A stretch of DNA of 63,671 nt, the filler included, from Olpidium bornovanus S191 (lineage: Eukaryota > Fungi > Olpidiomycota), in the NCBI GenBank assembly GCA_017911155.1. It is 28 parts of 28 records of this genome, joined end to end, with 100 filler letters (N's around TTAATTAATTAA, not from the genome) between each part and the next. Parts side by side here need not be neighbours in the genome. Positions count along the whole stretch, not along the records: positions 28,364 to 30,937 come from JAEFCI010002911.1; 27 more parts are not named here. One strand, given 5' to 3'. This document shows, piece after piece, positions 1 to 63,671 of the stretch (positions within the stretch are counted from its first letter, which is position 1; each line of letters begins with the position of its first letter). The notes under the pieces were generated by a model, which was not told the origin of the DNA, did no database searches, and saw only the letters and a list, made by a program, of their open reading frames with translations. The translations under genes and the position numbers were made by a program.

Positions 1-23
1 CAAGATTAACGACTTGCAACACA

Positions 24-657
24 TCAGGGGAAGGTGGTACGGGTATTACGTTCGGCCTGCTCGGCCTCATCCTGCGGGGTCACCGACGCTAACGTAAACA
101 GAAAGAAAAAAGCGCGGCATGCCAACAGAACCAGAAAGACGTGCGTATACGCCAACAAGAAACAAAGCACGCCAATGTCAAACGCACATCGCCGTCGCCG
201 ACCTTGGGCCGGAAAAACCAGTAATTCGTTGTTTAGTGCTAGCGCACGCGCGGAAGGCAACCAAGTTTCGTTACTTACGCGTGTTCCTGGGGCTGCCGCC
301 CCGGCGGCCGCTTCGCTGTGGGAGTCCGCTTCGCTGTGGGAGTCCGCGTTGGGGGGAGTGCCGACTGCGGCGCCGGTCGGACCGGCGCGCGTGCAAAAGA
401 AATATGCATAAGCAATTGTGCGAAAGGCCGCAGAACACGTTTGTCCAGCGGTCGGTCCACTATTTTACCATTACACCATCAGGCCAGAGGGCCGCACGCG
501 CCATCCTTGACAGGTAAGGCTCGCCGGTTTTAGCGATGTTGCCTAGAATGCGCCTAACGGAGCGTTCGAGAAGTGCCAGTTGACGTTCGAGTTCGCCCTG
601 GACCTCTTGGGACGGGAAACGCGAAAGGATTTCCTCTGCAGTCCTGCGTCTCCCCAT
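24..657 (-). CDS. Possible 3' exons of an unidentified gene (EEILSRFPSQEVQGELERQLALLERSVRRILGN...)
   Basis: Protein-like helical stretch in ORF 460-657, a GTAAGT donor near 280 and a CAG acceptor near 70 on the minus strand. No family recognised. Confidence 0.25.
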
Positions 658-1211
658 AGTTGCCCCGCCCCAGACGCGTTCCGAAGCGGAAGGCGGGGGC
701 GGGAAAGGGCTTCTTCAGACGTCCCGCGTCCCTCCATAGTTGCGCCGCACCGGACGTGTTCCGAAGCGGGAAGGCGGAGGGCGCGCGCGTGGGGCGGGCG
801 GTGGTGTTCACAGCGCGCGTTTGCTTCCTCAGGTCACGTGGTCGCGGGCCGTGTGGCGCGCAAGGGCTGCAACCTCTCAGGTCACGCGGGTGCAGGTCAC
901 GTGGTGCGCCCGCCCCCCGGAGGAAACGGGCTGGGGGGCGGAAATCCACACGGCGGGCGGGCGCGCTTCGCTCGACTTCCCCCGGCCACCCACACAGCAA
1001 ACCTCTGCGCGCGCGGCGCGTCCTTCCTGCTCAGCCCAAGGTCAGTGTTGTCTTCGGGTTCCGCCCGCGCGAGGCGGCGTGGCCGCCTTAATGTTCGTGA
1101 GAACGTCCCGCCTCTTTCGGCGAGTGCCGCGCTTCTCGGAGTGCCGCACCGCGCTGATCCGGCTCGCGCCTGGAGCGGCTGCTGCATGGCGGCAGGGATT
1201 CCTCGGCTCCC

Positions 1212-1520
1212 CCTTCACCGGGGCGGCCCTGGCGCCTTCGCGGGTACCTCTCTGTGGTGTTCGCTGGAGTTGCCGGAGCCTCCCGGGTTTCCGGGGTTTC
1301 TCCGGCCCTACACTCTGGAGCGCGTGTTGGCGTCCTCGCCGTTACCGGTGTTGCCCCCAGTCTTTGGGCTCCCGCTTCACCGGGCCGGCCCTGGCGCCTT
1401 CGCGGCTTTGGAGTGTGCCCTGAGTTGGCCCGAAATTCCGGCGCTCCTCCTTCTCCGGCTCTACACTCCGGAGTGCGTGTTGGCGTCTTCCCCGTTGCCG
1501 GTGTTGGCCCGAGTCTTTGG
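1212..1520. repeat. Degenerate tandem duplication, period about 153-162 bp
   Basis: CTTCACCGGG..GGCCCTGGCGCCTTCGCGG at about 1213 and 1375; CTACACTC.GGAG.GCGTGTTGGCGTC at about 1308 and 1461. Confidence 0.8.
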
Positions 1521-3257
1521 ATTTCCTCCTTCCCCGGGGCATATATATCTCCGGAGTATTCCCCGGGGTCGCTTTTTTTTGGGGGCACCTGTGGCAGGGG
1601 TCGGCGCGTGGTTCTTGGTGAACTCTTTGCACACCAGTCACTGTCAACCAGCCATTTCTCGAAACTGTGTTGTGAGGACAGTAGGCGTCCATTGGACCCA
1701 ATGCGTTTGAAAATTCGTCCACTTTGCCGCCATTGCAGCTGACTTTACTGGACATTTTAGAACAATTGGCTAACAAATTACCTGTTCTGTGGGTTTTTTT
1801 GCCTCCTACGAGGGGCTTTTTTTTCCCCGAAAAAAAGGGGAGCTTGTCAAACACCTCCACGTGGTGCTCCCTGGGCAACGGCCTCTGTAAATGCAGAGCC
1901 GGCTAAGATTTGACGTTTGACTGGAAGAGGAACGGGGGCAACCTATGGCAACAGAAATACATTTGCGCCGGCCTAGTTTTGCGTATGCAGTTAGGTATTT
2001 TTTTTAGTTTACCAACTCCTGCCCGCCCCTCAAGCCCCCTTAAAGTTATTCCGCCGAGTTTTTTTTTTTCGTTATTTCCCTGCGTGACTCGAGGGGACTA
2101 CGCTGCCTCCGAAAAGGCAGGTACGTAATCAGCCGATGACCCGGTCAGGCGGAGGTTCGAGGTTTGACCACACCTGTATTTGCCATTTGACTTGTTCTAC
2201 CCCTACCGCTGCAGCTCCAGAAGTCTAGGTAGCGCCGTTTAGGACCTCTGAAGTATCTGGACAGCTAGATCGGGCTCTTGCAAGGTGCGAGACGCGCCGA
2301 TTTAACACCTCTCCGGATACCACGAAAATCGCGACGGAGACCTCCAATCTCAATAAAAACCTCGCCCGCGTTTGGATATTCTCGATATCGACGTTTCGTA
2401 CCGAAGTCTCCAGTGGCAACGTCTAACGCGGTGACTTGTTCTTGATGGGTACTACCGTCGGGTGGACGCTCGATAGATTTCAGGATTTTTCCCAAAATTC
2501 CGGTTCGCGCGGCCGCCGGAGCAAGCCCTCCCCCCCCTCTCCCCCCGCTGCCGTTTGGCACCCGCCCGGGCGGCGGCGAGGGGCTTGGCCGGGCGGCTTC
2601 TTTCTTCCGTTTTCCTCTTTGAGGCAACCAAACGAATTCGGTCGGCTCGGCGGCAGTAGGATTCGACCCGTGCCTGTCGGTTTAACACGAGGGCTCCTCC
2701 TCCCCGGGTGAAATTTTTCTCCGGGGGGGGGGGGGGGGGGGCGTCCGTCTGCTTGTTTGCTGCCTTTTTTTTTTTTTGTTTTTTCTAAGTTGTTTGCGGA
2801 TCCGGCGCCGGATTTTTGTCGACGGTCCCGGACGACGTCGTACCGTTCGACGACGCAGTTCAGAAGCCGGGTCCGCAAAAAGGCGGGTTTTGGGCTCTGC
2901 TCGTTCCCCGGGGGGCGCACCTGCCGACGGCCAGCGTTTTCTGCCCGTCGGCGCGAGCTTGCCCGGCTGACGCGTCTCGTTTGTCCCTTGTGGGGGCTAT
3001 GCTGCCGATGATGACCTTGAGGTGGTCCAAGTTGATCGCCTCAACGCCAAAGAAAGGCACAGGTGCAGTACCNNNNNNNNNNNNNNNNNNNNNNNNNNNN
3101 NNNNNNNNNNNNNNNNTTAATTAATTAANNNNNNNNNNNNNNNNNNNNNNNNNNNNNNNNNNNNNNNNNNNNATAATTCAACCATCAAATTGAAGGCAAT
3201 ATTGAGATATCAAGTTAATGCTAATTTGATAAATTTAATTATCAGCATTTAGATTGA

Positions 3258-4928
3258 ATGCATTTATTATTACAGATGATTCCATATTGCATGCGGGACG
3301 CGGCTCGGGCGTATCGCTGCCGGAAGGACCGCAGGGCCTGGGCGCTCGCCGCGGTCCTCGTCGTCGCGCTGACGGTCGCGTCGCACGTTTTCGTCCGGCG
3401 CGGCGGCCGGTTTCCCCCGCTGCCGGCGCCGCGGGAGCGGGGCCTGAGCCCGAGGCGGCTGCTGCCGGCCCGCGGCGGGCCCGGCCGGGAGGGATCGCCG
3501 GCGTTTCGCCGGGCGGAGGAGGAAGAAGGGGGCCCCGCCGCCCCGCGGCGGCCCGCGGAGTTCGCGCCGCCGACCTCCGTCGACCCCTGGGACCGGCGGA
3601 CGTCGAAGCCGCCCGTCCCGCGCGGGCCGCGGCGCGGCGAGAGGTTCCTCGCGTACCTGCCGCACTCCGGGTTCCACAACCAGAGGATCGAACTCGAGAA
3701 CGCCATCCTGCTGGCCTACTACACGAAGCGGACCTTGGTCGTGCCCCCGTGCTTCCTCGGCCCTCCCATGCCGTGGCTGCGGTACGACCGGCTGTACTCG
3801 CGCCTCACGCTGCAGACCAAGCACGGCCTGGAGCACTGCCCGTACCTGCCGCCGAAGGTGGACGACCCGCTGTGCGTCAACTACACCCAGTGGACCCAGG
3901 TGTCCTGGGAGAGCGTGTTCAACTTCGATAACCTCCGGCCCTACGTCGATTTCGTTCACCGGGACGACGTGCGGGAGGTCTGGCTGAAGGAGCACCTGAA
4001 CGTCGCGTCCGCGGAGGACATCACCTTCGTGAAGGACCGGACGCTGTACGAGTACCGCATTCACGACACCCCGGGCGACGCCGCCCGGGACGCGAAGTAC
4101 CAGAAGCGCCTGGACGTCTCGGACCTGCTCAAAGTGGAGAGTCCGCTCCTCCACTTCGGCAGCCTGTTCGGGTCCGGTCGCGTCACGACCGAAACGTTGG
4201 AACACTCGACCTTCAACCAGCTGATTCAGGCCACGCTCGTGTACTCGAATCCGAAGCTGATGGCGGCCGCCGACCGGATCATCGGGAAGCTGGGCGGGAC
4301 CGGGGCGTACCTGGGGTTGCACCTGAGGGTCGGCGACGGCGTGTTCAGGTCGAGGAAGCCGCGGTACATCCGGACGGCGGTCGGAAAACTCAACAAGCTG
4401 CTGCTGCTGGAGGCCGGCCGGAAAGCGCTCGCGGCGGCGGCGCCCGACCAGGCTTCGGACAGCAGCCCGCTGGCGGGGATCGACCTGCACGCGTCGTTCT
4501 CCGGCGGGCGGCGAGGCCTGCCTCTGGCGGAGTGCCTCGCTCGGGCCGGGGAAGCGGCGGCGCAACAGGGGGCCGGCGCGTCGGGGCCCCGCCCGTCGCC
4601 CGTCCTCTTCCTGGCCACCGACGCGCCCGACCCCCGGGGCGACCCGGCCTTCCAGGTCCTGTACAGCCGGTGGCCGTGCGTCTTCACGCTCGCCGACTTC
4701 GCCGGCGACTTTGACGACATCAAGAACGAGGTCAACGATTTCGACTCGACCGGACTCGCCCCGTACCTGATCCCGATGCTCGACAGCGTCGTTGCGGCCA
4801 AGGGCCGCCTCTTCGTCGGCACGCTCGGGAGCACGTTCTCCCTCTTTGTGGACAGGCTCCACCGCGTGTACAACGGGATCTACGCGAATCCGCGCGAGCA
4901 CGCTGGCCCCGCCGCCCGTCCCGCGTAG
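3258..4928 (+). CDS. GDP-fucose protein O-fucosyltransferase family (fungal CigA-like), 556 aa, intronless, type II membrane protein
   Basis: N-terminal hydrophobic anchor (AWALAAVLVVALTVASHVFV); FLAYLPHSGFHNQRIELENAILLA, YLGLHLRVGDG, LFLATD and FVGTLGSTFS motifs; strong GC3 bias. Confidence 0.88.
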   Translation: MHLLLQMIPYCMRDAARAYRCRKDRRAWALAAVLVVALTVASHVFVRRGGRFPPLPAPRERGLSPRRLLPARGGPGREGSPAFRRAEEEEGGPAAPRRPAEFAPPTSVDPWDRRTSKPPVPRGPRRGERFLAYLPHSGFHNQRIELENAILLAYYTKRTLVVPPCFLGPPMPWLRYDRLYSRLTLQTKHGLEHCPYLPPKVDDPLCVNYTQWTQVSWESVFNFDNLRPYVDFVHRDDVREVWLKEHLNVASAEDITFVKDRTLYEYRIHDTPGDAARDAKYQKRLDVSDLLKVESPLLHFGSLFGSGRVTTETLEHSTFNQLIQATLVYSNPKLMAAADRIIGKLGGTGAYLGLHLRVGDGVFRSRKPRYIRTAVGKLNKLLLLEAGRKALAAAAPDQASDSSPLAGIDLHASFSGGRRGLPLAECLARAGEAAAQQGAGASGPRPSPVLFLATDAPDPRGDPAFQVLYSRWPCVFTLADFAGDFDDIKNEVNDFDSTGLAPYLIPMLDSVVAAKGRLFVGTLGSTFSLFVDRLHRVYNGIYANPREHAGPAARPA

Positions 4929-5525
4929 CCCGCTACTCCACCGCAACCCTCCCCCCTCTTCCTGCTCCTCCTCCTCCTCCTCTTCCCTCCCCCTTCCCCC
5001 GTTTAATTCACGTTTTTATTTGCGAAAGCACTACGCGGAACGTCTGTTTTTTTTTTTTCCATGNNNNNNNNNNNNNNNNNNNNNNNNNNNNNNNNNNNNN
5101 NNNNNNNTTAATTAATTAANNNNNNNNNNNNNNNNNNNNNNNNNNNNNNNNNNNNNNNNNNNNCGAGCCGCTTTTTGTTTTTCTTTCGACCCGCGGAACG
5201 CGCCCCCGGTGGGCGCGCAGATAACACCATCCCGTGTTTCGGCGGCGAACGGGGCGAGAGGAGAGAGAAAAAAAAACGATCATGCAACACAAACCGCGGA
5301 TTTGCGTGCGGGCTGCGCCGGCAAGCGGCATGAACGGTGGGGAAAAGAGGGAGGGGGAGGGGGGGGGAAAGGGGGGGGGGGGGGGGGGAAGCCATGGACC
5401 GCCTGTTTTTTTCGGGAAAAAACAAGGCGCTGCGCGGAGATGCTTGTCGGGCAAAAAGCGAACCGCAAGGGGGTGTTTTCTAAAATAAACACCGGACTTT
5501 TGGCGGGGGCAACGGCGCGCACAAG

Positions 5526-7042
5526 CTACGGCTCCTCTGCCTCCTCCTCGTCTTCCTCGTCCATGTCCGACTCGCTGCCCCAACCACCGTCCGACTCGTC
5601 TTGGTCCTCGAACCAGAAATCGTCCGATTCCGCGGCCTGAGCGGGCCGCGTTATTACGAAGTCGGACACTGTCGGGAGGCGTGGGTGGGTTGTGCGCGCG
5701 CGCGAAAATTGGCCGTTGGGAACAGATAAAGCACGACAGGCCGCTCTGCGTCGATTGGAAAAGCGGAACGCGGGCCCCACTCACTCTTGTGGGGCATGTT
5801 GAATCCCGGGGGTATGTTTTTTTTCGATTCCTCGACCCCCTCTGTTTGTACGCACGGCAGCGATGAGTTTGCACAGATTCGTCCACAAACGTAGGTCCCT
5901 TTTATCAGTCAATCGGTTTCCGTCTCAGGAAGAAAAAAAAACCAGTTCAAATGCGCACCTCTTATTATCTCGTTGTACTTGGCCCGGTCTTTTCGGTACA
6001 GCACCTGCAAATTGATTCTGTACGCGTAAGATTTGGGGGAGGGGCGAAGGGGACGGACAAACCCCACGACGCGCCGGCGCCAGACGGCATATAAAACTTC
6101 ACCGCTGCGTCCACGTTTGCCGGCGACGAGCAATTAGGGTCGACCAGGAGGGAGATGACGCTGATAAGAATACCTGGTCGCCCGCCCCGCGCGCGCACCA
6201 CACACGCAAATGGGGCCGCGTGTAAGCCGGGAAAAAGCGGACCGCCGCGGACTCGATATTCTTTTGATGCCCACGGACGCCCCCACGCTCTCTTCCCCCT
6301 CCTTTTCCCCCCTCCTCCTTCACTTCCCGCAAAAGAGAGAAGGGGGAAAACGTGCTTTCTACGCTCTGCGTGGGATTCCACCGCTCCGCGGCCTTTTCCC
6401 CGCTAGTCGGGTCGTCGCCTGGAGGGTGCAGGATGCTGATGCAAAGTGTACCGTCCTGGTACACTTGCGCGCGGGAGGCGGAATAAAAAACAGCGGCAAT
6501 CAGCAGAGTCGGCTGAGGGGGGGGGGGGGAGGGGCACACACACTTCCTTGAAGCAAGCTTCGACGTTGAACGACCGAAAGCGATAAGATCAAACATACCG
6601 TTCGGGTGGAAAAACATGGAGTTGAAACGGAACTTTGGAGGGTTGAACGGGTAATCGTCGGGGAACGTCATGGTGGCCTGGGTAAGGGAGAGAGAACTGC
6701 GAATTAGAACCCCACGGCATTTCCTCGGCGGTGAACCAGAGCGCCAAACAGGCGAAGGAGGAATCTTCACCTTAAAGTACCCGCCGGCGTATATAGTATC
6801 CGGCGCGCCAACGATGCCAACGTCCCTGTTAAATATTAAAGAAAAAGAGAGGTCAATGGAAGTTTTTTTTTTCGAGTCCCGCGGCGGGGTGGCAGGCCGG
6901 GCGCGAAAGAAAACCCCGGAACAGAAAAACTTTACCAGACGTATATGTTGTCGTCGACGAGGTCGCAGGTGAACCCCGGCACCGGGTTCTTCGACAGCTC
7001 GTTCAGCTGCCGCCGGAGGATCATAGCCGATTGCTGCGCCAT
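5526..7042 (-). CDS. CDC34: Ubiquitin-conjugating enzyme E2, Cdc34/UBE2R type. Eight exons: 6936-7042, 6771-6825, 6599-6677, 6356-6463, 6103-6173, 5959-6004, 5785-5841, 5526-5668
   Basis: Spliced product reads MAQQSAMILRRQL...[64 protein letters not shown]. It has the Cdc34/Ubc7 acidic-loop insertion and an acidic C-terminal tail. All intron phases are consistent. Confidence 0.9.
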
Positions 7043-7297
7043 ATCCGCCCTCCCCCGCCCTCCCACGTCCCTCCTCCCCCCGGGACCGATGCCTCCCTCT
7101 TGTGTCCGTTTGGCGGGGGAAGCTGCGCTGTGGGGGAGGAAAGGGGAACCAGTCGCACCGCGCGGGGCGAAGAGGGCGCTCACTCTCGCGACAGAAGATC
7201 GGTGGCCGGCGAGAGACGGCCCGCGAGGGAAACAGGCCGAGCGCCCCGAGTCGTCGGCGGGTGGGGCTGTGGCGGCTGGCGGGGGGCGGGGGGGGCG

Positions 7298-7338
<41 letters not shown>

Positions 7339-7492
7339 GCGCNNNNNNNNNNNNNNNNNNNNNNNNNNNNNNNNNNNNNNNNNNNNTTAATTAATTAANN
7401 NNNNNNNNNNNNNNNNNNNNNNNNNNNNNNNNNNNNNNNNNNCCCCCCCCCCCCCCCCCCGGCTCGGCGCTGCCAAACCCACAATAAACAGT

Positions 7493-7991
7493 ATGTCAAC
7501 AAAACTTCCCGCACGCCGTGGCCACTCAGAATATTCCCCCGAGCCGGCCGCCCAGTGCCGGCCACTGCAATACCAGGTATCGCGACGTGCGCGGTACGCA
7601 GCCTGTATAGACCATAGACACACTATCTCGAGCTGCACTCATACTGCCGCCGTTATCGCCCCGCTGCCGCGCTCGAACCGCTTTCGGGCAAGGCCCCTGC
7701 CGACCAGGCGTATTGCCGTGCAAGCTGCAGAAGACCCGCCTTGCAGCCGATGAGCTCCAAGCGGCCATATCCGAAGAGGGGAAAGATGTCCGCCTCAGGT
7801 ACGGTACTAGAGGAAAAAAAGCCCGCGGCGTTCGCTACAAGCCCGAACCGACGCCTCCCTTTTTCGCGCAAAGAGATCTGCCGGTAAGAGATGCTGCCAG
7901 GCCGGTCTCGCTTACCACCATAATGGAGCAGCCCACTGCCCTTCTGGCCGCGAAGGCTCACGTTGACCGGCTCCGTCGACGCCGAACGTAG
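7493..7991 (+). CDS. Possible 3' exons of an unidentified gene, convergent with MIF
   Basis: Protein-like ORF 7713-7991 with plausible splice sites. No family recognised. Confidence 0.25.
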
Positions 7992-8157
7992 ACACGAGCA
8001 AGTACCACCGCTACGACATGCTTTAACGAAAAACAAATAAACCAACAGGCGCCAGCCAATGATTGATAAACAGAAATGACCTCTCCCCTTAACGACAGTC
8101 GTTGGCTCCTACTGCGCGTTCCCTATTTCCAGCGCACACAGCTGGCGTCCTGGTTCC

Positions 8158-8729
8158 CTAGGCATCTGCTCTCGTCTTGCTGGCGTGACCGACGTTATGC
8201 TTGGCGAAGTCCTCGAAAAAGATGAAAGCGTTCTCCTGAGGCACACCCAGCTCCTTTTGGAAGAGAGGGTGGAACGCGGAACAGAACGTCCGGTTCTGCT
8301 CATGGGAGATTCCGCCAATCGACCGCAAGACGGCTAAAGCCGCCGGCCCAGGGTTGCCGCCAAAGCTTGCGTGTACATCCGTCTGGAGGACGACTAGACA
8401 CATCTGCAATATAGGAAGGCCGGCGGGACGAACGAAAAGTCCATCGACGGTCAAAATCCGTACTCAAACGGCAACAAACGCGATCCTCGTCATAAGATTC
8501 GCAAACAAAGACTTGCGGCGTTGCCGGACACGCTCCCTGCCCTGGTCCGCGTTGCAAACCGCGAAAAGGGAGGTGAAAAAGAAATGCGCAGCGACCCCCC
8601 CCCCCCCCATCGCCGCTTTACATGTTCCGGTTTCCCGAGCAACTTGGCCACGGTCTTCCTGGCGACGGCAAGAAACGCCGCCACGTCCCTGGGCCTGGGA
8701 GCACTGGTTTTGATATCAAGGCACGGCAT
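8158..8729 (-). CDS. MIF: Macrophage migration inhibitory factor (MIF)/tautomerase family protein, 117 aa, exons 8622-8729 and 8158-8403
   Basis: MPCLDIKTS...LLGKPEH|MCLVV...FGGNPGPAALAVLRSIGGISHEQNR...FIFFED..NVG. Pro1, Lys32 and Ile64 fall in register with human MIF. GT-AG intron, phase 0. Confidence 0.92.
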
Positions 8730-9112
8730 GTTCCAGGAGGCTCCGGCGGCGGGGCGGCCGTTCTGGGTCGAGCGTTTTGTGGGAACAAGCGCGCGCGCGC
8801 GCCGGTCGAGAGGCGGGGGTGGCGTTTCCCCGCAAGGTCCGGGGTGCGGCACGTGACCGTCGGTCTGCGGGGCCCTTGGGGAAACGCCGCCCTCCGACCG
8901 CCCGGCCGGGGAATGCGCGCCCAAAAGGGAACGGCATGGCGCNNNNNNNNNNNNNNNNNNNNNNNNNNNNNNNNNNNNNNNNNNNNTTAATTAATTAANN
9001 NNNNNNNNNNNNNNNNNNNNNNNNNNNNNNNNNNNNNNNNNNGACAAGAAATCAACGGGTTAAAGCGAAAAACAAAGGGCGGATGGCGGTTGAAAGAGAA
9101 GGAAAGGGGTGT

Positions 9113-9158
<46 letters not shown>

Positions 9159-9247
9159 AGAGGGTGGTGGAGCGCTGGAGAACGGACGACTGCGCGTGCA
9201 GACGAGGCGGGCAAATGGATAAAACGAATACGGAACACCCAACGAAC

Positions 9248-10376
9248 TTTCCAGAACCCGCTGTAGTCTGTAGCAAAGAAATAGACATCGTAGAACCGCG
9301 TTGCGGCGTCGCTGCCCACATCCAGGGCAGGGCACACAAGTTCAAACCAGCCCAGTCCTTGCTGGGCCTCCAATTTCGGGGTCGCGACCGAGACCGACGC
9401 GATAGCACTCTGCGATGACGGCAAGTAGCAGCTACTGCGGTCTGTAAGCGTGGAACGGCCGAAGAACGGAGCACCGCACGTTGAAAAATGTACGCCTCAC
9501 GCACTGGCGATGCCGATTCGTTGGAATCCAAGCTCGCCGCGTCTCTGTCAGTGGAAGCCGAAAATCTTATGGAGCTGAGATGCCGAGCATACTGCTCAAC
9601 ATTCAGACGCCAGACAGGGTGGTATCGCCCAGCAGGGACGCCTTTCATGCATGCTTCGATCTTTACGGCAGCGGGCAAAAGCAACGTGATTAGGACAAAG
9701 GATCCTGACGCAACTGGACACGCCTTTGCACAAAGAAAGTCTTCACTGGCTGCCGACTCACGTGGAACCAGCAAACGTTCCGCAGGTGAGCGATCCCGCC
9801 TTCCAGTCTGAATCCACTGAGGAGGCAAAAGTGAAAACCGTGGGTTGGCAGGGTGGGCATCCCACGCCGGTCGCCGACGGCGCTGCTCGCCGCCGGTAAC
9901 TTGCGACCAGACTCACTCCTTCTCTTCCACCATCTCCCAATATCGGCCGTTCATGTGGACGATGCCTGCCCTGCTCGCGGGAACGAAGAGGCGCGAGCGC
10001 TCCACGAACGCCGCCTTGTTCGCGCGGCCGGCGTCAGCCTCGTCCGCGACTGCGTCGCGCCCGAAGCGGATGCTGGAAAAGGCACATTTTCGGACGAGCG
10101 TTGGCAAAACGGGGGAGCGACTGGGAACCGCGCCCTCGGCTCGGGGAACGCGCGAAGCCGGAACCAGCGCGCGCGACCGCCGTACTCGAGCAATTTGTGC
10201 CACAGGTAGTCGTCCTCGACCCGCTCGTGAAAGCGGCGCGACAGCCGCGAGCACGCGGCGAGATCTCTCGGATCCAGGTGCACGAAGATCTTCACCAGGA
10301 TCTCGGACGGCAGCGCGGAAAGGCGGTCCCGATCCGGCGGCGCCCGGCCGCTGTCGGCTTTGCCGGTTTCCGGCAT
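9248..10376 (-). CDS. F-box protein with C-terminal PP2 (phloem protein 2)-like domain, 3' truncated. Exons 10186-10376, 9917-10072, 9762-9816, 9501-9660, 9248-9441
   Basis: F-box: LSALPSEILVKIFVHLDPRDLAACSRLSRRF. PP2-like motifs: GIVHMNGRYWEMV, IAHLRNVCWFHIEACMKGVPAGRYHPVWRL, GWFEL and DYSGFWK. Intron phases are consistent. Confidence 0.8.
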
Positions 10377-10579
10377 CCTTAGGTCCCAGAGAGCTACGCG
10401 CCCGCCGCCCTAATATTCTTTGCGCGCCGGGACGGCAACCGCTTCCCGTCGCCCCTCGCCGCGCCCGGCGTCGGGCGAATCCAATATTACGGAGACGGAG
10501 TGGCTTTAGTTGGCGAGCAGGTTTCGTGTGCGGAAGAATTTTTTTTCCCCTTCCTCTTCCCCCTCCCGAAGAGCTCGAC

Positions 10580-11125
10580 CCTAACCCTTTCCGGCAAGCT
10601 TTCGGTGCCGCGATTACTTCCGCCTCGCACGACGATAATGCAATGCATGATTGGCGACGGGAACACTCGGTGATCGGTGTGTCCCAGTGCCGAATGATGC
10701 CGTTAGTGATGTTGCGTCAGTCGCCAGCTGGGCAGGCCAAGTTGTAGTTAGACTGGAAAAGTCGATTCGGCCGAGAAGGTCCACACACACACGAGGAAAT
10801 AAAAGTCCATGCTCTTTGGTATTGATGAGGTAATGAATGCGCGTCAAAGCATTCCAATGCTTGGATGCAGGGTTTGACATGATTAAGGCAAGGAATAACT
10901 CCGTTGTTGATATGTCAGGGTGTGTGCACGTCGCGAGGTAGTTCGATAGCCCGAGAAGTTGGCTGTATCGGGCACATTCTTCTTCAGGCGTGGAGTTAAT
11001 TCGCGCATGAAGAGATTTGATTTTTGGCAGGTCAACGAGGGTTGCCTTAGTGTTTGCTTTCAAGAGGTTAAACCGTTTTAGAACCTTGTTGTCATAATGC
11101 TTTTGGCGGAAGTAGGTGACTTGAA
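10580..11125 (-). mobile_element. Decayed Ty1/copia pol fragment (RT C-terminus to RNase H N-terminus)
   Basis: YSQLLGLSNYLATCTHPDIS...MSNPASKHWNAL, then after a frameshift RRQSCIALSSCEAEVIAA. Contains stops and frameshifts. Confidence 0.88.
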
Positions 11126-11225
11126 NNNNNNNNNNNNNNNNNNNNNNNNNNNNNNNNNNNNNNNNNNNNTTAATTAATTAANNNNNNNNNNNNNNNNNNN
11201 NNNNNNNNNNNNNNNNNNNNNNNNN

Positions 11226-11340
11226 ACCTCCAAGTGATACCGCTTGTGGGATCCTGAGAGTAACCATATCCCTGAACAGTATGATGTCACTTCAACGAAT
11301 CTCAACTTTACAAATCCAGCCCCCATCGTGGTGCCCTCAA
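11226..11340 (+). mobile_element. Possible copia post-integrase linker remnant
   Basis: YRLWDPESNHI..YDVT resembles copia GYRLWDP....ISRDVTF. Very short. Confidence 0.45.
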
Positions 11341-12388
11341 ACATGATCCTAGATGCTCCGCTCGGCCTTTCGGTCCGGATCGGCTTGCTGAGTGTCATTT
11401 GGCCGGCGGCCTTGGCTGGCACCCTCGGCACTTCAGCCAGGATCGGCTCGCTGAGCGCCGTTTCGCCGGCGGCCTTGGCTGGCGCCCTCGGCACCCTTTT
11501 GCCGAGCGTGTCACTCGTCCGCATAGCCATTCTCTTTGCTCTAGCCGCAGCCCTTCGCTCCTTTCCGGTATCGAGAGTACAAGCCCCTCTCGGTAGGGAT
11601 GGCAGGGGAGACGGGATGGCGGGGGCCCTTGCTGCGTGGTGGTGCTCTCGCGGTGGGGCGGCTCTTCCCCCAGGGAAGAAGAGGAGGTACACAACACTGG
11701 ACGCGGGACCGCACTTGCCTTCGACGCCCTCTTCGAACGTTCCGTCGACACGCACCGAACTGGCCTCAAGAAAACCGAGCACCGTCGTTTCGTCCCGGCC
11801 CAGAGAGCGCGCCGACAGTCTGTCGTGGCCTGCCGCGGTCGCAAGGCGTCCGGGAAAAACTAGGGACCGATCTCCTCTCCTCGTTTATTATTGCGTCCGT
11901 TGGTGGGTCGGTCGCTATACTACGTGCGATCAACGGTATTTTCGATGCGCAACACGCACACGTGACTAAAAGGGGGGCACCGGTATTTCTCCGACACCGG
12001 CCTTCTTCAGGCCGTCCACGATAGCACGGAGGCGTTCATCATGGTGCCCTCGAGGCAGCACATGAGGCGGTGCTGGCCGGCCAGCTCTCTCAGACTGCTC
12101 GTAGGTTCCAGCTTCCTCAGGGATGCGCGCCCAGGGGGCTGACCTTACAGCTTCTCTTGCTGCCTCCCGCGCGCTCCACGTCTCCAGCCTGCGGCTCCTC
12201 CGATGGACTTTCGCGACCTCCTCACGGGCTTTTTGCGAAAGAGCGGAGACAAACGTGTCNNNNNNNNNNNNNNNNNNNNNNNNNNNNNNNNNNNNNNNNN
12301 NNNTTAATTAATTAANNNNNNNNNNNNNNNNNNNNNNNNNNNNNNNNNNNNNNNNNNNNACATGACACTTCCGCGATGTATAACATAC

Positions 12389-13816
12389 TCTGCACTAACG
12401 ACTTCCTCGCATCTTCTTCTCGCTCGAATTCTCTGACGCGGAAGAAATACCGCAGCCAAAAAGTGTCGTACGAAATCTCGTTCGGGACTATGTTCGGACG
12501 TCACAAGTAAAAGCAGATCAGCGAATGGGCTGCAAAAGACATCTCGGTTATCGCTCAAGTAAAATTTTTCCAGGATGGAATACCTAATCTTCCAAGCAGC
12601 TTGTTCAGTTCCGTGCTTTCGCCCGATATCCGTGAGATGGGAGCCGCGTGGTCCGACAGTCGGAAGCTTTTTGCGAAGTTGTCAAATCTCGCTCGCTGGT
12701 CTGTGTCCGACGAAATTGACAAATCAGTCGTAAATGTTGCCGTGTCTGACCGCAGCGCCTCCAGCTGCGCTTGACGTCGATCGTAGCTGTTTGACGTCGG
12801 ATGAGCGCTTCAAAGCAAAAGTAGGTTATGTCAGCGCACTCTTAAAGCAGAGCAACCTACATTATGTCTGTCTTGCGCTTCCACGGGGAAACCGGGATGT
12901 CTTCAGGAGGTACAACGGCGACCGCGGAACTCAGAAGGCCGCTGAACTGGGTGCCTATTCTCGAAACAATCTCGTTTCCCCCGCTTGTTGCCAACTCCAA
13001 CAGCTGCTTTGGGTCTTTGCCCGTTGCCGCATGGACGAAGTCACCTGCTTTCGCCAGCGCGGTGTCCTCGAGAGCTTCCGCGGCGGCATCGAGCGTGTCG
13101 ACCGCAGCGGACGTCTTCGCGGCCAGCAGCGAAAACAAGCTCTCGATGCCTAATTTATTGTCCGCCGCAGACGTTTCCACGTGCGAGTCCCGGTCCGCGA
13201 GGTTTCCGCGTGGCGACGTAGACTCGCTCCTCAAGCCCGTTCGGTGTCCCAGTCGCCCTCGCTCTCCATCGTCCACACCCGTTCGGCATGTTGCGGGTGC
13301 TGGTTCAGGCGCGTCAGGTTTGGCTCGCACTTCGCGAACCGCCGGTTCCGCGAGCATCCCGACGGTCCTGGCCGCGGCTTTCACCCCCGCCGACGTCTCC
13401 TTCTGCACCACCTGGACAAACTCGGCCAGATCCCGCTTGTAGACGTTCGCGATGGTTTGCGACTGCTCCCTGACGGTGGACAGCAGCCTTGGGAGGTGCC
13501 CCACGGCGAAACCGGACCACAGTCCTGAGGACGGCGAAGAGGACGACGGGGGCGTCATGGCTTCGACGACGTTGACAGACCCGGCCGCCAGGCTCGCGCT
13601 TGGAGGCGCGGCCGGTCGTGGCGGTGACGCGGGCCTGAACGCAGACGTTGGCTCGGGAAGCGGCTCATTCTCATGGACATGCGGAAGCGGAAGCGCGGAC
13701 GGCGACGACGGGGAGGAGCGCCTCTGCTGCCGGAGCTGTTTTTGTGATCGGCCCGTCAGCCCCGGCGTAGACGGGGCCACTGCGGCATCCAGCTGATCGC
13801 CGTCGTCCTGGGCCAT
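12389..13816 (-). CDS. BSD-domain protein (DOS2/BSDC1-like), 3' truncated
   Basis: Long first exon with VYKRDLAEFVQVV; later exons YDRRQAQLEALRSDTATF and VPNEISYDTFWLRYFFRVREFEREEDARK (BSD signature FW.RYF). Confidence 0.85.
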
Positions 13817-14111
13817 TTCAAAGGAAGTTCTTCAATTTCCGGAGGAACCGGTCCCGCAGAAGACGGGAGGCCCTTGTAAGCCTCTCCTGCCGTACGCTCG
13901 AAAGGACGGCAGCAGGACGACCGACGAACACGCAGGCGGCCGCCGCAGCTTTACAGGCGCCTTCCCCGCCTTGTGTGAAGAGCGTCCGCAGTCGCACAGT
14001 CTTAGCTTTTCAGGCGTAAAAAAAAAAAAAAAGAAAAAAAATAACTACGAATTGGGTGTATTCGAATTCGAAACGCGTGCGTCGGCGCCCGGAAAGAAAA
14101 GGATAGATATA

Positions 14112-14263
14112 CAGTCTTCCCTCCGATAAGTTATCTCCTGATAAGTTATACCCTTCAGAAAGTTATTGGATTTTGCATCCACCAAGTTCGTTCTATGGCC
14201 GTTAAGTTATAATTTATAAGTTAAAATCGGAGCGGGCACTATAACTCTATAGAGGGAGTACTT
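14112..14263. mobile_element. Candidate ~150-bp MITE (Tc1/mariner-pogo/Stowaway-like), degenerate
   Basis: Left end TA|CAGTCTTCCCTCCGATAAGTTAT; the reverse complement of the right end is AAGTACTCCCTCTATAGAGTTAT. AT-rich interior with repeated AAGTTA(T). Confidence 0.4.
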
Positions 14264-14531
14264 CTTTGGATTTTGACGACAGGAAGCTACTTAAACCACG
14301 AGTCAAGGGTAGATTGGGTGGTGGGGGCATTGCAAAGACTATCTAAAACCCTGCAGAGACACCTACGTATGCAGTGTGCTGACTTCCGTCGGATACATCA
14401 AGCAGGGAGCAAGCAGTCACGAGTTTAAACGGGGGGGCGGGGGTAATCGTCTCATAGCTACCCAAATAAGAAATCTCCCCACGAACGAAGAAATAAACAC
14501 ACAACTCGAAAAACAGTCCTTGACCGTGACT

Positions 14532-14543
14532 GGTTATGAGCCC
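14532..14543 (+). promoter_or_regulatory. Copia-type primer-binding site complementary to the initiator tRNA-Met anticodon arm
   Basis: GGTTATGAGCCC is the exact complement of GGGCUCAUAACC. Confidence 0.5.
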
Positions 14544-14589
14544 AAACGGACCGCCCTGTCCCCTTTAAGACGCACCGTGAACCGCAGAA

Positions 14590-14790
14590 GAGCGCGGTTG
14601 CGTACCAAGCTTGATAGACAAGGTACTTCTGCACTGTCGACGGGAGGTCCTTCGTGAATAAATCTGCGAAGTTATTAAAGGACTGAACTTTGTTCACGTC
14701 AAGTTCTATTTCTGTCTTCCCGTTGAGGGCAACTTCGGAGCGATGATGACTGCCATTACACGGAAACGACGTTTCACTCGGGTCCCCCTC
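14590..14790 (-). mobile_element. Copia RNase H C-terminal remnant
   Basis: HHRSEVALNGKTEIELDVNKVQSFNNFADLFTKDLP matches the ...ADLFTKPL terminus; a purine-rich AAAGGGGACAGGG lies downstream on the minus strand. Confidence 0.7.
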
Positions 14791-16080
14791 TTCTTCCCCA
14801 CCGCTCGGAGTTTTCGGGCTGTCTGCCCTCTTCGTGTTTCTGCGGGTTAGATATTTTCGTGGCCTGTCCATTCTCTCTCTCTTCCACCCTGCCCTCACCC
14901 CCATCCCCCTGAGTTTTTTGCTGATGCAATCACGCTCGACAAGCAGGGCGACATCTCGTTACAGAGTCAAGCCCTGCGGTCGGCCTCCGCGTCCAGCCCA
15001 AGAATCCACACAAGCAAACAGAAGCTTTGCTTATTTCCCTTCCATCGGCTTCGCCTCCCGGTCGTTATCTGCCCCACGTACTTCCCCCTTGCTGCATAAC
15101 AGTTCCCAATGTGGCGGTTACTTGAACCTACTAGAAGTTTTGAGGCCACATGTCGGTGGACGCCGCCACGTGGATCCTTGGCGGTTTTTTGCCACGCAGA
15201 TTGGCTTCTCGATTTGCCCAGCTGTTGAGCATGCGCCGGCCGGGTTGCGGCACTGACAAGGGCCACCCACCTCCGAGTAACAGCCGCTGGCGTGACGCGG
15301 TCGGTCACGCGCCGAACATCTTTTGGCTTACGCGCCGGCACCCACAGGGTAAACTCGAGAAGAAACACAATCCGCCTGCACGGTCGGGATGATGCCCAAG
15401 ATCGGCGGCTGGTTCCTCGCTGCTGCGTCGGTCCGTCGGCCGCGCAGACTGCCGCGATGCTCCTAGCGACGGACTTTTTTTTTGTCGCCGAGATTCCCTG
15501 CAGATTTTGGTTTTTCTGTTTGTGCGTCGTCCCCGCGCCCCCGCCGGAAACCCCGGCCTTCCTCTCCGCCGCCGCCGCCGCCGCAGCCGCAGCGGCACCT
15601 CTGCCGGTCGCCACCGACCGGAACGACGGCGGCGACGCCGGACGCAGCCGAGCCGAGAGGTGGTGCCTCACTTCTCCCCGCCGTCAAAGCGGCGGCGTTC
15701 CTTCCCCGTCCCTCCGTTTCTGTTCTGCAGCGGGCCCCCGGAAAGGCCGGTGCCCGCGTGCCGCTCCCGCCTGATCGAAGCGCCCGGGTCCGTCTTGTGA
15801 TCCCCAGCCTCTTGTCGACGCGTTTCCGTTCGCACAGGAGCAAACGTCACAAGGCAAAAAGCCGTTTCGCAGGCGGCCCCCTTCAGATTCCCGCGCTTCT
15901 GGAGAGGGAAACTCTCGGAAACCCTCTGTCAGAACCCTCGCCAACGACGTCCGGGGACGATACGAGCCGTCGTCTTTCAGAACAACGATTCCCCCCTCAG
16001 AGGTCTGGCCCGGCTTCCTCAGCTCCAATCGACACAAAAGCTGGTGTGTACTGACACCATCAAACTTTTTTTTTACTGCG

Positions 16081-16338
16081 ATGGTTCGTAAATAAACGTG
16101 GACCGGTCTCTCGCTTGGCTCGAATTCACGTTCGGATTACGGGGGGTCGGGAACTTTCCTTACCCGCCCGAGGTGGCCGGCCGCCTTTAACCCCTTCGTC
16201 ACGAACCTTTCCAAAAACATCGGAATCCAGTCTGAAGTGGAGGAGACTTTGAAGCGCTTGGCAGCGCACAAGGGCGTGCAAGGCATCGTGATTGTCAACA
16301 GCGAGGGCATCCCCATCCGCACGACCCTCGACAATTCC
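16081..16338 (+). CDS. DYNLRB: Dynein light chain roadblock/LC7, 3' truncated. Exon 1 is the ATG only (16081-16083); exon 2 starts at 16231
   Basis: M|[36 protein letters not shown] closely matches the roadblock N-terminus; ATG|gttcgt...ccag. Confidence 0.93.
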
Positions 16339-16495
16339 NNNNNNNNNNNNNNNNNNNNNNNNNNNNNNNNNNNNNNNNNNNNTTAATTAATTAANNNNNN
16401 NNNNNNNNNNNNNNNNNNNNNNNNNNNNNNNNNNNNNNAAAAAAAAAAAAAAAAAGCGCGTCCGCCCTTCCCGGCCAGCTTCTGGTTTCGACCAG

Positions 16496-17234
16496 AAACC
16501 CGCCGGCGCTCCAGAATCTGGCCTGGCTGCCGGACTCGCAGGTCTCGCTTTTGTCCAGCGTTCTCCTCGACGACCTGGACATGTTTGAGAGGCCGGAAGG
16601 GGACCCCGGCGAGATCCCGGTCGGTAAGCGTGTTTTTTTTTAAATTTTGAATTTCACGTTTTGGAGAAAGATAATTGACGCGCCTTTTTTCCTCCTCTTT
16701 TCCCTCTTGTGTCCTGCGCCCCGTCTTCTTTTTTTTTCGACGGTAGTCGTCAAAATTGTCCATAACGCCACCTTCGAATTCTGCGGGTTGATGTCGTCGA
16801 ACGGCCGATTGAGGATCTGCCGAGGAATCGCCCAACATGTCGGTGACGACGACGAACGCGCGCGCGAGCACTCCCCTCCCCGTCCTCCTCCGGAAGTGGC
16901 ACGGGCGAGGGGTGGTTTTTTTTTACTTAACTAACCCGGGCCGGGACCGCGCAGCTTTCCAGGAGGGCGTCTCTGCCGGACTCGGGCGGCGGCGGCGGCG
17001 GCGGCGGCGTCGGCTGGGGCTCGGAGGAGCACCTGGCACCGGCGCCGCAAGTTTTGCGCCGTTGGGCGTGCCTCCCTTTCGAGGATCCCTCCGGCGCCAC
17101 CCAAGGCGGGAAGACGAGCGCGGCCGTCACGTCCGTCCCGGGCTGCACGTGCGTCGCCTTCAACGACGACTTCGGCCTCGTCGCGGCGGGCGTCGGCAGG
17201 TAATAACAGGGGAGAGAGAGGTGTGGGGGGGCGT

Positions 17235-17301
<67 letters not shown>

Positions 17302-18972
17302 AGAGAGAGAGAGAGAAAGAGAGAGGGAATTCCCCCGTTCGTCCCGCCGGGCGCCTTTTTTATCTTTTGCTGACGGTTTTTTTTTTCCTGTTGTTTTTGT
17401 TCCCTGCTCGTTTTTTGGCCGACCGACCCGACCGACCAAAAACCAACAAAAAAAACCGGTCCCGGAACGCCGTGCTGCAAATGGGGGGGTCGGGGGGGAT
17501 GTGGTGGGGCTGTGGGTGGGGGGGAAGTGACGTGCACGTCTACCGGCTTCCGCTGCACGACGACGACGGCGATCGCGGCGGCGGCGCCGAAAGCGGAGGC
17601 GAAACGGAAACGGCGGCGGACGGTGTTGCCGCCGGGGGGCTCTTGCGACTTCTCTTCAAGCTGTCCTTGAAGAACCCCCTCGCCGGAGGGTCCGATATCC
17701 TTGCTGATCATGCATCATTTTTTTTCCTTCATTCTCGGTACTTTTTTTAGTTTTTTCTTTTGACAAAAAAAAATATTTCTTTTTTAACGGGCTCAAAAAT
17801 CTCTTCTCGACGACAAAAAAAAAATAATTAAAAAATCACATACGCCCGTCGCCCGGCTCTACGGCGGCCGCCGCGTGGAGCTCCGACGGCCTCGCGCTGG
17901 CCGTCGGCTACGCGCACGGCGGCTTCGCGATCTGGAGCGTTTACGGGAGGCTCCTGACCACCACTTGGCCCGAGGCGGAGGACGTGTGAGTGGCTTCCCC
18001 CCCCCATCTTTTCCCAGTTTTGTTTTTGTGCGAAATCGGACGGGGGGAGGGGGGGGGGAACCCCGGGGAACGTCGGGGGGTTGGCAGGGGGTCACTACTT
18101 GGCTTTTTTTTTCTTCTTTAACGCCCTCTCTTAGCGTCCTCACCCCCTTGCTCCCCACTCCCTTTTCCCTTTTCGCAAACGAAAAATCTCCCCAGACCGG
18201 AAACCTTCCGAGACAAATACGCCGTCAGCGTCCGGAGCCTGGTACGGGGGGATGGGGGAGGAGGAGGAAGAGAAGCCGTTTTTGGAAGTTTTTATTTATT
18301 TTTTTTGGTTTGGTTTTTTTTTTTTTGCGGGTCGGACACGCGCGCGCCGGACCCATGTTTACACGTTTGCCCCGCGCGCAGTTCTGGGCGGCGGCGGACC
18401 ACCAGCTCTTCATGCTGCACGGCCCGCTTTCCGAAGCGGAAGGTGAGAAAAAAAAAAGAGAGGACGAGTTGGAAAAAAAAAAACGAAAAAACGCGCGGGC
18501 AGGGGCGGGCCCCCGTGCGCCGCGGGGGGAGTGAGCGAGAAGGGGGGAGCGTGGGTTTGATATGCATTTGTTCGATTTTTCTTTTTTTCTTTAATTGCCC
18601 TGCAGACCCGTACGTGACCGACCAGATGTTCGCGCTTCCGCTCGCGAAGGCGTCGGTCGCCAGCTTGAACACCATGGTATTTTTTTTTTTTTTGCACGGC
18701 GAATTCGACGGGGCGGACGGGGAAAAAAAAAAAGAAGAAGAAAAAAAAAATGGAAAACCTCTGTTGCGAGCCCCCGGTTTGAACCCGCGGCCTCCTCGGT
18801 TCCGGCCGCCATTTTTTTTTTCTTTGTTCCCCGTTCTTGCTGCGGCCGGGGCAACCAGGACAACATCAGCCACAGTTTCCTTGAACTGGACGACCGGCTG
18901 ATGCTGTACCGCGGAGAGGAGTACAACCTGACCAACGTCCACGCGGAGACCCACTTGTGGAGTGACGTTCAA
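16496..18972 (+). CDS. RIC1: RIC1 (Rab6/Ypt6 GEF subunit), internal multi-exon fragment
   Basis: Exons PPALQNLAWLPD, CVAFNDDFGLVAAG, AWSSDGLALAVGYAHGGFAIWSVYGRLL and LELDDRLMLYRG...HLWSDVQ follow the order seen in RIC1. Confidence 0.8.
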
Positions 18973-19291
18973 GTGAGATCGGCTACCGGGAGGGATTTTG
19001 GAAGAGAGGGTTGACGATGTGCTCGTGGCGGGGGGGGGGGGGGGGGGGGGGAGGGGTTTTGGGGTTTTTTTTTTTTTTTTTTTTACGGGGGGGGGGGGGA
19101 GGGGGGGGGGGGGGGGGGGGGGGGGGCGTTTCTTGTCGCTAAGTCGCGACGTCGGGTCGCGGATCGTTGGGTGCTCCGGGTCGCTTGCCANNNNNNNNNN
19201 NNNNNNNNNNNNNNNNNNNNNNNNNNNNNNNNNNTTAATTAATTAANNNNNNNNNNNNNNNNNNNNNNNNNNNNNNNNNNNNNNNNNNNNC

Positions 19292-19990
19292 ATGGCGGAC
19301 TTCGATAACGCCGCAGCCCACGGCCTGCCTCCGCGAAATGCCGTTCACTGTGGCACAGCTCGTGGCCAAGCCGGGCTAAATCAGGAAGCCGGAGTATTCA
19401 GCGGCGAAGACGCGAGCACGACAGCAGCGAAGGTGGCGCGCCTCCGGAAACTCCAAAGATTTTTCGGGGAGGACTTTGACCCGGTCGCGCAGATGGAGGC
19501 GAACGTCTTCGGCGACCTCGAGAAGGTTATTGACGACGAGATCTGCACGGGAAAGGATCTCCGGGACCTTAAGCGACAGGTCGCCCATCTCCGCCGAGAG
19601 CTCCGGAAGAAGACCGCGATGCTCTCGTTCAAGAGCTTCTTTGGCGAGGACGAGCTCGCCGTGTCAAATTGCCCGGAGTCGGCCTTGAGGGTCCGAAACC
19701 GCTTCGACCCGGTCGCGCAGATGGAGGCTGACGTTCTCGACGATCTGGAGAAGGCGATCGACGACGAGATCCGCACGGGCAAAGATCTCCAGGACCTCAA
19801 AAGCCAGGTTGCTTATCTCCGCCGGGAGTTTCGGAGGACGGCTGCGATGTCCCCGTGCAAAAGCTTCGTCAATGAGGCAGGAGGTCCGGACCCCGTTTCA
19901 GTTCATCAACAACTGTCGGGTCTCCCGCAGTTTGCGAAGCGGGACGTTACCGCCGGCCACCGTTTGGACGACGGCTCGAGTTCATCATAA
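19292..19990 (+). CDS. Uncharacterised protein with a tandem 76-aa repeat; probably 5' truncated
   Basis: Open frame with host-like codon bias; the unit FDPVAQMEA..DLEK.IDDEI.TGKDL.DLK.QVA.LRRE is repeated at a 228-nt spacing (19474 and 19702). Confidence 0.7.
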   Translation: MADFDNAAAHGLPPRNAVHCGTARGQAGLNQEAGVFSGEDASTTAAKVARLRKLQRFFGEDFDPVAQMEANVFGDLEKVIDDEICTGKDLRDLKRQVAHLRRELRKKTAMLSFKSFFGEDELAVSNCPESALRVRNRFDPVAQMEADVLDDLEKAIDDEIRTGKDLQDLKSQVAYLRREFRRTAAMSPCKSFVNEAGGPDPVSVHQQLSGLPQFAKRDVTAGHRLDDGSSSS

Positions 19991-20447
19991 CCGCTGCTTG
20001 CGCAGAGGGCGCCGAGCGGCCAAGAAAAGAAACCACTTAGACCGAATTTCGGCTGCGTATTTTTTTTTTTTTTTCGTCAAACCTTCACCACGATACAGAA
20101 ATCCGTCTGCAAAAATCCGAACCAAACAAACAGCATTCCCCTCCGCCATGATATTGCGATTGGCGGCCCATCATGATCTAAACTCTTCATCTACGTGTTG
20201 ACAAACATCACGCGGAAAGGAAACCTGCGATTTCGTTACCGCGATCGTTAACGCTACCTCAGTTACCGAGACGTTTTGCCAAACGCGAAGCCTTTCGATG
20301 ATAAAACACCGAGGGAAGTGCTGCAAGGAGAAATTCCAAGCATCTTTGAGCCACTCGAACCTTCAAATGTTAGCCTTTCATTTTCCTGCAAAATCCAACC
20401 ACGTTCTGCAAAAGCCGGCCACGCTATCCTTGTCCTGTCAACTGCAC

Positions 20448-20468
20448 TGTGTGTGTGTGTGTGTGTGT
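20448..20468. repeat. (TG)n microsatellite
   Basis: Seen directly. Confidence 0.9.
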
Positions 20469-20727
20469 GGACGTTTTGCCTACGAGTGGGCGCCAGGCGA
20501 ATGAAAGCGACGATAGATTCGGATGGCTAGAGGCGAGCGGAGGGGCGGGCGGGCGGGCCATCACGTGACCCCCTGCGCTCAGGAATCCCTCCCCCACAAT
20601 AACAACCCCCCCCCCCACCTTAAGTTCGGTCGCACCTTCCCGTTCGTTGACGGCCGAAGAGCCAGAAACTGGTGCGCATTCCGGAAACAAAATAATTCCA
20701 AAGCGAAGTACGAAAACGAACGGACGA

Positions 20728-22550
20728 ATGGAGCGGCGCCGCCTCGACCTCCTTGCGAGAACTCTGTTGCCGGCGGCGGTGAGAGAAGCTGCGTCGAGCT
20801 TGACGGCGTCTGCCACCGATTGCCGCGCGGGCCCGTTGGCCGCCTTCACACGTCTGTGCCACCACCGTCACGCCCGTCGCCAGCGCGGTGGAACGCTGGG
20901 CGGGCCCGCGAGCTCGTCGCCACTGCGGCCCGGTTTGGAAGCCGGGCGTGCCGCGTCTCTCGACTTGGCGGCGGCTTGTAAGCGCTTTGGCAGCTCGCGG
21001 TCGGCGGCCGAACCGGACGCGTCGACCACGGATTCTTCTTCTGCCCAACCGCGTATGACGGCCTCAGAGATGCTGAAAAAGTTACGTGACGACGCATTGG
21101 GGAAACCCACCTGGCCTGACGGCGAGCCCCACCTTCCATACGTGGAGACTGCGGCCCCTCAGCTGATTCAGAAGAAAAAGACGTTCATGGAGTGGCTCGA
21201 GTCCAACCTCGACGACCCGGAGGACGTGAAATGGGAGCGAGAGTATATGTACGTTTTTTTTCCACCGCGCCCTTTGCACGGCGCCCGCGTTTGTTTGGAA
21301 ACTTTGCGCGAAATCTAGCCGAAGAAACGCCTGGTTACCATCTTGATTGCAATGGGGCCTGCAGGAAAAAAGAACTCCTTAGGGGGTATGTGACTGATAT
21401 TCAGGGTGAGTAAGCGGGTAGTGCCTTTTTGCGTGCGAAACTGAACGCCAGAGCTTGAAGTAGTAACCAAGTTTTTGGCATCTTTTCTGCTGCGCAGATA
21501 TTCGTCAGAATAAAACCAAGTACTACACTGCCATGAACCGGGTGACTAAGGCTGAAGTACGTATTATTCGTTGTTGGCTCGTGGGGCAAAGAATGTCGAA
21601 AACGTATTTCTGCTCACAATTCTTTTTGTGCGAATCGTTAATTATGGGTTAACAGCGATCAAACTACATGCATGACCTCTTCTGCAAAACCCTCGCAAAC
21701 AAACGCGCTCATCTGTTGAACATATTAAAGGGCAAAACCTCCCTGGTTGCGTTTTCATATAACGCGTTTGGGGCTGTAGGTCTGGTTTTGTGTTCGATTT
21801 GAATGCCCGCTCGGCCGCCATCAGGCTCCGGTGATCGGGCCGGCGCCTTGTTTCGCAATTTCATCTGCTCATCAACTGCCGCTCATTAGACACACGTGGA
21901 CACGTATATCAAACCGTTCATTGAAGCGTTCGGCACCGGCGGCGACAGGTTCCAAGTGGTTTATGTGCGTGCGACGACGTTAATGTTGGAGACAACTTGT
22001 GCTTTCGTGCTGTAAAACGAATGCTGGCGAACTGAAAGGTCGAGCTTACTGGGACTTATGTATTTTTTGCGCCGTCAATGCCAGGTATCAACGGAAGTTA
22101 GTTGGCTAAAGTGGATTCTCGCCAGGCCGTTTCGGTATCGGCTACGGAATTGGATTCCCAAGGAGTTGCACGTGCGTTCCCGTAATCTGTATTTCCGTTG
22201 AGAAATAGATGATGTGACGAATTTTCGGTGGTCCGCGATTTTTGCCGGTTTTCGTGTCTTACTCTCGCTCTCTGTCACTGTAGTCCAATTACTTTTTCTG
22301 GACCGGCCATCTGCCGTTGATCCACCGGAAAATATTAAAACAACCGAACCGCTTTCTTGGCTACGTCTATCTCGTCGACCCGGATCTCCGCATCCGGTGG
22401 ACGGCGCACGGGGGTGCGAAGCCGGAGGAGCTGGAAAGCATGGTCAATCTTGCGAAGGAACTCAATATCCGGCAACTCAAAAAGGAGGCGGTCTCTGCTG
22501 CGCTTTCACGGGAACTACCCGGCGCGACAGACTGGAAGGGTCCATTGTGA
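20728..22550 (+). CDS. ATP10: Mitochondrial ATP synthase assembly factor ATP10, multi-exon
   Basis: Arg-rich presequence-like N-terminus; exons LKGKTSLVAFSYNAFG, YIKPFIEAF, WLKWILARPFRYRLRNWIPKELH and NRFLGYVYLVDPDLRIRWTAHGGAKPEELESM. Confidence 0.88.
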
Positions 22551-23194
22551 AAAAGTATCTTCACAGATACAAAAGAGCGTGTATGACTACATGCGGCACA
22601 CGTCGATCGTTATCACGCCGCAGGTCGAGTAAGCGCTCCATTTTGATGCAATAATAAATCGGGGAGGAACCCCGGTTGGCAGCTTGTCCTGGGTTGATTT
22701 TCGCGCATAACGGAGCATCTTTTTTCGGCTCTGGTCAATCCGCAAAGCTCGACTTCCAGAGCGGGAAGATCCTGAATCCAGAGTTCTGCGTGTGTGTTCG
22801 GGTCCCTGTTACGATTGCGCTTGCGGTCCACTTGCCGTCCCGGGTTATTAGTTTTTCATTCCCAACTTCGCTGTCATCCCCGTGCTTTTTTTGAGAATGT
22901 CCCGTACACCCTTCGCCGGATTTCCCCGTGGTTCCTCCCGTGACCGGCCTCGGGTGTCACTCGTGTGAATACAGCATGCATTCTGCCTTTTAAATGGTGG
23001 AATGCAGAGCAATTTCCCGGATTTTCTGGGTCAGAACGAGATTTTCCTTAGCGGTCGCACTTGCCCAGGCCGGGGGCTTTCCCGACTCAGAAACNNNNNN
23101 NNNNNNNNNNNNNNNNNNNNNNNNNNNNNNNNNNNNNNTTAATTAATTAANNNNNNNNNNNNNNNNNNNNNNNNNNNNNNNNNNNNNNNNNNNN

Positions 23195-24142
23195 CATGCG
23201 CGCCTGGACGGACCTGTTTCTGCTCTCGCTCACCTTTGTGACCACGCTGGCCGTGTCAGTCGAGGTGGGGACCCTCCTGGCGATCACGCTCTCGCTGGTA
23301 CTGGCCATCAAGCACACCACAAAGCCCCAAATCACCATTCTGGTACGGCGTTTTTCGTAGAAAAGCGCGGAGGGGGGGGGGGTACGTGTGTGTGCGTGTG
23401 TGTGTGTGTTGGGGGAAGGACGCAACCTGCAAAGAGGTCTCCCACACACCTGAACCGTTCCCCGGGACTGACTTGTTGAATCGGGGCGGACCCGCGGAAA
23501 AACGTGTTTTTTCCTCCCGTTATTGCACAGGGGCGGGTCCGCGGCACCAAAGACCAGTACCAGTCGATCCGAGATTATCCCGCCCAGGCCGAGCACCTGC
23601 ACGGCACATTGATCATCAAGATAGAGGAGAGCCTGCACTTCGCCAACACCGGCCAGCTCAAAGACCGCCTGCGCCGCGTCGAACTGTTCGGGGATTTCAG
23701 CGTCCACCCGAGCGAGGCTGCTCGGCTGCCGCCGGTGTTGAACGTGATCTTTGACGTGTCCAGCATGCCGAGCGCCGACTGCAGGTGAGTCGGTGACCCC
23801 CCACCCCCTCTTTCCTCTCCCCCACGACCTCCGCCTCCTCCCCAACCGCGCGCGTGCGGAAGGATTTGGAACTTCTGTCTCCTCCAGCGGGGGGCTGTCG
23901 CTCGCTGTTGACTTTTTTGTTGCTGTTTGTTTCTACCCCGTTTGCTTTCGCGATTTTTCTGCCGCGGGTGGAAACAGCGCCGTCCAGATCCTGCTCGAGA
24001 TCATCCAGCAGTACCACAAGCGCCACATCTACGTGGCCATCGTACGGCCCAGGGGTTCCGTCGCGCTGCTGTTCCGCAGGGCGGGAATCAGCAAACTCGT
24101 TGGGCAGCAGAATTTCTTCGACGACGTCGCGCAGGCAATAAG
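23195..24142 (+). CDS. SulP/SLC26 anion transporter, C-terminal TM segments plus STAS domain, 5' truncated
   Basis: TTLAVSVEVGTLLAITLSLV..KHTTKPQITIL|GRV, IIKIEESLHFANTGQLKDRLRRVELFG, VIFDVSSMPSAD.SAVQILLEIIQQY. Confidence 0.9.
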
Positions 24143-24480
24143 GTGCGCCTCCCAATATTATTTTTTTCTATTTTTTAATTTTCTTTTTTTTAGTTTTTGA
24201 TTTTTATTTTGCGCGTTTCGCAAAACGGATGACTTTTCCTGGTCCGGCAGCTTACCGAAGTTTTCCCGAACAACGGTCCACTTCCCCCCCTCCTCCTTCC
24301 CCCTCTGTTGCCGCACTTTGCGCTTGACGCAGCCACGTCGAAACCGGAGGTGGGGACCAGAACTGCCGCTGTGACCCATGNNNNNNNNNNNNNNNNNNNN
24401 NNNNNNNNNNNNNNNNNNNNNNNNTTAATTAATTAANNNNNNNNNNNNNNNNNNNNNNNNNNNNNNNNNNNNNNNNNNNN

Positions 24481-25725
24481 AACGACATCCTATACTGAGC
24501 ACCTCAGACCCACTCAAGGAACCTGCTCGCGAAAGCCTTCGGAAGAGATTGTACGCCGGCAGCAACCTTGCGTAGGAGTACAAAGAGCGAAAAAACATGA
24601 TGCTCTTCTTGTAAACCGCTGGCAGGTCCGGGGCTGGCGACGGTATTGGGGCGCTTTGGTATGCAAAACGCCATCAGGATTACGCCGCTAGCGGCGGCAT
24701 CCGCAACGAAGCTCGGCAAGCAGGCTCACTTAAGAGAGAGTTGCCAGGATTCAAGCAGGATCGACCGCTTGAGTGCCGAAGTAATTCTACTCGAAGGTAT
24801 TGCGCTCTGGGGAAATGGCACGGAACTGGTCGAGCCGGCAAGATCTACGGGTACGCGTCTCCCAGCGTTTCTCTCGTCGACGACGACGAGGGTTTGCTCC
24901 GGCGTAAGCTCCGAAACGTCCAAAAACATTTCCACCACAAGCGGCGGCGGCGGCTGTGACGAGTTAGTCACGGCATGCCTCCAATATCGCAGCTCGTCCC
25001 TGAACAGTTCCAGATCTTCCAAGTTCAGGTTGAACTACGGGAGCGGAACAGACGGGAAACGCGATATGAGTTTGCGAAAAAAAAAACCGTCCGTTTACGT
25101 GTACGATGCAATTTCCTTTTTTTTTTTTTTTTTTTTTTTTCCCCAGCCTAAGATCGGCCGAGGGAACCCGGCTTGTCACCCAGCCGCGGCGTGCGTTGGC
25201 TGGTTTTGGCTTACGTGCCCATTTATTCACCCGGCGCGATGCAACCGGCTGCGGCTGGTCGTACCGCCGCCCGTCGGGTCCTCCTGCGTTCGGCAAAACA
25301 AACTCTGACGAGGACGTTTCCGCGCGGGCCGCGAGGGTGTACCGCGCCGCGAGGATGACCTGCAAGAATTTGCTGTAGAAGTTCTGGATGATCTGCTGCG
25401 GCGAGCTCGAAGAGTGGGTGTGGCGGCTCCGCGCGCCAGGCAGCGGGGCTCCGGCCGCCACCGCGGGCGGGCCGCTCGCGGGCGAGAAGGAGTACGAGGG
25501 CGAGGAGGACGCAGGGGAGGGCGAAGAGGGCGCAGGGGAGAGCGAGGGCGCTCCGGCGCGCACGGCGCGCTGGCGGGCGTACGTGGGATGCGAGGAGGGA
25601 GGGCCGGCGGCGGCGGCCGAGGCGAAGGAAGCGGCGGAGGAGGAAGAGGAGGAGAAGGAGGAGGAGGGGGGTGGGGCTCGGCTGCCGGGACCGGGCGGCG
25701 GCGAAGAGGCGTCCGGCCGGTTCAT
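24481..25725 (-). CDS. ATG13: Autophagy protein Atg13 (N-terminal HORMA domain), 3' truncated
   Basis: QIIQNFYSKFLQVILAAR, VNKW|FNLNLED..LFRDELRYW, ILLESWQL and DLPAVYKKSIMFFRSLYSYARLLPA. Confidence 0.92.
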
Positions 25726-26093
25726 GGTTGTGGCGGGCGGGTGGGCGGCGGCAGCATATTGCGCCAGTGGGCGGCGGCTGCGGCCGGGCGGACGGGAGCA
25801 AGGCGGCCCCGCCCAGGCAGGAACGGGAGCCGCGGGAACGCCAGGCTTTCCCCCGCCCCCAAACCGCCGCACGTGTCCCTCTCGCGCAGCTATGTAGCTT
25901 TGCGCACCCCGGCGGGCGGACGAGACGCGGGGGCTCCCTTCTTTGTTGCAGACGACCGTGTCTTGCGGCGTGCAGAAACCCCGCCCCCCCCCCNNNNNNN
26001 NNNNNNNNNNNNNNNNNNNNNNNNNNNNNNNNNNNNNTTAATTAATTAANNNNNNNNNNNNNNNNNNNNNNNNNNNNNNNNNNNNNNNNNNNN

Positions 26094-28263
26094 CATGTCG
26101 CCGTCCTGCAAACTCGTTTTCGAGGTTCACTCGCTGCGGAACGCCAGTCCGGCCACGGTGTCCCGCTGCGGGATGATCTACATCGGCGTCACCGCCCTGA
26201 CCTGGGACATCATCCTGCAGGCGTGGTTCAAGACGCGGACACCGGGGGAAGCGGCCGTCCTGGAACCGCTCTTCAACTCGTGCTTTGGAGCAGCGAGCGC
26301 GTTCCTGAACACGGAGTTGAAGGTGAAGATGATCGTCCAGCGGAACGCCTATGTCACCAACATGATCAACTTCCTCAACGGCCTAATTCCCCGGATCGAG
26401 CCGAACAAGGCCGTCAACACCGACCACCTCGAGAAGCTGTTTGTTTTCGCTCTCATGTGGTCGCTCGGCGCGCTTTGCGAGCTAGACGACCGAAAGAAGC
26501 TGCAGCAATTCCTGCTCACGAACGCGCCGAACCTGAAGTACCCTCCGCTGGACCAGAATTCGGCCGACACCATTTACGAGTTCCACGTGGCCGACGACGG
26601 GTCGTGGGCTCACTGGAGGCAGCGGGTGCCCGAGTGGACGTATCCTCAAGATTCCACCCCGGAATTCTCGAGCATCATCATCCCCACCGTCGACAACGTG
26701 CGCACCGAGTTCCTCATGGACACGATCGCCAAGCAGGGCAAGGGCGTTCTGCTAATCGGCGAGCCGGGTACCGCGAAGACCGTGACCGTGCAGCGGTACC
26801 TGGACAAGCTGAACTCCGAAGCACACCTATTTAAACTCCTGAGCTTCTCCTCCGCGACGACGCCCATGATATTCCAGCGCACCGTGGAGAGTTACCTCGA
26901 CAAGCGCATGGGCTCCACGTACGGTCCTCCGGCCGGGAAGAAAATGACGTTGTTTATCGACGACATCAACATGCCTGAAATTAACGAGTGGGGGGATCAG
27001 GTTACCGGAGAGATTGTGCGGCAGCTGATGGAATTCCAGGGGTTCTACTCCCTGGACAGGCCCGGCGACTGGACCGGCATCGTGGACCTGCAGTTCCTGG
27101 GCGCGATGATGCACCCGGGAGGCGGGCGGAACGACATTCCCAGCCGCCTGAAGCGGCAGTTTGTCGTCATAAACTGCACCATCCCGTCCGACGCCTCCGT
27201 CGACAAGATCTTTGGCACGATGATGAGCGGCCACTTCTCGGCGGCGAGGAAGTTTCCCGATGACGTCCAGGCCCTGGCGGGCAAGCTGCCCGCAATGATG
27301 CGCAGGGTGTGGCAGGCAACCAAGTCTAAGATGCTCCCGACCCCGGCGAAGTTCCATTACATTTTCAACCTGCGGGACCTCTCCAGGACCGTGGAGGGCA
27401 TGATGAAAGTGACAGCCGAAGTCTGCAACAACCCCAAAGTCCTCATAAACCTTTTTGAGCACGAGTGCTCTAGGGTTCTGCCGGACCGCTTTACCAACGG
27501 CGAAGACGTCGAGTGGTTCAACAAGAACCTCAGCAAGCTTGTCACGGCGGAGCTCGGCGACGAACTGGGGCAGGCGGTTTCGCAGCGGAGCTACTTCGTC
27601 GACTTCATGCGGGATCCGCCGGAACTGGAAGACCCGGAGCAGGAGGTCAACATCGAGGACTACAAGATATACGAAAAAGTCATTTCTTTCGACGTCCTGC
27701 GAGTGAGGCTGACCGAGTTCATGAAACAGTACAACGAAGCAATCCGCGGGGCAAAAATGGACCTAGTACTGTTTGAGGACGCGATGAAGCACATCGTCCG
27801 CATTTCTAGAATCATAAGGACGCCTCGAGGAAACGCGCTGCTCGTGGGAGTCGGCGGTTCCGGAAAACAGTCGCTCACCAGGCTAGCGGCTTTCATCGCC
27901 AAAAGCCAAGTGTATCAGATCACGATCTCCAAAAGCTACACGGTTACGAACCTGCTGGAAGATTTCAAGATAATGTACAAACTCGCCGGAGGTAACGTAT
28001 TCGCACAAGATTTTTCCTCTCTAAAGATTTTTTCTTTTCTTTTTTTTTTTTTTTTCCGGTTTGAAGCTTACATTGTTGCTCACACATCCGGGGCAAATGT
28101 TAGCCCAAGGCAAATCGGTGTCATTCATATTCACCGACAACGAGATCAAAGAGGAAGGCTTCCTTGGGTACATCAACAACATCCTTACGTCGGGGGAAGT
28201 GACGAACCTCTTTCCCAAAGACGAAGTCATCGGAATATCCTCCGATCTGCGCACTATCATGAG
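26094..28263 (+). CDS. DNAH5: Axonemal dynein heavy chain fragment (end of AAA2 to AAA4), outer-arm DNAH5/DNAH8 class; one intron from about 27992 to 28103
   Basis: [64 protein letters not shown] and [10 protein letters not shown]. The exact paralogue (DNAH5 or DNAH8) is not resolved. Confidence 0.93.
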
Positions 28264-28423
28264 NNNNNNNNNNNNNNNNNNNNNNNNNNNNNNNNNNNNN
28301 NNNNNNNTTAATTAATTAANNNNNNNNNNNNNNNNNNNNNNNNNNNNNNNNNNNNNNNNNNNNCATGCCAGCTTTATGTCAGACGGCGATTCGCCGGTTG
28401 CGGAACCGAATCGAACGCCTTAC

Positions 28424-30937
28424 CGTGATAAAGAAATCCGGTAACCCGTCCATCTTGCGCACAAGGGCTGTGGAACTGTGCACCCAAATGGTGGACCCGT
28501 CCTTCTTGCGGTATTGCAGCTCGTTCGTGTGGCTCTCGATCTCGCCGGCGACGATGCGGTGCATCTGCTCCATTTCTGCCTCGAGAAACTCGGCCGAGCA
28601 CAGGTCGTGTATGGAGAGCTTCTTGAGCTCGCTTTCGGAGTAGCCGAGAATCTCTTGCATTCGCCGGTTGGCCTTGAGCCAATTGCCCGGAGGGGACACG
28701 TGCGCGATCCCGACGGCCGCTTGGTTGAACGTTACCGCGAGCTGCCGGCGCGACGCCTCGATCTGCTCCTGGTACCTCTTGCTTTCCGTGACATCGTTCA
28801 GCATTACGATCACTTCCGAGACTTCGCCATCGCTGTCCTTTACCGGCGAGAAGTGGCTCTGGATCCAGCGTTGGCGTCCCGTTGCAAACGGCGGGAAAAC
28901 GTCTATCTCGACCGGCGGTACTGACATCTTTTCACCGGCAAACGCACGGCGGACCTGGTCCGCAATGCCGAGCCCTTGCAGCCGCGGATCTTGGAGAATG
29001 TTGTAGCATCCGCAGGGAGGATCGTCGGCCAGGCCCCACAGGTGATGCCACGCGAGATTCACTCGGGTGATGTTGCCAGAAGGGTCGTATAGCTCCGTCG
29101 CGATCGGGCTCTGGTCCACAATGGTTTCGTATTTCTTTTTCAAGAGCTCCGCTTGTTTTGGTTCGTGGATGTCGGTGGCGGTGCCAATCCACTTCCGCAG
29201 GACCCCATCTGCGTCCCTCCACGGTACATACTTTCCGAGGAACCACCGGTATTCCCCAGTTCGCGATTTGAGCCTATAAGTCGCCGTCCAGGGGATGCAC
29301 TGCGCGGACGACTCGTACCACGTCTTCAACAAGATAGGGTGGTCGTCCGGATGGACGAAGTCCGAGAAATTTTGCTCTGATCGAGATGATCCCGTGTAAT
29401 CAACCCAAGTCTGGCTGCAGTTTCGCCCCAAGGCAACTCAGCAACCTGACAATCATAACACCGAATAAAAAACTCCGGATTGCGGGATTTACTTTAGGTA
29501 CACCTGTTTTCCGTCCGCGCGGGCCTGCCATACGATAATGGGAATGGACTCGGCGAGCTGTAGCACCTCGGCGGTCCGTTCAGTCACGCGCTTTTCCAGG
29601 TTTTCCTTGGACTTGAGGAGCTCCTCTTCGGCCTGCTTCAGCGCTGTGATGTCCTGCATGACGCCGATGATTTGGATAGGCTCGCCGTTCTCGCCGCGTT
29701 GGAAAACGCCCTCGCGAAAAAGGGCCCATCGTAACTCTCCGCCGGCATGCTTGATCTGTAACGTGAATTCAAGGAAACTGCCGTCCGCCATGGTTGAATA
29801 TTCCGCCTACGCGAGAGCGAAAAACAAAAAAAAAAAAAAAAAACCTGCCGTCGTTAGCGAACGGCGTTTAAAACGTTTTCGCCTCGTGTCCAAACACGAC
29901 CAACCGACCCGGTGGGAGTCTGGGTGTAGAAAACTGAGCGTGCTTTGGTCGAGATTTTTCGTCTGGCCCTCGGAGACTCCGAAGAATTCCATCGAGCTCC
30001 TGTTCATGTACTCACAACGCATGTACCGGAGGTCAAAGATGTATATGTTGTTTGGGACCAGAGTGGTGACGCTCTCGGCAAACTGACGGGCATTCTCGGC
30101 CTTGCGACGGGTCTCCTCCAGGACCGCCTCAATCCTTTTCCGATCCGAAATGTCGCGAATAATGTAAGCGAAGTACAGCGTGCCAGACTGCTCCCATGTG
30201 GTAATCGACATCTCTATGGGGAACTCCGTCCCGTCGACGCGGCAGCCGACAGATTCGATCGTGCGGCCAAACTCCGGCCCGGTGTCGTCGCGCGCGTGGG
30301 CGGCGAGGCGCTCCTCGTGGGCGGCTCGCAGGCGCTTGGGGAGAAGGTCGACAAATTGCAGGCGGAGCGCGCCTTCGGTGGAGCGCCCAAAAATCCGCTC
30401 CGCGCCGGCGTTCCAGGTGATGATCTGGCCGGACGTTTTCGTGGCCAACAAGGCGTCGTTTATGGACTGCAGGAGGGACTGGTATTTCCCTTCGGTGGCC
30501 TGCAGGGCCTCTTGGGCTTCCTCGCGGAGCATGTCGCGCATGACTACAACGGCGCCAAGTTTTCTTCCCTCCTTGCCGTACATGGCACGCCCAGAGCAAA
30601 GCAGCCTGGTCCTCCGTCCGTTGCGGGATTCAACGACGATCAGGTCATCCTTGACATGCTCACCGCGGAACGCGCGCAAGAGCGGGATATGATCTTCCGG
30701 GAGCGGTGTGACCCCGTCGGCGCAAAAGAGCCGATAATAACTCGGCCACTCCTTGCTTGTTAATGGCATCTCCCCGACTCCATGAAGCTGTGGGAGAGAA
30801 GATTCCATTTGATTTATTCCAGACCATACACGAGTCGCAAAGGACGTCTTCGTTACAAACGTCCACAGACCTCCCGTGCAGCGTCATTGAACAAGGTGAG
30901 AACACCCTCGCTGTTGCAGGCGACGACGCTTTCCATG
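28424..30937 (-). CDS. Multi-PAS sensor protein fragment (at least 6 PAS/PAC domains, about 750 aa), probably part of a hybrid histidine kinase; truncated at both ends. Exons 30871-30937, 29909-30787, 29493-29806, 28424-29414
   Basis: Repeated PAS-PAC signatures (WNAGAERIFG, VHPDD, GEYRWFL, RKKDGSTIWV, D[IV]T/S ends). Three GT-AG introns restore the reading frame. No kinase domain lies within the contig. Confidence 0.9.
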
Positions 30938-31431
30938 NNNNNNNNNNNNNNNNNNNNNNNNNNNNNNNNNNNNNNNNNNNNTTAATTAATTAANNNNNNN
31001 NNNNNNNNNNNNNNNNNNNNNNNNNNNNNNNNNNNNNCTCCTCCGGGCGGGGGCCCGGCGGGGCGCCGCGTCTTTTGTCCACCCCCCCGTCCGCCGCCGG
31101 CCGGCGTCGCCTGACAGGCGGGGACGGGCCTCAAAAAGAAGGGGGGGCAGGGGAAGCGGGGTTGCCCCCCCCCCCCCCCTCTCCCCCGGGAAATCACGCG
31201 TCGTTTGTATTGTTGCTGTGGTTTTCGGGCGCCCGCCGGTGAAATGTGCCTGATCGGATTGCCCCCAACTCCTTCGCGCGTCGCCGGCGCGGACTGCGCC
31301 CGGGCTCCGCCCGCGAAAACGTTGCCGCATGCATGAAACGCCGCAAAAAAACTTCCGCGCGTCGGCCGCGGTGGCGCGGGGCTATGCGGCCGGCGCAAAA
31401 ACCTTTGGGAACGCGTCGTCTGCGGAAACAG

Positions 31432-31863
31432 ATGCTGGAGAAGGCCCGCTTGTTCCCTTTTCACGCGCTGCACTGCCTGAACATCGAGCAGCCGCTGGGC
31501 ATACCGCCGAACTCGTTTGACGCCGTGGTGTGCGTGGGGGTTATGGACTTCGTCGCGCTGCCCAAGGCGTTCCTGGAGCAGGTTGCGCGGATCCTACGAC
31601 CCGAAGGGGTGTTTGGCGTCACTCTACCGGAGCGGCGTCGGAGAGCAGAGGCCGCCGGCGGGTCCGCCCAAGACAGGCAGGAGAACGGAGCGACGGGATT
31701 GTCGGAGAATGACGAGCTGTCGTCGTTCGACTGGACGGAGGCCGACGACCTCGTGGCCAGCGCCGGCTTCCACATACACCGCCGCGAGCGGTTCCTAGGC
31801 TACGTCGATTCGGAAACCGGGGCGGAGACCCATTACTACGGATACCTGCTGCGACTGGGTTGA
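31432..31863 (+). CDS. Class I SAM-dependent methyltransferase, last exon
   Basis: MLEKAR...NIEQPLGIPPNSFDAVVCVGVMDFV...LEQVARILRPEGVF (motif II/III region). Confidence 0.8.
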   Translation: MLEKARLFPFHALHCLNIEQPLGIPPNSFDAVVCVGVMDFVALPKAFLEQVARILRPEGVFGVTLPERRRRAEAAGGSAQDRQENGATGLSENDELSSFDWTEADDLVASAGFHIHRRERFLGYVDSETGAETHYYGYLLRLG

Positions 31864-32951
31864 AACGCATAATTTCCCAAAAGAAAGAGAGAGGGGGAAA
31901 AAACGGTTCTGTGTCGTTTGTGCGTGCGCGGCTTTTTGATGCCGTCCTAGCGTATTACCCCTCCCGCATTTTTCGCTCTTTCCGGCGTCCGACAAACCCT
32001 TTCTGCCGCGTCTGTCATCTTTTTATCTCTCTCCCGCGATGTCACGCCTTTTTGCGAACGTTAATTCTTATTGTACGAAATCTTTAACGACTGCCCCTCT
32101 CCCATTAGGCAAGATTGCCACCTGAAGTGCAGCGGCCCCGGCTTTCCGGAAAGATCGAATTTTACGCTCCGGCGGCCTCCTCGGGGAAACCCCGGTTGTC
32201 CTCGAGCAGCCTTACGCGGGGAGGGGGTGGGGTGGGGGAGCCGCGTCTTTTCCGCACGGAAAAGAGGCGGGTGGAGTTGATGCGAACGCAAGGGTGTGCG
32301 TCAAGAAGACGAGCGAATATCGTGGTCTGGATTCCCCGGCGCGTCGGTCGAGGGTCCTGCAAAGCAAACAAAATAAAAAATAAACGTTCCCTCGCCGGGT
32401 GCAGCTCACACACACCTCGCCCACCTGCCCTCCGGGCGGTGCCAGGGATACCCTCCCGCCCCTTTGGGAATTGAAGTTCCCGACACCACACCTGGCGCGA
32501 GTCGCGAAATATTCAAGTTTAACAGCACCGGGGCGGCTCACTCCAAATCGCGGCGCATTCTGCGGCACGAAACCAGACAACAGCGCGTCCGAAAAAAAAA
32601 AAAAAAAAAAAAAGGGGGGGGAAGGGGGGGGGGATTCAAAGGTTTTGGGTTGGGGGATAATTCCGTTACCGCCGCAAAGAAGCGCTGAAAGCCCGAATCC
32701 CACTCACCGCCCGGTTGCGGCAAACACCCGCATGGTCACGTCTATCTGCCTATATGTTGCCGCTCCTTCCTTTAACGGCGCTTCGGCTCAGGCGGTTAGC
32801 CTGTTTGCTGCCTAAGCGGGACGTAGGCCGACCATTTCCCGAAACTTGGCANNNNNNNNNNNNNNNNNNNNNNNNNNNNNNNNNNNNNNNNNNNNTTAAT
32901 TAATTAANNNNNNNNNNNNNNNNNNNNNNNNNNNNNNNNNNNNNNNNNNNN

Positions 32952-33847
32952 CATGACAGCCCAGAAAAGATATTTGTCACAGTGCACGGAGGTGCGGAAT
33001 CGTTTGTGCATTTGCAGTGCGACCTGGGCGGACGGCAACAACTCATGAGAATGATTTGCAAAGCATCCTACGCCTAACCCATAATGCAGTACCTGTTGTT
33101 GACCCTTGTAGTCGTCGTTTCGCACTAGCGCCATGAACAGTTGGGAAGCCAGCTCCTCGTCAGACGGCTTCAGCTTGCAGGCCTTTGAGTAAGCCTGACA
33201 TATCTCGCCGTCTACAATGGGGAAGCAACGACAAACATGAAAGGTTGGGCGCGAAGCGAAACCGTAAGATAATATCCAGTACGCGCAAAGCAACGTAATT
33301 ATACGGAACATGACACTGCAGGGAACTCACACATCTGCCAGCCCTTGTATATGGCGCTGATGGTTTGCAGGATGGTCAGATCTGTGGGCGTTGCTCTCAC
33401 AACTTCCGCGCACAACTGTGATGCATCTTCTTCGCGTCCCAGCCTGTAATAGCACATGGCTTTCAGCGCCTTCGAAAGCGTAAGTCACATGGCCTTCGGT
33501 AACCATGGCATGTGCTGGTCGATACAGGTTTCGCTGGTACCTTCCATATCAGCATGGTCGGATTCCGCTTCGACGCTTTATTGACGAGCTGAACAGCTTG
33601 ACGATAATTCTGCTCCTCAATTGTTGCTGATACAAGACCATGTGAAGCCACGGAGGTCGCAAACTGTCAGCGTCGGCGCGCGCTGCCGCGCCCTGTCACG
33701 CTTCAAGAGTCCCTCCACGTCGGGACACCAGATCCTACGCGAGTACCGCGGCATACAATCTTCCTGGGCTGCTGGTAGCTCGCGCTTGCACGCACCAAAT
33801 ATAACCCGAAGCTTAGGGTCGCTATGGTCCACGACCTCGGTAGACAT
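32952..33847 (-). CDS. NAA25: NatB auxiliary subunit NAA25/MDM20, N-terminal TPR-like exons, 3' truncated
   Basis: KLRVIF|ATIEEQNYRQAVQLVNK, ALKAMCYYRLG, PSDEELASQLFMALVR.NDYKGQQQ|ALQMHKRF...KYLFWAVM. Confidence 0.85.
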
Positions 33848-35039
33848 TTCTGGCAGCTCCCGCGTGCGCAAGCAAGCGCGTCAGCACAGCGGGGCAGCGG
33901 CGAGAAGCGGACGAAAGGGACGGCCGGCCGGTGGAAACTTTTTTTTTTATTATGTCCGGTAGAGCACGTGACCGTTTTCGGGAACGAGGGTGCGCCGCCC
34001 AACATCGTTCCGCCCAAGCGCAGTCGCGACCCCGGAATGGTGAACGCCGGCGTGGGCGAGCACTGCCCGAGCAGCAAATTGTGCTGCGTCTCACAATCTG
34101 CAAGCAGCGCGGCGTTCCCAAAAATATAAGGCCGTGGATCCCAGGTGTTCTCTGACGAAAGGCCGTTTGAGAAGGGTGGCGAACAGTGCGATCTGCGTCG
34201 TACTTCTGAGAGGAATTTTTTTGCCGTCGAAAGATCACGTCGAGGTCCCCGAGGGTGTTTCTGGGTAGGCCGAAGCCACAGGGAGTATACTAAGAACTTT
34301 CGTCAAAAGAAGCCTTTTTACGAAAGAGATTTCCAGCCAGCCATTTGGCAGTGCGGACCGTCCTATGGGGCCGCTGACGTTTGGGCATGCGACACACGCG
34401 ATTCATCCGGGTTCCTGGGGCACACGGACGGCATAACTGGCTACGACACATATGATGTTGTGCACATATGCGAGACGACCGTGCACATCTTTATTTCCGG
34501 CAAGATGCCTCGCCGGTCGAAGACAGCCGGAGGTACCGGAAATCCAACATGCGCGCTGTCATGAGGCTGGGGCTGCGGGAGTTCGAGTCGGGCGAGGAGC
34601 CCGTGTGCCGGTGTAAAATAGCAACAGAATTCGGTGGCATCAATGTCAAGACACTCCGATTATACGAGTTGATTCTCCATGTTGGAATGGGGGAACGGAA
34701 AGACAGGCTGGCGGATGAGGAACGCGTTTCGAGGCGGCAGACGGGGTGCAACGCGTTACTAGATTGAGTACTCCGGAATTAAAAGTTTCCATCATCTCCG
34801 ATTAACCCCGTACATTGCAACCGTCAAGATTGCCGGAGGCGACGAAAAGGAGCAAAAGACGACCGGATCAAGAGCACGAAGAGTAAGAGGGGAGAGAGAG
34901 TGAGTGAGAGAGAAAGGGTCGCCTGAGGCCTTAGGACCCCTAACCGGTGGCCGCTACATTACGAATCGGGTTTTAGACGGGGCGCGTGCCACACCGGGCA
35001 GGGCGCGAGCCCGGGGGATCTGCAAAAGTGGAAGAGTTC

Positions 35040-36190
35040 TGGCAATGAAGCTAATATAGAGGTTTACTTTCACGACAGTGACCTTTACAAGATTTGCTCA
35101 ACGGATGTGAGACGTACGCCGCGGCGTGGATGCGGTGGTCGTGCACTTCGAAATCGTCAGTTCTATTGCGCGCCTACCCGTGAAGAAGAAACCGTGCTGC
35201 CTGACCATGGATGCAGGCGATGCGTTTCGACAAGTTTGACTTGCGCGTGACAGACGTCGTGCGGCGGCTGAGAGATCAGGGCGAAGAAAAACGCGCGGGA
35301 CTGGGAGGCAGGAGACGCGAAACGCTTTTTACTGCTCGCCTGTGTCCTCTTGCTCTGCTCAGCGACCGACACCCCGGGTTCGTCCTCGTTGGGGGACGCC
35401 AACGGAAAGCGGACAACGCCGACTTTCATCGCGACCGTCGGTGTGCTGGCGGGAGGTGGATGTCAGACGCCGTGCGGAGGCCGTCAGGGGGCATTGCCAA
35501 CGCTGAACTGCAGTGAGAACGGCCAAAGGAAGGAGGAAGATGGGGACGCCAACGGAAAGCGGAAGCGCTGGTTCTTAGCGATACCGTCAGCGTGCTGCAG
35601 AAGGTGGACGTCAAGCGCGCCGTGCGGATGCCGCCGGGGGACATTGCCAACGCTGAACTGCGTTGCGCGGGAAACCTGCCGAAGGACCTGCCAGAGGAAA
35701 GGGGAAATGGCATCCCAAACGCCACCCCAAGAGCGGGAGGAGAAAGGCCAACGCCCGCTTCAACTGCCGACGGCTGGGGCATTTCAAGAAGAACTGTCCA
35801 CAGAAGGGAAAAGGAGAGAACCGCCAAAAAGGTGGTGACGCGTCGAAGCTGCGGAAGGAGAGATTTGGCTACGCCAAGCTCGCGGATGAGCTGTGCGCGG
35901 AGGACGGATCTTCCGGCGTTAAGCGCAACGTGTTGATTACGGAGGACAACCGAGGCGGGAGGATCACGGCCGAGGATCCTATTCATCTCTCATGTTGGAA
36001 GCGTATCGATGGGAGACATCATTTCCTCAGGGAATGCGTGCGCCGACGTCGGATTCGCACCCAAACCTACCAAACAGAAATGAGGGCAGACGTCCTTACA
36101 AAAGCCCTGTTACGCATGATGCAATGCGTGCAATGGAACCTCGCGCAGGCAGGGAGCAGCCGCTTCCCCCGAGAGGGCGGCCGGACGTAG
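35040..36190 (+). mobile_element. Internally deleted Ty1/copia element: gag remnants and zinc knuckle fused to the RNase H C-terminal half
   Basis: DLLNGCETYAAAW (gag), RFNCRRLGHFKKNC (knuckle, 35757-35800) and EDNRGG...RIDGRHHFLRECV...MRADVLTKAL, followed by a purine-rich tract. Confidence 0.85.
35391..35661. repeat. 150-bp tandem duplication inside the copia remnant
   Basis: GGGGACGCCAACGGAAAGCGGA at about 35392 and 35542; CATTGCCAACGCTGAACTGC at 35492 and 35642. Confidence 0.88.
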
Positions 36191-37050
36191 GAAACGTTGA
36201 CGGGGCACTTTCGGCAAGACTTGCGCCACCGGGGCGCGTAGGAAGCATAGCGCATAAAATCATGGGTCTTCCCGTAGATCCCGTTCGAATGAATGGCCCC
36301 ACTCGCAGGCGAACGCTCCGCGCGCAAACCAAATACAAAGCTTTTAAGATGTGGCAGATAAAGACACGAGCGGTAGTGGCANNNNNNNNNNNNNNNNNNN
36401 NNNNNNNNNNNNNNNNNNNNNNNNNTTAATTAATTAANNNNNNNNNNNNNNNNNNNNNNNNNNNNNNNNNNNNNNNNNNNNCATGGACGCGTTGCTGGCG
36501 CTGCGCGATCCCCAGCTCGACCGGGTTCGGTCCATGCGCGGGAAAAGGTGCGAACAGCACGGGCGCGATCGGCGAAGGGGCAGAATTTTCTCAAAGGCGC
36601 GGCAAACGGCACCGGCAGTCCGCCGTCGTGGGATGAAGAATGAGCCTTTACGAAAAAAAAAAAAAGATCACAGCAAAAGTCTAGACCGCCGGGGGCGTTT
36701 CCTCTCTCTCTCTCTTTTTCTGACAAAGACGACAAACGAACGGCCGGGCAAATGAAAACGACGACGACAAACGGGACGGGAACGGACGTCGCCTCGACAA
36801 ACCGCTCGAAGGGTTTTTGACGCCGAGGCCAAAGTGCGGGAAGCGTTTCGGTGCCCTTGAGAGAAGTTGACACCTACGGGGCCCGGTAGGTTTTTGCGCA
36901 AGGTGACCGGAGCTGCTCTTTAGTTTTGCGCGGGGCGTAGAGTTTGGATTCTGCGTGCGGGGAAGGCGTCCGCTTGTTGCTCTCCCCGGATTGCGGTACA
37001 GCGCGGAACATCCAGGACACGCGGGCGATACCGGACACGAGAGGCGGAAA

Positions 37051-37201
37051 GACAAGACAAGACACGGAAAGGCAGGACAAGACAAGGAAAGACAAGACAA
37101 GACGCGGAAAGACAGACAAGACAAGACAGACAGGCTGCTGGGAGGAGGAGGAGGTAGAGGAGGAAACGTTTTTGTGATTATCTCTCGGCCTTTTCACTGC
37201 T

Positions 37202-37253
<52 letters not shown>

Positions 37254-37283
37254 TTTTCTCTCTCTCTCTCTTTCTCTCTCTCT
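37051..37283. repeat. Compound microsatellite: (GACAA)n-like 37051-37132, (GAG)n, then (CT)n 37201-37283
   Basis: Seen directly. Confidence 0.9.
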
Positions 37284-37862
37284 GGTGTGCGGCGCTTTTT
37301 CTTTTTCCTGTTTTTTACTGCGCCGTTGACGAAGAGAGGAAGTCTTGTTCTTTTATCGTTTATTGAGCTCAATGCAAGTAGGAAACGAGCGAAAGAGAGA
37401 AGAGAGGGAAGACAAAACGGGTGGGGGAGACAATTTTTAACCTGTACACCTGTGTTTCCCCTTCTGCAATTGTTATCGCATGTGTCCCCCGAAACGAAAA
37501 TTCCCCAAATTCAACTTTGTGATGCCAAATTATTTACAGTTTCAAGGCCTAATGCCGCCATCGATCCAACTTCTTGCTGCTCAATCCCATTGAAAGAACA
37601 TCAATGCTCCGAAAAAATCAGCTAATTTGAGGGAATCCAACTTGCGGTGACAGCCTGGAAGCTGGACGCCCGTCTGAAACCATTCACAATTGCTTCAGCC
37701 ATTGTAAGATTTGGGACGATCCCAACTGTAGCAATGTCTTTTGTGTTCTGGTTGTCGAGCGAACTAAAGGGATACAGGAAGGCGTGCTGTCTATATAGCA
37801 AAGCACACCCCTGGTCCGATAATTCGGGGTCAGACGGGCTCTAAAACCAAAAATGGGGAAAT

Positions 37863-38030
37863 TCAATTGTCCTGACGCCGCTTGAAGTTCGCGATGGTGT
37901 GCGACGCATTCGCAAGATTATGCGCCCGTTCTTATGAATTTTCCGATGAATCGAAACCCTTCCATTTGACCAAGTACTACACTTGACGATGATGTAGGCG
38001 GGCTTCGAAGACTCTTTCGACCTCCCACCC
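37863..38030 (-). mobile_element. Chromodomain remnant of a chromovirus-type gypsy integrase, with two premature stops
   Basis: WEVERVFEARLHHRQV*YLVKWKGFDSSENS*E..NL.NA..TIANF. Confidence 0.88.
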
Positions 38031-38077
38031 GCGCTCACCCGCGACCATTATTAAGCCGGGGCTGGGGTTGTCCCGGT

Positions 38078-38412
38078 TGTCACAGTCCAGACAGCCCCCG
38101 GATGTCTGGCCTGTGACACACACCCCTTGCCACGACAGCGTGGGAAGAGGTGAACCGTCATCCCCTAGACACTGGGCGCACACATGATAAGGAAACAGCA
38201 CACGGGAAACAGAGGGAACACGAAACAACCCACGTCCACGACACATGCGGAACAACCAGGAGGACTCGTCAGCAAAAACCAAAGGAGGAAGCATGGCAAT
38301 CAGGAGCGCGACAGTGGGCTATAAAAGGCGCAGCCGTCCCATAGACTTAGAAAGCTTCCTCACATCCCCAAAATATACACACAATTGTTAGCCCATTCGG
38401 TAGAAATTCGTC
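38078..38412 (+). mobile_element. Probable LTR (cut by the contig end) lying antiparallel upstream of the chromodomain
   Basis: Starts TGTCACAG; TATAAAAGG box at about 38320; no coding signal. Confidence 0.55.
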
Positions 38413-39213
38413 NNNNNNNNNNNNNNNNNNNNNNNNNNNNNNNNNNNNNNNNNNNNTTAATTAATTAANNNNNNNNNNNNNNNNNNNNNNNNNNNNNNNN
38501 NNNNNNNNNNNNCCATGTTCCCAAATTACCGGGGAGATCGTATTTTCATTTTCGCAGAATAATCATCGCGTTTAAACCGGCGCGCAATACATAGAACGTT
38601 AGGTCGTACGTACTGCAAAGACACACAGACACAGGTTTTGCAGACGGTTGGTCGAATCACGCGATAATCTGTACTTGCATATTACGCATTTTGCAATCGC
38701 CGCGCGGCGCATCGCTTCCTGTCAACGCACGGATTCGCCAATCTGCTTGCCTCGACGGCGGCGGGCCGGCAAATCCACCGGAACCGGGGCAACCCGCCGC
38801 TTTAGGCAGGGAACCCGGCGCAGTCGAGTTTTTGAACGTAGCGTTCCTGCCATCTTAGCACCACCGCATTCCTCCCAGGTCTCGCGTCCATCAGCTATTC
38901 CGCAGAAGTACTTTCAAACCGCAATCTCCGCTGCTGCGCCCTCTTTGCTGTGGGCAACCCCCAGGCACCTTGCGAATTCGTTTAAACGTCGGCGGGCAGT
39001 GAATAATCGCCACCCCAAATTCGTCCGTGCACCGTATCCGATTATTTGCCCGTGTAAATTCTATCTGTTGGCGGCGGTCGGCTCTACCAGCAAGCGGCTC
39101 CAGCCGCCGCGCCTCGCGATTATAACCGCAAAAGTCCGCCGCTCAACTTTCCCGCCTGTCCGGGTTCGGAGACCGCCACGCTCCCCGGCGTACCCCTCCA
39201 CCCGAAGATTCCA

Positions 39214-39651
39214 CTACGCGGCGGTCGGATCGACCGCGACGGTTCCGGCTGCGACAGGGTCTCCCACGGTCGCGAAGGCACCCTCCGCCACCGGGGCGGG
39301 CGGCGGACCCGCGCCGGCGATGCGCGCGGCGTTCTCGGAGAGGTGGTCTGAGTGCACGCTGCGGAGGTGCCGGTCCAAGTCGTATTTCCGCTTGAACGCG
39401 GCGTTGCAATCCCGTCCCGAGCATTTGAGCCGTCGCGCCTGGTTGCAGGCGTAGTCCGCACCCGTGATCAAATCGACGACAGTGCGCTCGGGCACGCGTT
39501 TCTTCCGGGGAGTTGGGTTTTCGTGAATCGTCCGGTTGTGCCGCGCGAGGGCGTGCTTGTAGCCGAATGCCTTGCCGCACGCTTCGACGGAACACTCGAA
39601 CGGCTTCAGGCCCTCGTGCTTCGCCTTGACGTGGCCCTTCATAATCTTCTC
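39214..39651 (-). CDS. C2H2 zinc-finger protein C-terminus, probably TFIIIA
   Basis: KPFECSVEACGKAFGYKHALARHNRTIH, spacer VVDLITGADY, then a final finger LKCSGRDCNAAFKRKYDLDRHLRSVH, the layout of fungal TFIIIA. Confidence 0.7.
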   Translation of the reverse strand, partial: EKIMKGHVKAKHEGLKPFECSVEACGKAFGYKHALARHNRTIHENPTPRKKRVPERTVVDLITGADYACNQARRLKCSGRDCNAAFKRKYDLDRHLRSVHSDHLSENAARIAGAGPPPAPVAEGAFATVGDPVAAGTVAVDPTAA

Positions 39652-40536
39652 CTTTTTATGCAACGAACGTAATTTTTCATTTTTCGCGTCGATTAAGCGG
39701 AGCAGTTAAAAAAAAANNNNNNNNNNNNNNNNNNNNNNNNNNNNNNNNNNNNNNNNNNNNTTAATTAATTAANNNNNNNNNNNNNNNNNNNNNNNNNNNN
39801 NNNNNNNNNNNNNNNNACATGCCACACCCAGCTGAAGGGCAATCCGGGACGCGTTCCAGAATGCCCTGCGGATTCTGGGGCCAGGCGCAGTGTGATCAAC
39901 AGCTCCGTGAATTCCTTGATATTGCGACAGCAACTTCCCCTGTTGAAGGCTGTATGAAGTATTGTAAATAACTACACTACCCAGCGAGGCATTACTTTTT
40001 TTATACCTGCCCGGCTTCAATTATGACGCATTGTATGGCGCGAAAGAAGCCGCAGTTTTTTGCGACGCGGTTTTACGACGCGGCGCAACGGGTGTTCGGC
40101 GTTCCGCGGAGGCCGTGCGATTTCAACACAACCCCCCGTTCCTTCAGGGCAACGCCGTCCGCCTTCTTCCCGAACCCGGCGCCGTCCTCTCCTCGGCTCG
40201 CCCCCGTTTGCGAGGACCCAACTTTGCGCGCGAATTGTCGTTCCCGACGACGCGCGCCAAATGGCTTCGTGCGCCCTGCCGCCGTTGCTCTACGACAGGA
40301 GCGAATACATAGAGACGGTAAGGCGTCCTCCGGAACGGGGTGGAACGTCCGTTCGGTGAGGACTTCTGCCGCCCCACGCGGGAACAGGGAAGTGGTGGCG
40401 TAGAGTGACGAACAGACTGAGAGGAGAACAGAGGCCGACGCGAAAATTTCGCGGCTAACCCGCCGGCTGCCTGGTTAATACGGGTTCGCCAGGACACCGG
40501 CAACAAAGTGAGCCGCCGTGCAGTGGTTTGCGGAAG

Positions 40537-40908
40537 TCAAAACATAGTACTCGGAGGAAAGGTCAGTGCGCTGTTGGCGGCGGAGCTCGTTTCCCAGTGA
40601 GCGTCAACATTTATTTTTCCGGGTCGGCCGGACCCTGACGAGTTGTACATGCTGAAAACTCCATATCTCGCTGCCAAAATTTCCCTCTTCGCTCTTAGAC
40701 TGTCGTACATCATGATTGCATCATCAGGGGCGACCTGCGGCGGGCGGGAGGTGGCCATGCGGTAGCTGTCGCGATCGGCCGGTACAGCTGGATCCAGAGT
40801 GGCTGTGTCATCAGGCCGCCGTTTAAGACGCATAAGGGGTGCGTTGCATTGGCCCAAGAAGCCTGGATATAGCACGTCTACGGGCACCTCCGCTGAGGTG
40901 TCGCGCAC
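40537..40908 (-). CDS. Possible terminal exon(s) of an unidentified gene
   Basis: Protein-like segment APDDAIMMYDSLRAKREILAARYGVFSMY. No family recognised. Confidence 0.25.
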   Translation of the reverse strand: MRDTSAEVPVDVLYPGFLGQCNAPLMRLKRRPDDTATLDPAVPADRDSYRMATSRPPQVAPDDAIMMYDSLRAKREILAARYGVFSMYNSSGSGRPGKINVDAHWETSSAANSALTFPPSTMF

Positions 40909-41229
40909 ATGTCATCAAGCTTCTCGTTGGTCACTCCTCACGTCGAAAATATCATACCGTTTAATATTGGCTGCTGGATATAACCAACAGTGTCTTCAGC
41001 TACTACCCAATGAAGATCGGAGATCACGTCTTCATTGGTCGGGATTCTGTTGTCGAAGCAGCCAGCATAGGGTCATATGTCCGGATCGGAAAGAATTGCG
41101 TGATTGTGAGCACCTGCAAATCCTGCATGNNNNNNNNNNNNNNNNNNNNNNNNNNNNNNNNNNNNNNNNNNNNTTAATTAATTAANNNNNNNNNNNNNNN
41201 NNNNNNNNNNNNNNNNNNNNNNNNNNNNN

Positions 41230-42430
41230 AGACGCCACCCGTCTTGGACGTCGACACGGAAGGGGAGTTCTTCCGGAGTCTTCCCATGGAGCTTCAACGA
41301 GAGGTCCTTGCAGAACAATCGCAAGGGGCGGAAGTCCTCACCGTGACGCTTGACGGAGGCTTCCTTGACGCTCTGCCGCCGGGAATACGTGAAGGGGGCT
41401 TGGCAGGTCAACGAGAAGAGCGCCAGCTCGCCAAGGCTGACCATGGGGGAGAGACGGGCGTTGGTCGAGTTTTGAAGGACGTGTCAGGGGGCGGGGGCAC
41501 TACGGGCCTGCGGACGGCAATCGGCACCGCCGAAGGGTCTTCTGGCGAAGAGGGACTACCGTTTAGGCTTCAACGCCTGCTGGACGAGCACGCCATGACG
41601 CCTGACGAGGAACCGCTGCCTGACGTGGTATACGCTGCTGGCCCACCCCCCAGGAAAGCGCCGACCGCTGATGAGAACAAAGAACGAATACGTGCTTTGG
41701 TGCGCGAGCAACGCGCTCAGGCTGCTGGGATACCCGTTCTGCGCGCGCCTGATTCGACCGCAAGGGAGCTGAAGGGGAAACGGCTGGCTTTCGGCAAAAA
41801 CCGGGGAAGGGAATCTACGAAGACCAGTGGGGACCCTGCGAGGGGAGCCTCGAAGGCTAGCGGAGCAGGGCGGAGCGGGACGAGGGACGGGACCGACCCG
41901 GCGACACCCTTGCGACTTTCGCGCAGGGCGGAGATGACGGGCAGAGGCCGAGATGGGGCCAAGCGGCTGATGGACTGACTAGCTAACCAAGGGCGGCTGG
42001 CGCGTGAACGAGCGACCGCCCAGGGCCGCAAGCTACCAGGCCCATACTTGTCATTCGCCGGGGAGCCTTCCAGCGAGAGCGAGAGCGAGAGCGAGAGCGA
42101 GAGCGATATAGGAGGCGGTGATGGGGCCGGGGATGGAGAGAAGGCCAGAAGGCGGGCTCGGTGTTCAGCGCCGACGACGATGGGGGCGATGATTCAGGGG
42201 GAGCTGAGATATTGCCCAGTCCACCCCCATTGTTGCGGCGGTCATCGAGGTTCGCTTCGAAGGGGGTCAGCGAGGGGACAAACGCGGAGAAATCGAGGAG
42301 CCGCCGCGAGGATGCCTCGCCGGGGCAAACGGACCCCCCCGCGGCTAAGCGTCGGCGCGCTGTAATGAAGGGAAACAAAGGGTACGAGGGGAAAACGGGA
42401 GAAACTGTGAGGAAAACAAAAACCGCGCAT
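41230..42430 (+). pseudogene. Decayed ORF with two UBM/DUF4414-like motifs and a low-complexity tail; one in-frame TGA (41976-41978) and a later frameshift
   Basis: EFFRSLPMELQREVLAEQ and LDGGFLDALPPGIREG; the frame continues past the TGA into LANQGRLARER...SESESE. Confidence 0.55.
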
Positions 42431-42487
42431 TAAATTCCAAAAACCGAGCATAGAATTCCAACTACTACAGAAGAGTGAGAGGCTGGT

Positions 42488-43050
42488 TGTCACGGTGCAG
42501 TTTTGTACTACACGTAGGCCTCTTCTTCCCCTCTCCTAAAAAAAAAACGCGTGCGAACCCACACGACAGGTAACCGACTCTTCTTTCTCTCTCTCCTTCC
42601 TCCCACTCTCTCTCCCGCCCACTCTTGACGCGCACTCCCGCACTCTCGACAATTACCGTCCCACGAATAAGAGGCCCTGTGCCGCCTTGAAAACCTGCCC
42701 ACCTTTGGTCTTAGTTATGCAATAGTTGGCGCTCCCGGGCAGGAAGGCATTCGTGTTGGGATTTACCGGGTGGGGTTACGCGTACCGGGATCGGAACCCC
42801 TGAATGTTTGTATATGTAGTATAGTTTTCCTCTTTTCTCAATAAACGCGTTCGCCTCAACGGCGAGAAAACCAAACAATTCGTAGGAACGGTTTAAGCGG
42901 CGAAGACAAGCGGCGACGACGAGCGACGGAAGACGAGCGACGGATGATGAGCGACAGACGACGAGCGACGGACGACGAGCGACGAGCGACGAGCGACGAG
43001 CGACGGGCGACGGGCGGTGACAACGGAAGACGACGGCGAGCGACAACGGC
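42488..43050 (+). mobile_element. LTR-like/5' untranslated region of a gypsy element, with (GACGAGC)n repeats at about 42915-43050
   Basis: Purine-rich tract followed by TGTCACGG at 42488; AATAAA at 42840; heptamer array; sits directly upstream of gag. Confidence 0.5.
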
Positions 43051-43162
43051 GGGCGACGGCGATAAGCTCAAGCGCCGTGGGAACGGGAGTGACGGATACG
43101 AAAGCGAAATCGAGAGCGGAGGAAGTAAGGGCGAGAGCAGCAGCTACAGGCGCAACGAGACC

Positions 43163-44125
43163 ATGGGATCTAGAGGAGAGGAGGTAGCATGGCGGGAACA
43201 CCCAACCTCGGCGTCAGACGGGGAATCCGAGGAGACCCCTATGGGGTTGAGGACGACTCGGCTGGGAGCAGAATCGAGTCAGGGTTCTAGGTCAACCCAA
43301 AGAGTCGAAGAGCTGCTCTTGGCAGCGCAATTGCATTTAGACAAAGCTCATCGACGAGATGAGATCAAAATGACACTGCGGGAATTCGTTGCCAAGAATG
43401 ATTATTTTCGCGTGAAGGACATAACGGCATATTTAATAAAGTTTGACCTGTACTTCCGGCCTTTAGATTTGTTGACCAGCGAGAAGAAGACCTTCTTATT
43501 CACGGTACACCCAGAATCAGACCAGCAAGTCCAAGATGTCCTGGTGGATCTAGAACCTACAGCGGAATGGTCGATATTCAAAGAAAAGTTGCGGGCGGAA
43601 TTTAATTTGGAAAATGAAAGTCGGATGACGCCCGCAGTTTTGCGTCTCTTTGAAAACAAATACAATGAACTGGATCCGCGGAGTCGACTTGCCTTCGCGG
43701 ACAAGCCTCGAGCGTATTTGGAATCCTTGCTGAAGGAATGGAAGGCCCTTATGTATGAGCGCTTGTGCGGGGACGGGAAACTCACAGAGGATTGGCAAAA
43801 GGTCAAGGAGATTGCTCGACATGAAAGAGGAGTAGCTCGGGAAAAAGCGACAGGGGCACAGTTTCTTCGGAACACTGTGAAAGCGAGAACGGTGGCTGAT
43901 GATGACAAGGGACCGACTGAAGTGGCAGACCCGATGAAAGCATTGACCAAACAAATGAACCAGTTGCGTCTCTTTCAGGCTTTGCTGGTGAAAGATTTGG
44001 ATGCGTTCCATCCTGTGCAACGAAGCGGGGAAAGCAAAGGGAGTCCGATGATGACAAGACCATCAATACCAATAGCTGTGGGTCCGCAGGGAAGCTCGCC
44101 GTTGAGGTGTCTTTGGTGTGACGAA
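43163..44125 (+). mobile_element. Ty3/gypsy-type Gag ORF, 3' truncated at the zinc knuckle
   Basis: Intronless with lower GC than host genes; F..KDITAYLIKFD, EWSIFKEKLRAEF, DPMKALTKQMNQLRL and RCLWCDE (start of a knuckle). Confidence 0.78.
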
Positions 44126-44381
44126 NNNNNNNNNNNNNNNNNNNNNNNNNNNNNNNNNNNNNNNNNNNNTTAATTAATTAANNNNNNNNNNNNNNNNNNN
44201 NNNNNNNNNNNNNNNNNNNNNNNNNGCATGGACTGCGTGCACTGTCGTGAATAACCGGGCTTCCGTGCGTTCGCTGATGTGCGTAACGGTTGGCGTTGTT
44301 TCCGTCTAAAACCATTGCGGGTTCCCATCGCATTTAGAACCCGGAAAGAGGCCCGAGGCTGTCCGCCAATTCGCGAGCGAG

Positions 44382-46030
44382 GTGTCAGGCAAATCCGCAC
44401 CTCGCAAAGCCCAATTTTCCAAGCACGTCGAGGTCCAAGAAACCACGCAGGTTTCTCCACCCGAGACCACACCACGCGGGCGCTTCGGACAATTTGGGGG
44501 GCAATACCTCCCCGAGGCTCTCGTGGAGGCCCACGCTGAGCTTGAGAAAGTTTTCACGGAAGCGGTTGCGGACCCCAAATTCTGGAAGGAGTTTCGTTCC
44601 TATTACCCCTTTATGGGCCGACCAAGCCAGCTTCAGTTCGCGGATCGACTCACGCAGCATGCAGGAGGGGCAAAGATCTGGCTGAAGAGGGAAGATCTGA
44701 ACCATACGGGGAGTCATAAAATAAACAATACAATCGGCCAGGTGGGTAATGCACTGCTCTCGTGGGCCTCGAAAACTAAGTCGCCGTTTATTTAGCTGTT
44801 TGCGATGGACTGTACATCAGATTTTGCTCGCGAAGCGCCTCGGCAAGCGGCGAATTATAGCCGAGACGGGTGCAGGACAGCACGGGGTCGCGACGGCGAC
44901 GGTTTGCGCAAAGTTCGGGTTCGACTGCGTCATATACATGGGCGCGGAGGACGTACGGCGCCAGGCACTGAATGTGTTCCGGATGCGCATGCTTGGTGCA
45001 ACGGTCGTTTCCGTCAAGAGTGGTGAGTGGCTGCCACAATGGAGCGTGACGTCGGACAGTTCTCGGACGGTCGTCCTTGGTAACTCTCGCATTTGTCGGC
45101 AGGCTCGCAGACGTTGAAGGACGCGATTAACGAGGCGATGCGGGATTGGGTGACCAATGTGCGCACGACGCATTATCTGGTTGGCTCCGCCATCGGACCG
45201 CACCCGTTCCCGACTCTGGTGCGCGAGTTTCAGTCCGTCATTGGCCGTGAATCGCTCGCCCAGTTCCGCGAGGCGACGGGAAAGCACCTCCCGAACGCCG
45301 TGGTCGCGTGCGTGGGCGGCGGCTCCAATTCCATCGGCCTGTTCCACGAGTACATCCCTTTGCCCGGTGTGCGAATTCTTGGCGTCGAGGCCGGTGGGGA
45401 GGGCACTGACACGGACCGGCACTCGGCGACGCTCATCAAGGGGAGGCCCGGGGTTCTGCACGGGACCAAAACGTATCTGCTCCAGGACAGGAAGGGGCAG
45501 ATCAAGGAAACGCATAGCATCAGCGCGGTAAGAGGGGGAAAGATAGGCCTCACTTCTCCACCCTCCCCTTAACGCCCGAAGGCGGATCTATATACTCGGC
45601 TTCGTTGGATTCTTAGCTAAAAAGTAGTTTCCGATGCTTGCTTCCGACGGAATTTCAGGGTCTGGATTACCCGGGCGTAGGCCCCGAGCACGCCTGGCTG
45701 AAAGACTCCGGCCGCGCGGAATACGTCGCGGTAACGGACGCTGAAGCTTTGGACGGCTTCCGGAAGCTGACGCAGCTGGAAGGGACGACGGATGCGGCGA
45801 CCGCGTCCAGTGCGCGTTGGGCTTCCTGGCGTGCCACACCTGTTCTGATACCTTTCCCTCCTTCCGCGTTGTTTGCTCCCGTCCAGGAATCATTCCGGCC
45901 CTGGAAAGCGCGCATGCCATCAGCGGTGCAATGAAGATCGCGGCGTCGATGACGCCGGAGGAGGACATCATTGTTTGCCTTTCCGGCCGCGGGGACAAGG
46001 ACGTGCATACGGTCGCGGAGCAGTTACCGA
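44382..46030 (+). CDS. TRP5: Tryptophan synthase, linker plus beta chain (fungal alpha-beta fusion type), truncated at both ends, four introns
   Basis: [29 protein letters not shown] (PLP lysine), [44 protein letters not shown] and LSGRGDKD. The frame stays open upstream through a linker-like segment. Confidence 0.96.
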
Positions 46031-46130
46031 NNNNNNNNNNNNNNNNNNNNNNNNNNNNNNNNNNNNNNNNNNNNTTAATTAATTAANNNNNNNNNNNNNN
46101 NNNNNNNNNNNNNNNNNNNNNNNNNNNNNN

Positions 46131-46562
46131 GACAAACTATTCAGTGCCGAGTGCGGCGGTCCGAAACTAGTCAGGTTTGAGGGCAAGCCGAAAAGCTATA
46201 CTCCCAAGGCCCGACTGAATGCACTGCTGGGGTAAGAGGCGGGGAGCGTCCCTCCCCTTGTCGATTTGTTCTGGCGTCTGCGATCCTCCCGTCTTTCAAA
46301 CCAGTTTCTTCTGAACGGGACTCTACCCCGCATTCTCCAACCCTTACCCCCCTTTTCCAGGTACACCCTCCCGTTCGACCGTCACGACTGGGTGGTCAGT
46401 CGGTGCGGCGGCCAGCAGGTGACATACGTGATCGACTTCTACTCCGGAAAGCCGGACCCGCGTGACCCTGACCTTCCTTCGTTCTTCCTGGACGTCCGGC
46501 CCGCTTTCACGCCTGTCGGCGTCAGGGACAGAGTCCGCAGGTGGTGGAGAGACTTGTTCTGA
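46131..46562 (+). CDS. HCCS: Cytochrome c/c1 heme lyase, C-terminal two exons
   Basis: GPKLVRFEGKPKSYTPKARL..LLG|YTLPFDRHDWVVSRCG...YVIDFY...FLDVRPA. CYC3 versus CYT2 is not resolved. Confidence 0.93.
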
Positions 46563-49278
46563 GCGGTAGATCCGAGCGTTAGAAAAAAATCGCATGTTCA
46601 TTTGGCTCGTGGTCGAACGGTGGTGGAGGAGGGGGGGGGAGAAGGAGGGCAGGGGAAGGTGGGGGGGATGGGGAACGATGAGCGGCTGCGCCATTATCTG
46701 CGCTTTTTACCAAAAGAGCGTTCACATTTCGGTCGCTGAGTTCGATCCGTCCAAATGAAAAACTCAGCGCAATGGTGCATGTGGACTGGAACTGTCGAAA
46801 GAGATCTCATCGCCCGACCAATGAGCGCCAAGCTGGAGGTGGGGGATCTCCTCTCCTCCGTCGCTGTCCGCTTCGGCACCGGTGCCCCTCGTTGTCGTCG
46901 TTACCCGGGCCGATCACCGTGGCTCCACCGGCTCGACTGGAGTCTTTTGAGAAAGCTTGAAATGGAAGGATGACGAAGCAGCTGATCAGGCTGCTCGGCT
47001 TGACTCGTGCGTGATGTGACGCCATAAGCAATTTCTTCAAGCCGACCGACAGTAACTCGCGGTTATTGAGACGCAAGCTACTGATCTTAGACGGCGCGGG
47101 CGAACAAACGCTTTTTGCAAGGCCATCCTGGCAGGGTTAGTCGTCGCCCGGCAGTCGTAAGTGCTGAAAACGATCCCTTTCGTTTTAGCTTTTGCATACT
47201 GTCCTTGTAATCCTTTTCTATTTTTGCGTGGAATGGGATCAGATACGAGAAAAAGCTTTGCATACGTGATTGACGTGTCCGCTTGTCTGGGTAGTCTAAC
47301 GTGGAATGTAAAACACGTGCACGTTCTGGCAATTATCGCAGTGTCTCCGAGAGCTGCTCACAGGCAACGGTTCATTCGTGCGCCGGAAACGCCGCGGTCA
47401 CACCGGCGCCCATAACGGCAAGTGCAGCCGCCAGTGCGGCTTGTGCGGATAGGGCGTGAATGACGACCGTGGCCGCGCTCGAAGCTTTTCAAAAAACCTG
47501 TTCGTCAGCCCGGGGGAACTCGGGTTTCCTTGCAGATTTCTCCGCACAGCCGAGTTCCTGTCGCGAGTTTAGCACAGCCGTGCTGACGCACTACAACGTA
47601 ACCCGCGAATGTTTTTTTTTTGGGCCCATTGAGAAGCATAAGCCCTGCTGTCTCAGGAAGCCCAAGGCTGTGGAGTTCAAATTTCCCTTGCCTCCCCGTT
47701 CATGACACGTTATGATCACCTCTGATTCTTAGAGCCAGAGATTGAGCAGCCACGAATGGCGGTTGCGTTGAGGGCGAGTGCGAGCAAATGGCCCTGAAGC
47801 GGCAATCCAATTTATATTTTTGAACCTGTGAGAGGCCGGCATAGCCTTGTCTCAGAAATGTCCAGGGATTTGAGGTTCTAAATTCCCCTCACAACTCATT
47901 CACAACGGTCCAACCGGCCAACCGGAGCCTGTCCGCGTCGCGCAGCAGGTCAAAATGCGCTTGCCAAGCTCTCTAGCGCAAATGTCGCGGTCTTAACGCC
48001 AAGTTCAAAATAAAAACCAGGGCTACCCGACATATCGTCGCGCCGAAAGCATGACATTTGCTTGGCTGAGCGCCACACGCTGGCGTCAGCCGCAATGCAG
48101 TGCAAGTTCAAGTTCAGACAGCTTTTTTGGTCAGCGCGGGCCGTGGCCTAATCCGTTTCACTGAATACCANNNNNNNNNNNNNNNNNNNNNNNNNNNNNN
48201 NNNNNNNNNNNNNNTTAATTAATTAANNNNNNNNNNNNNNNNNNNNNNNNNNNNNNNNNNNNNNNNNNNNACACTGTAATTTATAGCGAGCACGATATAC
48301 CATTTCCGCCAAGGTGCGGCGTGATGATGATACCCACTACAAACGAAAAAAAAAGCAAGCCTGTACCAGCGTCAGGGAAGCGGGACCATGCAATTTGGAG
48401 GCGACGACGGTGTTAAATTTCGTGGCTTGGAGAACGTGCTGTCCGGCAAGGTTTAGCTGGCGGCGAGTCGCGGTTCAGCTCTAATCACGTGACTGCCGTT
48501 TCCCCCGAGCTAAACGACGCGAGGAGTGGGGCGACGTGGGGACCGTGCAGTGACTACTTGCCACCGCTGCGCCCATGTAGAACCCAACGCTCATGACATG
48601 AACTGCCGCATGCGAAAATCCGATGTGCCCATGACACAACGAAGGCGTCGGGCGCGCTAACGCTGTGAACAACGTGATTGCCGGGCAGATTTGCGTGTTC
48701 TGCGTGCGCCGCGGAAGGGGAGGTGGTGGGGTTGGGGGGGGGGAGAAAGGGCGGTGGTCGGTCGCAGGTCTTACGACGACGTGAGATCGGGATAACGCCC
48801 GAACCGCGAATCAAACGACGAAAGCATCTCCCCGTTTGTTGACGACAATGATGCCCACCCGTGCCCACGGGAACGGCCAGTCGGAGGCTGCCTCGATCGA
48901 CGGGGAGCGACAAGTGCTTGCCGGGCGCCGCGCGGGCGGCAAGGGGGAAAAGGGAAAGGGGGGGGGGGGGTTTTTTCTGCCCGCCGGTGTCCGCCCGGTC
49001 CCCCCTGTGACACCGGCTTCCGCGACTCGCGGCGGCTCGACCGCCCGCACCAAAAGAAAATCAAGATAATCTTCGCGACCCTGCGGCCTCTGCGAAGTCC
49101 AAAATCACGGCCCGCCAGAGCAAAAGAGAAAAAAAGCGGAAATAAATAAAGAGAGCGAGAGAGAGAGAAGGAGAGAGGGAGGGAAGAGAAGAAAGAGAGA
49201 GGTGTGAAGTTGAAGGGGTGGGGGGGGGAGGGGAAGTGAGTGAACAGAACGAGGACAGGATTTCTTCCCGCCGAGACG

Positions 49279-49708
49279 ATGGTGTTCATAACGGTGAAGT
49301 ACGGCGGTACGTTACCACCGCCCTTGCAAATCGCAAGGTCCACACAACGCCGTCTTGCCGTTATCGGCCGGGGCAAGAAAAAAAACCTGCGTAAGGGAAA
49401 TGTTATCAGAATCCAACCGGCCGTTGACCCGCTCTCTCTCCCTCTCTCCCACTTTCGCTCCCGGGGGAGGGGGGGGGGGGGGGGGGGACGCGAAGCAGCC
49501 AACGAGGAACGGCTTTTCAACCCGCACTGCCTGTCCGTGGTGCTGCTGTCCCACATCCGCCACAAGTGCGGCCTGGAGTCAATGCCGGAGCCCCTGGACC
49601 TTGCCACGGAGTCCGGGGAGGTGGTGGATCTGGCGAGCAAGCCGCGGGAAGTCGCGAAGAAGCTCCTGGACCCTCGGGCCACCTACATCCTCGTGAAGAC
49701 CGTCCTGG
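49279..49708 (+). CDS. CXorf65: CXorf65/C22orf15-like small protein, exons 49279-49306 and 49499-49708, 3' truncated
   Basis: MVFITVKYG|ANEERLFNPHCLSVVLLSHIRHKCG...LDLATESGEVVDL...AKKLLDPRATYILVK aligns by eye with CXorf65 (MFIFIKHG..Q.LVNTNC..VVLL.YIR.K..L...IDL...A.KYL.AR.TYYV.K). Confidence 0.75.
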
Positions 49709-49730
49709 GTGCGGCTTTTCCGGCCGGTCC

Positions 49731-49778
<48 letters not shown>

Positions 49779-51274
49779 ACCCCCCCCCCCCCCNNNNNNN
49801 NNNNNNNNNNNNNNNNNNNNNNNNNNNNNNNNNNNNNTTAATTAATTAANNNNNNNNNNNNNNNNNNNNNNNNNNNNNNNNNNNNNNNNNNNNAGGGAAC
49901 GCCGACGCGGGAGGTTTCGCTTCACGTTCGCGTTTCCCTTTTCGCCTCCTCATCGGATAAAGACGGCCACAGCTCGCCGCATCCTCAGTTTCCGTTGCGC
50001 TTTTGTTTTTCATGCCGTTATGGTTCGGATGTGCCGTGCGCACCAGTGTGGTGAGGGGAGGGGGGTGGGCGGGGTGTTTCAAACACGGTCATCTTTGGGT
50101 GGTTTCGCGTGTCCGGCAGAAAACAACGTCGGATTTGGGGAGACCAGAATTACATTGACCCCGCCGCACACCGCACACCCCACCATTCTGCGTTCGGATC
50201 TGGGGCTCGGATTTCGGCCCGCGGGCTCCGGAGCCACGGTTGATCCCCGCAAATCTCCCGACTTGTGGGCCCCGCGTGGCATTTGCTTGGTCTCCAAGTA
50301 CGGCATTCCGGAAGTCCCCCGCGTTCCCCGCCGCCCCGCCGATTCGAAAGGCCCCCGGGCCCGTCGTCGGTTCGGAGAAGGTCCTGGCCTCCCACCAACC
50401 CGGCAATGGCAGGTTTGCGGAGCCGCTGCCCGCGAGAAATTCGCGCTCGCAACCTCAACCGAAACAGACGTGGCCGCGCTCTGTCAAACGCCGGCGTTCC
50501 CGTTTCGCGACACGGACGTTTTTTTCACAGGGCTGTTTTCGTCCTTTTCCACAGGCTTTTGAATGCAAGCGCGCCGGCAACAACCCTGGCCACGTGGACA
50601 GGCTCGGCGTAGCAAGCAGGTACTGGACGGCGTCCCGCGCGGACAGTGCCATTCCCTCCTTTCAGCAAACTGGATGGTTCTACAGCTGTTCTTCTCCACC
50701 GCAGCGTACACATAGTCGGGCGCTATCTACCATCGGCGCCAACATCTTTCAGCAAATTTTTGCCTCCCGCTTATATTCTCTACGAATAGTCTGATTTAAA
50801 AATGAGTATTGGGATGAAATCCAGACGACAGAATGCGTGCTCAGGTTCGATTTTGTGCCTGTCAGCGCAGCCGCCGTCAGAAATCAACGTGCTGGCGTGC
50901 GTAGCGGGAAGTGCCGCCGGTTGGAGCAAAGTTGGCCAGGATGCGGACAAACAAAATGAGATGATGGGAGCAGTCTGACGGTGCAGGCTAATCCAAAACG
51001 GCAGGGTGCCAACAGAAGCGAGCGGCGGCACCCGCTGAGCCGTAAGCTCCGGAGAGGGAGGAACGGAGAGTCTTGCTGGTGGCCAGCCGGCTTCCGGAAG
51101 TTGGTCCCGTTGTCAAATTCGACAGGTGCCGGCGGCAGGGCCGGGTCCTCTCAGAAGCTGGCGTTCGTTCGCAGAATCCCCAGGCCTTGCAGACAGCTGA
51201 ACCGAGATAGTGCGTGACGTGGTACGCGCGCCCTCCGTCCGCCGCTCGTTGCAGTGGCAGCCAACGGGGGTGCC

Positions 51275-51880
51275 TCAGTCCGCGAAGTCCCTCTCCCGCT
51301 TCTTGAACGGCCGCTTCACCAAGTCTGCGATTCCGCCGAACAGAAGGCGGAGCGGTTTGCGAAGCACGAGGAAGGTGTGGAGGGGGCCAAGCATGCCCAG
51401 GAGGAACCCCTGCAGAAACGGGGTCAGGATGCAGTCGCGGATGACAATCACTGACAAAGGTTCGCTCTCGGCGGGCGGCGCTCGGTCGGGCGCTGCGGGG
51501 AAGCGCGCGGGCTCCTCGCGTTTCGACCGGAGCGGCCACCGGTCCCTCGACGGAGAGTTGGGGACCCTGTCGGCGGAGTGCCGGATGCCGAGGACGGCGT
51601 CGGCGTCCGTGTTGGAGAGGTACTGCGGCACCGGCGTGGGCGCATCCTCCCGGCGGAGGTCCGCCGCGAACGCGCCGCCGACCGGTGGTGGTCCCGCTGC
51701 GTCGGTCCCGACGGCCGCCTCCGGCCAGGCCGCCCGCCAGCCGTCCGGGGCCGGTGCGCGCGGCCTGCCGGCGGCCCCGGGTGCCGCAGCCGCCCCGCTC
51801 GACGGCGAAGGGTGCGGGGAAGCCGCCGGCGCCGCCGGAGGCCGCGGCCGCTGAAGAAAGGCGGCAGAGGGATCCGCCAT
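51275..51880 (-). CDS. Single-pass membrane protein, possibly Mim1/Tom13-like
   Basis: Pro/Ala-rich N-terminus, one TM segment CILTPFLQGFLLGMLG resembling Mim1 LFLPF.NG..LG.GE, and a basic tail. Weak match. Confidence 0.35.
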   Translation of the reverse strand: MADPSAAFLQRPRPPAAPAASPHPSPSSGAAAAPGAAGRPRAPAPDGWRAAWPEAAVGTDAAGPPPVGGAFAADLRREDAPTPVPQYLSNTDADAVLGIRHSADRVPNSPSRDRWPLRSKREEPARFPAAPDRAPPAESEPLSVIVIRDCILTPFLQGFLLGMLGPLHTFLVLRKPLRLLFGGIADLVKRPFKKRERDFAD

Positions 51881-53232
51881 ATCCCGAGGGCGCGTGCAGA
51901 GTGCCGCCGGCTGACTGGCCTCGGTCGGATCTCCCGTCGTTGGCGGGCGTAGCAGGGCGGCGGTGACGGGCGCGCCGTGGACTTTCTGGATGTGGTGGAC
52001 TTATTTTTTTTTTTTTTCGGGAGATGTCGTGCTAGGAAAGGTTTCCGTCCCGGGCGTCCCCGGCCCGACTCTCACTGCGCAAGTCGCGTATATCCCCCCC
52101 ACCCCCCGCCGCCCGCGCAAGCCACAACTCCCATGCGCCGTTCCTAGACCTGAGAAGCTGCTGCCGGTGATCTTTGGGTTGGGCCTCCGCATGGAGCTCT
52201 CGAGACGGCCGGAGTCTGGAGGTTATGTAAGGATGTACTGTACTGAACTGAGCATTGGATGGGGGTCGCCTGCAACGGCCTGGAATCCGGGATTCCCGGC
52301 AATGCTGACCGTCAGGTCGCGGAGCACAACCATCAGGACGGGTTCGGAGTAAGAAAAGTCTGGTAGTGCTATTGACGCCGCGCAAAGGTGGACGGCATCT
52401 CAAAAAGGCGAGTACATATGAGGCGTTTTGACATTTCCTCCCGATGGGTTCCTGTGACCCCTTGTCTGTCAGCAGTTTTGATGCTTGGCCTGTTCACCCG
52501 CGCATGGGTAAACCTGGACCTACATCTGCGGCGAGTCGAGCGAAGCTCCCCAGTGCGCCTGAAATCAGGACCGAGAAGTCGGCAGTACGAGCGAAACCTG
52601 GCGGACCAATAATGAACCCTCCACTCCAGTAACTTTGGCCATTTGGAACGGCCGAGCAGTTGCCGCGACGAAAAAATTTGTGATTATGCTAGCCAGAAGA
52701 AAAGCCCGAAATATAACGTTCGTCCATGCTCGCCCAACATTCTGGCTCCGCTCGGGTTGCCCCGAACGTAACACGACTGAAAAGGGAGATAGAGGTAAAT
52801 ACCGGGGGACTGCTCGCCGGCCTAAACCCGGGAGGACTGTGGAGGCTAAGCCACGTGAATAAACGCGACATTACAGATGACTGTAAACTGCCAAACTGCC
52901 CTTTCCCCCCCCCCCTTTTTTTTTCGTTGGTATTGCATGTCTCCCTAGCGAGATTCTGTTTTGCCGAAATTTTCATGTGCTGCCATGCCTGGAAGACTCA
53001 GTAAGGGATGTGCACTACCCTGGCGCCGGGGACGCTTTGGGCGCCCAATGGGGCTGCCACGCAATGCAGGACGTTCAAGGTGAACACCGGCGCGGCCCGC
53101 CGGCTGTCGCAAGAATAACCTGCAAATCCATGNNNNNNNNNNNNNNNNNNNNNNNNNNNNNNNNNNNNNNNNNNNNTTAATTAATTAANNNNNNNNNNNN
53201 NNNNNNNNNNNNNNNNNNNNNNNNNNNNNNNN

Positions 53233-53990
53233 CCCAGCCTTCCACATTTTCAAAAAAATTCGTTGGGTCCATTTGTAGTACTCCGGGCGGCAGGTAGTCA
53301 CTTCCCGTTCCCAGTCAAAATGACACCCCATTTTTCCCAATTGCGACTTCATGACAGCAATGTTTTGCGCTGTCCACTCCGCTGGGCTTTTGGACTGCTC
53401 GATGGCGGCATTTTCCGCCGGAAGGCCGAACGCGTCCCATCCCATCGGTGAGATCACCTGAATCGTACACGTCCCATGTTCAGGCTCAAATTCCGAACGC
53501 TGCAAAGCAACGCTTGGCCACGCCAGGACCTCTACTTTACCTTCGCACCTCTCATTTTATAGAATCTCGCGAGAGTGTCGGTGATCGTGTACACGCGGAC
53601 GTGGCCCATGTGCAGCAACCCCGATGGGTACGGAAACATGGACAGGATGTACGCTTTTTCCACGTTAGGATCTGCTGGGGAGGGCCGATCGTCGTTGACC
53701 TTGGGCGCGGCGGTTTCCGAAAAGGCCTTCCACCTAGCCTGCCACTTCGCTTGCAGCGCGGCATGGTCGAACACTCGGACCCTGACGAGAGATCCCGCTG
53801 GCGCCCCTGAAGACATGGACGGGGCTGGCGCTGACGACTGCAGGCGCGCGGCGCCACTTCGTGGCGAGCTCCCTGCGGCCCATCCTGCTGCTGCATCTGC
53901 TGACGGCCGTGACCGAAACGACGACAGCGACGTCCGCCGGAGGACGTTCGAGCGCCGCCAGCATCGAGCACCCCCTGCCAGCGCTCTCAT
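53233..53990 (-). CDS. NAM2: Mitochondrial leucyl-tRNA synthetase, N-terminal part, 3' truncated
   Basis: Presequence-like start; [25 protein letters not shown] (HIGH motif), [37 protein letters not shown]. Confidence 0.95.
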
Positions 53991-56000
53991 GGACTGCTCC
54001 TCCTGCGACTCGCGGTTGGCGTGGTTTTCGCCGCGGGCTACACGTTCACGACGGCAGCGGGAGGCGGCGGCGGCGGCGACGCGAACCGAAGGCGCGCGGG
54101 GCGCAGGCGCACTGGCGGAGTGACGACGACGCGCGGGCGTGGTTTCCGACCGCGCTGTCCCGGAGCAGCGTGGGTCTTGACCAGAAAGGGGCGGCACCCC
54201 TGCGGCGGCGGTGGGGGTTGTCGGCACGTTACCGGGCAAACCCGCCCCCGTATGGATTAGTGCAATGCATTGCCAATTAAATATTGCCAGCAACCCGGAC
54301 GGAGTGTTTACCAAGCTCGGAAGCACTTTGCATCTACCATCCTGGCAAGCGCAGTGCAAGAAAACGCAATGCATAATCCCGGCTACCACGTTCGGTTATT
54401 GGGCCGCAGACGCCGCCAAAAAACAGGAAAAATACAAATCAGAGTAATAGCAAAAAAACAGCCCTGGTGTTCGAACACGCCTTCGACTTTCGCGGGCAGC
54501 TCTTTGCGGCAGATTTTGCAGGACGGCGACAGGGGGGGGGGNNNNNNNNNNNNNNNNNNNNNNNNNNNNNNNNNNNNNNNNNNNNTTAATTAATTAANNN
54601 NNNNNNNNNNNNNNNNNNNNNNNNNNNNNNNNNNNNNNNNNCATGGCAAAGATTGTGCTCACTACCCCCGCGTGTACGGAGACCGGAGAAAAGATTGCGC
54701 TCTCCCGGCGGATAGAGAAACGTGCGTTTTTGTTGTTGTTTCTTGGACTTGTTCGTTTACGTTAGGACGGTGCCTTAGTGGTCACGTTCGGCGTATGATT
54801 TGATCGTTCTCTGACGCTCCAATCTTACCTTCAAAATGCAGACTGGCGGCTAATCGGTTGGGGAATGATAAAGCGCGGTGTTTCGATAGAGCCTGTTGCG
54901 GCGCAGCAATGAATGTTGCATTTCACGCACAAGAAATATTTTTGCACGACAAAAAAAGTTGAGATAGTCTGAATGTAATTTGGTAATCTGGTAGTGGCTG
55001 GAATTGTGTGCTCGTTGCGGTGCTTGAGGGTATTGCGCCTCTTTTGCCCCCTTTGTGGTACGCAATCCAGTCTTCAACTCTGGACGATTCACGCAGCCAG
55101 GCGAATTGGATTCCTTTCAGTTGAGATCTTAGGTTGTAACGACAATGATGGAAAGCATCCCACTACAAGGAAAAGTGGTACAGGGTAAGTAGCACGTAAC
55201 GCGGCTCCCAGCGGACCGCAGGGCCGATGACTGTCAAATGAGTTTTTTGCAATCAAGAAAATCCTGGTTTGCGAAATAGGCCAGACACCAAGTCACGCCT
55301 CGTGGTACGGGCTTTCGCAGATCCGAGGCTTAGACTATGGGGAAACCTTCGCGGTTGTTTTGGGCAGGAAGGCAGGTTTGGTCCTGCGACGCCGGGTCTT
55401 GAGAGGAACGCGCCGGTGCTAAATCTCCGGACCGCAATTCCGATTCTCTCCCACGACATTCCAAACGGCCCTCCCAGTCATATTAACTCTGTCAAACCGC
55501 TCCCTCCTTTCGGCAAGGGCTTCTCGACCGGGCAATGCGTTTTGGCGAACCCGAGATGTCGCAACGAGAATCGACGCCAATGACGTAGAACTGCCTCCAG
55601 CACCCGCGCGAGGGGGCGCGCGCCAGGACGCACGCAGAGCCGCCATGCCGCAGCGGGGAAGGCCGTTGTCGCCGCCCGGCCCCCGGATCCCCGCGCGCCG
55701 GCAACCCGACCGGGGCAGGTCGTAAAAAAAAAATAAAAATAAAAAAGAACGTAAAAAATAGAAAATAAAAAAAAAATAAAAAAAACTGCACCGTACAAAC
55801 ACCGATGAGCCGTTGTCGAGGGTGCAAAGCCTAAATTTGGGGGGACCGGGTAGTCCCTCCAACCCAGCCGCGGCACCGGGCGGCCTGCCGCTGAGTCGCC
55901 TCCCCGCGGTCCTGGGCCTTCCAGCTTTCGGTGGGGGACCCCGGCAGCCGTTCTGGATAAAATCTTTTTCTTTATCCCCCGTCTGGGAACAACACCAATA

Positions 56001-57637
56001 TTACTGCGTCGAGCGTGCTCGGTGAGATAGGGGCCGGGACTCAGCGGCGGACGCGGTAACGCCGGGTTTAGGTGACTGTTGGACAAGGGTTAGCGGGGTT
56101 GGGGTGACCAGTTGGAGGATGTGCGGAGACGAATGCTTGAGCACGGTTTCCAGCAAGGCGGTGTCAACCACCGACGGCCCGACCGAGAACAGCGTGTCCG
56201 AGGAGTGACGGAAGCAGATTCTGATCTCCGTCCCAACACACATGTCCATCTCCATCGACGACTTCGAGGCGGAGTCGGCTCTTGCTGCCGCTTCATCCCC
56301 GACGGCCGAGCCGGCTCCCACGGCTTCGAGCACGTCCTGGAGATTGCGCATGGAGCGAGCCGTCCTGTCGCATCCGGGGGATACTTGACACCCTGTCCGT
56401 GCGCGCTCCGGGTCGTTTCCGCCAGGCGCCGTCCGTGAGGATCGCTCCCCGGGACGTAACGCGGTTTCCCGCAGCAGCTCTGCGTACTCGGCGGCCCGTT
56501 CCTTCAGCCGCGATTTCGACAATGGTACTGCCTTTTTGTATGCCGCGACCGCTGCGTCCTGCGTCAACGGTGGTTTGGATTCGTCGGACGCCAAAACCGT
56601 CCGCGAACGCGCAGAGACGTCGCTCGTGACATGATGCGCTACCGGGACCGTTTTTGGCAAGCTCAAGTTTTGCATTGCTTCTTCGTCAATCTGACTACCT
56701 GAACATGAATCGCCCAGTACTTGTCATTCGATCAACCCTGGTTGCGCCGCAACCTGCAGAACTCGCCAGGCTTTGTACAGTACCTGATTCATGCCAATCC
56801 GCCTTAGCGTTCGTGAAACTGCCCGGCAACGGCCGTTTCTTCCCTGTGCTAACACTCGAGCCTTTCTCGCTGACCTCTGCTTTTGACGGTAGTGTGGCAT
56901 TCAGAGCCGGCATAGGTGGCAAATGTCCTGGCACATATGCCGGCCTCGGTGTTATAAATACTGCTTCGGCTTCGCGAGTGTCCCCGTTTTCCGGTTCCTC
57001 GCCGTCGGGCTCCAATCCCGATGCTTGTTGACAACCAACCGCAAGTTCTGTGACTTGCCAGCCTTGCTCAGCAATATAATCATAAGTCCGCATGTCACTG
57101 GGTATTCTGGTCCGGCCGTTCGTCACAAACCCTATCCGTTGCGGTCACCCAAATTAGAAAACAAAAAGAGAGAGACGGCCACGCTGCACCCGGCGTCAGG
57201 ACTGAAAAACGGAGCACACCCGTTATCCACTCGTTCTCCAGGGGGCCCGTTGCTTGTGCGCTTGCCTCCAGTTCCTGCTTTAAGGTCGCAGAAGGCTCTT
57301 TCCATTCCCACTCTCGCCTACAATGGTCGACCAGGGAAGAAAAACTCTCGCCTGGGCAGCCTTTCCCAAGGTCGTCGATTGTCTTCGCGACGTCCTTCGT
57401 GGTTGGCCTGGACCGTCCGGCCAGCGACGCCACACGCGCTGCGCTGGTGGCGAGCAGCGTAACGTACGCGGCGAACGCGTCCCCGAGCGTGGCGAGCGCG
57501 CTGCCGGTAGCGCGGTCGTAGCCGGCCGCCTCGGCGAGGTGAACGACCGCGGCTTTCAAGAGGGCGACGATGACGGGCGGAGTGCTGGTGCTGCCGGGGG
57601 ACGACGGTGCGGCCGACGACAGCGAGGCCGACGCCAT
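56001..57637 (-). CDS. Bromodomain-associated histone-fold protein (TAF8/TAF3-like), multi-exon; 3' boundary uncertain
   Basis: LLKAAVVHLAEAAGYDRATGSALATLGDAFAAYVTLLATSAARVASLAGRSRPTTKDV histone fold; PAYVPGHLPPMP proline motif. Confidence 0.75.
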
Positions 57638-60576
57638 GGCCGACCGGCACGCGGGTGCGCCGGCTGCTCAGGGGGGAATTTCCGGCCCTGCGACGAAGTT
57701 TATGCCGAGTGGTGGGAAAGCGTCCTGAAAACGCTCCCCGGGGCTTGAACAGAGCTCGGCTGTTTGTAGCGCGAGGCGGTTGACACGGCGCGCAGTGTTT
57801 CTTCAGGCAGACAAGCGGCCGGAACGGGTAAAGGGGAAAGAAAGAAAGAACGAAGGAAAGAAAGAAAACGAAGAAACAAGATGTGCCCACGGCGTCAGAA
57901 CGGTTGGAGGCGGTAAGATCTGGGGAACGGCGTGCGGCGGTGGCGGCGGTAATGGAGACGGTGGAGGCGGCGGTGGGTGGCGGCGGCGGGCGGCGGGCTG
58001 ACGGGTGATTGCGGCAGAGGTGGTGGTTGTGGTGGCGGCGGCGGCGGTTCGGGGCGAAGCCCCCCCCCGCTGGAACCAAACCGCGAACGAAAGGCAAAGA
58101 AAAAAAAAAAAAATAAAATAAAAAACCGTTCCCACACCCGCGTGCCCTCCACGTCCCGCCCGGCACTACGCGACGCCCAACCTCAACCGCAACGTTGTGC
58201 GACCGACGGCACGGCGGCCGAGTGCGCAGCGGCACGTCCGGCGTGGAGTTTCGCCCGGATGATCACGGAGTGACGGATTGCGGCACAGGCGCTTCTTGAC
58301 TGACACCTGCATCCAGGAATTCTACCAACGCGCCTCGCGTCAGTGTGCAACCCGGCGCCTCGATCAATGGTTGAATTCCTATCAGCCGGACAATTTTCAG
58401 TGGGCGAAACTGATGACGACAACTCACATTTCCGCTGCAGTTTAGCATGAGACTTGGCCACATGTCCTCCTGAATAGAACAGTGAACAGTCGGATGCGGT
58501 GTGGCCGCTGGTCATTCGCCTAATGAAGAAATATTGGAACTCTTGAGCAAATGACGCAGAACCACGTAAAGGGCGGATCCGCCGCGTAATCATTGGAAGA
58601 AGCTCCTGGGGTTATGACTGTCCCGCATGTTTTGGATTTGCCCAACTGTGTCTACACAAACTTCCGTCACTTCCCAGTTGGTTGCACGAAGGATGAGCCA
58701 TGCCCGGAAGGAAAATTGCGTTGGAATCGAGATCCTCCGCCTACTGAGTTCCTGCAGGCTTCGAAACTCCTCGTTTCGATCGTTCGTAATCCACCGCGAT
58801 GGCATGGCGGACAGCGTAGNNNNNNNNNNNNNNNNNNNNNNNNNNNNNNNNNNNNNNNNNNNNTTAATTAATTAANNNNNNNNNNNNNNNNNNNNNNNNN
58901 NNNNNNNNNNNNNNNNNNNCATGCCCGAGGTCAGCATTGGTCAACGGGCGAAATGTTAGTCAGACGTCCGAGCACGGATTGCCAGTGTGGAATGCTATAG
59001 CGGACGTTTTCCAATATAAATCCTAACCCTAACCCGAAAGGCAATCAATAAGTCAGAGATTTGGCAGCAGGGAAGAAAGGGGGGTGGGGGGAGGGGCCGG
59101 CCGGAAAGCGGGGGGAGGGGAGGGAGGAGGGGGGGATGGGGACGTTTGCGCCTGATTCTACGTGCGAGCGCGAGTTGCGGCCCCGGCCAACGCCGGCTGC
59201 GGGGAGAGGAAGGACCGGGGAGACGGGTGCACGAGGATGCGAACGCCGTAGGCACTGTTGGCGGCGTTGCCAAGCGCGTTCTCGATGGCACTGAACAAGT
59301 CCTTGGCGGCGTGGGCGTGGGCCCGGTTATAATCAGGTCACGCGCGCTGCTGCTGCGGGTGTGAGATAAGCCGGGGTAAACAGCGCGGACCGCGTATGGA
59401 CGGCTGCTTTGCAATCCCGTTGGGGTGCTGCGCTGACTGCCAGCGCTGGTGGGCTGCGTTCAGGGCGTTCGTGGCGGACGGCGCTTTACAGCGCCGCCGT
59501 GGCTTAGTGCGCCCTGGGTGACGCGTCGCGCTCTTTTTCATTTTGGTTTTCCCCCCCGTCGCATTTTTGGCAGGGTTGACGACAGCCCTGCTTCACGTGC
59601 ACTCACGCCCCGCGGTTAGCGACGGATTGGAGCAAAATTTGTTTTGAACGTCCCCACATCTCAGCTACGCGGGCGTTGGGGCCCGCCAGCCGGCAATCTT
59701 GACAACCGACTCTCACCCTGTCGCAGTCGGGCCGCGCGACTGCCCTGTTTTCAGCGGAGGCCGGCCGGGCGCCGGCGAAATACACGTTGCGGCGCGGAGT
59801 GGCGTGGGGTGGGCGCAGCTTCCTCCCGTTCTCGCGGCCCGGGAGTCCAGGTCCTCAGCCGCATCATCATCATCGCCTGCCATCACCCAGCACCTCCTTT
59901 CATTTCGGCATTCGCCCGCCCGCCCCCCCCCCACGTTGTTTCTCGCAGGCGGTCGTCCCGGCACACCCGCAGGCAAATAATTTCCCTCTTTGACGCAACG
60001 CGGCCCGCCCGCGGCGCTTTCTCCCTCTCGGATCAACCGGGCGAGCCCATTCATCCCGCGGCACTCATATCGGAAAAGCTTTGGCGCCCCGGCGGGCCAA
60101 ACCCAGCTGTCGAGCGATCCACGCGGCCGCCGTCGCTGGCCGCTCGGTTACCCGCCCGCCGGCCAGCCCTTGCCACCGTGCAGCGCGGCCGATGGAGGAC
60201 ATAGAGCGGGTCACGGTGAGCAGAAACTCCGAAACGACCTCGACCCCTGGACGGTTACCCAACGCGCCGCTGCTAGCAGACCGCTCATCCCACAATTTTT
60301 CGCTCGGAGCAGATATTCCGGCCGCGGACGACCGCGCCGATCGAAGACGAAAAGAAGATACCCAGATACGGGTACAACATTCCTCTGGACGCCGCCGCTG
60401 ACAGAGCGGCTCCCCGGGGAAACCCGCAGGCTTCCGGGGATACGGTGGGCCACATGANNNNNNNNNNNNNNNNNNNNNNNNNNNNNNNNNNNNNNNNNNN
60501 NTTAATTAATTAANNNNNNNNNNNNNNNNNNNNNNNNNNNNNNNNNNNNNNNNNNNNAGGGGGGGGGGGGGGAAAA

Positions 60577-60624
<48 letters not shown>

Positions 60625-60625
<1 letters not shown>

Positions 60626-61246
60626 CATGGCGGTGGTGGTAATCCGAAGATGTTGCAGATCCCCGTTGCAAAAGCGGCCTTCCTTACCGGCAGAATGCAG
60701 TGCGCTCCAGTCACCTCTCTTCATGGAGTTCTGCCGGCAGCGGGGAACGTTAATGTACGAACACCAATAAAGGCAGATTCTACGCGCTTGCTGTGTATAC
60801 CTTACCTGGTCAGCACCCGCACTTAGGAGGTAGTTCGTTGTGTCCAGATCGTCGATCCCTTCGTGTATGGCTTGCCGACCTAGGCAGCCCGCGTGTGCAT
60901 GAAACGGAGTTAGTCCAAACACTTGCGCGGCACCAAACCGGAACGCTGGTTCTGACTGCAAAAGCGTCCGCAGCGGGGAGGGGAGAAATGAGTCACCGTG
61001 GTTGTTCGCCGCGTTAACGTTGCCGGAAAACTCCTCTACTAAGAGTCTCAACACGTCGACTCGGTGGGCGCGCGCGGCGTAATGCAGAAGAGTCTCTCCC
61101 GACCTGTTTGGGTTTGCTGCGGCCGGCAGGCCCGCGGGGACCGCCGCGAGCAGGGCCTTCCGTATCTCGTCTACAGGTGCGTCCTTCTTCAGCAGCGCGA
61201 CGACGGGCGCCCACGCCGGCTGCGCCGTGGTGGGCTTTTTCGGCAT
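60625..61246 (-). CDS. Ankyrin-repeat protein, ANKRD16-like, 3' truncated
   Basis: GETLLHYAARAHRVDVLRLLVEEF..NVNAANNHG, AIHEG..DLDTTNYLLSAGAD and MKRGDWSALH, similar to the ANKRD16 repeat order. Confidence 0.75.
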
Positions 61247-62013
61247 TTTTCGTTCTGTGGAAGCGAAGTCACAGCTGCTTCGACGGCCACAACCTTTCGC
61301 GTATGCTCGCCACCAGAGCCCGCGGAATCTCGCCGTCGCTCCAGGATGACGGTTTCGCATGTACCCGACCCACACCTGCACGCCGGTCTCCATGACCTGC
61401 GACCTCTTCCAGCCTTGCGTTGAATTTCGTCTCACCCCTACAACCATGTAACTGGTTCAGGAAAAGGGGCTGTAAATCGTACCGTTTTTACGGTTGTCTA
61501 ATGTCACACCGTCAGCCTCATCACGCTGGACGGCCTGGGACCAACTTTCAAAGCAGTGCAAAGTCCGTCGTCGGGAACACGTTGTGATAAGCATATATCA
61601 AGACAAGTGCGTGAGAAAAAGGGCACACCGCGTGATGCACGAGGTTTAACCATATATCAAGACTAAAAAGCTCGTGAAAAAAGAGCAGATCAGTTCGTCT
61701 ACGCAGTCGTGAATGAAGGATGACCGTAAATTTGCACAATTTTTGCGGCCAGACGGGACTTGCGGGCATTCGGGGGAGTTTGACTCCATCTCGCACGAGC
61801 TTTGGACGATCCTGGCTGCGAGGATGACAGAGAGATGGACAGAGCTCCTAGGATGTGCCTTTGTTGACTTGTACTGAATGTAGTGAATGACCAGATCTTC
61901 CCCCGTAGCAAGGGCTTGGTGGTCTCCAGCAGAATTCGGGTTCACACGTATTCCATCCAGGAATGTCCCCTCAGATATCTCTACGTCTGCTTTGTTTTGA
62001 ATTTTGAGTCGAC

Positions 62014-62359
62014 TTAGAAGGTCTCTTCCTCGTTACCGATTTGCATTTGGTCGTTTCCAAGTTCTCCAGGAGTTTCAAACCCATCCTATGATATTTTGCG
62101 GCAGGACGCAGCGTTAACGATGTGCGGAACGTCAAAGAAAATCCAGCATTATAAAAGCTCGCTAAGCGCTTCAAAATGGACCCATTAAAGGAAAAAAATA
62201 AGTCTTGGGAAATTCCATACCTCCGTGCTGTACAAAATCATTTGTATGTCCTTGAGAACTGCGTTCGCGTCCGTCTCCGCAACGTTCTCGCCTCCGTTCT
62301 GAATAAGGATCTCGATGTCCCGGAGCTTTCCGAAATAGAAGTCGCGCTCTTTCTCCATG
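62014..62359 (-). CDS. BIM1: EB1/Bim1/Mal3 microtubule plus-end tracking protein, C-terminal two exons
   Basis: EKERDFYFGKLRDIEIL...IQMILYSTE|DGF... ending in EEETF* (EBH domain plus acidic-aromatic tail). Confidence 0.95.
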
Positions 62360-62459
62360 NNNNNNNNNNNNNNNNNNNNNNNNNNNNNNNNNNNNNNNNN
62401 NNNTTAATTAATTAANNNNNNNNNNNNNNNNNNNNNNNNNNNNNNNNNNNNNNNNNNNN

Positions 62460-63453
62460 CATGTTTGCGTACCGCTGCCTGATCTCGGCGAGGATTTCCC
62501 CTCTCTCCGCCATATCCAGGGTGACCTGACGGGTGATTTCTTGGAATACGCTGTCGTAGATGCTGTGCTCGCTCTCCATGAGGCGGACCAGCGCGTCCAC
62601 GTGTGTCGGGTACTCGAAATCGGACTCGAGTCCGGCCGACGTGAGCATGCGTCGCATACGGTCGCGCAATTCCAAGACCTCCTTCCTCGACAAGGCCGCG
62701 GGAGCACGGCTGGCGAAAACGAGGAGGCCGACGTCAGAAAAATGGTTACTGCCTCCTTTCTCCCCCCTCTTCCCCCTCTCCCCTTTTCGCCCCCGACTCC
62801 GGAAAAAAGTCGCCGTGGCCGGTACAAACCTCGTACCTGCCCGAAGAAGCAACCATGCTGTAGTCGGCCGGATTTGTACGCAACACTTCGTTTGGAATCT
62901 GAGCGATGTCCATAACCACAGCCGTGGACAGATCTTCCGACTTAACCTCTCTGTATCTCTCGCGATGGTCGGTTCCCGCCCGTTGCTTTTGATGCCAAGT
63001 CCGCGACTCCGCGACTCTGCCCATCATCTCCGCATCGGTCGCCGGCAGGCGTGCGGCGGCGGCGGCGACTCGGTCCTCTTCTTGCAAGTCGTCGTTCTCA
63101 TCGTTTCTGTCGTTCACAGGCTTCCGTGCGCCTGGCCGCCGACCAGATGCGGGGTTATGTGTCTCGTCGGACGTCCGAACGCCGGACGCGTGCGGGATCT
63201 CCGGCTTCGCTGCCGGTGTCCCGTCCTCCGGAAACCCCAGCCGCCAGATCGGCGAGAAGGCCTCCGCGTCGTCGTCGTCGTAAAGGAACGCGAGGTCTTC
63301 TGGTGCCGCGCGCGCCGGTTGTACCAAGTGGGCAACGCGCGAACGCCCCGCGGCCTGCCGGGAACGCGGGTCTCCGGGTTTCGGCGACACGACTTTCCGC
63401 GGACGGGAGGACGGCGCCGCCGCCGCCGCCGCCGCCCGGTGCTTTCGAGACAT
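62460..63453 (-). CDS. AXDND1: Axonemal dynein light chain domain protein (AXDND1-like), N-terminal part, 3' truncated
   Basis: SRKEVLELRDRMRRML..AG...VDALVRLMESEHSIYDSVFQEITRQVTLDMAERGEILAEIRQRY. Confidence 0.8.
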
Positions 63454-63671
63454 GAGGATCTGGCGAACGCGCGGCCGGCGCCTAGGTCCTCTCGCGCAAA
63501 CCCGGCCAACCAACGCGGCCAACCCCCGCCGGCAGGTCTAATTCGGCTTTTCATGTTGAGAAAGACGGAGGGTGGGTCACGTGACTAATGGCCGATCCGG
63601 CTATCCCCTGGGAACACCCAATTGCTCGCCGTGCGGGTGGACCCGGTGCAACTCCTCACCTTTTTGCCTCG

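What the first reader, a model, noticed from the sequence alone, without database searches (positions are those of the whole stretch)
30146..30487. Second PAS unit keeps FixL/EcDOS heme-binding residues: possible fungal gas sensor
Seen: LLPKRLRAAHEERLAAHARDDTGPEFGRTIESVGCRVDGTEFPIEMSI, with the His codon at 30317-30319. Established: EcDOS (LIPRDLRPAH...GMSREL) and FixL (LMP..YR.EH...IG..R.V.G.RKDG.TFP) use this His as proximal heme ligand and an FG-loop Arg to stabilise bound O2. Both appear to be present (AAH; FGR). Inference: an O2/CO/NO-sensing module inside a eukaryotic multi-PAS receptor, plausible for a swimming spore in hypoxic soil water. Many PAS domains with this pattern have not been shown to bind heme.
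Basis: partly seen in the sequence, partly recalled or inferred. Interest (0 to 1): 0.7.

Follow-up and report, generated by a model that had tools for sequence, protein, structure and literature searches.

The report
Candidate heme-binding PAS unit, Olpidium
One unit of a spliced, expressed multi-PAS signalling gene attributed to the root-infecting zoosporic fungus Olpidium belongs to the same PAS family as the bacterial heme sensors FixL and DosP and keeps their iron-binding histidine, but it lacks their oxygen-holding arginine, so it is a reasonable untested heme-sensor candidate, not a clear oxygen sensor.

Summary
The piece is a whole 2574-bp contig labelled Olpidium bornovanus. It carries part of a minus-strand gene with four GT..AG introns. 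Spliced contigs from public runs confirm three of them and the splice site of the fourth. The fragment encodes six tandem PAS units.

Unit 2 is a PAS S-box domain of the FixL/DosP/FG214 family. Its best PDB matches by sequence and by AlphaFold2 model are all heme-PAS domains. Its His falls in the column of the proximal heme ligand.

Two controls weaken the reading. Family members without the His match FixL even better, so that resemblance is a family trait. The Arg of 'FGR' is out of register: it sits at the DosP Met95 / FixL Ile218 position, and the FixL Arg220 / DosP Arg97 position is Ile. FixL's propionate anchors (Arg206, His214) are absent, and a Tyr replaces the small residue at FixL Gly251.

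In favour, all 25 closest domains keep the His, and FG214 binds heme without that Arg.

Verdict: heme binding about even odds, canonical O2 sensing unlikely. It is a new member of a known kind, already predicted at family level in 2023. Output domain unknown.

The parts
30871..30936 (-). Exon fragment, cut by the contig end, encoding the start of PAS unit 1 (ESVVACNSEGVLTLFNDAARE)
   Evidence: Translation. Spliced contigs in runs X1 and X4 join 30871 to 30787. A 1407-nt transcript contig runs on beyond 30937.
30788..30870 (-). Intron 1, 83 nt, GT..AG
   Evidence: Joint 'skips 83, CT..AC' in X1 and X4.
29909..30787 (-). Exon 2 (293 codons): rest of PAS unit 1, all of PAS unit 2, first half of PAS unit 3
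   Evidence: and contig pieces.
30128..30499 (-). PAS unit 2 (124 aa), a FixL/DosP-type S-box PAS domain.
   Evidence: PF00989 1.3e-14 and TIGR00229 2.2e-18. PDB best hits are FixL at 5e-11, FG214 and DosP. AF2 pLDDT 88.4; Foldseek FixL TM 0.92, rmsd 1.5 A.
30317..30319 (-). His codon (domain position 61, fragment residue 179) on helix F-alpha; candidate proximal heme ligand
   Evidence: CAC. Aligns with FixL His200 and shares the column of FG214 His156. His in all 25 closest domains.
30263..30265 (-). Arg codon of 'FGR' (position 79), at conserved Gly+1 = DosP Met95 / FixL Ile218; not the canonical O2-binding Arg
   Evidence: R or K at this position in 19 of the 25 closest domains.
30257..30259 (-). 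Ile codon (position 81) at the FixL Arg220 / DosP Arg97 position
   Evidence: PMC11543664 calls this Arg universally conserved in heme-PAS domains and required for O2 binding.
30164..30166 (-). Tyr codon (position 112) on strand I-beta, at the FixL Gly251 / DosP Ala128 / FG214 Ser position
   Evidence: G/A/S in 395 of 526 family domains, Tyr in 4.
29807..29908 (-). Intron 2, 102 nt, GT..AG; contains an 18-nt homopolymer run at 29826-29843
   Evidence: X1 and X4 contigs jump 29805 to 29908. The NCBI model P0001 splices the same intron.
29493..29806 (-). Exon 3: second half of PAS unit 3, helical linker, start of PAS unit 4
29415..29492 (-). Intron 3, 78 nt, GTAAAT..AG
   Evidence: Joint 'skips 78' in X1 and X4.
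28424..29414 (-). Exon 4: rest of PAS unit 4, PAS unit 5, most of PAS unit 6
   Evidence: Pfam PAS_3 2.2e-29 and PAS_4 2.6e-23, three stretches. Contig pieces.
28364..28423 (-). Start of intron 4 (donor GTAAGG), cut by the contig end
   Evidence: Transcript contigs leave the genome sequence at 28422 and continue with letters that read VAEDISQRKK in frame, a typical PAS C-terminus.

Best explanation
PAS unit 2 is a FixL/DosP/FG214-type PAS domain ('cluster 3' of Xing et al. 2023). It most likely holds a b-type heme between helix F-alpha and the beta-sheet, with His179 (codon 30317-30319) as the proximal iron ligand. Its distal pocket is not the FixL/DosP one. The G-beta Arg that holds O2 in those proteins is Ile. 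A basic residue (Arg197, 'FGR') sits two positions earlier on the flexible FG loop, where DosP has its axial Met95. A Tyr (Tyr230) projects from strand I-beta where known heme-PAS domains have Gly, Ala or Ser. If heme is bound, the module more likely reports redox state, CO or NO, or binds O2 through a different hydrogen-bond donor, than acts as a FixL-like O2 switch. A ligand-driven change in the FG loop and sheet would pass through the C-terminal helix (DISDRKRIEAVLEETRRKAENARQFAE) to the following PAS units and to an output domain that lies off this contig. Shown: homology, fold, His register, splicing and transcription. Inferred: heme binding, ligand identity and signalling.
For: (1) All PDB sequence matches below 1e-2 are heme-PAS domains, FixL at 5e-11, FG214/10jx at 2e-8 and DosP at 4e-4, with the His under FixL His200.
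(2) The AF2 model (pLDDT 88.4) superposes on FixL at TM 0.92, rmsd 1.5 A over 122 columns. The first 25 Foldseek matches are all FixL, FG214 or DosP.
(3) The 25 best single-domain relatives all keep the His, and 19 of them have R or K at position 79. In members without His the residue is Phe or Leu, consistent with an inward-facing side chain.
(4) Xing et al. (PMC10468136) find this His to be the only residue contacting heme in all structures of the cluster and propose heme binding for the roughly 60% of members that carry it.
(5) FG214 binds heme through this His although it has Leu at the FixL Arg220 position, so that Arg is not needed for heme binding.
(6) Distal hydrophobic positions are kept: Met97 for FixL Leu236, Ile99 for Ile238.
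(7) The domain is not degenerate. It departs from 6 of 31 conserved family columns; the family mean is 4.9, sd 3.1.
(8) The gene is real. Spliced contigs in two runs from separate studies confirm three introns and the splice site of the fourth.
Against: Family members without the His match FixL as well or better (3e-12 and 9e-15), so similarity to FixL says nothing about heme and the case rests on one residue. The Arg described as universally conserved in heme-PAS domains and required for O2 binding (PMC11543664) is Ile here. FixL's propionate partners Arg206 and His214 align with Ala and Pro/Glu. Tyr at the Gly251 position is very rare (4 of 526) and could fill or obstruct the pocket. Position 83 is Ser where 230 of 288 comparable His-bearing domains have Leu. 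No ortholog above 45% identity exists to test conservation. No member of the query's own sub-group (R/K at 79, V/I at 81) has been tested, as far as I could find. The FG loop of the model is low-confidence (pLDDT about 66). I could not inspect model coordinates for a cavity.
Confidence: 0.5

Rival explanations
1. It is a PAS domain of the same family with no heme. The His is kept by descent or for a structural or other-ligand role. The unit acts as a cofactor-free or small-molecule-binding relay or dimerisation module in the PAS chain.
For: About 30-40% of the family lacks the His yet is otherwise equally conserved (PMC10468136) and resembles FixL equally well. The query lacks Arg220, Arg206 and His214 equivalents and carries Tyr at the Gly251 position. 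Multi-PAS proteins commonly contain units with no known ligand (my own knowledge).
Against: The His is kept in all 25 closest domains. Tested His-bearing members of the cluster (FixL, DosP, FG214) all bind heme. A buried His replaced only by Phe or Leu in other sub-groups suggests a pocket role.
Confidence: 0.38
2. One reading: a canonical FixL/EcDOS-like O2 sensor in which the 'FGR' Arg is the residue that hydrogen-bonds bound O2.
For: The His is in register. An Arg is present in the FG loop, a segment whose Gly+1, Gly+2 and Gly+3 positions supply distal ligands in DosP, FG214 and FixL respectively, so it could in principle reach the distal site.
Against: The register is fixed by the conserved Gly78, Glu82 and Asp-Gly turn, with 28 residues from His to Asp in all four proteins. 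The Arg is at the Met95/Ile218 position and the Arg220/Arg97 position is Ile. In DosP, O2 binding needs Arg97 (PMC11543664).
Confidence: 0.12
3. The contig does not come from Olpidium. It comes from another eukaryote in the non-axenic zoospore preparation, so 'fungal' is wrong while the domain analysis stands.
For: The assembly came from non-axenic zoospores washed from cucumber roots and was binned by tetranucleotide composition (PMC7865070). The contig is only 2.6 kb. Six or more tandem PAS units are reported for oomycete kinases, whereas the one chytrid sampled has 1-4 per protein (PMC10468136). All relatives found are bacterial-like or unnamed.
Against: The authors describe conservative binning plus BLAST and MMseqs filtering. 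No protein above 45% identity exists in 1.8 billion representatives, which argues against a well-sequenced contaminant. A bacterial origin is excluded by four spliced introns.
Confidence: 0.15

Closest known systems
FixL heme-PAS domain (Bradyrhizobium japonicum / Sinorhizobium meliloti; PDB 1DRM, 1D06, 8JS5)
   Same: Best sequence match in the PDB (about 28-30% identity, E 5e-11) and best structural match (TM 0.92). Same length from His to the Asp-Gly turn. His in the His200 column. Hydrophobic residues at Leu236 and Ile238. S-box C-terminal motif RD(I/L)(S/T)xR.
   Different: Ile instead of Arg220, Ala instead of Arg206, Pro/Glu instead of His214, Tyr instead of Gly251, Arg instead of Ile218. 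Eukaryotic, intron-containing gene with at least six PAS units. No kinase domain seen on the contig.
E. coli DosP (EcDOS) heme-PAS domain (PDB 1V9Y, 1S66, 9BGV)
   Same: Same family (E 4e-4; TM about 0.8). His in the His77 column. The motif L(I/L)P(K/R)xLRxAH is nearly identical. Conserved Gly94 and Glu98 equivalents.
   Different: The query has Arg where DosP has the axial ligand Met95, and Ile where DosP has Arg97. It has Tyr where DosP has Ala128. The output in DosP is an EAL phosphodiesterase.
FG214 heme-PAS one-component regulator, Fimbriimonas ginsengisoli (PDB 10JX; bioRxiv 10.64898/2026.03.15.711900)
   Same: Same family (E 2e-8; TM 0.82). Proximal His156 is in the same column. Like the query it lacks the Gly+3 Arg (Leu there) and still binds heme.
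   Different: FG214 is bis-His (distal His175 at Gly+2, where the query has Thr) and has the H..H motif and Ser at position 112. It is a bacterial HTH transcription factor.
Unnamed bacterial/metagenomic S-box domains with the motif LMPERF(R/H)xAHxxGLxRF...(I/V)G(R/K)T(V/I)EL (e.g. P0025, P0009, P0002)
   Same: Closest relatives (40-45% identity). His kept in all; R or K at Gly+1 and V or I at Gly+3, as in the query.
   Different: All have G, A or S at position 112, Tyr at position 39 and the TGE loop motif. They are bacterial-type proteins with histidine kinase or class III cyclase outputs. None found to be characterised.

Membership tests
PAS fold / PAS S-box (PF00989, TIGR00229) | Profile match above the curated cut-off | tested here: met
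   PF00989 54.6 bits (cut-off 22.6), PAS_9 49 bits and PAS_4 45.9 bits. TIGR00229 66.6 bits (cut-off 22.9).
PAS fold / PAS S-box (PF00989, TIGR00229) | Five-stranded antiparallel sheet flanked by helices | tested here: met
   AF2 model has strands 16-21, 25-29, 80-86, 92-104 and 107-116 and helices including F-alpha 55-69; pLDDT 88.4.
FixL/DosP-type heme-PAS ('cluster 3', Xing et al. 2023) | Closest sequence and structure relatives are FixL, DosP and FG214 | tested here: met
   Members without the His meet this feature too, so it places the domain in the cluster but does not indicate heme.
FixL/DosP-type heme-PAS ('cluster 3', Xing et al. 2023) | His on F-alpha in the proximal-ligand column (FixL His200, DosP His77, FG214 His156) | tested here: met
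   HMMER alignments; codon 30317-30319.
FixL/DosP-type heme-PAS ('cluster 3', Xing et al. 2023) | Arg at the start of G-beta that hydrogen-bonds bound O2 (FixL Arg220, DosP Arg97) | tested here: not met
   The position is Ile81 (30257-30259). The Arg is at Gly+1. FG214 also lacks it.
FixL/DosP-type heme-PAS ('cluster 3', Xing et al. 2023) | Heme-propionate partners (FixL Arg206, His214) | tested here: not met
   They align with Ala67 and Pro75/Glu76 (roles from PMC10765370). Other basic residues lie nearby (Arg64, His68, Arg70, Arg79), but their equivalence is untested.
FixL/DosP-type heme-PAS ('cluster 3', Xing et al. 2023) | Hydrophobic distal residues on H-beta (FixL Leu236, Ile238) | tested here: met
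   Met97 and Ile99.
FixL/DosP-type heme-PAS ('cluster 3', Xing et al. 2023) | Small residue on I-beta facing the pocket (FixL Gly251, DosP Ala128, FG214 Ser) | tested here: not met
   Tyr112. G/A/S in 395 of 526 family domains, Tyr in 4 and Phe in 7. That the side chain faces the pocket is inferred from strand alternation, not from coordinates.
FixL/DosP-type heme-PAS ('cluster 3', Xing et al. 2023) | Binds heme (Soret spectrum dependent on the His) | not testable with these tools
   Needs protein expression and spectroscopy.
FixL proper (O2-regulated histidine kinase partnered with FixJ) | Full-length equivalog match with a HisKA/HATPase output | tested here: not met
   NF041777 gives 48-82 bits against a cut-off of 850, a local match to the heme-PAS region only. 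The output domain lies off the contig.

The most novel reading that the evidence does not exclude
A zoosporic fungus has a heme-based sensor whose PAS pocket differs from every characterised heme-PAS domain. It would have the proximal His, no G-beta Arg, a basic residue at the DosP Met95 position and a distal Tyr on I-beta, the Tyr possibly donating a hydrogen bond as distal Tyr does in globin-coupled and H-NOX sensors. It would sense O2, NO, CO or redox state during zoospore life or root infection. To my knowledge this would be the first FixL-type heme-PAS sensor shown in a fungus.
Probability: 0.25. Interest if true: 0.6.

Novelty: new member of a known kind. Interest (0 to 1): 0.38.

Why it matters
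Heme-PAS gas and redox sensors are well understood in bacteria. The eukaryotic histidine-kinase review I read (PMC6944256) lists no heme-PAS sensor among fungal or other eukaryotic histidine kinases. A working example in Olpidium, the zoosporic lineage placed closest to terrestrial fungi, would show that this bacterial sensing chemistry was carried into a eukaryotic multi-PAS receptor. It would also offer a pocket variant (Arg at Gly+1, Tyr on I-beta, no Gly+3 Arg) for studying how ligand selectivity is set. If the domain is heme-free, it becomes a useful counter-example to the published rule that cluster 3 plus the His predicts heme. The family-level prediction already exists, so this is a candidate for testing and not a discovery.

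Tried and rejected
1. I first took 'best PDB hit is FixL' as evidence for heme. I rejected it after controls: Phe61 and Leu61 family members hit FixL at 3e-12 and 9e-15.

2. I looked for orthologs to test conservation of His, Arg and Tyr. The word-index search, the exhaustive representative search, the metagenome locus scan and a search with exon 4 gave nothing above 45% identity, and no eukaryotic ortholog.

3. I tried to recover the output domain. Transcript contigs extend 898 nt (C-terminal side) and about 1340 nt (N-terminal side) beyond the contig, but the tools show only 30 letters of them. The spliced 750-aa protein has no reference, so it could not be sent to the length-limited protein search and I did not type it in.

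4. I tested whether the domain is degenerate. It is not: 6 of 31 conserved columns differ, against a family mean of 4.9.

5. Bacterial contamination is rejected by four introns, all supported by spliced contigs.

6. PF24820 (Diguanyl_cycl_sensor) matched at E 0.015, below its cut-off, and was not pursued.

8. The raw poly(A) RNA run X24, which shares the species label of the holder runs, had no reads on the stretch with 6% of the run read. This is uninformative.

9. Cavity and side-chain geometry of the AF2 model could not be examined because coordinates are not exposed.
Full report
**What is on the piece.** Places 28364-30937 are a complete 2574-bp contig. The identical protein P0001 is NCBI's 'MAG: hypothetical protein BJ554DRAFT_5816 [Olpidium bornovanus]', seen on one contig of 2574 bp. 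All coding sense is on the minus strand.

**Gene model.** Reading frames shift at three places where canonical GT..AG introns restore continuous PAS-domain sequence. A fourth donor (GTAAGG) sits 60 nt from the contig end. My model has exons at 30936-30871, 30787-29909, 29806-29493 and 29414-28424, with introns of 83, 102 and 78 nt. It gives a 750-residue open fragment, cut at both ends.

**Transcript evidence.** Logan contigs of two public runs from different studies (X1, X4) are spliced at exactly these junctions: 'skips 83' and 'skips 78', both CT..AC on the plus strand, and pieces 29493-29805 / 29908-30789. They leave the genome sequence at 28422. The letters that follow read VAEDISQRKK in frame, a typical PAS C-terminus.
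- A 3086-nt contig carries 898 nt beyond the C-terminal end of the piece, and a 1407-nt contig carries about 1340 nt beyond the N-terminal end.
- The gene is therefore a real, transcribed, spliced eukaryotic gene that is considerably longer than the contig.
- 'Second PAS unit' is true only within the piece.
- The run type of X1 and X4 is a guess by the tool, but a spliced form can only come from RNA.

**Domain content.** Pfam finds PAS-family domains throughout. I count six units in the fragment, joined by helical linkers ending in D(I/V)(S/T)xxK-type motifs. No output domain is on the contig.

**The observation.** The quoted peptide is present. 30317-30319 is CAC (His) on the minus strand, and the interval 30146-30487 coincides with the Pfam PAS hit.

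**Family placement.** The 124-residue domain (window 30128-30499, minus strand) matches TIGR00229 'PAS S-box'.
- Against all PDB sequences its significant hits are only heme-PAS domains: FixL (5e-11), FG214 / PDB 10JX (2e-8) and DosP/EcDOS (4e-4). 10JX is a heme-bound PAS structure according to its preprint.
- An AlphaFold2 model built on 82 aligned relatives has mean pLDDT 88.4. Confidence is lower only at the N-terminal end and in the FG-loop region, the 71-80 block, at about 66.
- Foldseek places FixL first (TM 0.92, rmsd 1.5 A over 122 columns). The first 25 matches are all FixL, FG214 or DosP.
- This is the 'cluster 3' of Xing, Gumerov and Zhulin (PMC10468136). They report that the F-alpha His is the only residue contacting heme in all structures of the cluster, that about 60% of members have it, and that those members 'may bind heme'.

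**Control.** Two relatives that lack the His (P0067 with Phe, P0040 with Leu) match FixL at 3e-12 and 9e-15, better than the query. Resemblance to FixL is therefore a property of the whole cluster and is not evidence for heme. The argument rests on the pocket residues.

**Register of the key residues.** From the His to the conserved Asp-Gly turn is 28 residues in the query, FixL (His200 to Asp228), DosP (His77 to Asp105) and FG214 (chain His87 to Asp115). The numbers come from the alignments and the residue numbering. A conserved Gly (query G78, FixL G217, DosP G94, FG214 chain G104) and Glu (query E82, DosP E98) anchor the FG-loop/G-beta junction.

| Position | Query | FixL | DosP | FG214 |
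|---|---|---|---|---|
| Gly+1 | Arg79 | Ile218 | Met95 (axial ligand) | Glu |
| Gly+2 | Thr80 | Gly219 | Ser96 | His175 (distal ligand) |
| Gly+3 | Ile81 | Arg220 | Arg97 | Leu |

The DosP structure paper describes that residue as universally conserved in heme-PAS domains and required for significant O2 binding, and here it is Ile.
- FixL's propionate partners Arg206 and His214 align with Ala67 and Pro75/Glu76.
- The distal hydrophobic residues Leu236 and Ile238 are kept as Met97 and Ile99.
- FixL Gly251 (DosP Ala128, FG214 Ser) is Tyr112 in the query. This position is G, A or S in 395 of 526 non-identical family domains, Tyr in 4 and Phe in 7.
- By strand alternation, and by analogy with pocket-facing residues of LOV domains (my own knowledge, not checked on coordinates), this side chain should point into the pocket next to Ile99.
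- The query also has Ser83 where 230 of 288 comparable His-bearing domains have Leu, Leu57 where most have Phe or Tyr, and Thr20 where most have Val. These could offset the added bulk of Tyr112, but that is speculation.

**What favours heme nonetheless.**
- Among 526 domains from the two searches, His occupies the column in 71%.
- All 25 domains that score best against the query as single domains have it.
- 19 of those 25 have Arg or Lys at Gly+1 with Val, Ile or Met at Gly+3, so the query belongs to a coherent sub-group (alignment).
- Where the His is absent it is replaced by Phe or Leu, and in two relatives by Cys. This fits an inward-pointing side chain.
- FG214 shows by crystal structure and mutagenesis that a member without the Gly+3 Arg binds heme through this His.
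- The query is not a decaying copy. It departs from 6 of 31 columns conserved at 70% or more, and the family mean is 4.9 with sd 3.1.

**Weighing.** I put heme binding at about 0.5. A canonical FixL/DosP-style O2 sensor is unlikely (about 0.12) because the Arg position is not met. If heme is bound, then redox, CO or NO sensing, or O2 binding through Arg197 or Tyr230, is more plausible. About 0.38 goes to a heme-free PAS unit. None of this can be settled without spectroscopy.

**Source organism.** The assembly came from non-axenic zoospores washed from cucumber roots and was binned by tetranucleotide composition with similarity filters (PMC7865070).
- The stretch occurs at 99% identity or more in the three runs I laid that hold it (X1, X4, X13). 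The word index finds it in runs of four named studies under three coded organism labels, one of them with only a small share.
- No protein above 45% identity to unit 2, or 31% to exon 4 over most of its length, exists in the collections searched. The closest relatives are bacterial-type or unnamed.
- Introns exclude bacteria. Another poorly sampled eukaryote cannot be excluded (about 0.15).
- Eukaryotic multi-PAS proteins with cluster-3-like units do exist, for example a 3439-residue diplonemid protein among the hits. Xing et al. also note cluster-3 PAS domains in Acanthamoeba, Thecamonas and Capsaspora.

**Novelty.** The domain is a new member of a known kind, with a pocket variant. The family-level prediction that the His implies heme was published in 2023. 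A review of eukaryotic histidine kinases lists no heme-PAS sensor in fungi (PMC6944256), so experimental confirmation would be a first of moderate interest.

Noticed in passing
window 30788-30808 and 29484-29495: The deposited gene model (P0001, 405 aa) starts at an ATG inside intron 1, so its first seven residues MESSLPQ are intron sequence. It runs into intron 3 to a stop (…VYLK*). It misses exon 1, exon 4 and everything beyond. The spliced contigs show the true junctions.
   Followed up: yes
window 28364-28423 and beyond both contig ends: Transcript contigs in run X1 extend 898 nt past the C-terminal end and about 1340 nt past the N-terminal end of the contig. The next exon begins VAEDISQRKK. 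The full protein may reach about 1500 residues, and its output domain is unseen.
   Followed up: partly
window 29826-29843: An 18-nt homopolymer run (A on the plus strand, T on the coding strand) lies inside intron 2. The read-laying tool skipped 29810-29854 as a repeat.
   Followed up: no
P0002 (ENA metagenome protein, 494 aa): This close relative (41% identity) carries two tandem His-bearing PAS units of the same sub-group, followed by a class III adenylate/guanylate cyclase domain (PF00211). The sub-group is therefore coupled to cyclase as well as kinase outputs.
   Followed up: no
P0050 and P0070 (relatives of the same sub-group): These two have Cys in the column of the candidate heme-ligand His (…RELCAEGL…). 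Either a thiolate ligand or loss of the ligand is possible.
   Followed up: no
window 28364-30937 in public runs X1-X14: The word index finds the stretch in runs of four named studies under three coded organism labels, one with only a small share. The three laid runs that hold it (X1, X4, X13) match at 99% or better. A raw poly(A) RNA run with the main label had no reads on it. This suggests the main label is a host or environment in which the gene's owner is sometimes present.
   Followed up: partly
window about 28980-29010 (PAS unit 5): PAS unit 5 contains a Cys-Gly-Cys motif (…DDPPCGCYNILQDP…). I did not check it against known metal-binding or redox motifs.
   Followed up: no

Follow-up and report, generated by a model that had tools for sequence, protein, structure and literature searches.

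Does an array of PAS domains with a bacterial look, lying on a short contig of the Olpidium bornovanus S191 assembly and apparently broken by introns, belong to a nuclear gene of a eukaryote, and if so, what kind of sensor does it encode and is that kind new? The window analysed here is a stretch of 63,671 nucleotides made of parts of this genome joined end to end, and the array lies at positions 28364-30937 (a 2574-nt piece, 2.6 kb, from JAEFCI010002911.1), where the minus strand is the coding strand. From comparison of its sequence with profiles, homologues and solved structures, we consider it probable that this DNA comes from the interior of a eukaryote's nuclear gene which contains introns and codes for a soluble multi-PAS sensor, probably the sensing region of a hybrid histidine kinase. 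The fragment is real and apparently functional.

Gene structure and introns

Four exons together give 750 codons that are free of frameshifts and stops and that encode six PAS units according to Pfam and NCBIfam, in agreement with the roughly 750 residues of back-to-back PAS units in the original prediction. Every peptide quoted there, including the linker EEELLKSKENLEKRVTERTAE, was found in the translated exons. The gene model is as follows.

30936-30871, minus strand: exon 1, partial, 22 aa (MESVVACNSEGVLTLFNDAARE), truncated at the piece edge
30870-30788, minus strand: intron 1, 83 nt, GTCTGT...CACAG, phase 0, 46% GC
30787-29909, minus strand: exon 2, 293 aa, the remainder of PAS-1, all of PAS-2 and the N-terminal half of PAS-3
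29908-29807, minus strand: intron 2, 102 nt, GTCGGT...CGTAG, phase 0, 45% GC
29806-29493, minus strand: exon 3, 104 aa plus two bases, the C-terminal half of PAS-3, a helical linker and the first strands of PAS-4
29492-29415, minus strand: intron 3, 78 nt, GTAAAT...TGCAG, phase 2, 47% GC
29414-28424, minus strand: exon 4, one base plus 330 aa, completing PAS-4 and carrying PAS-5 and PAS-6
28423-28364, minus strand: ambiguous tail, which either opens a fourth intron (GTAAGG) or adds 14 codons (VRRSIRFRNRRIAV) ahead of a TGA at 28381-28379

Exon 1 supplies the N-terminal strands of PAS-1 and aligns with the residues of P0220 and P0213 that immediately precede those matching exon 2; the gene runs on upstream beyond the edge of the piece.

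The three introns, which fall at exactly the coordinates first proposed for them, all begin with GT and end with AG, and their excision restores both the reading frame and collinearity with homologues, the uninterrupted bacterial proteins being collinear across every junction. Intron 1 alters the reading frame and its excision corrects the shift. Intron 2 is in frame, contains one in-frame stop and carries a CTAAC motif and a T18 tract ahead of the AG, and intron 3 is in frame with three in-frame stops. With a slash marking the splice junction, FNDAARE/LHG at intron 1 is continuous against FNETARNLHG of P0220 and FNRASREFHG of P0213, and the longer stretch FNDAARE/LHGVGEMPL..W..Y.L..DGVTP parallels FNETARNLHGLPFRAI..W..Y.L..DGVTP of P0220, as well as P0213, with 0 residues gained or lost. 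At intron 2, HPDSHR/AEY matches HPDDQDRAREY of P0226. At intron 3, KQVYL/N/QTWVDYTG is continuous against YHEYFNKQWYDFTG of P0229, which over a longer stretch becomes QLAESIPIIVWQARADGKQVYL/N/QTWVDYTG parallel to QLAESLPQLVWVSRPDGYHEYFNKQWYDFTG of the same protein. The codon split by this last intron (AA/C) encodes an Asn that aligns on an Asn of P0229, so the phase-2 intron said to rebuild VYL-N-QTW does exactly that.

Compared with three of its homologues PAS-3 lacks six residues, and the alignment places the gap a few residues within exon 3, off the junction. Other splice sites for intron 2 were considered as a source of this shortfall and rejected, there being no in-frame GT nearby; a different acceptor was likewise rejected, given that the acceptor AG belongs to an in-frame TAG and that the shortfall maps inside exon 3.

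Each of the three introns falls inside a PAS unit, and sub-piece scans with Pfam and NCBIfam find complementary half-domains on either side of each, which upholds the view that every one of them restores a PAS motif when removed. Base composition also differs, with introns overall at 46% GC and 32% T versus 58% GC and 18% T in the exons, where GC3 is 74% (z about 4). We regard this as strong sequence evidence that the three intervals are introns of the spliceosomal type and, because it bears introns, we take the gene to be eukaryotic. Open reading frames on the plus strand and in alternative frames (148-272 aa) matched no Pfam family; they were rejected as genes and are read as by-products of GC3-rich coding. 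An Rfam scan of the piece, which would pick up for example intronic snoRNAs, returned no RNA family.

The PAS array and its relatives

Profile searches with Pfam and NCBIfam were run exon by exon and on sub-pieces, with curated cut-offs applied. PAS units are recognised in all four exons, and exons 2 and 4 score above these cut-offs for the PAS superfamily (Pfam PAS, PAS_3, PAS_4 and PAS_9; TIGR00229). Exon 2 gave 54.6 bits with Pfam PAS (1.3e-14; cut-off 22.6) and 74.9 bits with TIGR00229 sensory_box (5.8e-21; cut-off 22.9), and exon 4 gave 102 bits with PAS_3 (2.2e-29), 82.8 bits with PAS_4 (2.6e-23) and, over three stretches, 125.9 bits with TIGR00229 sensory_box (9.5e-37; cut-off 22.9). 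Residues 6-50 of exon 3 correspond to positions 46-89 of the PAS_3 profile. The array is thereby divided as follows.

PAS-1, minus strand: exon 1 and exon 2 residues 1 to about 90
PAS-2, minus strand: exon 2 residues 101-213, at 30149-30487, Pfam PAS 1.3e-14
PAS-3, minus strand: exon 2 residues 239-293 and exon 3 residues 1-50
Helical linker between PAS-3 and PAS-4, minus strand: 29555-29644, ...ENLEKRVTERTAEVLQL..., previously described as coiled-coil
PAS-4, minus strand: exon 3 residues 85-104 and exon 4 residues 1 to about 82 (to about 29168)
PAS-5, minus strand: exon 4 residues 99-213, at 28775-29119
PAS-6, minus strand: exon 4 residues 226-330, at 28424-28738

With these six units the fragment has the repeated PAS/PAC region that is found N-terminally in hybrid histidine kinases of fungal group V or the eukaryotic multi-PAS type (PMC6324907). 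The units are mutually dissimilar in sequence (best 28 bits), so the array is likely to be old and diversified rather than the product of recent internal duplication. The core of the linker, ERTAE, recurs: of 231 proteins fetched, 13 contain it, and in the examples listed it is followed, often immediately, by an H-box or a further PAS unit, or else by a GGDEF domain. As for light sensing, no exon contains an NCRF string, the core of the LOV adduct motif GXNCRFLQ, so none of the units has the signature of a flavin-binding, blue-light LOV domain.

All similarity searches took single exons or parts of exons as the query. Unit by unit, bacterial PAS units match at 38-46% identity and 72-108 bits. 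An exhaustive HMMER search with exon 4 against 1.84 billion representatives returned 200,937 matches with E up to 0.001, and the 150 best of these, in a ranking by summed score that favours giant bacterial arrays, are 25-36% identical to it. The top collinear match to exon 4 by local BLASTP is P0194 (37% over 293 residues) and, for exon 4, to which this statement applies, none of the matches listed from the 1.84 billion representatives exceeds 37% identity. A word-index protein search with the same exon found PAS proteins at 19-45% local identity, the best being 31% over 66% of the query; this search reaches proteins whose length is 0.55-1.75 times that of the query, its matches were of 229-569 aa and long kinases lie outside its range. 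It gave no match from the window's own genome.

Against 185,579 prokaryotic species genomes, the 80 best loci for exon 4 are 21-41% identical and come from many bacterial phyla and two archaeal genomes. Neither these genomes nor the metagenome collection contains an exact or near match, the relatives there being distant (20-42% identity), and no donor lineage stands out among the 80 best prokaryotic loci or among the metagenome contigs. The relatives for which an organism is named are all bacterial (Actinomycetota, Opitutaceae, Nodosilinea and other cyanobacteria, Pseudomonadota), and the look-alikes in the ESM Atlas are generic PAS clusters of which those with recorded taxa are 100% Bacteria, except for one archaeal cluster. 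The lack of eukaryotes among these relatives is uninformative, since both the summed-score ranking and the length range of the word search disfavour long eukaryotic proteins.

None of the fetched proteins is collinear with all six PAS units. HATPase_c together with HisKA or HisKA_3 is present in each of the eight best-matching proteins, two of the eight also carry REC, and in all eight the kinase is C-terminal to the PAS array. Together with the bacterial identity of the named relatives, this agrees with the earlier remark that several units resemble PAS subtypes of bacterial sensor kinases, and "bacterial-style" is a fair description of the array.

A FixL-like unit

Compared with solved structures by HMMER, PAS-2 matches only FixL, EcDOS/YddU and one uncharacterised entry titled multi-sensor signal transduction histidine kinase, whilst exon 4 and the part of PAS-1 searched match no solved structure. 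Matches to the FixL chains 8js5, 2cmn and 1dp6 have E values of 1.6e-12 to 8e-12, those to FixL overall extend from 1.6e-12 to 2.4e-9, and the FixL/EcDOS set reaches 5e-4. The proximal histidine of the FixL type is present in PAS-2: residue 157 of exon 2, a His encoded at 30319-30317 on the minus strand, aligns in all four printed FixL alignments with the proximal haem ligand His of ..PDRSRHDSY... We take the aligned residue to be His200 of Bradyrhizobium FixL, a number obtained by counting from R206, H214, R220, L236 and I238, whose positions are known. The same His is common to the four closest homologues (P0188, P0191, P0052 and P0140).

The likeness of PAS-2 to FixL of Bradyrhizobium and Sinorhizobium (PDB 1DP6, 2CMN, 8JS5 and 1D06) and to EcDOS includes retention of the proximal His and of two hydrophobic positions, L236 and I238. 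PAS-2 differs from FixL in its shorter FG loop and in the haem-propionate and ligand contacts R206, H214 and R220, which are not kept and are replaced by Ala, Glu and Ile, respectively. An Arg lies two positions ahead of the R220 equivalent. Because of these three replacements haem binding by PAS-2 is only a possibility, and on the strength of the alignments we would give it somewhat poorer prospects than its opposite. The fuller proposal, that PAS-2 is a functional haem domain of the FixL class and the protein a multi-PAS signalling protein with which a eukaryote, possibly a zoosporic fungus, senses O2, NO or CO, derived by an ancient bacterial transfer and without relatives that surpass about 45% identity per unit among the collections searched, seems to us distinctly unlikely.

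Discussion

The intron-bearing gene described above encodes a string of PAS units, and the question of what these units control turns on what lies at or beyond the end of the piece. Pfam and NCBIfam find no HisKA, HATPase_c or REC domain in 28364-30937, which accords with the expectation that the kinase would not be in the contig. As the piece holds no output domain, we infer, rather than observe, that it encodes the input part of a histidine kinase, which would probably be a hybrid one of the eukaryotic multi-PAS (fungal group V-like) type. If it is right, the protein would be a cytoplasmic multi-input sensor in which separate PAS units respond to different small ligands, cofactors or partners, with PAS-2, which is FixL-like and perhaps haem-binding, contributing a gas or redox input. 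Judging from the architectures of the relatives and from the ERTAE linker motif, conformational changes in these units may be passed through coiled-coil "S-helix" linkers (...RVTERTAE...) to a dimeric HisKA/HATPase core downstream, which would set the output of a phosphorelay. The array itself would ultimately derive from S-box PAS arrays of the bacterial type and would have resided in a eukaryote for long enough to acquire introns and GC3-rich codons and to become distinct from all the relatives sampled.

This reading has to be weighed against a protein that has no C-terminal kinase at all, its frame ending at the TGA at 28381-28379, so that the fragment would belong to a PAS-only protein or to one with an N-terminal effector. 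Such a protein could, for instance, serve as a scaffold for protein interactions or regulate through some other output (a cyclase, Ser/Thr kinase or DNA-binding domain, say). The matter depends on the tail. A fourth intron donor had been placed at 28423, and the string GTAAGG is indeed there, a good donor that abuts the final PAS-6 strand (..DFFIT/) exactly; its use as a donor is uncertain, in that the alternative of reading through yields 14 codons of exon-like composition and a stop. The 60 nt past 28423 are 57% GC and 22% T, compared with 45-47% GC in the introns, although a stretch of this length is too short for a test of composition (z about 1.7). Read-through would continue VRRSIRFRNRR, keeping the register and three of ten residues (V, I and R) of the VVEDIxxRK tail with which homologues continue at this point. 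However, the Val match is forced by any phase-0 GT, and the read-through has Ser in place of the Asp of the D-I-T motif that all five other PAS units keep. We judge an intron at 28423 and a true stop at 28381-28379 to be roughly evenly balanced from these features. Were the stop the true one, there would be no room for a C-terminal kinase, and the presence of a kinase beyond the contig is uncertain for this reason. The absence of HisKA, HATPase_c and REC from the piece, and a frame that may stop 14 codons past PAS-6, count against the kinase-sensor reading, as does the fact that bacterial multi-PAS arrays feed GGDEF/EAL outputs too; its haem component is further weakened by the Ala, Glu and Ile of PAS-2. 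Against a kinase-less protein stands the position of the kinase, C-terminal to the array in eight of the eight best-matching relatives, and we regard such a protein as rather unlikely, yet deserving of real weight.

The origin of the array raises two further alternatives. A recent horizontal transfer from a bacterium, which the earlier idea of a domesticated bacterial sensor would imply, in place of vertical inheritance within a eukaryotic histidine kinase family, would fit the exclusively bacterial named relatives, the 38-46% identity per unit and the prokaryotic make-up of the Atlas clusters with recorded taxa, but the missing eukaryotes carry little information here for the reasons of ranking and length range given above. 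The exon 4 relatives listed from the 1.84 billion representatives stay at or below 37% identity, and matches are scattered across many phyla with no outstanding donor and no protein collinear with the full array. Recent transfer is not supported by these comparisons, because there is no close donor and the gene has three introns and a host-like, GC3-rich codon usage, and we hold it to be improbable. The other alternative is that the contig is a bacterial contaminant, or that the gene is a pseudogene in which three insertions or assembly errors stand in place of introns. Its bacterial-looking domain content and the short contig (2.6 kb) with no flanking genes might suggest as much, but the three interruptions are GT..AG intervals of 78-102 nt with T-rich 3' tracts, their excision gives residue-exact collinearity with homologues, 750 codons are intact, and the prokaryotic genomes and metagenomes hold no exact or near match. 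The intervals, the restored collinearity and the intact codons essentially refute this explanation; contamination or decay is very unlikely, to the point of being negligible, because of the collinearity at the junctions, the composition, the splicing signals and the want of any family match for the alternative ORFs or of any RNA family. A sensing region of a eukaryotic multi-PAS kinase remains the reading that we prefer.

How new would such a sensor be? It had been put forward as a candidate for an undescribed system, and this does not hold, as histidine kinases with multiple PAS/PAC units are already on record from fungi (group V, with early-diverging lineages among them), oomycetes such as Albugo, cryptophytes such as Guillardia and haptophytes such as Emiliania (Kabbara et al. 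2018, PMC6324907). The present gene shares with these proteins its introns, its long PAS/PAC array, best matches that are histidine kinases and, in the part of the protein seen, the lack of a transmembrane segment. It differs in being a fragment with no visible kinase or receiver domain, and the likeness is to the description of the family (PMC6324907) rather than to its sequences. Kinases with ethylene-receptor and CHASE inputs also occur in early-diverging fungi (PMC5285503), and nothing related to either input is found in 28364-30937. The suggested part in zoospore or host sensing, and a fungal origin as such, likewise draw no support from the sequence of the piece.

With the bacterial multi-PAS "PAS domain S-box" histidine kinases, represented by WP_228052845.1 of Nodosilinea sp. 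LEGE 07298 (P0226), MDP9486792.1 of an Actinomycetota MAG (P0194) and MGJ8650987.1 of an Opitutaceae MAG (P0157), the array shares the PAS_3, PAS_4 and PAS/PAS_9 subtypes and the RV.ERTAE linker, at 38-46% identity per unit and at most 37% across three consecutive units. The bacterial genes are uninterrupted, whereas three introns of the spliceosomal type occur here, and none of the bacterial proteins is collinear with the six units.

Sensors of this kind have thus been described in eukaryotes before, and the fragment, though real, adds a fairly ordinary further member. What it mainly offers is a clear instance of bacterial-type PAS units broken by introns within the domains. A 2.6-kb fragment with no output domain opens no new question by itself. 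Should the full gene prove to be that of a hybrid histidine kinase, it would be a highly diverged addition to the eukaryotic multi-PAS kinases, whose input signals are almost all unknown, and the FixL-like unit may then offer a concrete candidate for such an input, namely haem-based sensing of gas or redox state by a eukaryotic multi-PAS kinase.

Sequence features of the multi-PAS fragment

Within the minus-strand multi-PAS fragment, and on the strand opposite it, we considered the following features:

29826-29843, A18 on the plus strand and T18 on the coding strand: 18-base homopolymer within intron 2, its length open to sequencing error
29806-29740, minus strand: PAS-3 shortfall region, at the start of exon 3
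29006-29014, minus strand: Cys-Gly-Cys in PAS-5 (exon 4 residues 134-136)
28364-28381, minus strand: tail past the putative fourth donor
28478-30763, plus strand: antisense ORFs of 148, 170, 182 and 272 aa

The T18 is found a short way 5' of the acceptor of intron 2 and is a plausible candidate for the polypyrimidine tract of this intron; because the homopolymer is intronic, it has no effect on the frame. Compared with its three best homologues (proteins P0226, P0113 and P0189), PAS-3 is six residues shorter within the helix and loop past the 'HPD' motif, and alignment with these homologues maps the shortfall just inside exon 3 rather than to the splice junction.

The Cys-Gly-Cys of PAS-5 sits within 'DDPPCGCYNILQDP' and could represent a metal or redox site. 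If the putative fourth donor is read through, the frame is closed by a TGA at 28381-28379, with an ATAAA string two bases past it that is itself just 15 nt short of the contig end. The read-through tail, RRSIRFRNRR, is basic and resembles a nuclear-localisation-like patch.

We rejected the long plus-strand ORFs as genes: none had a Pfam match, and they are therefore regarded as what GC3-rich coding can be expected to produce opposite itself.

The PAS-2 homologue in P0191, another homologous protein, retains the full FixL signature (residues 387-519, 'LMPEPDHSGH...IIGIGREVTGLRKDGSTFP'), and this region would make a good outgroup for the question of whether PAS-2 descends from a true haem domain.
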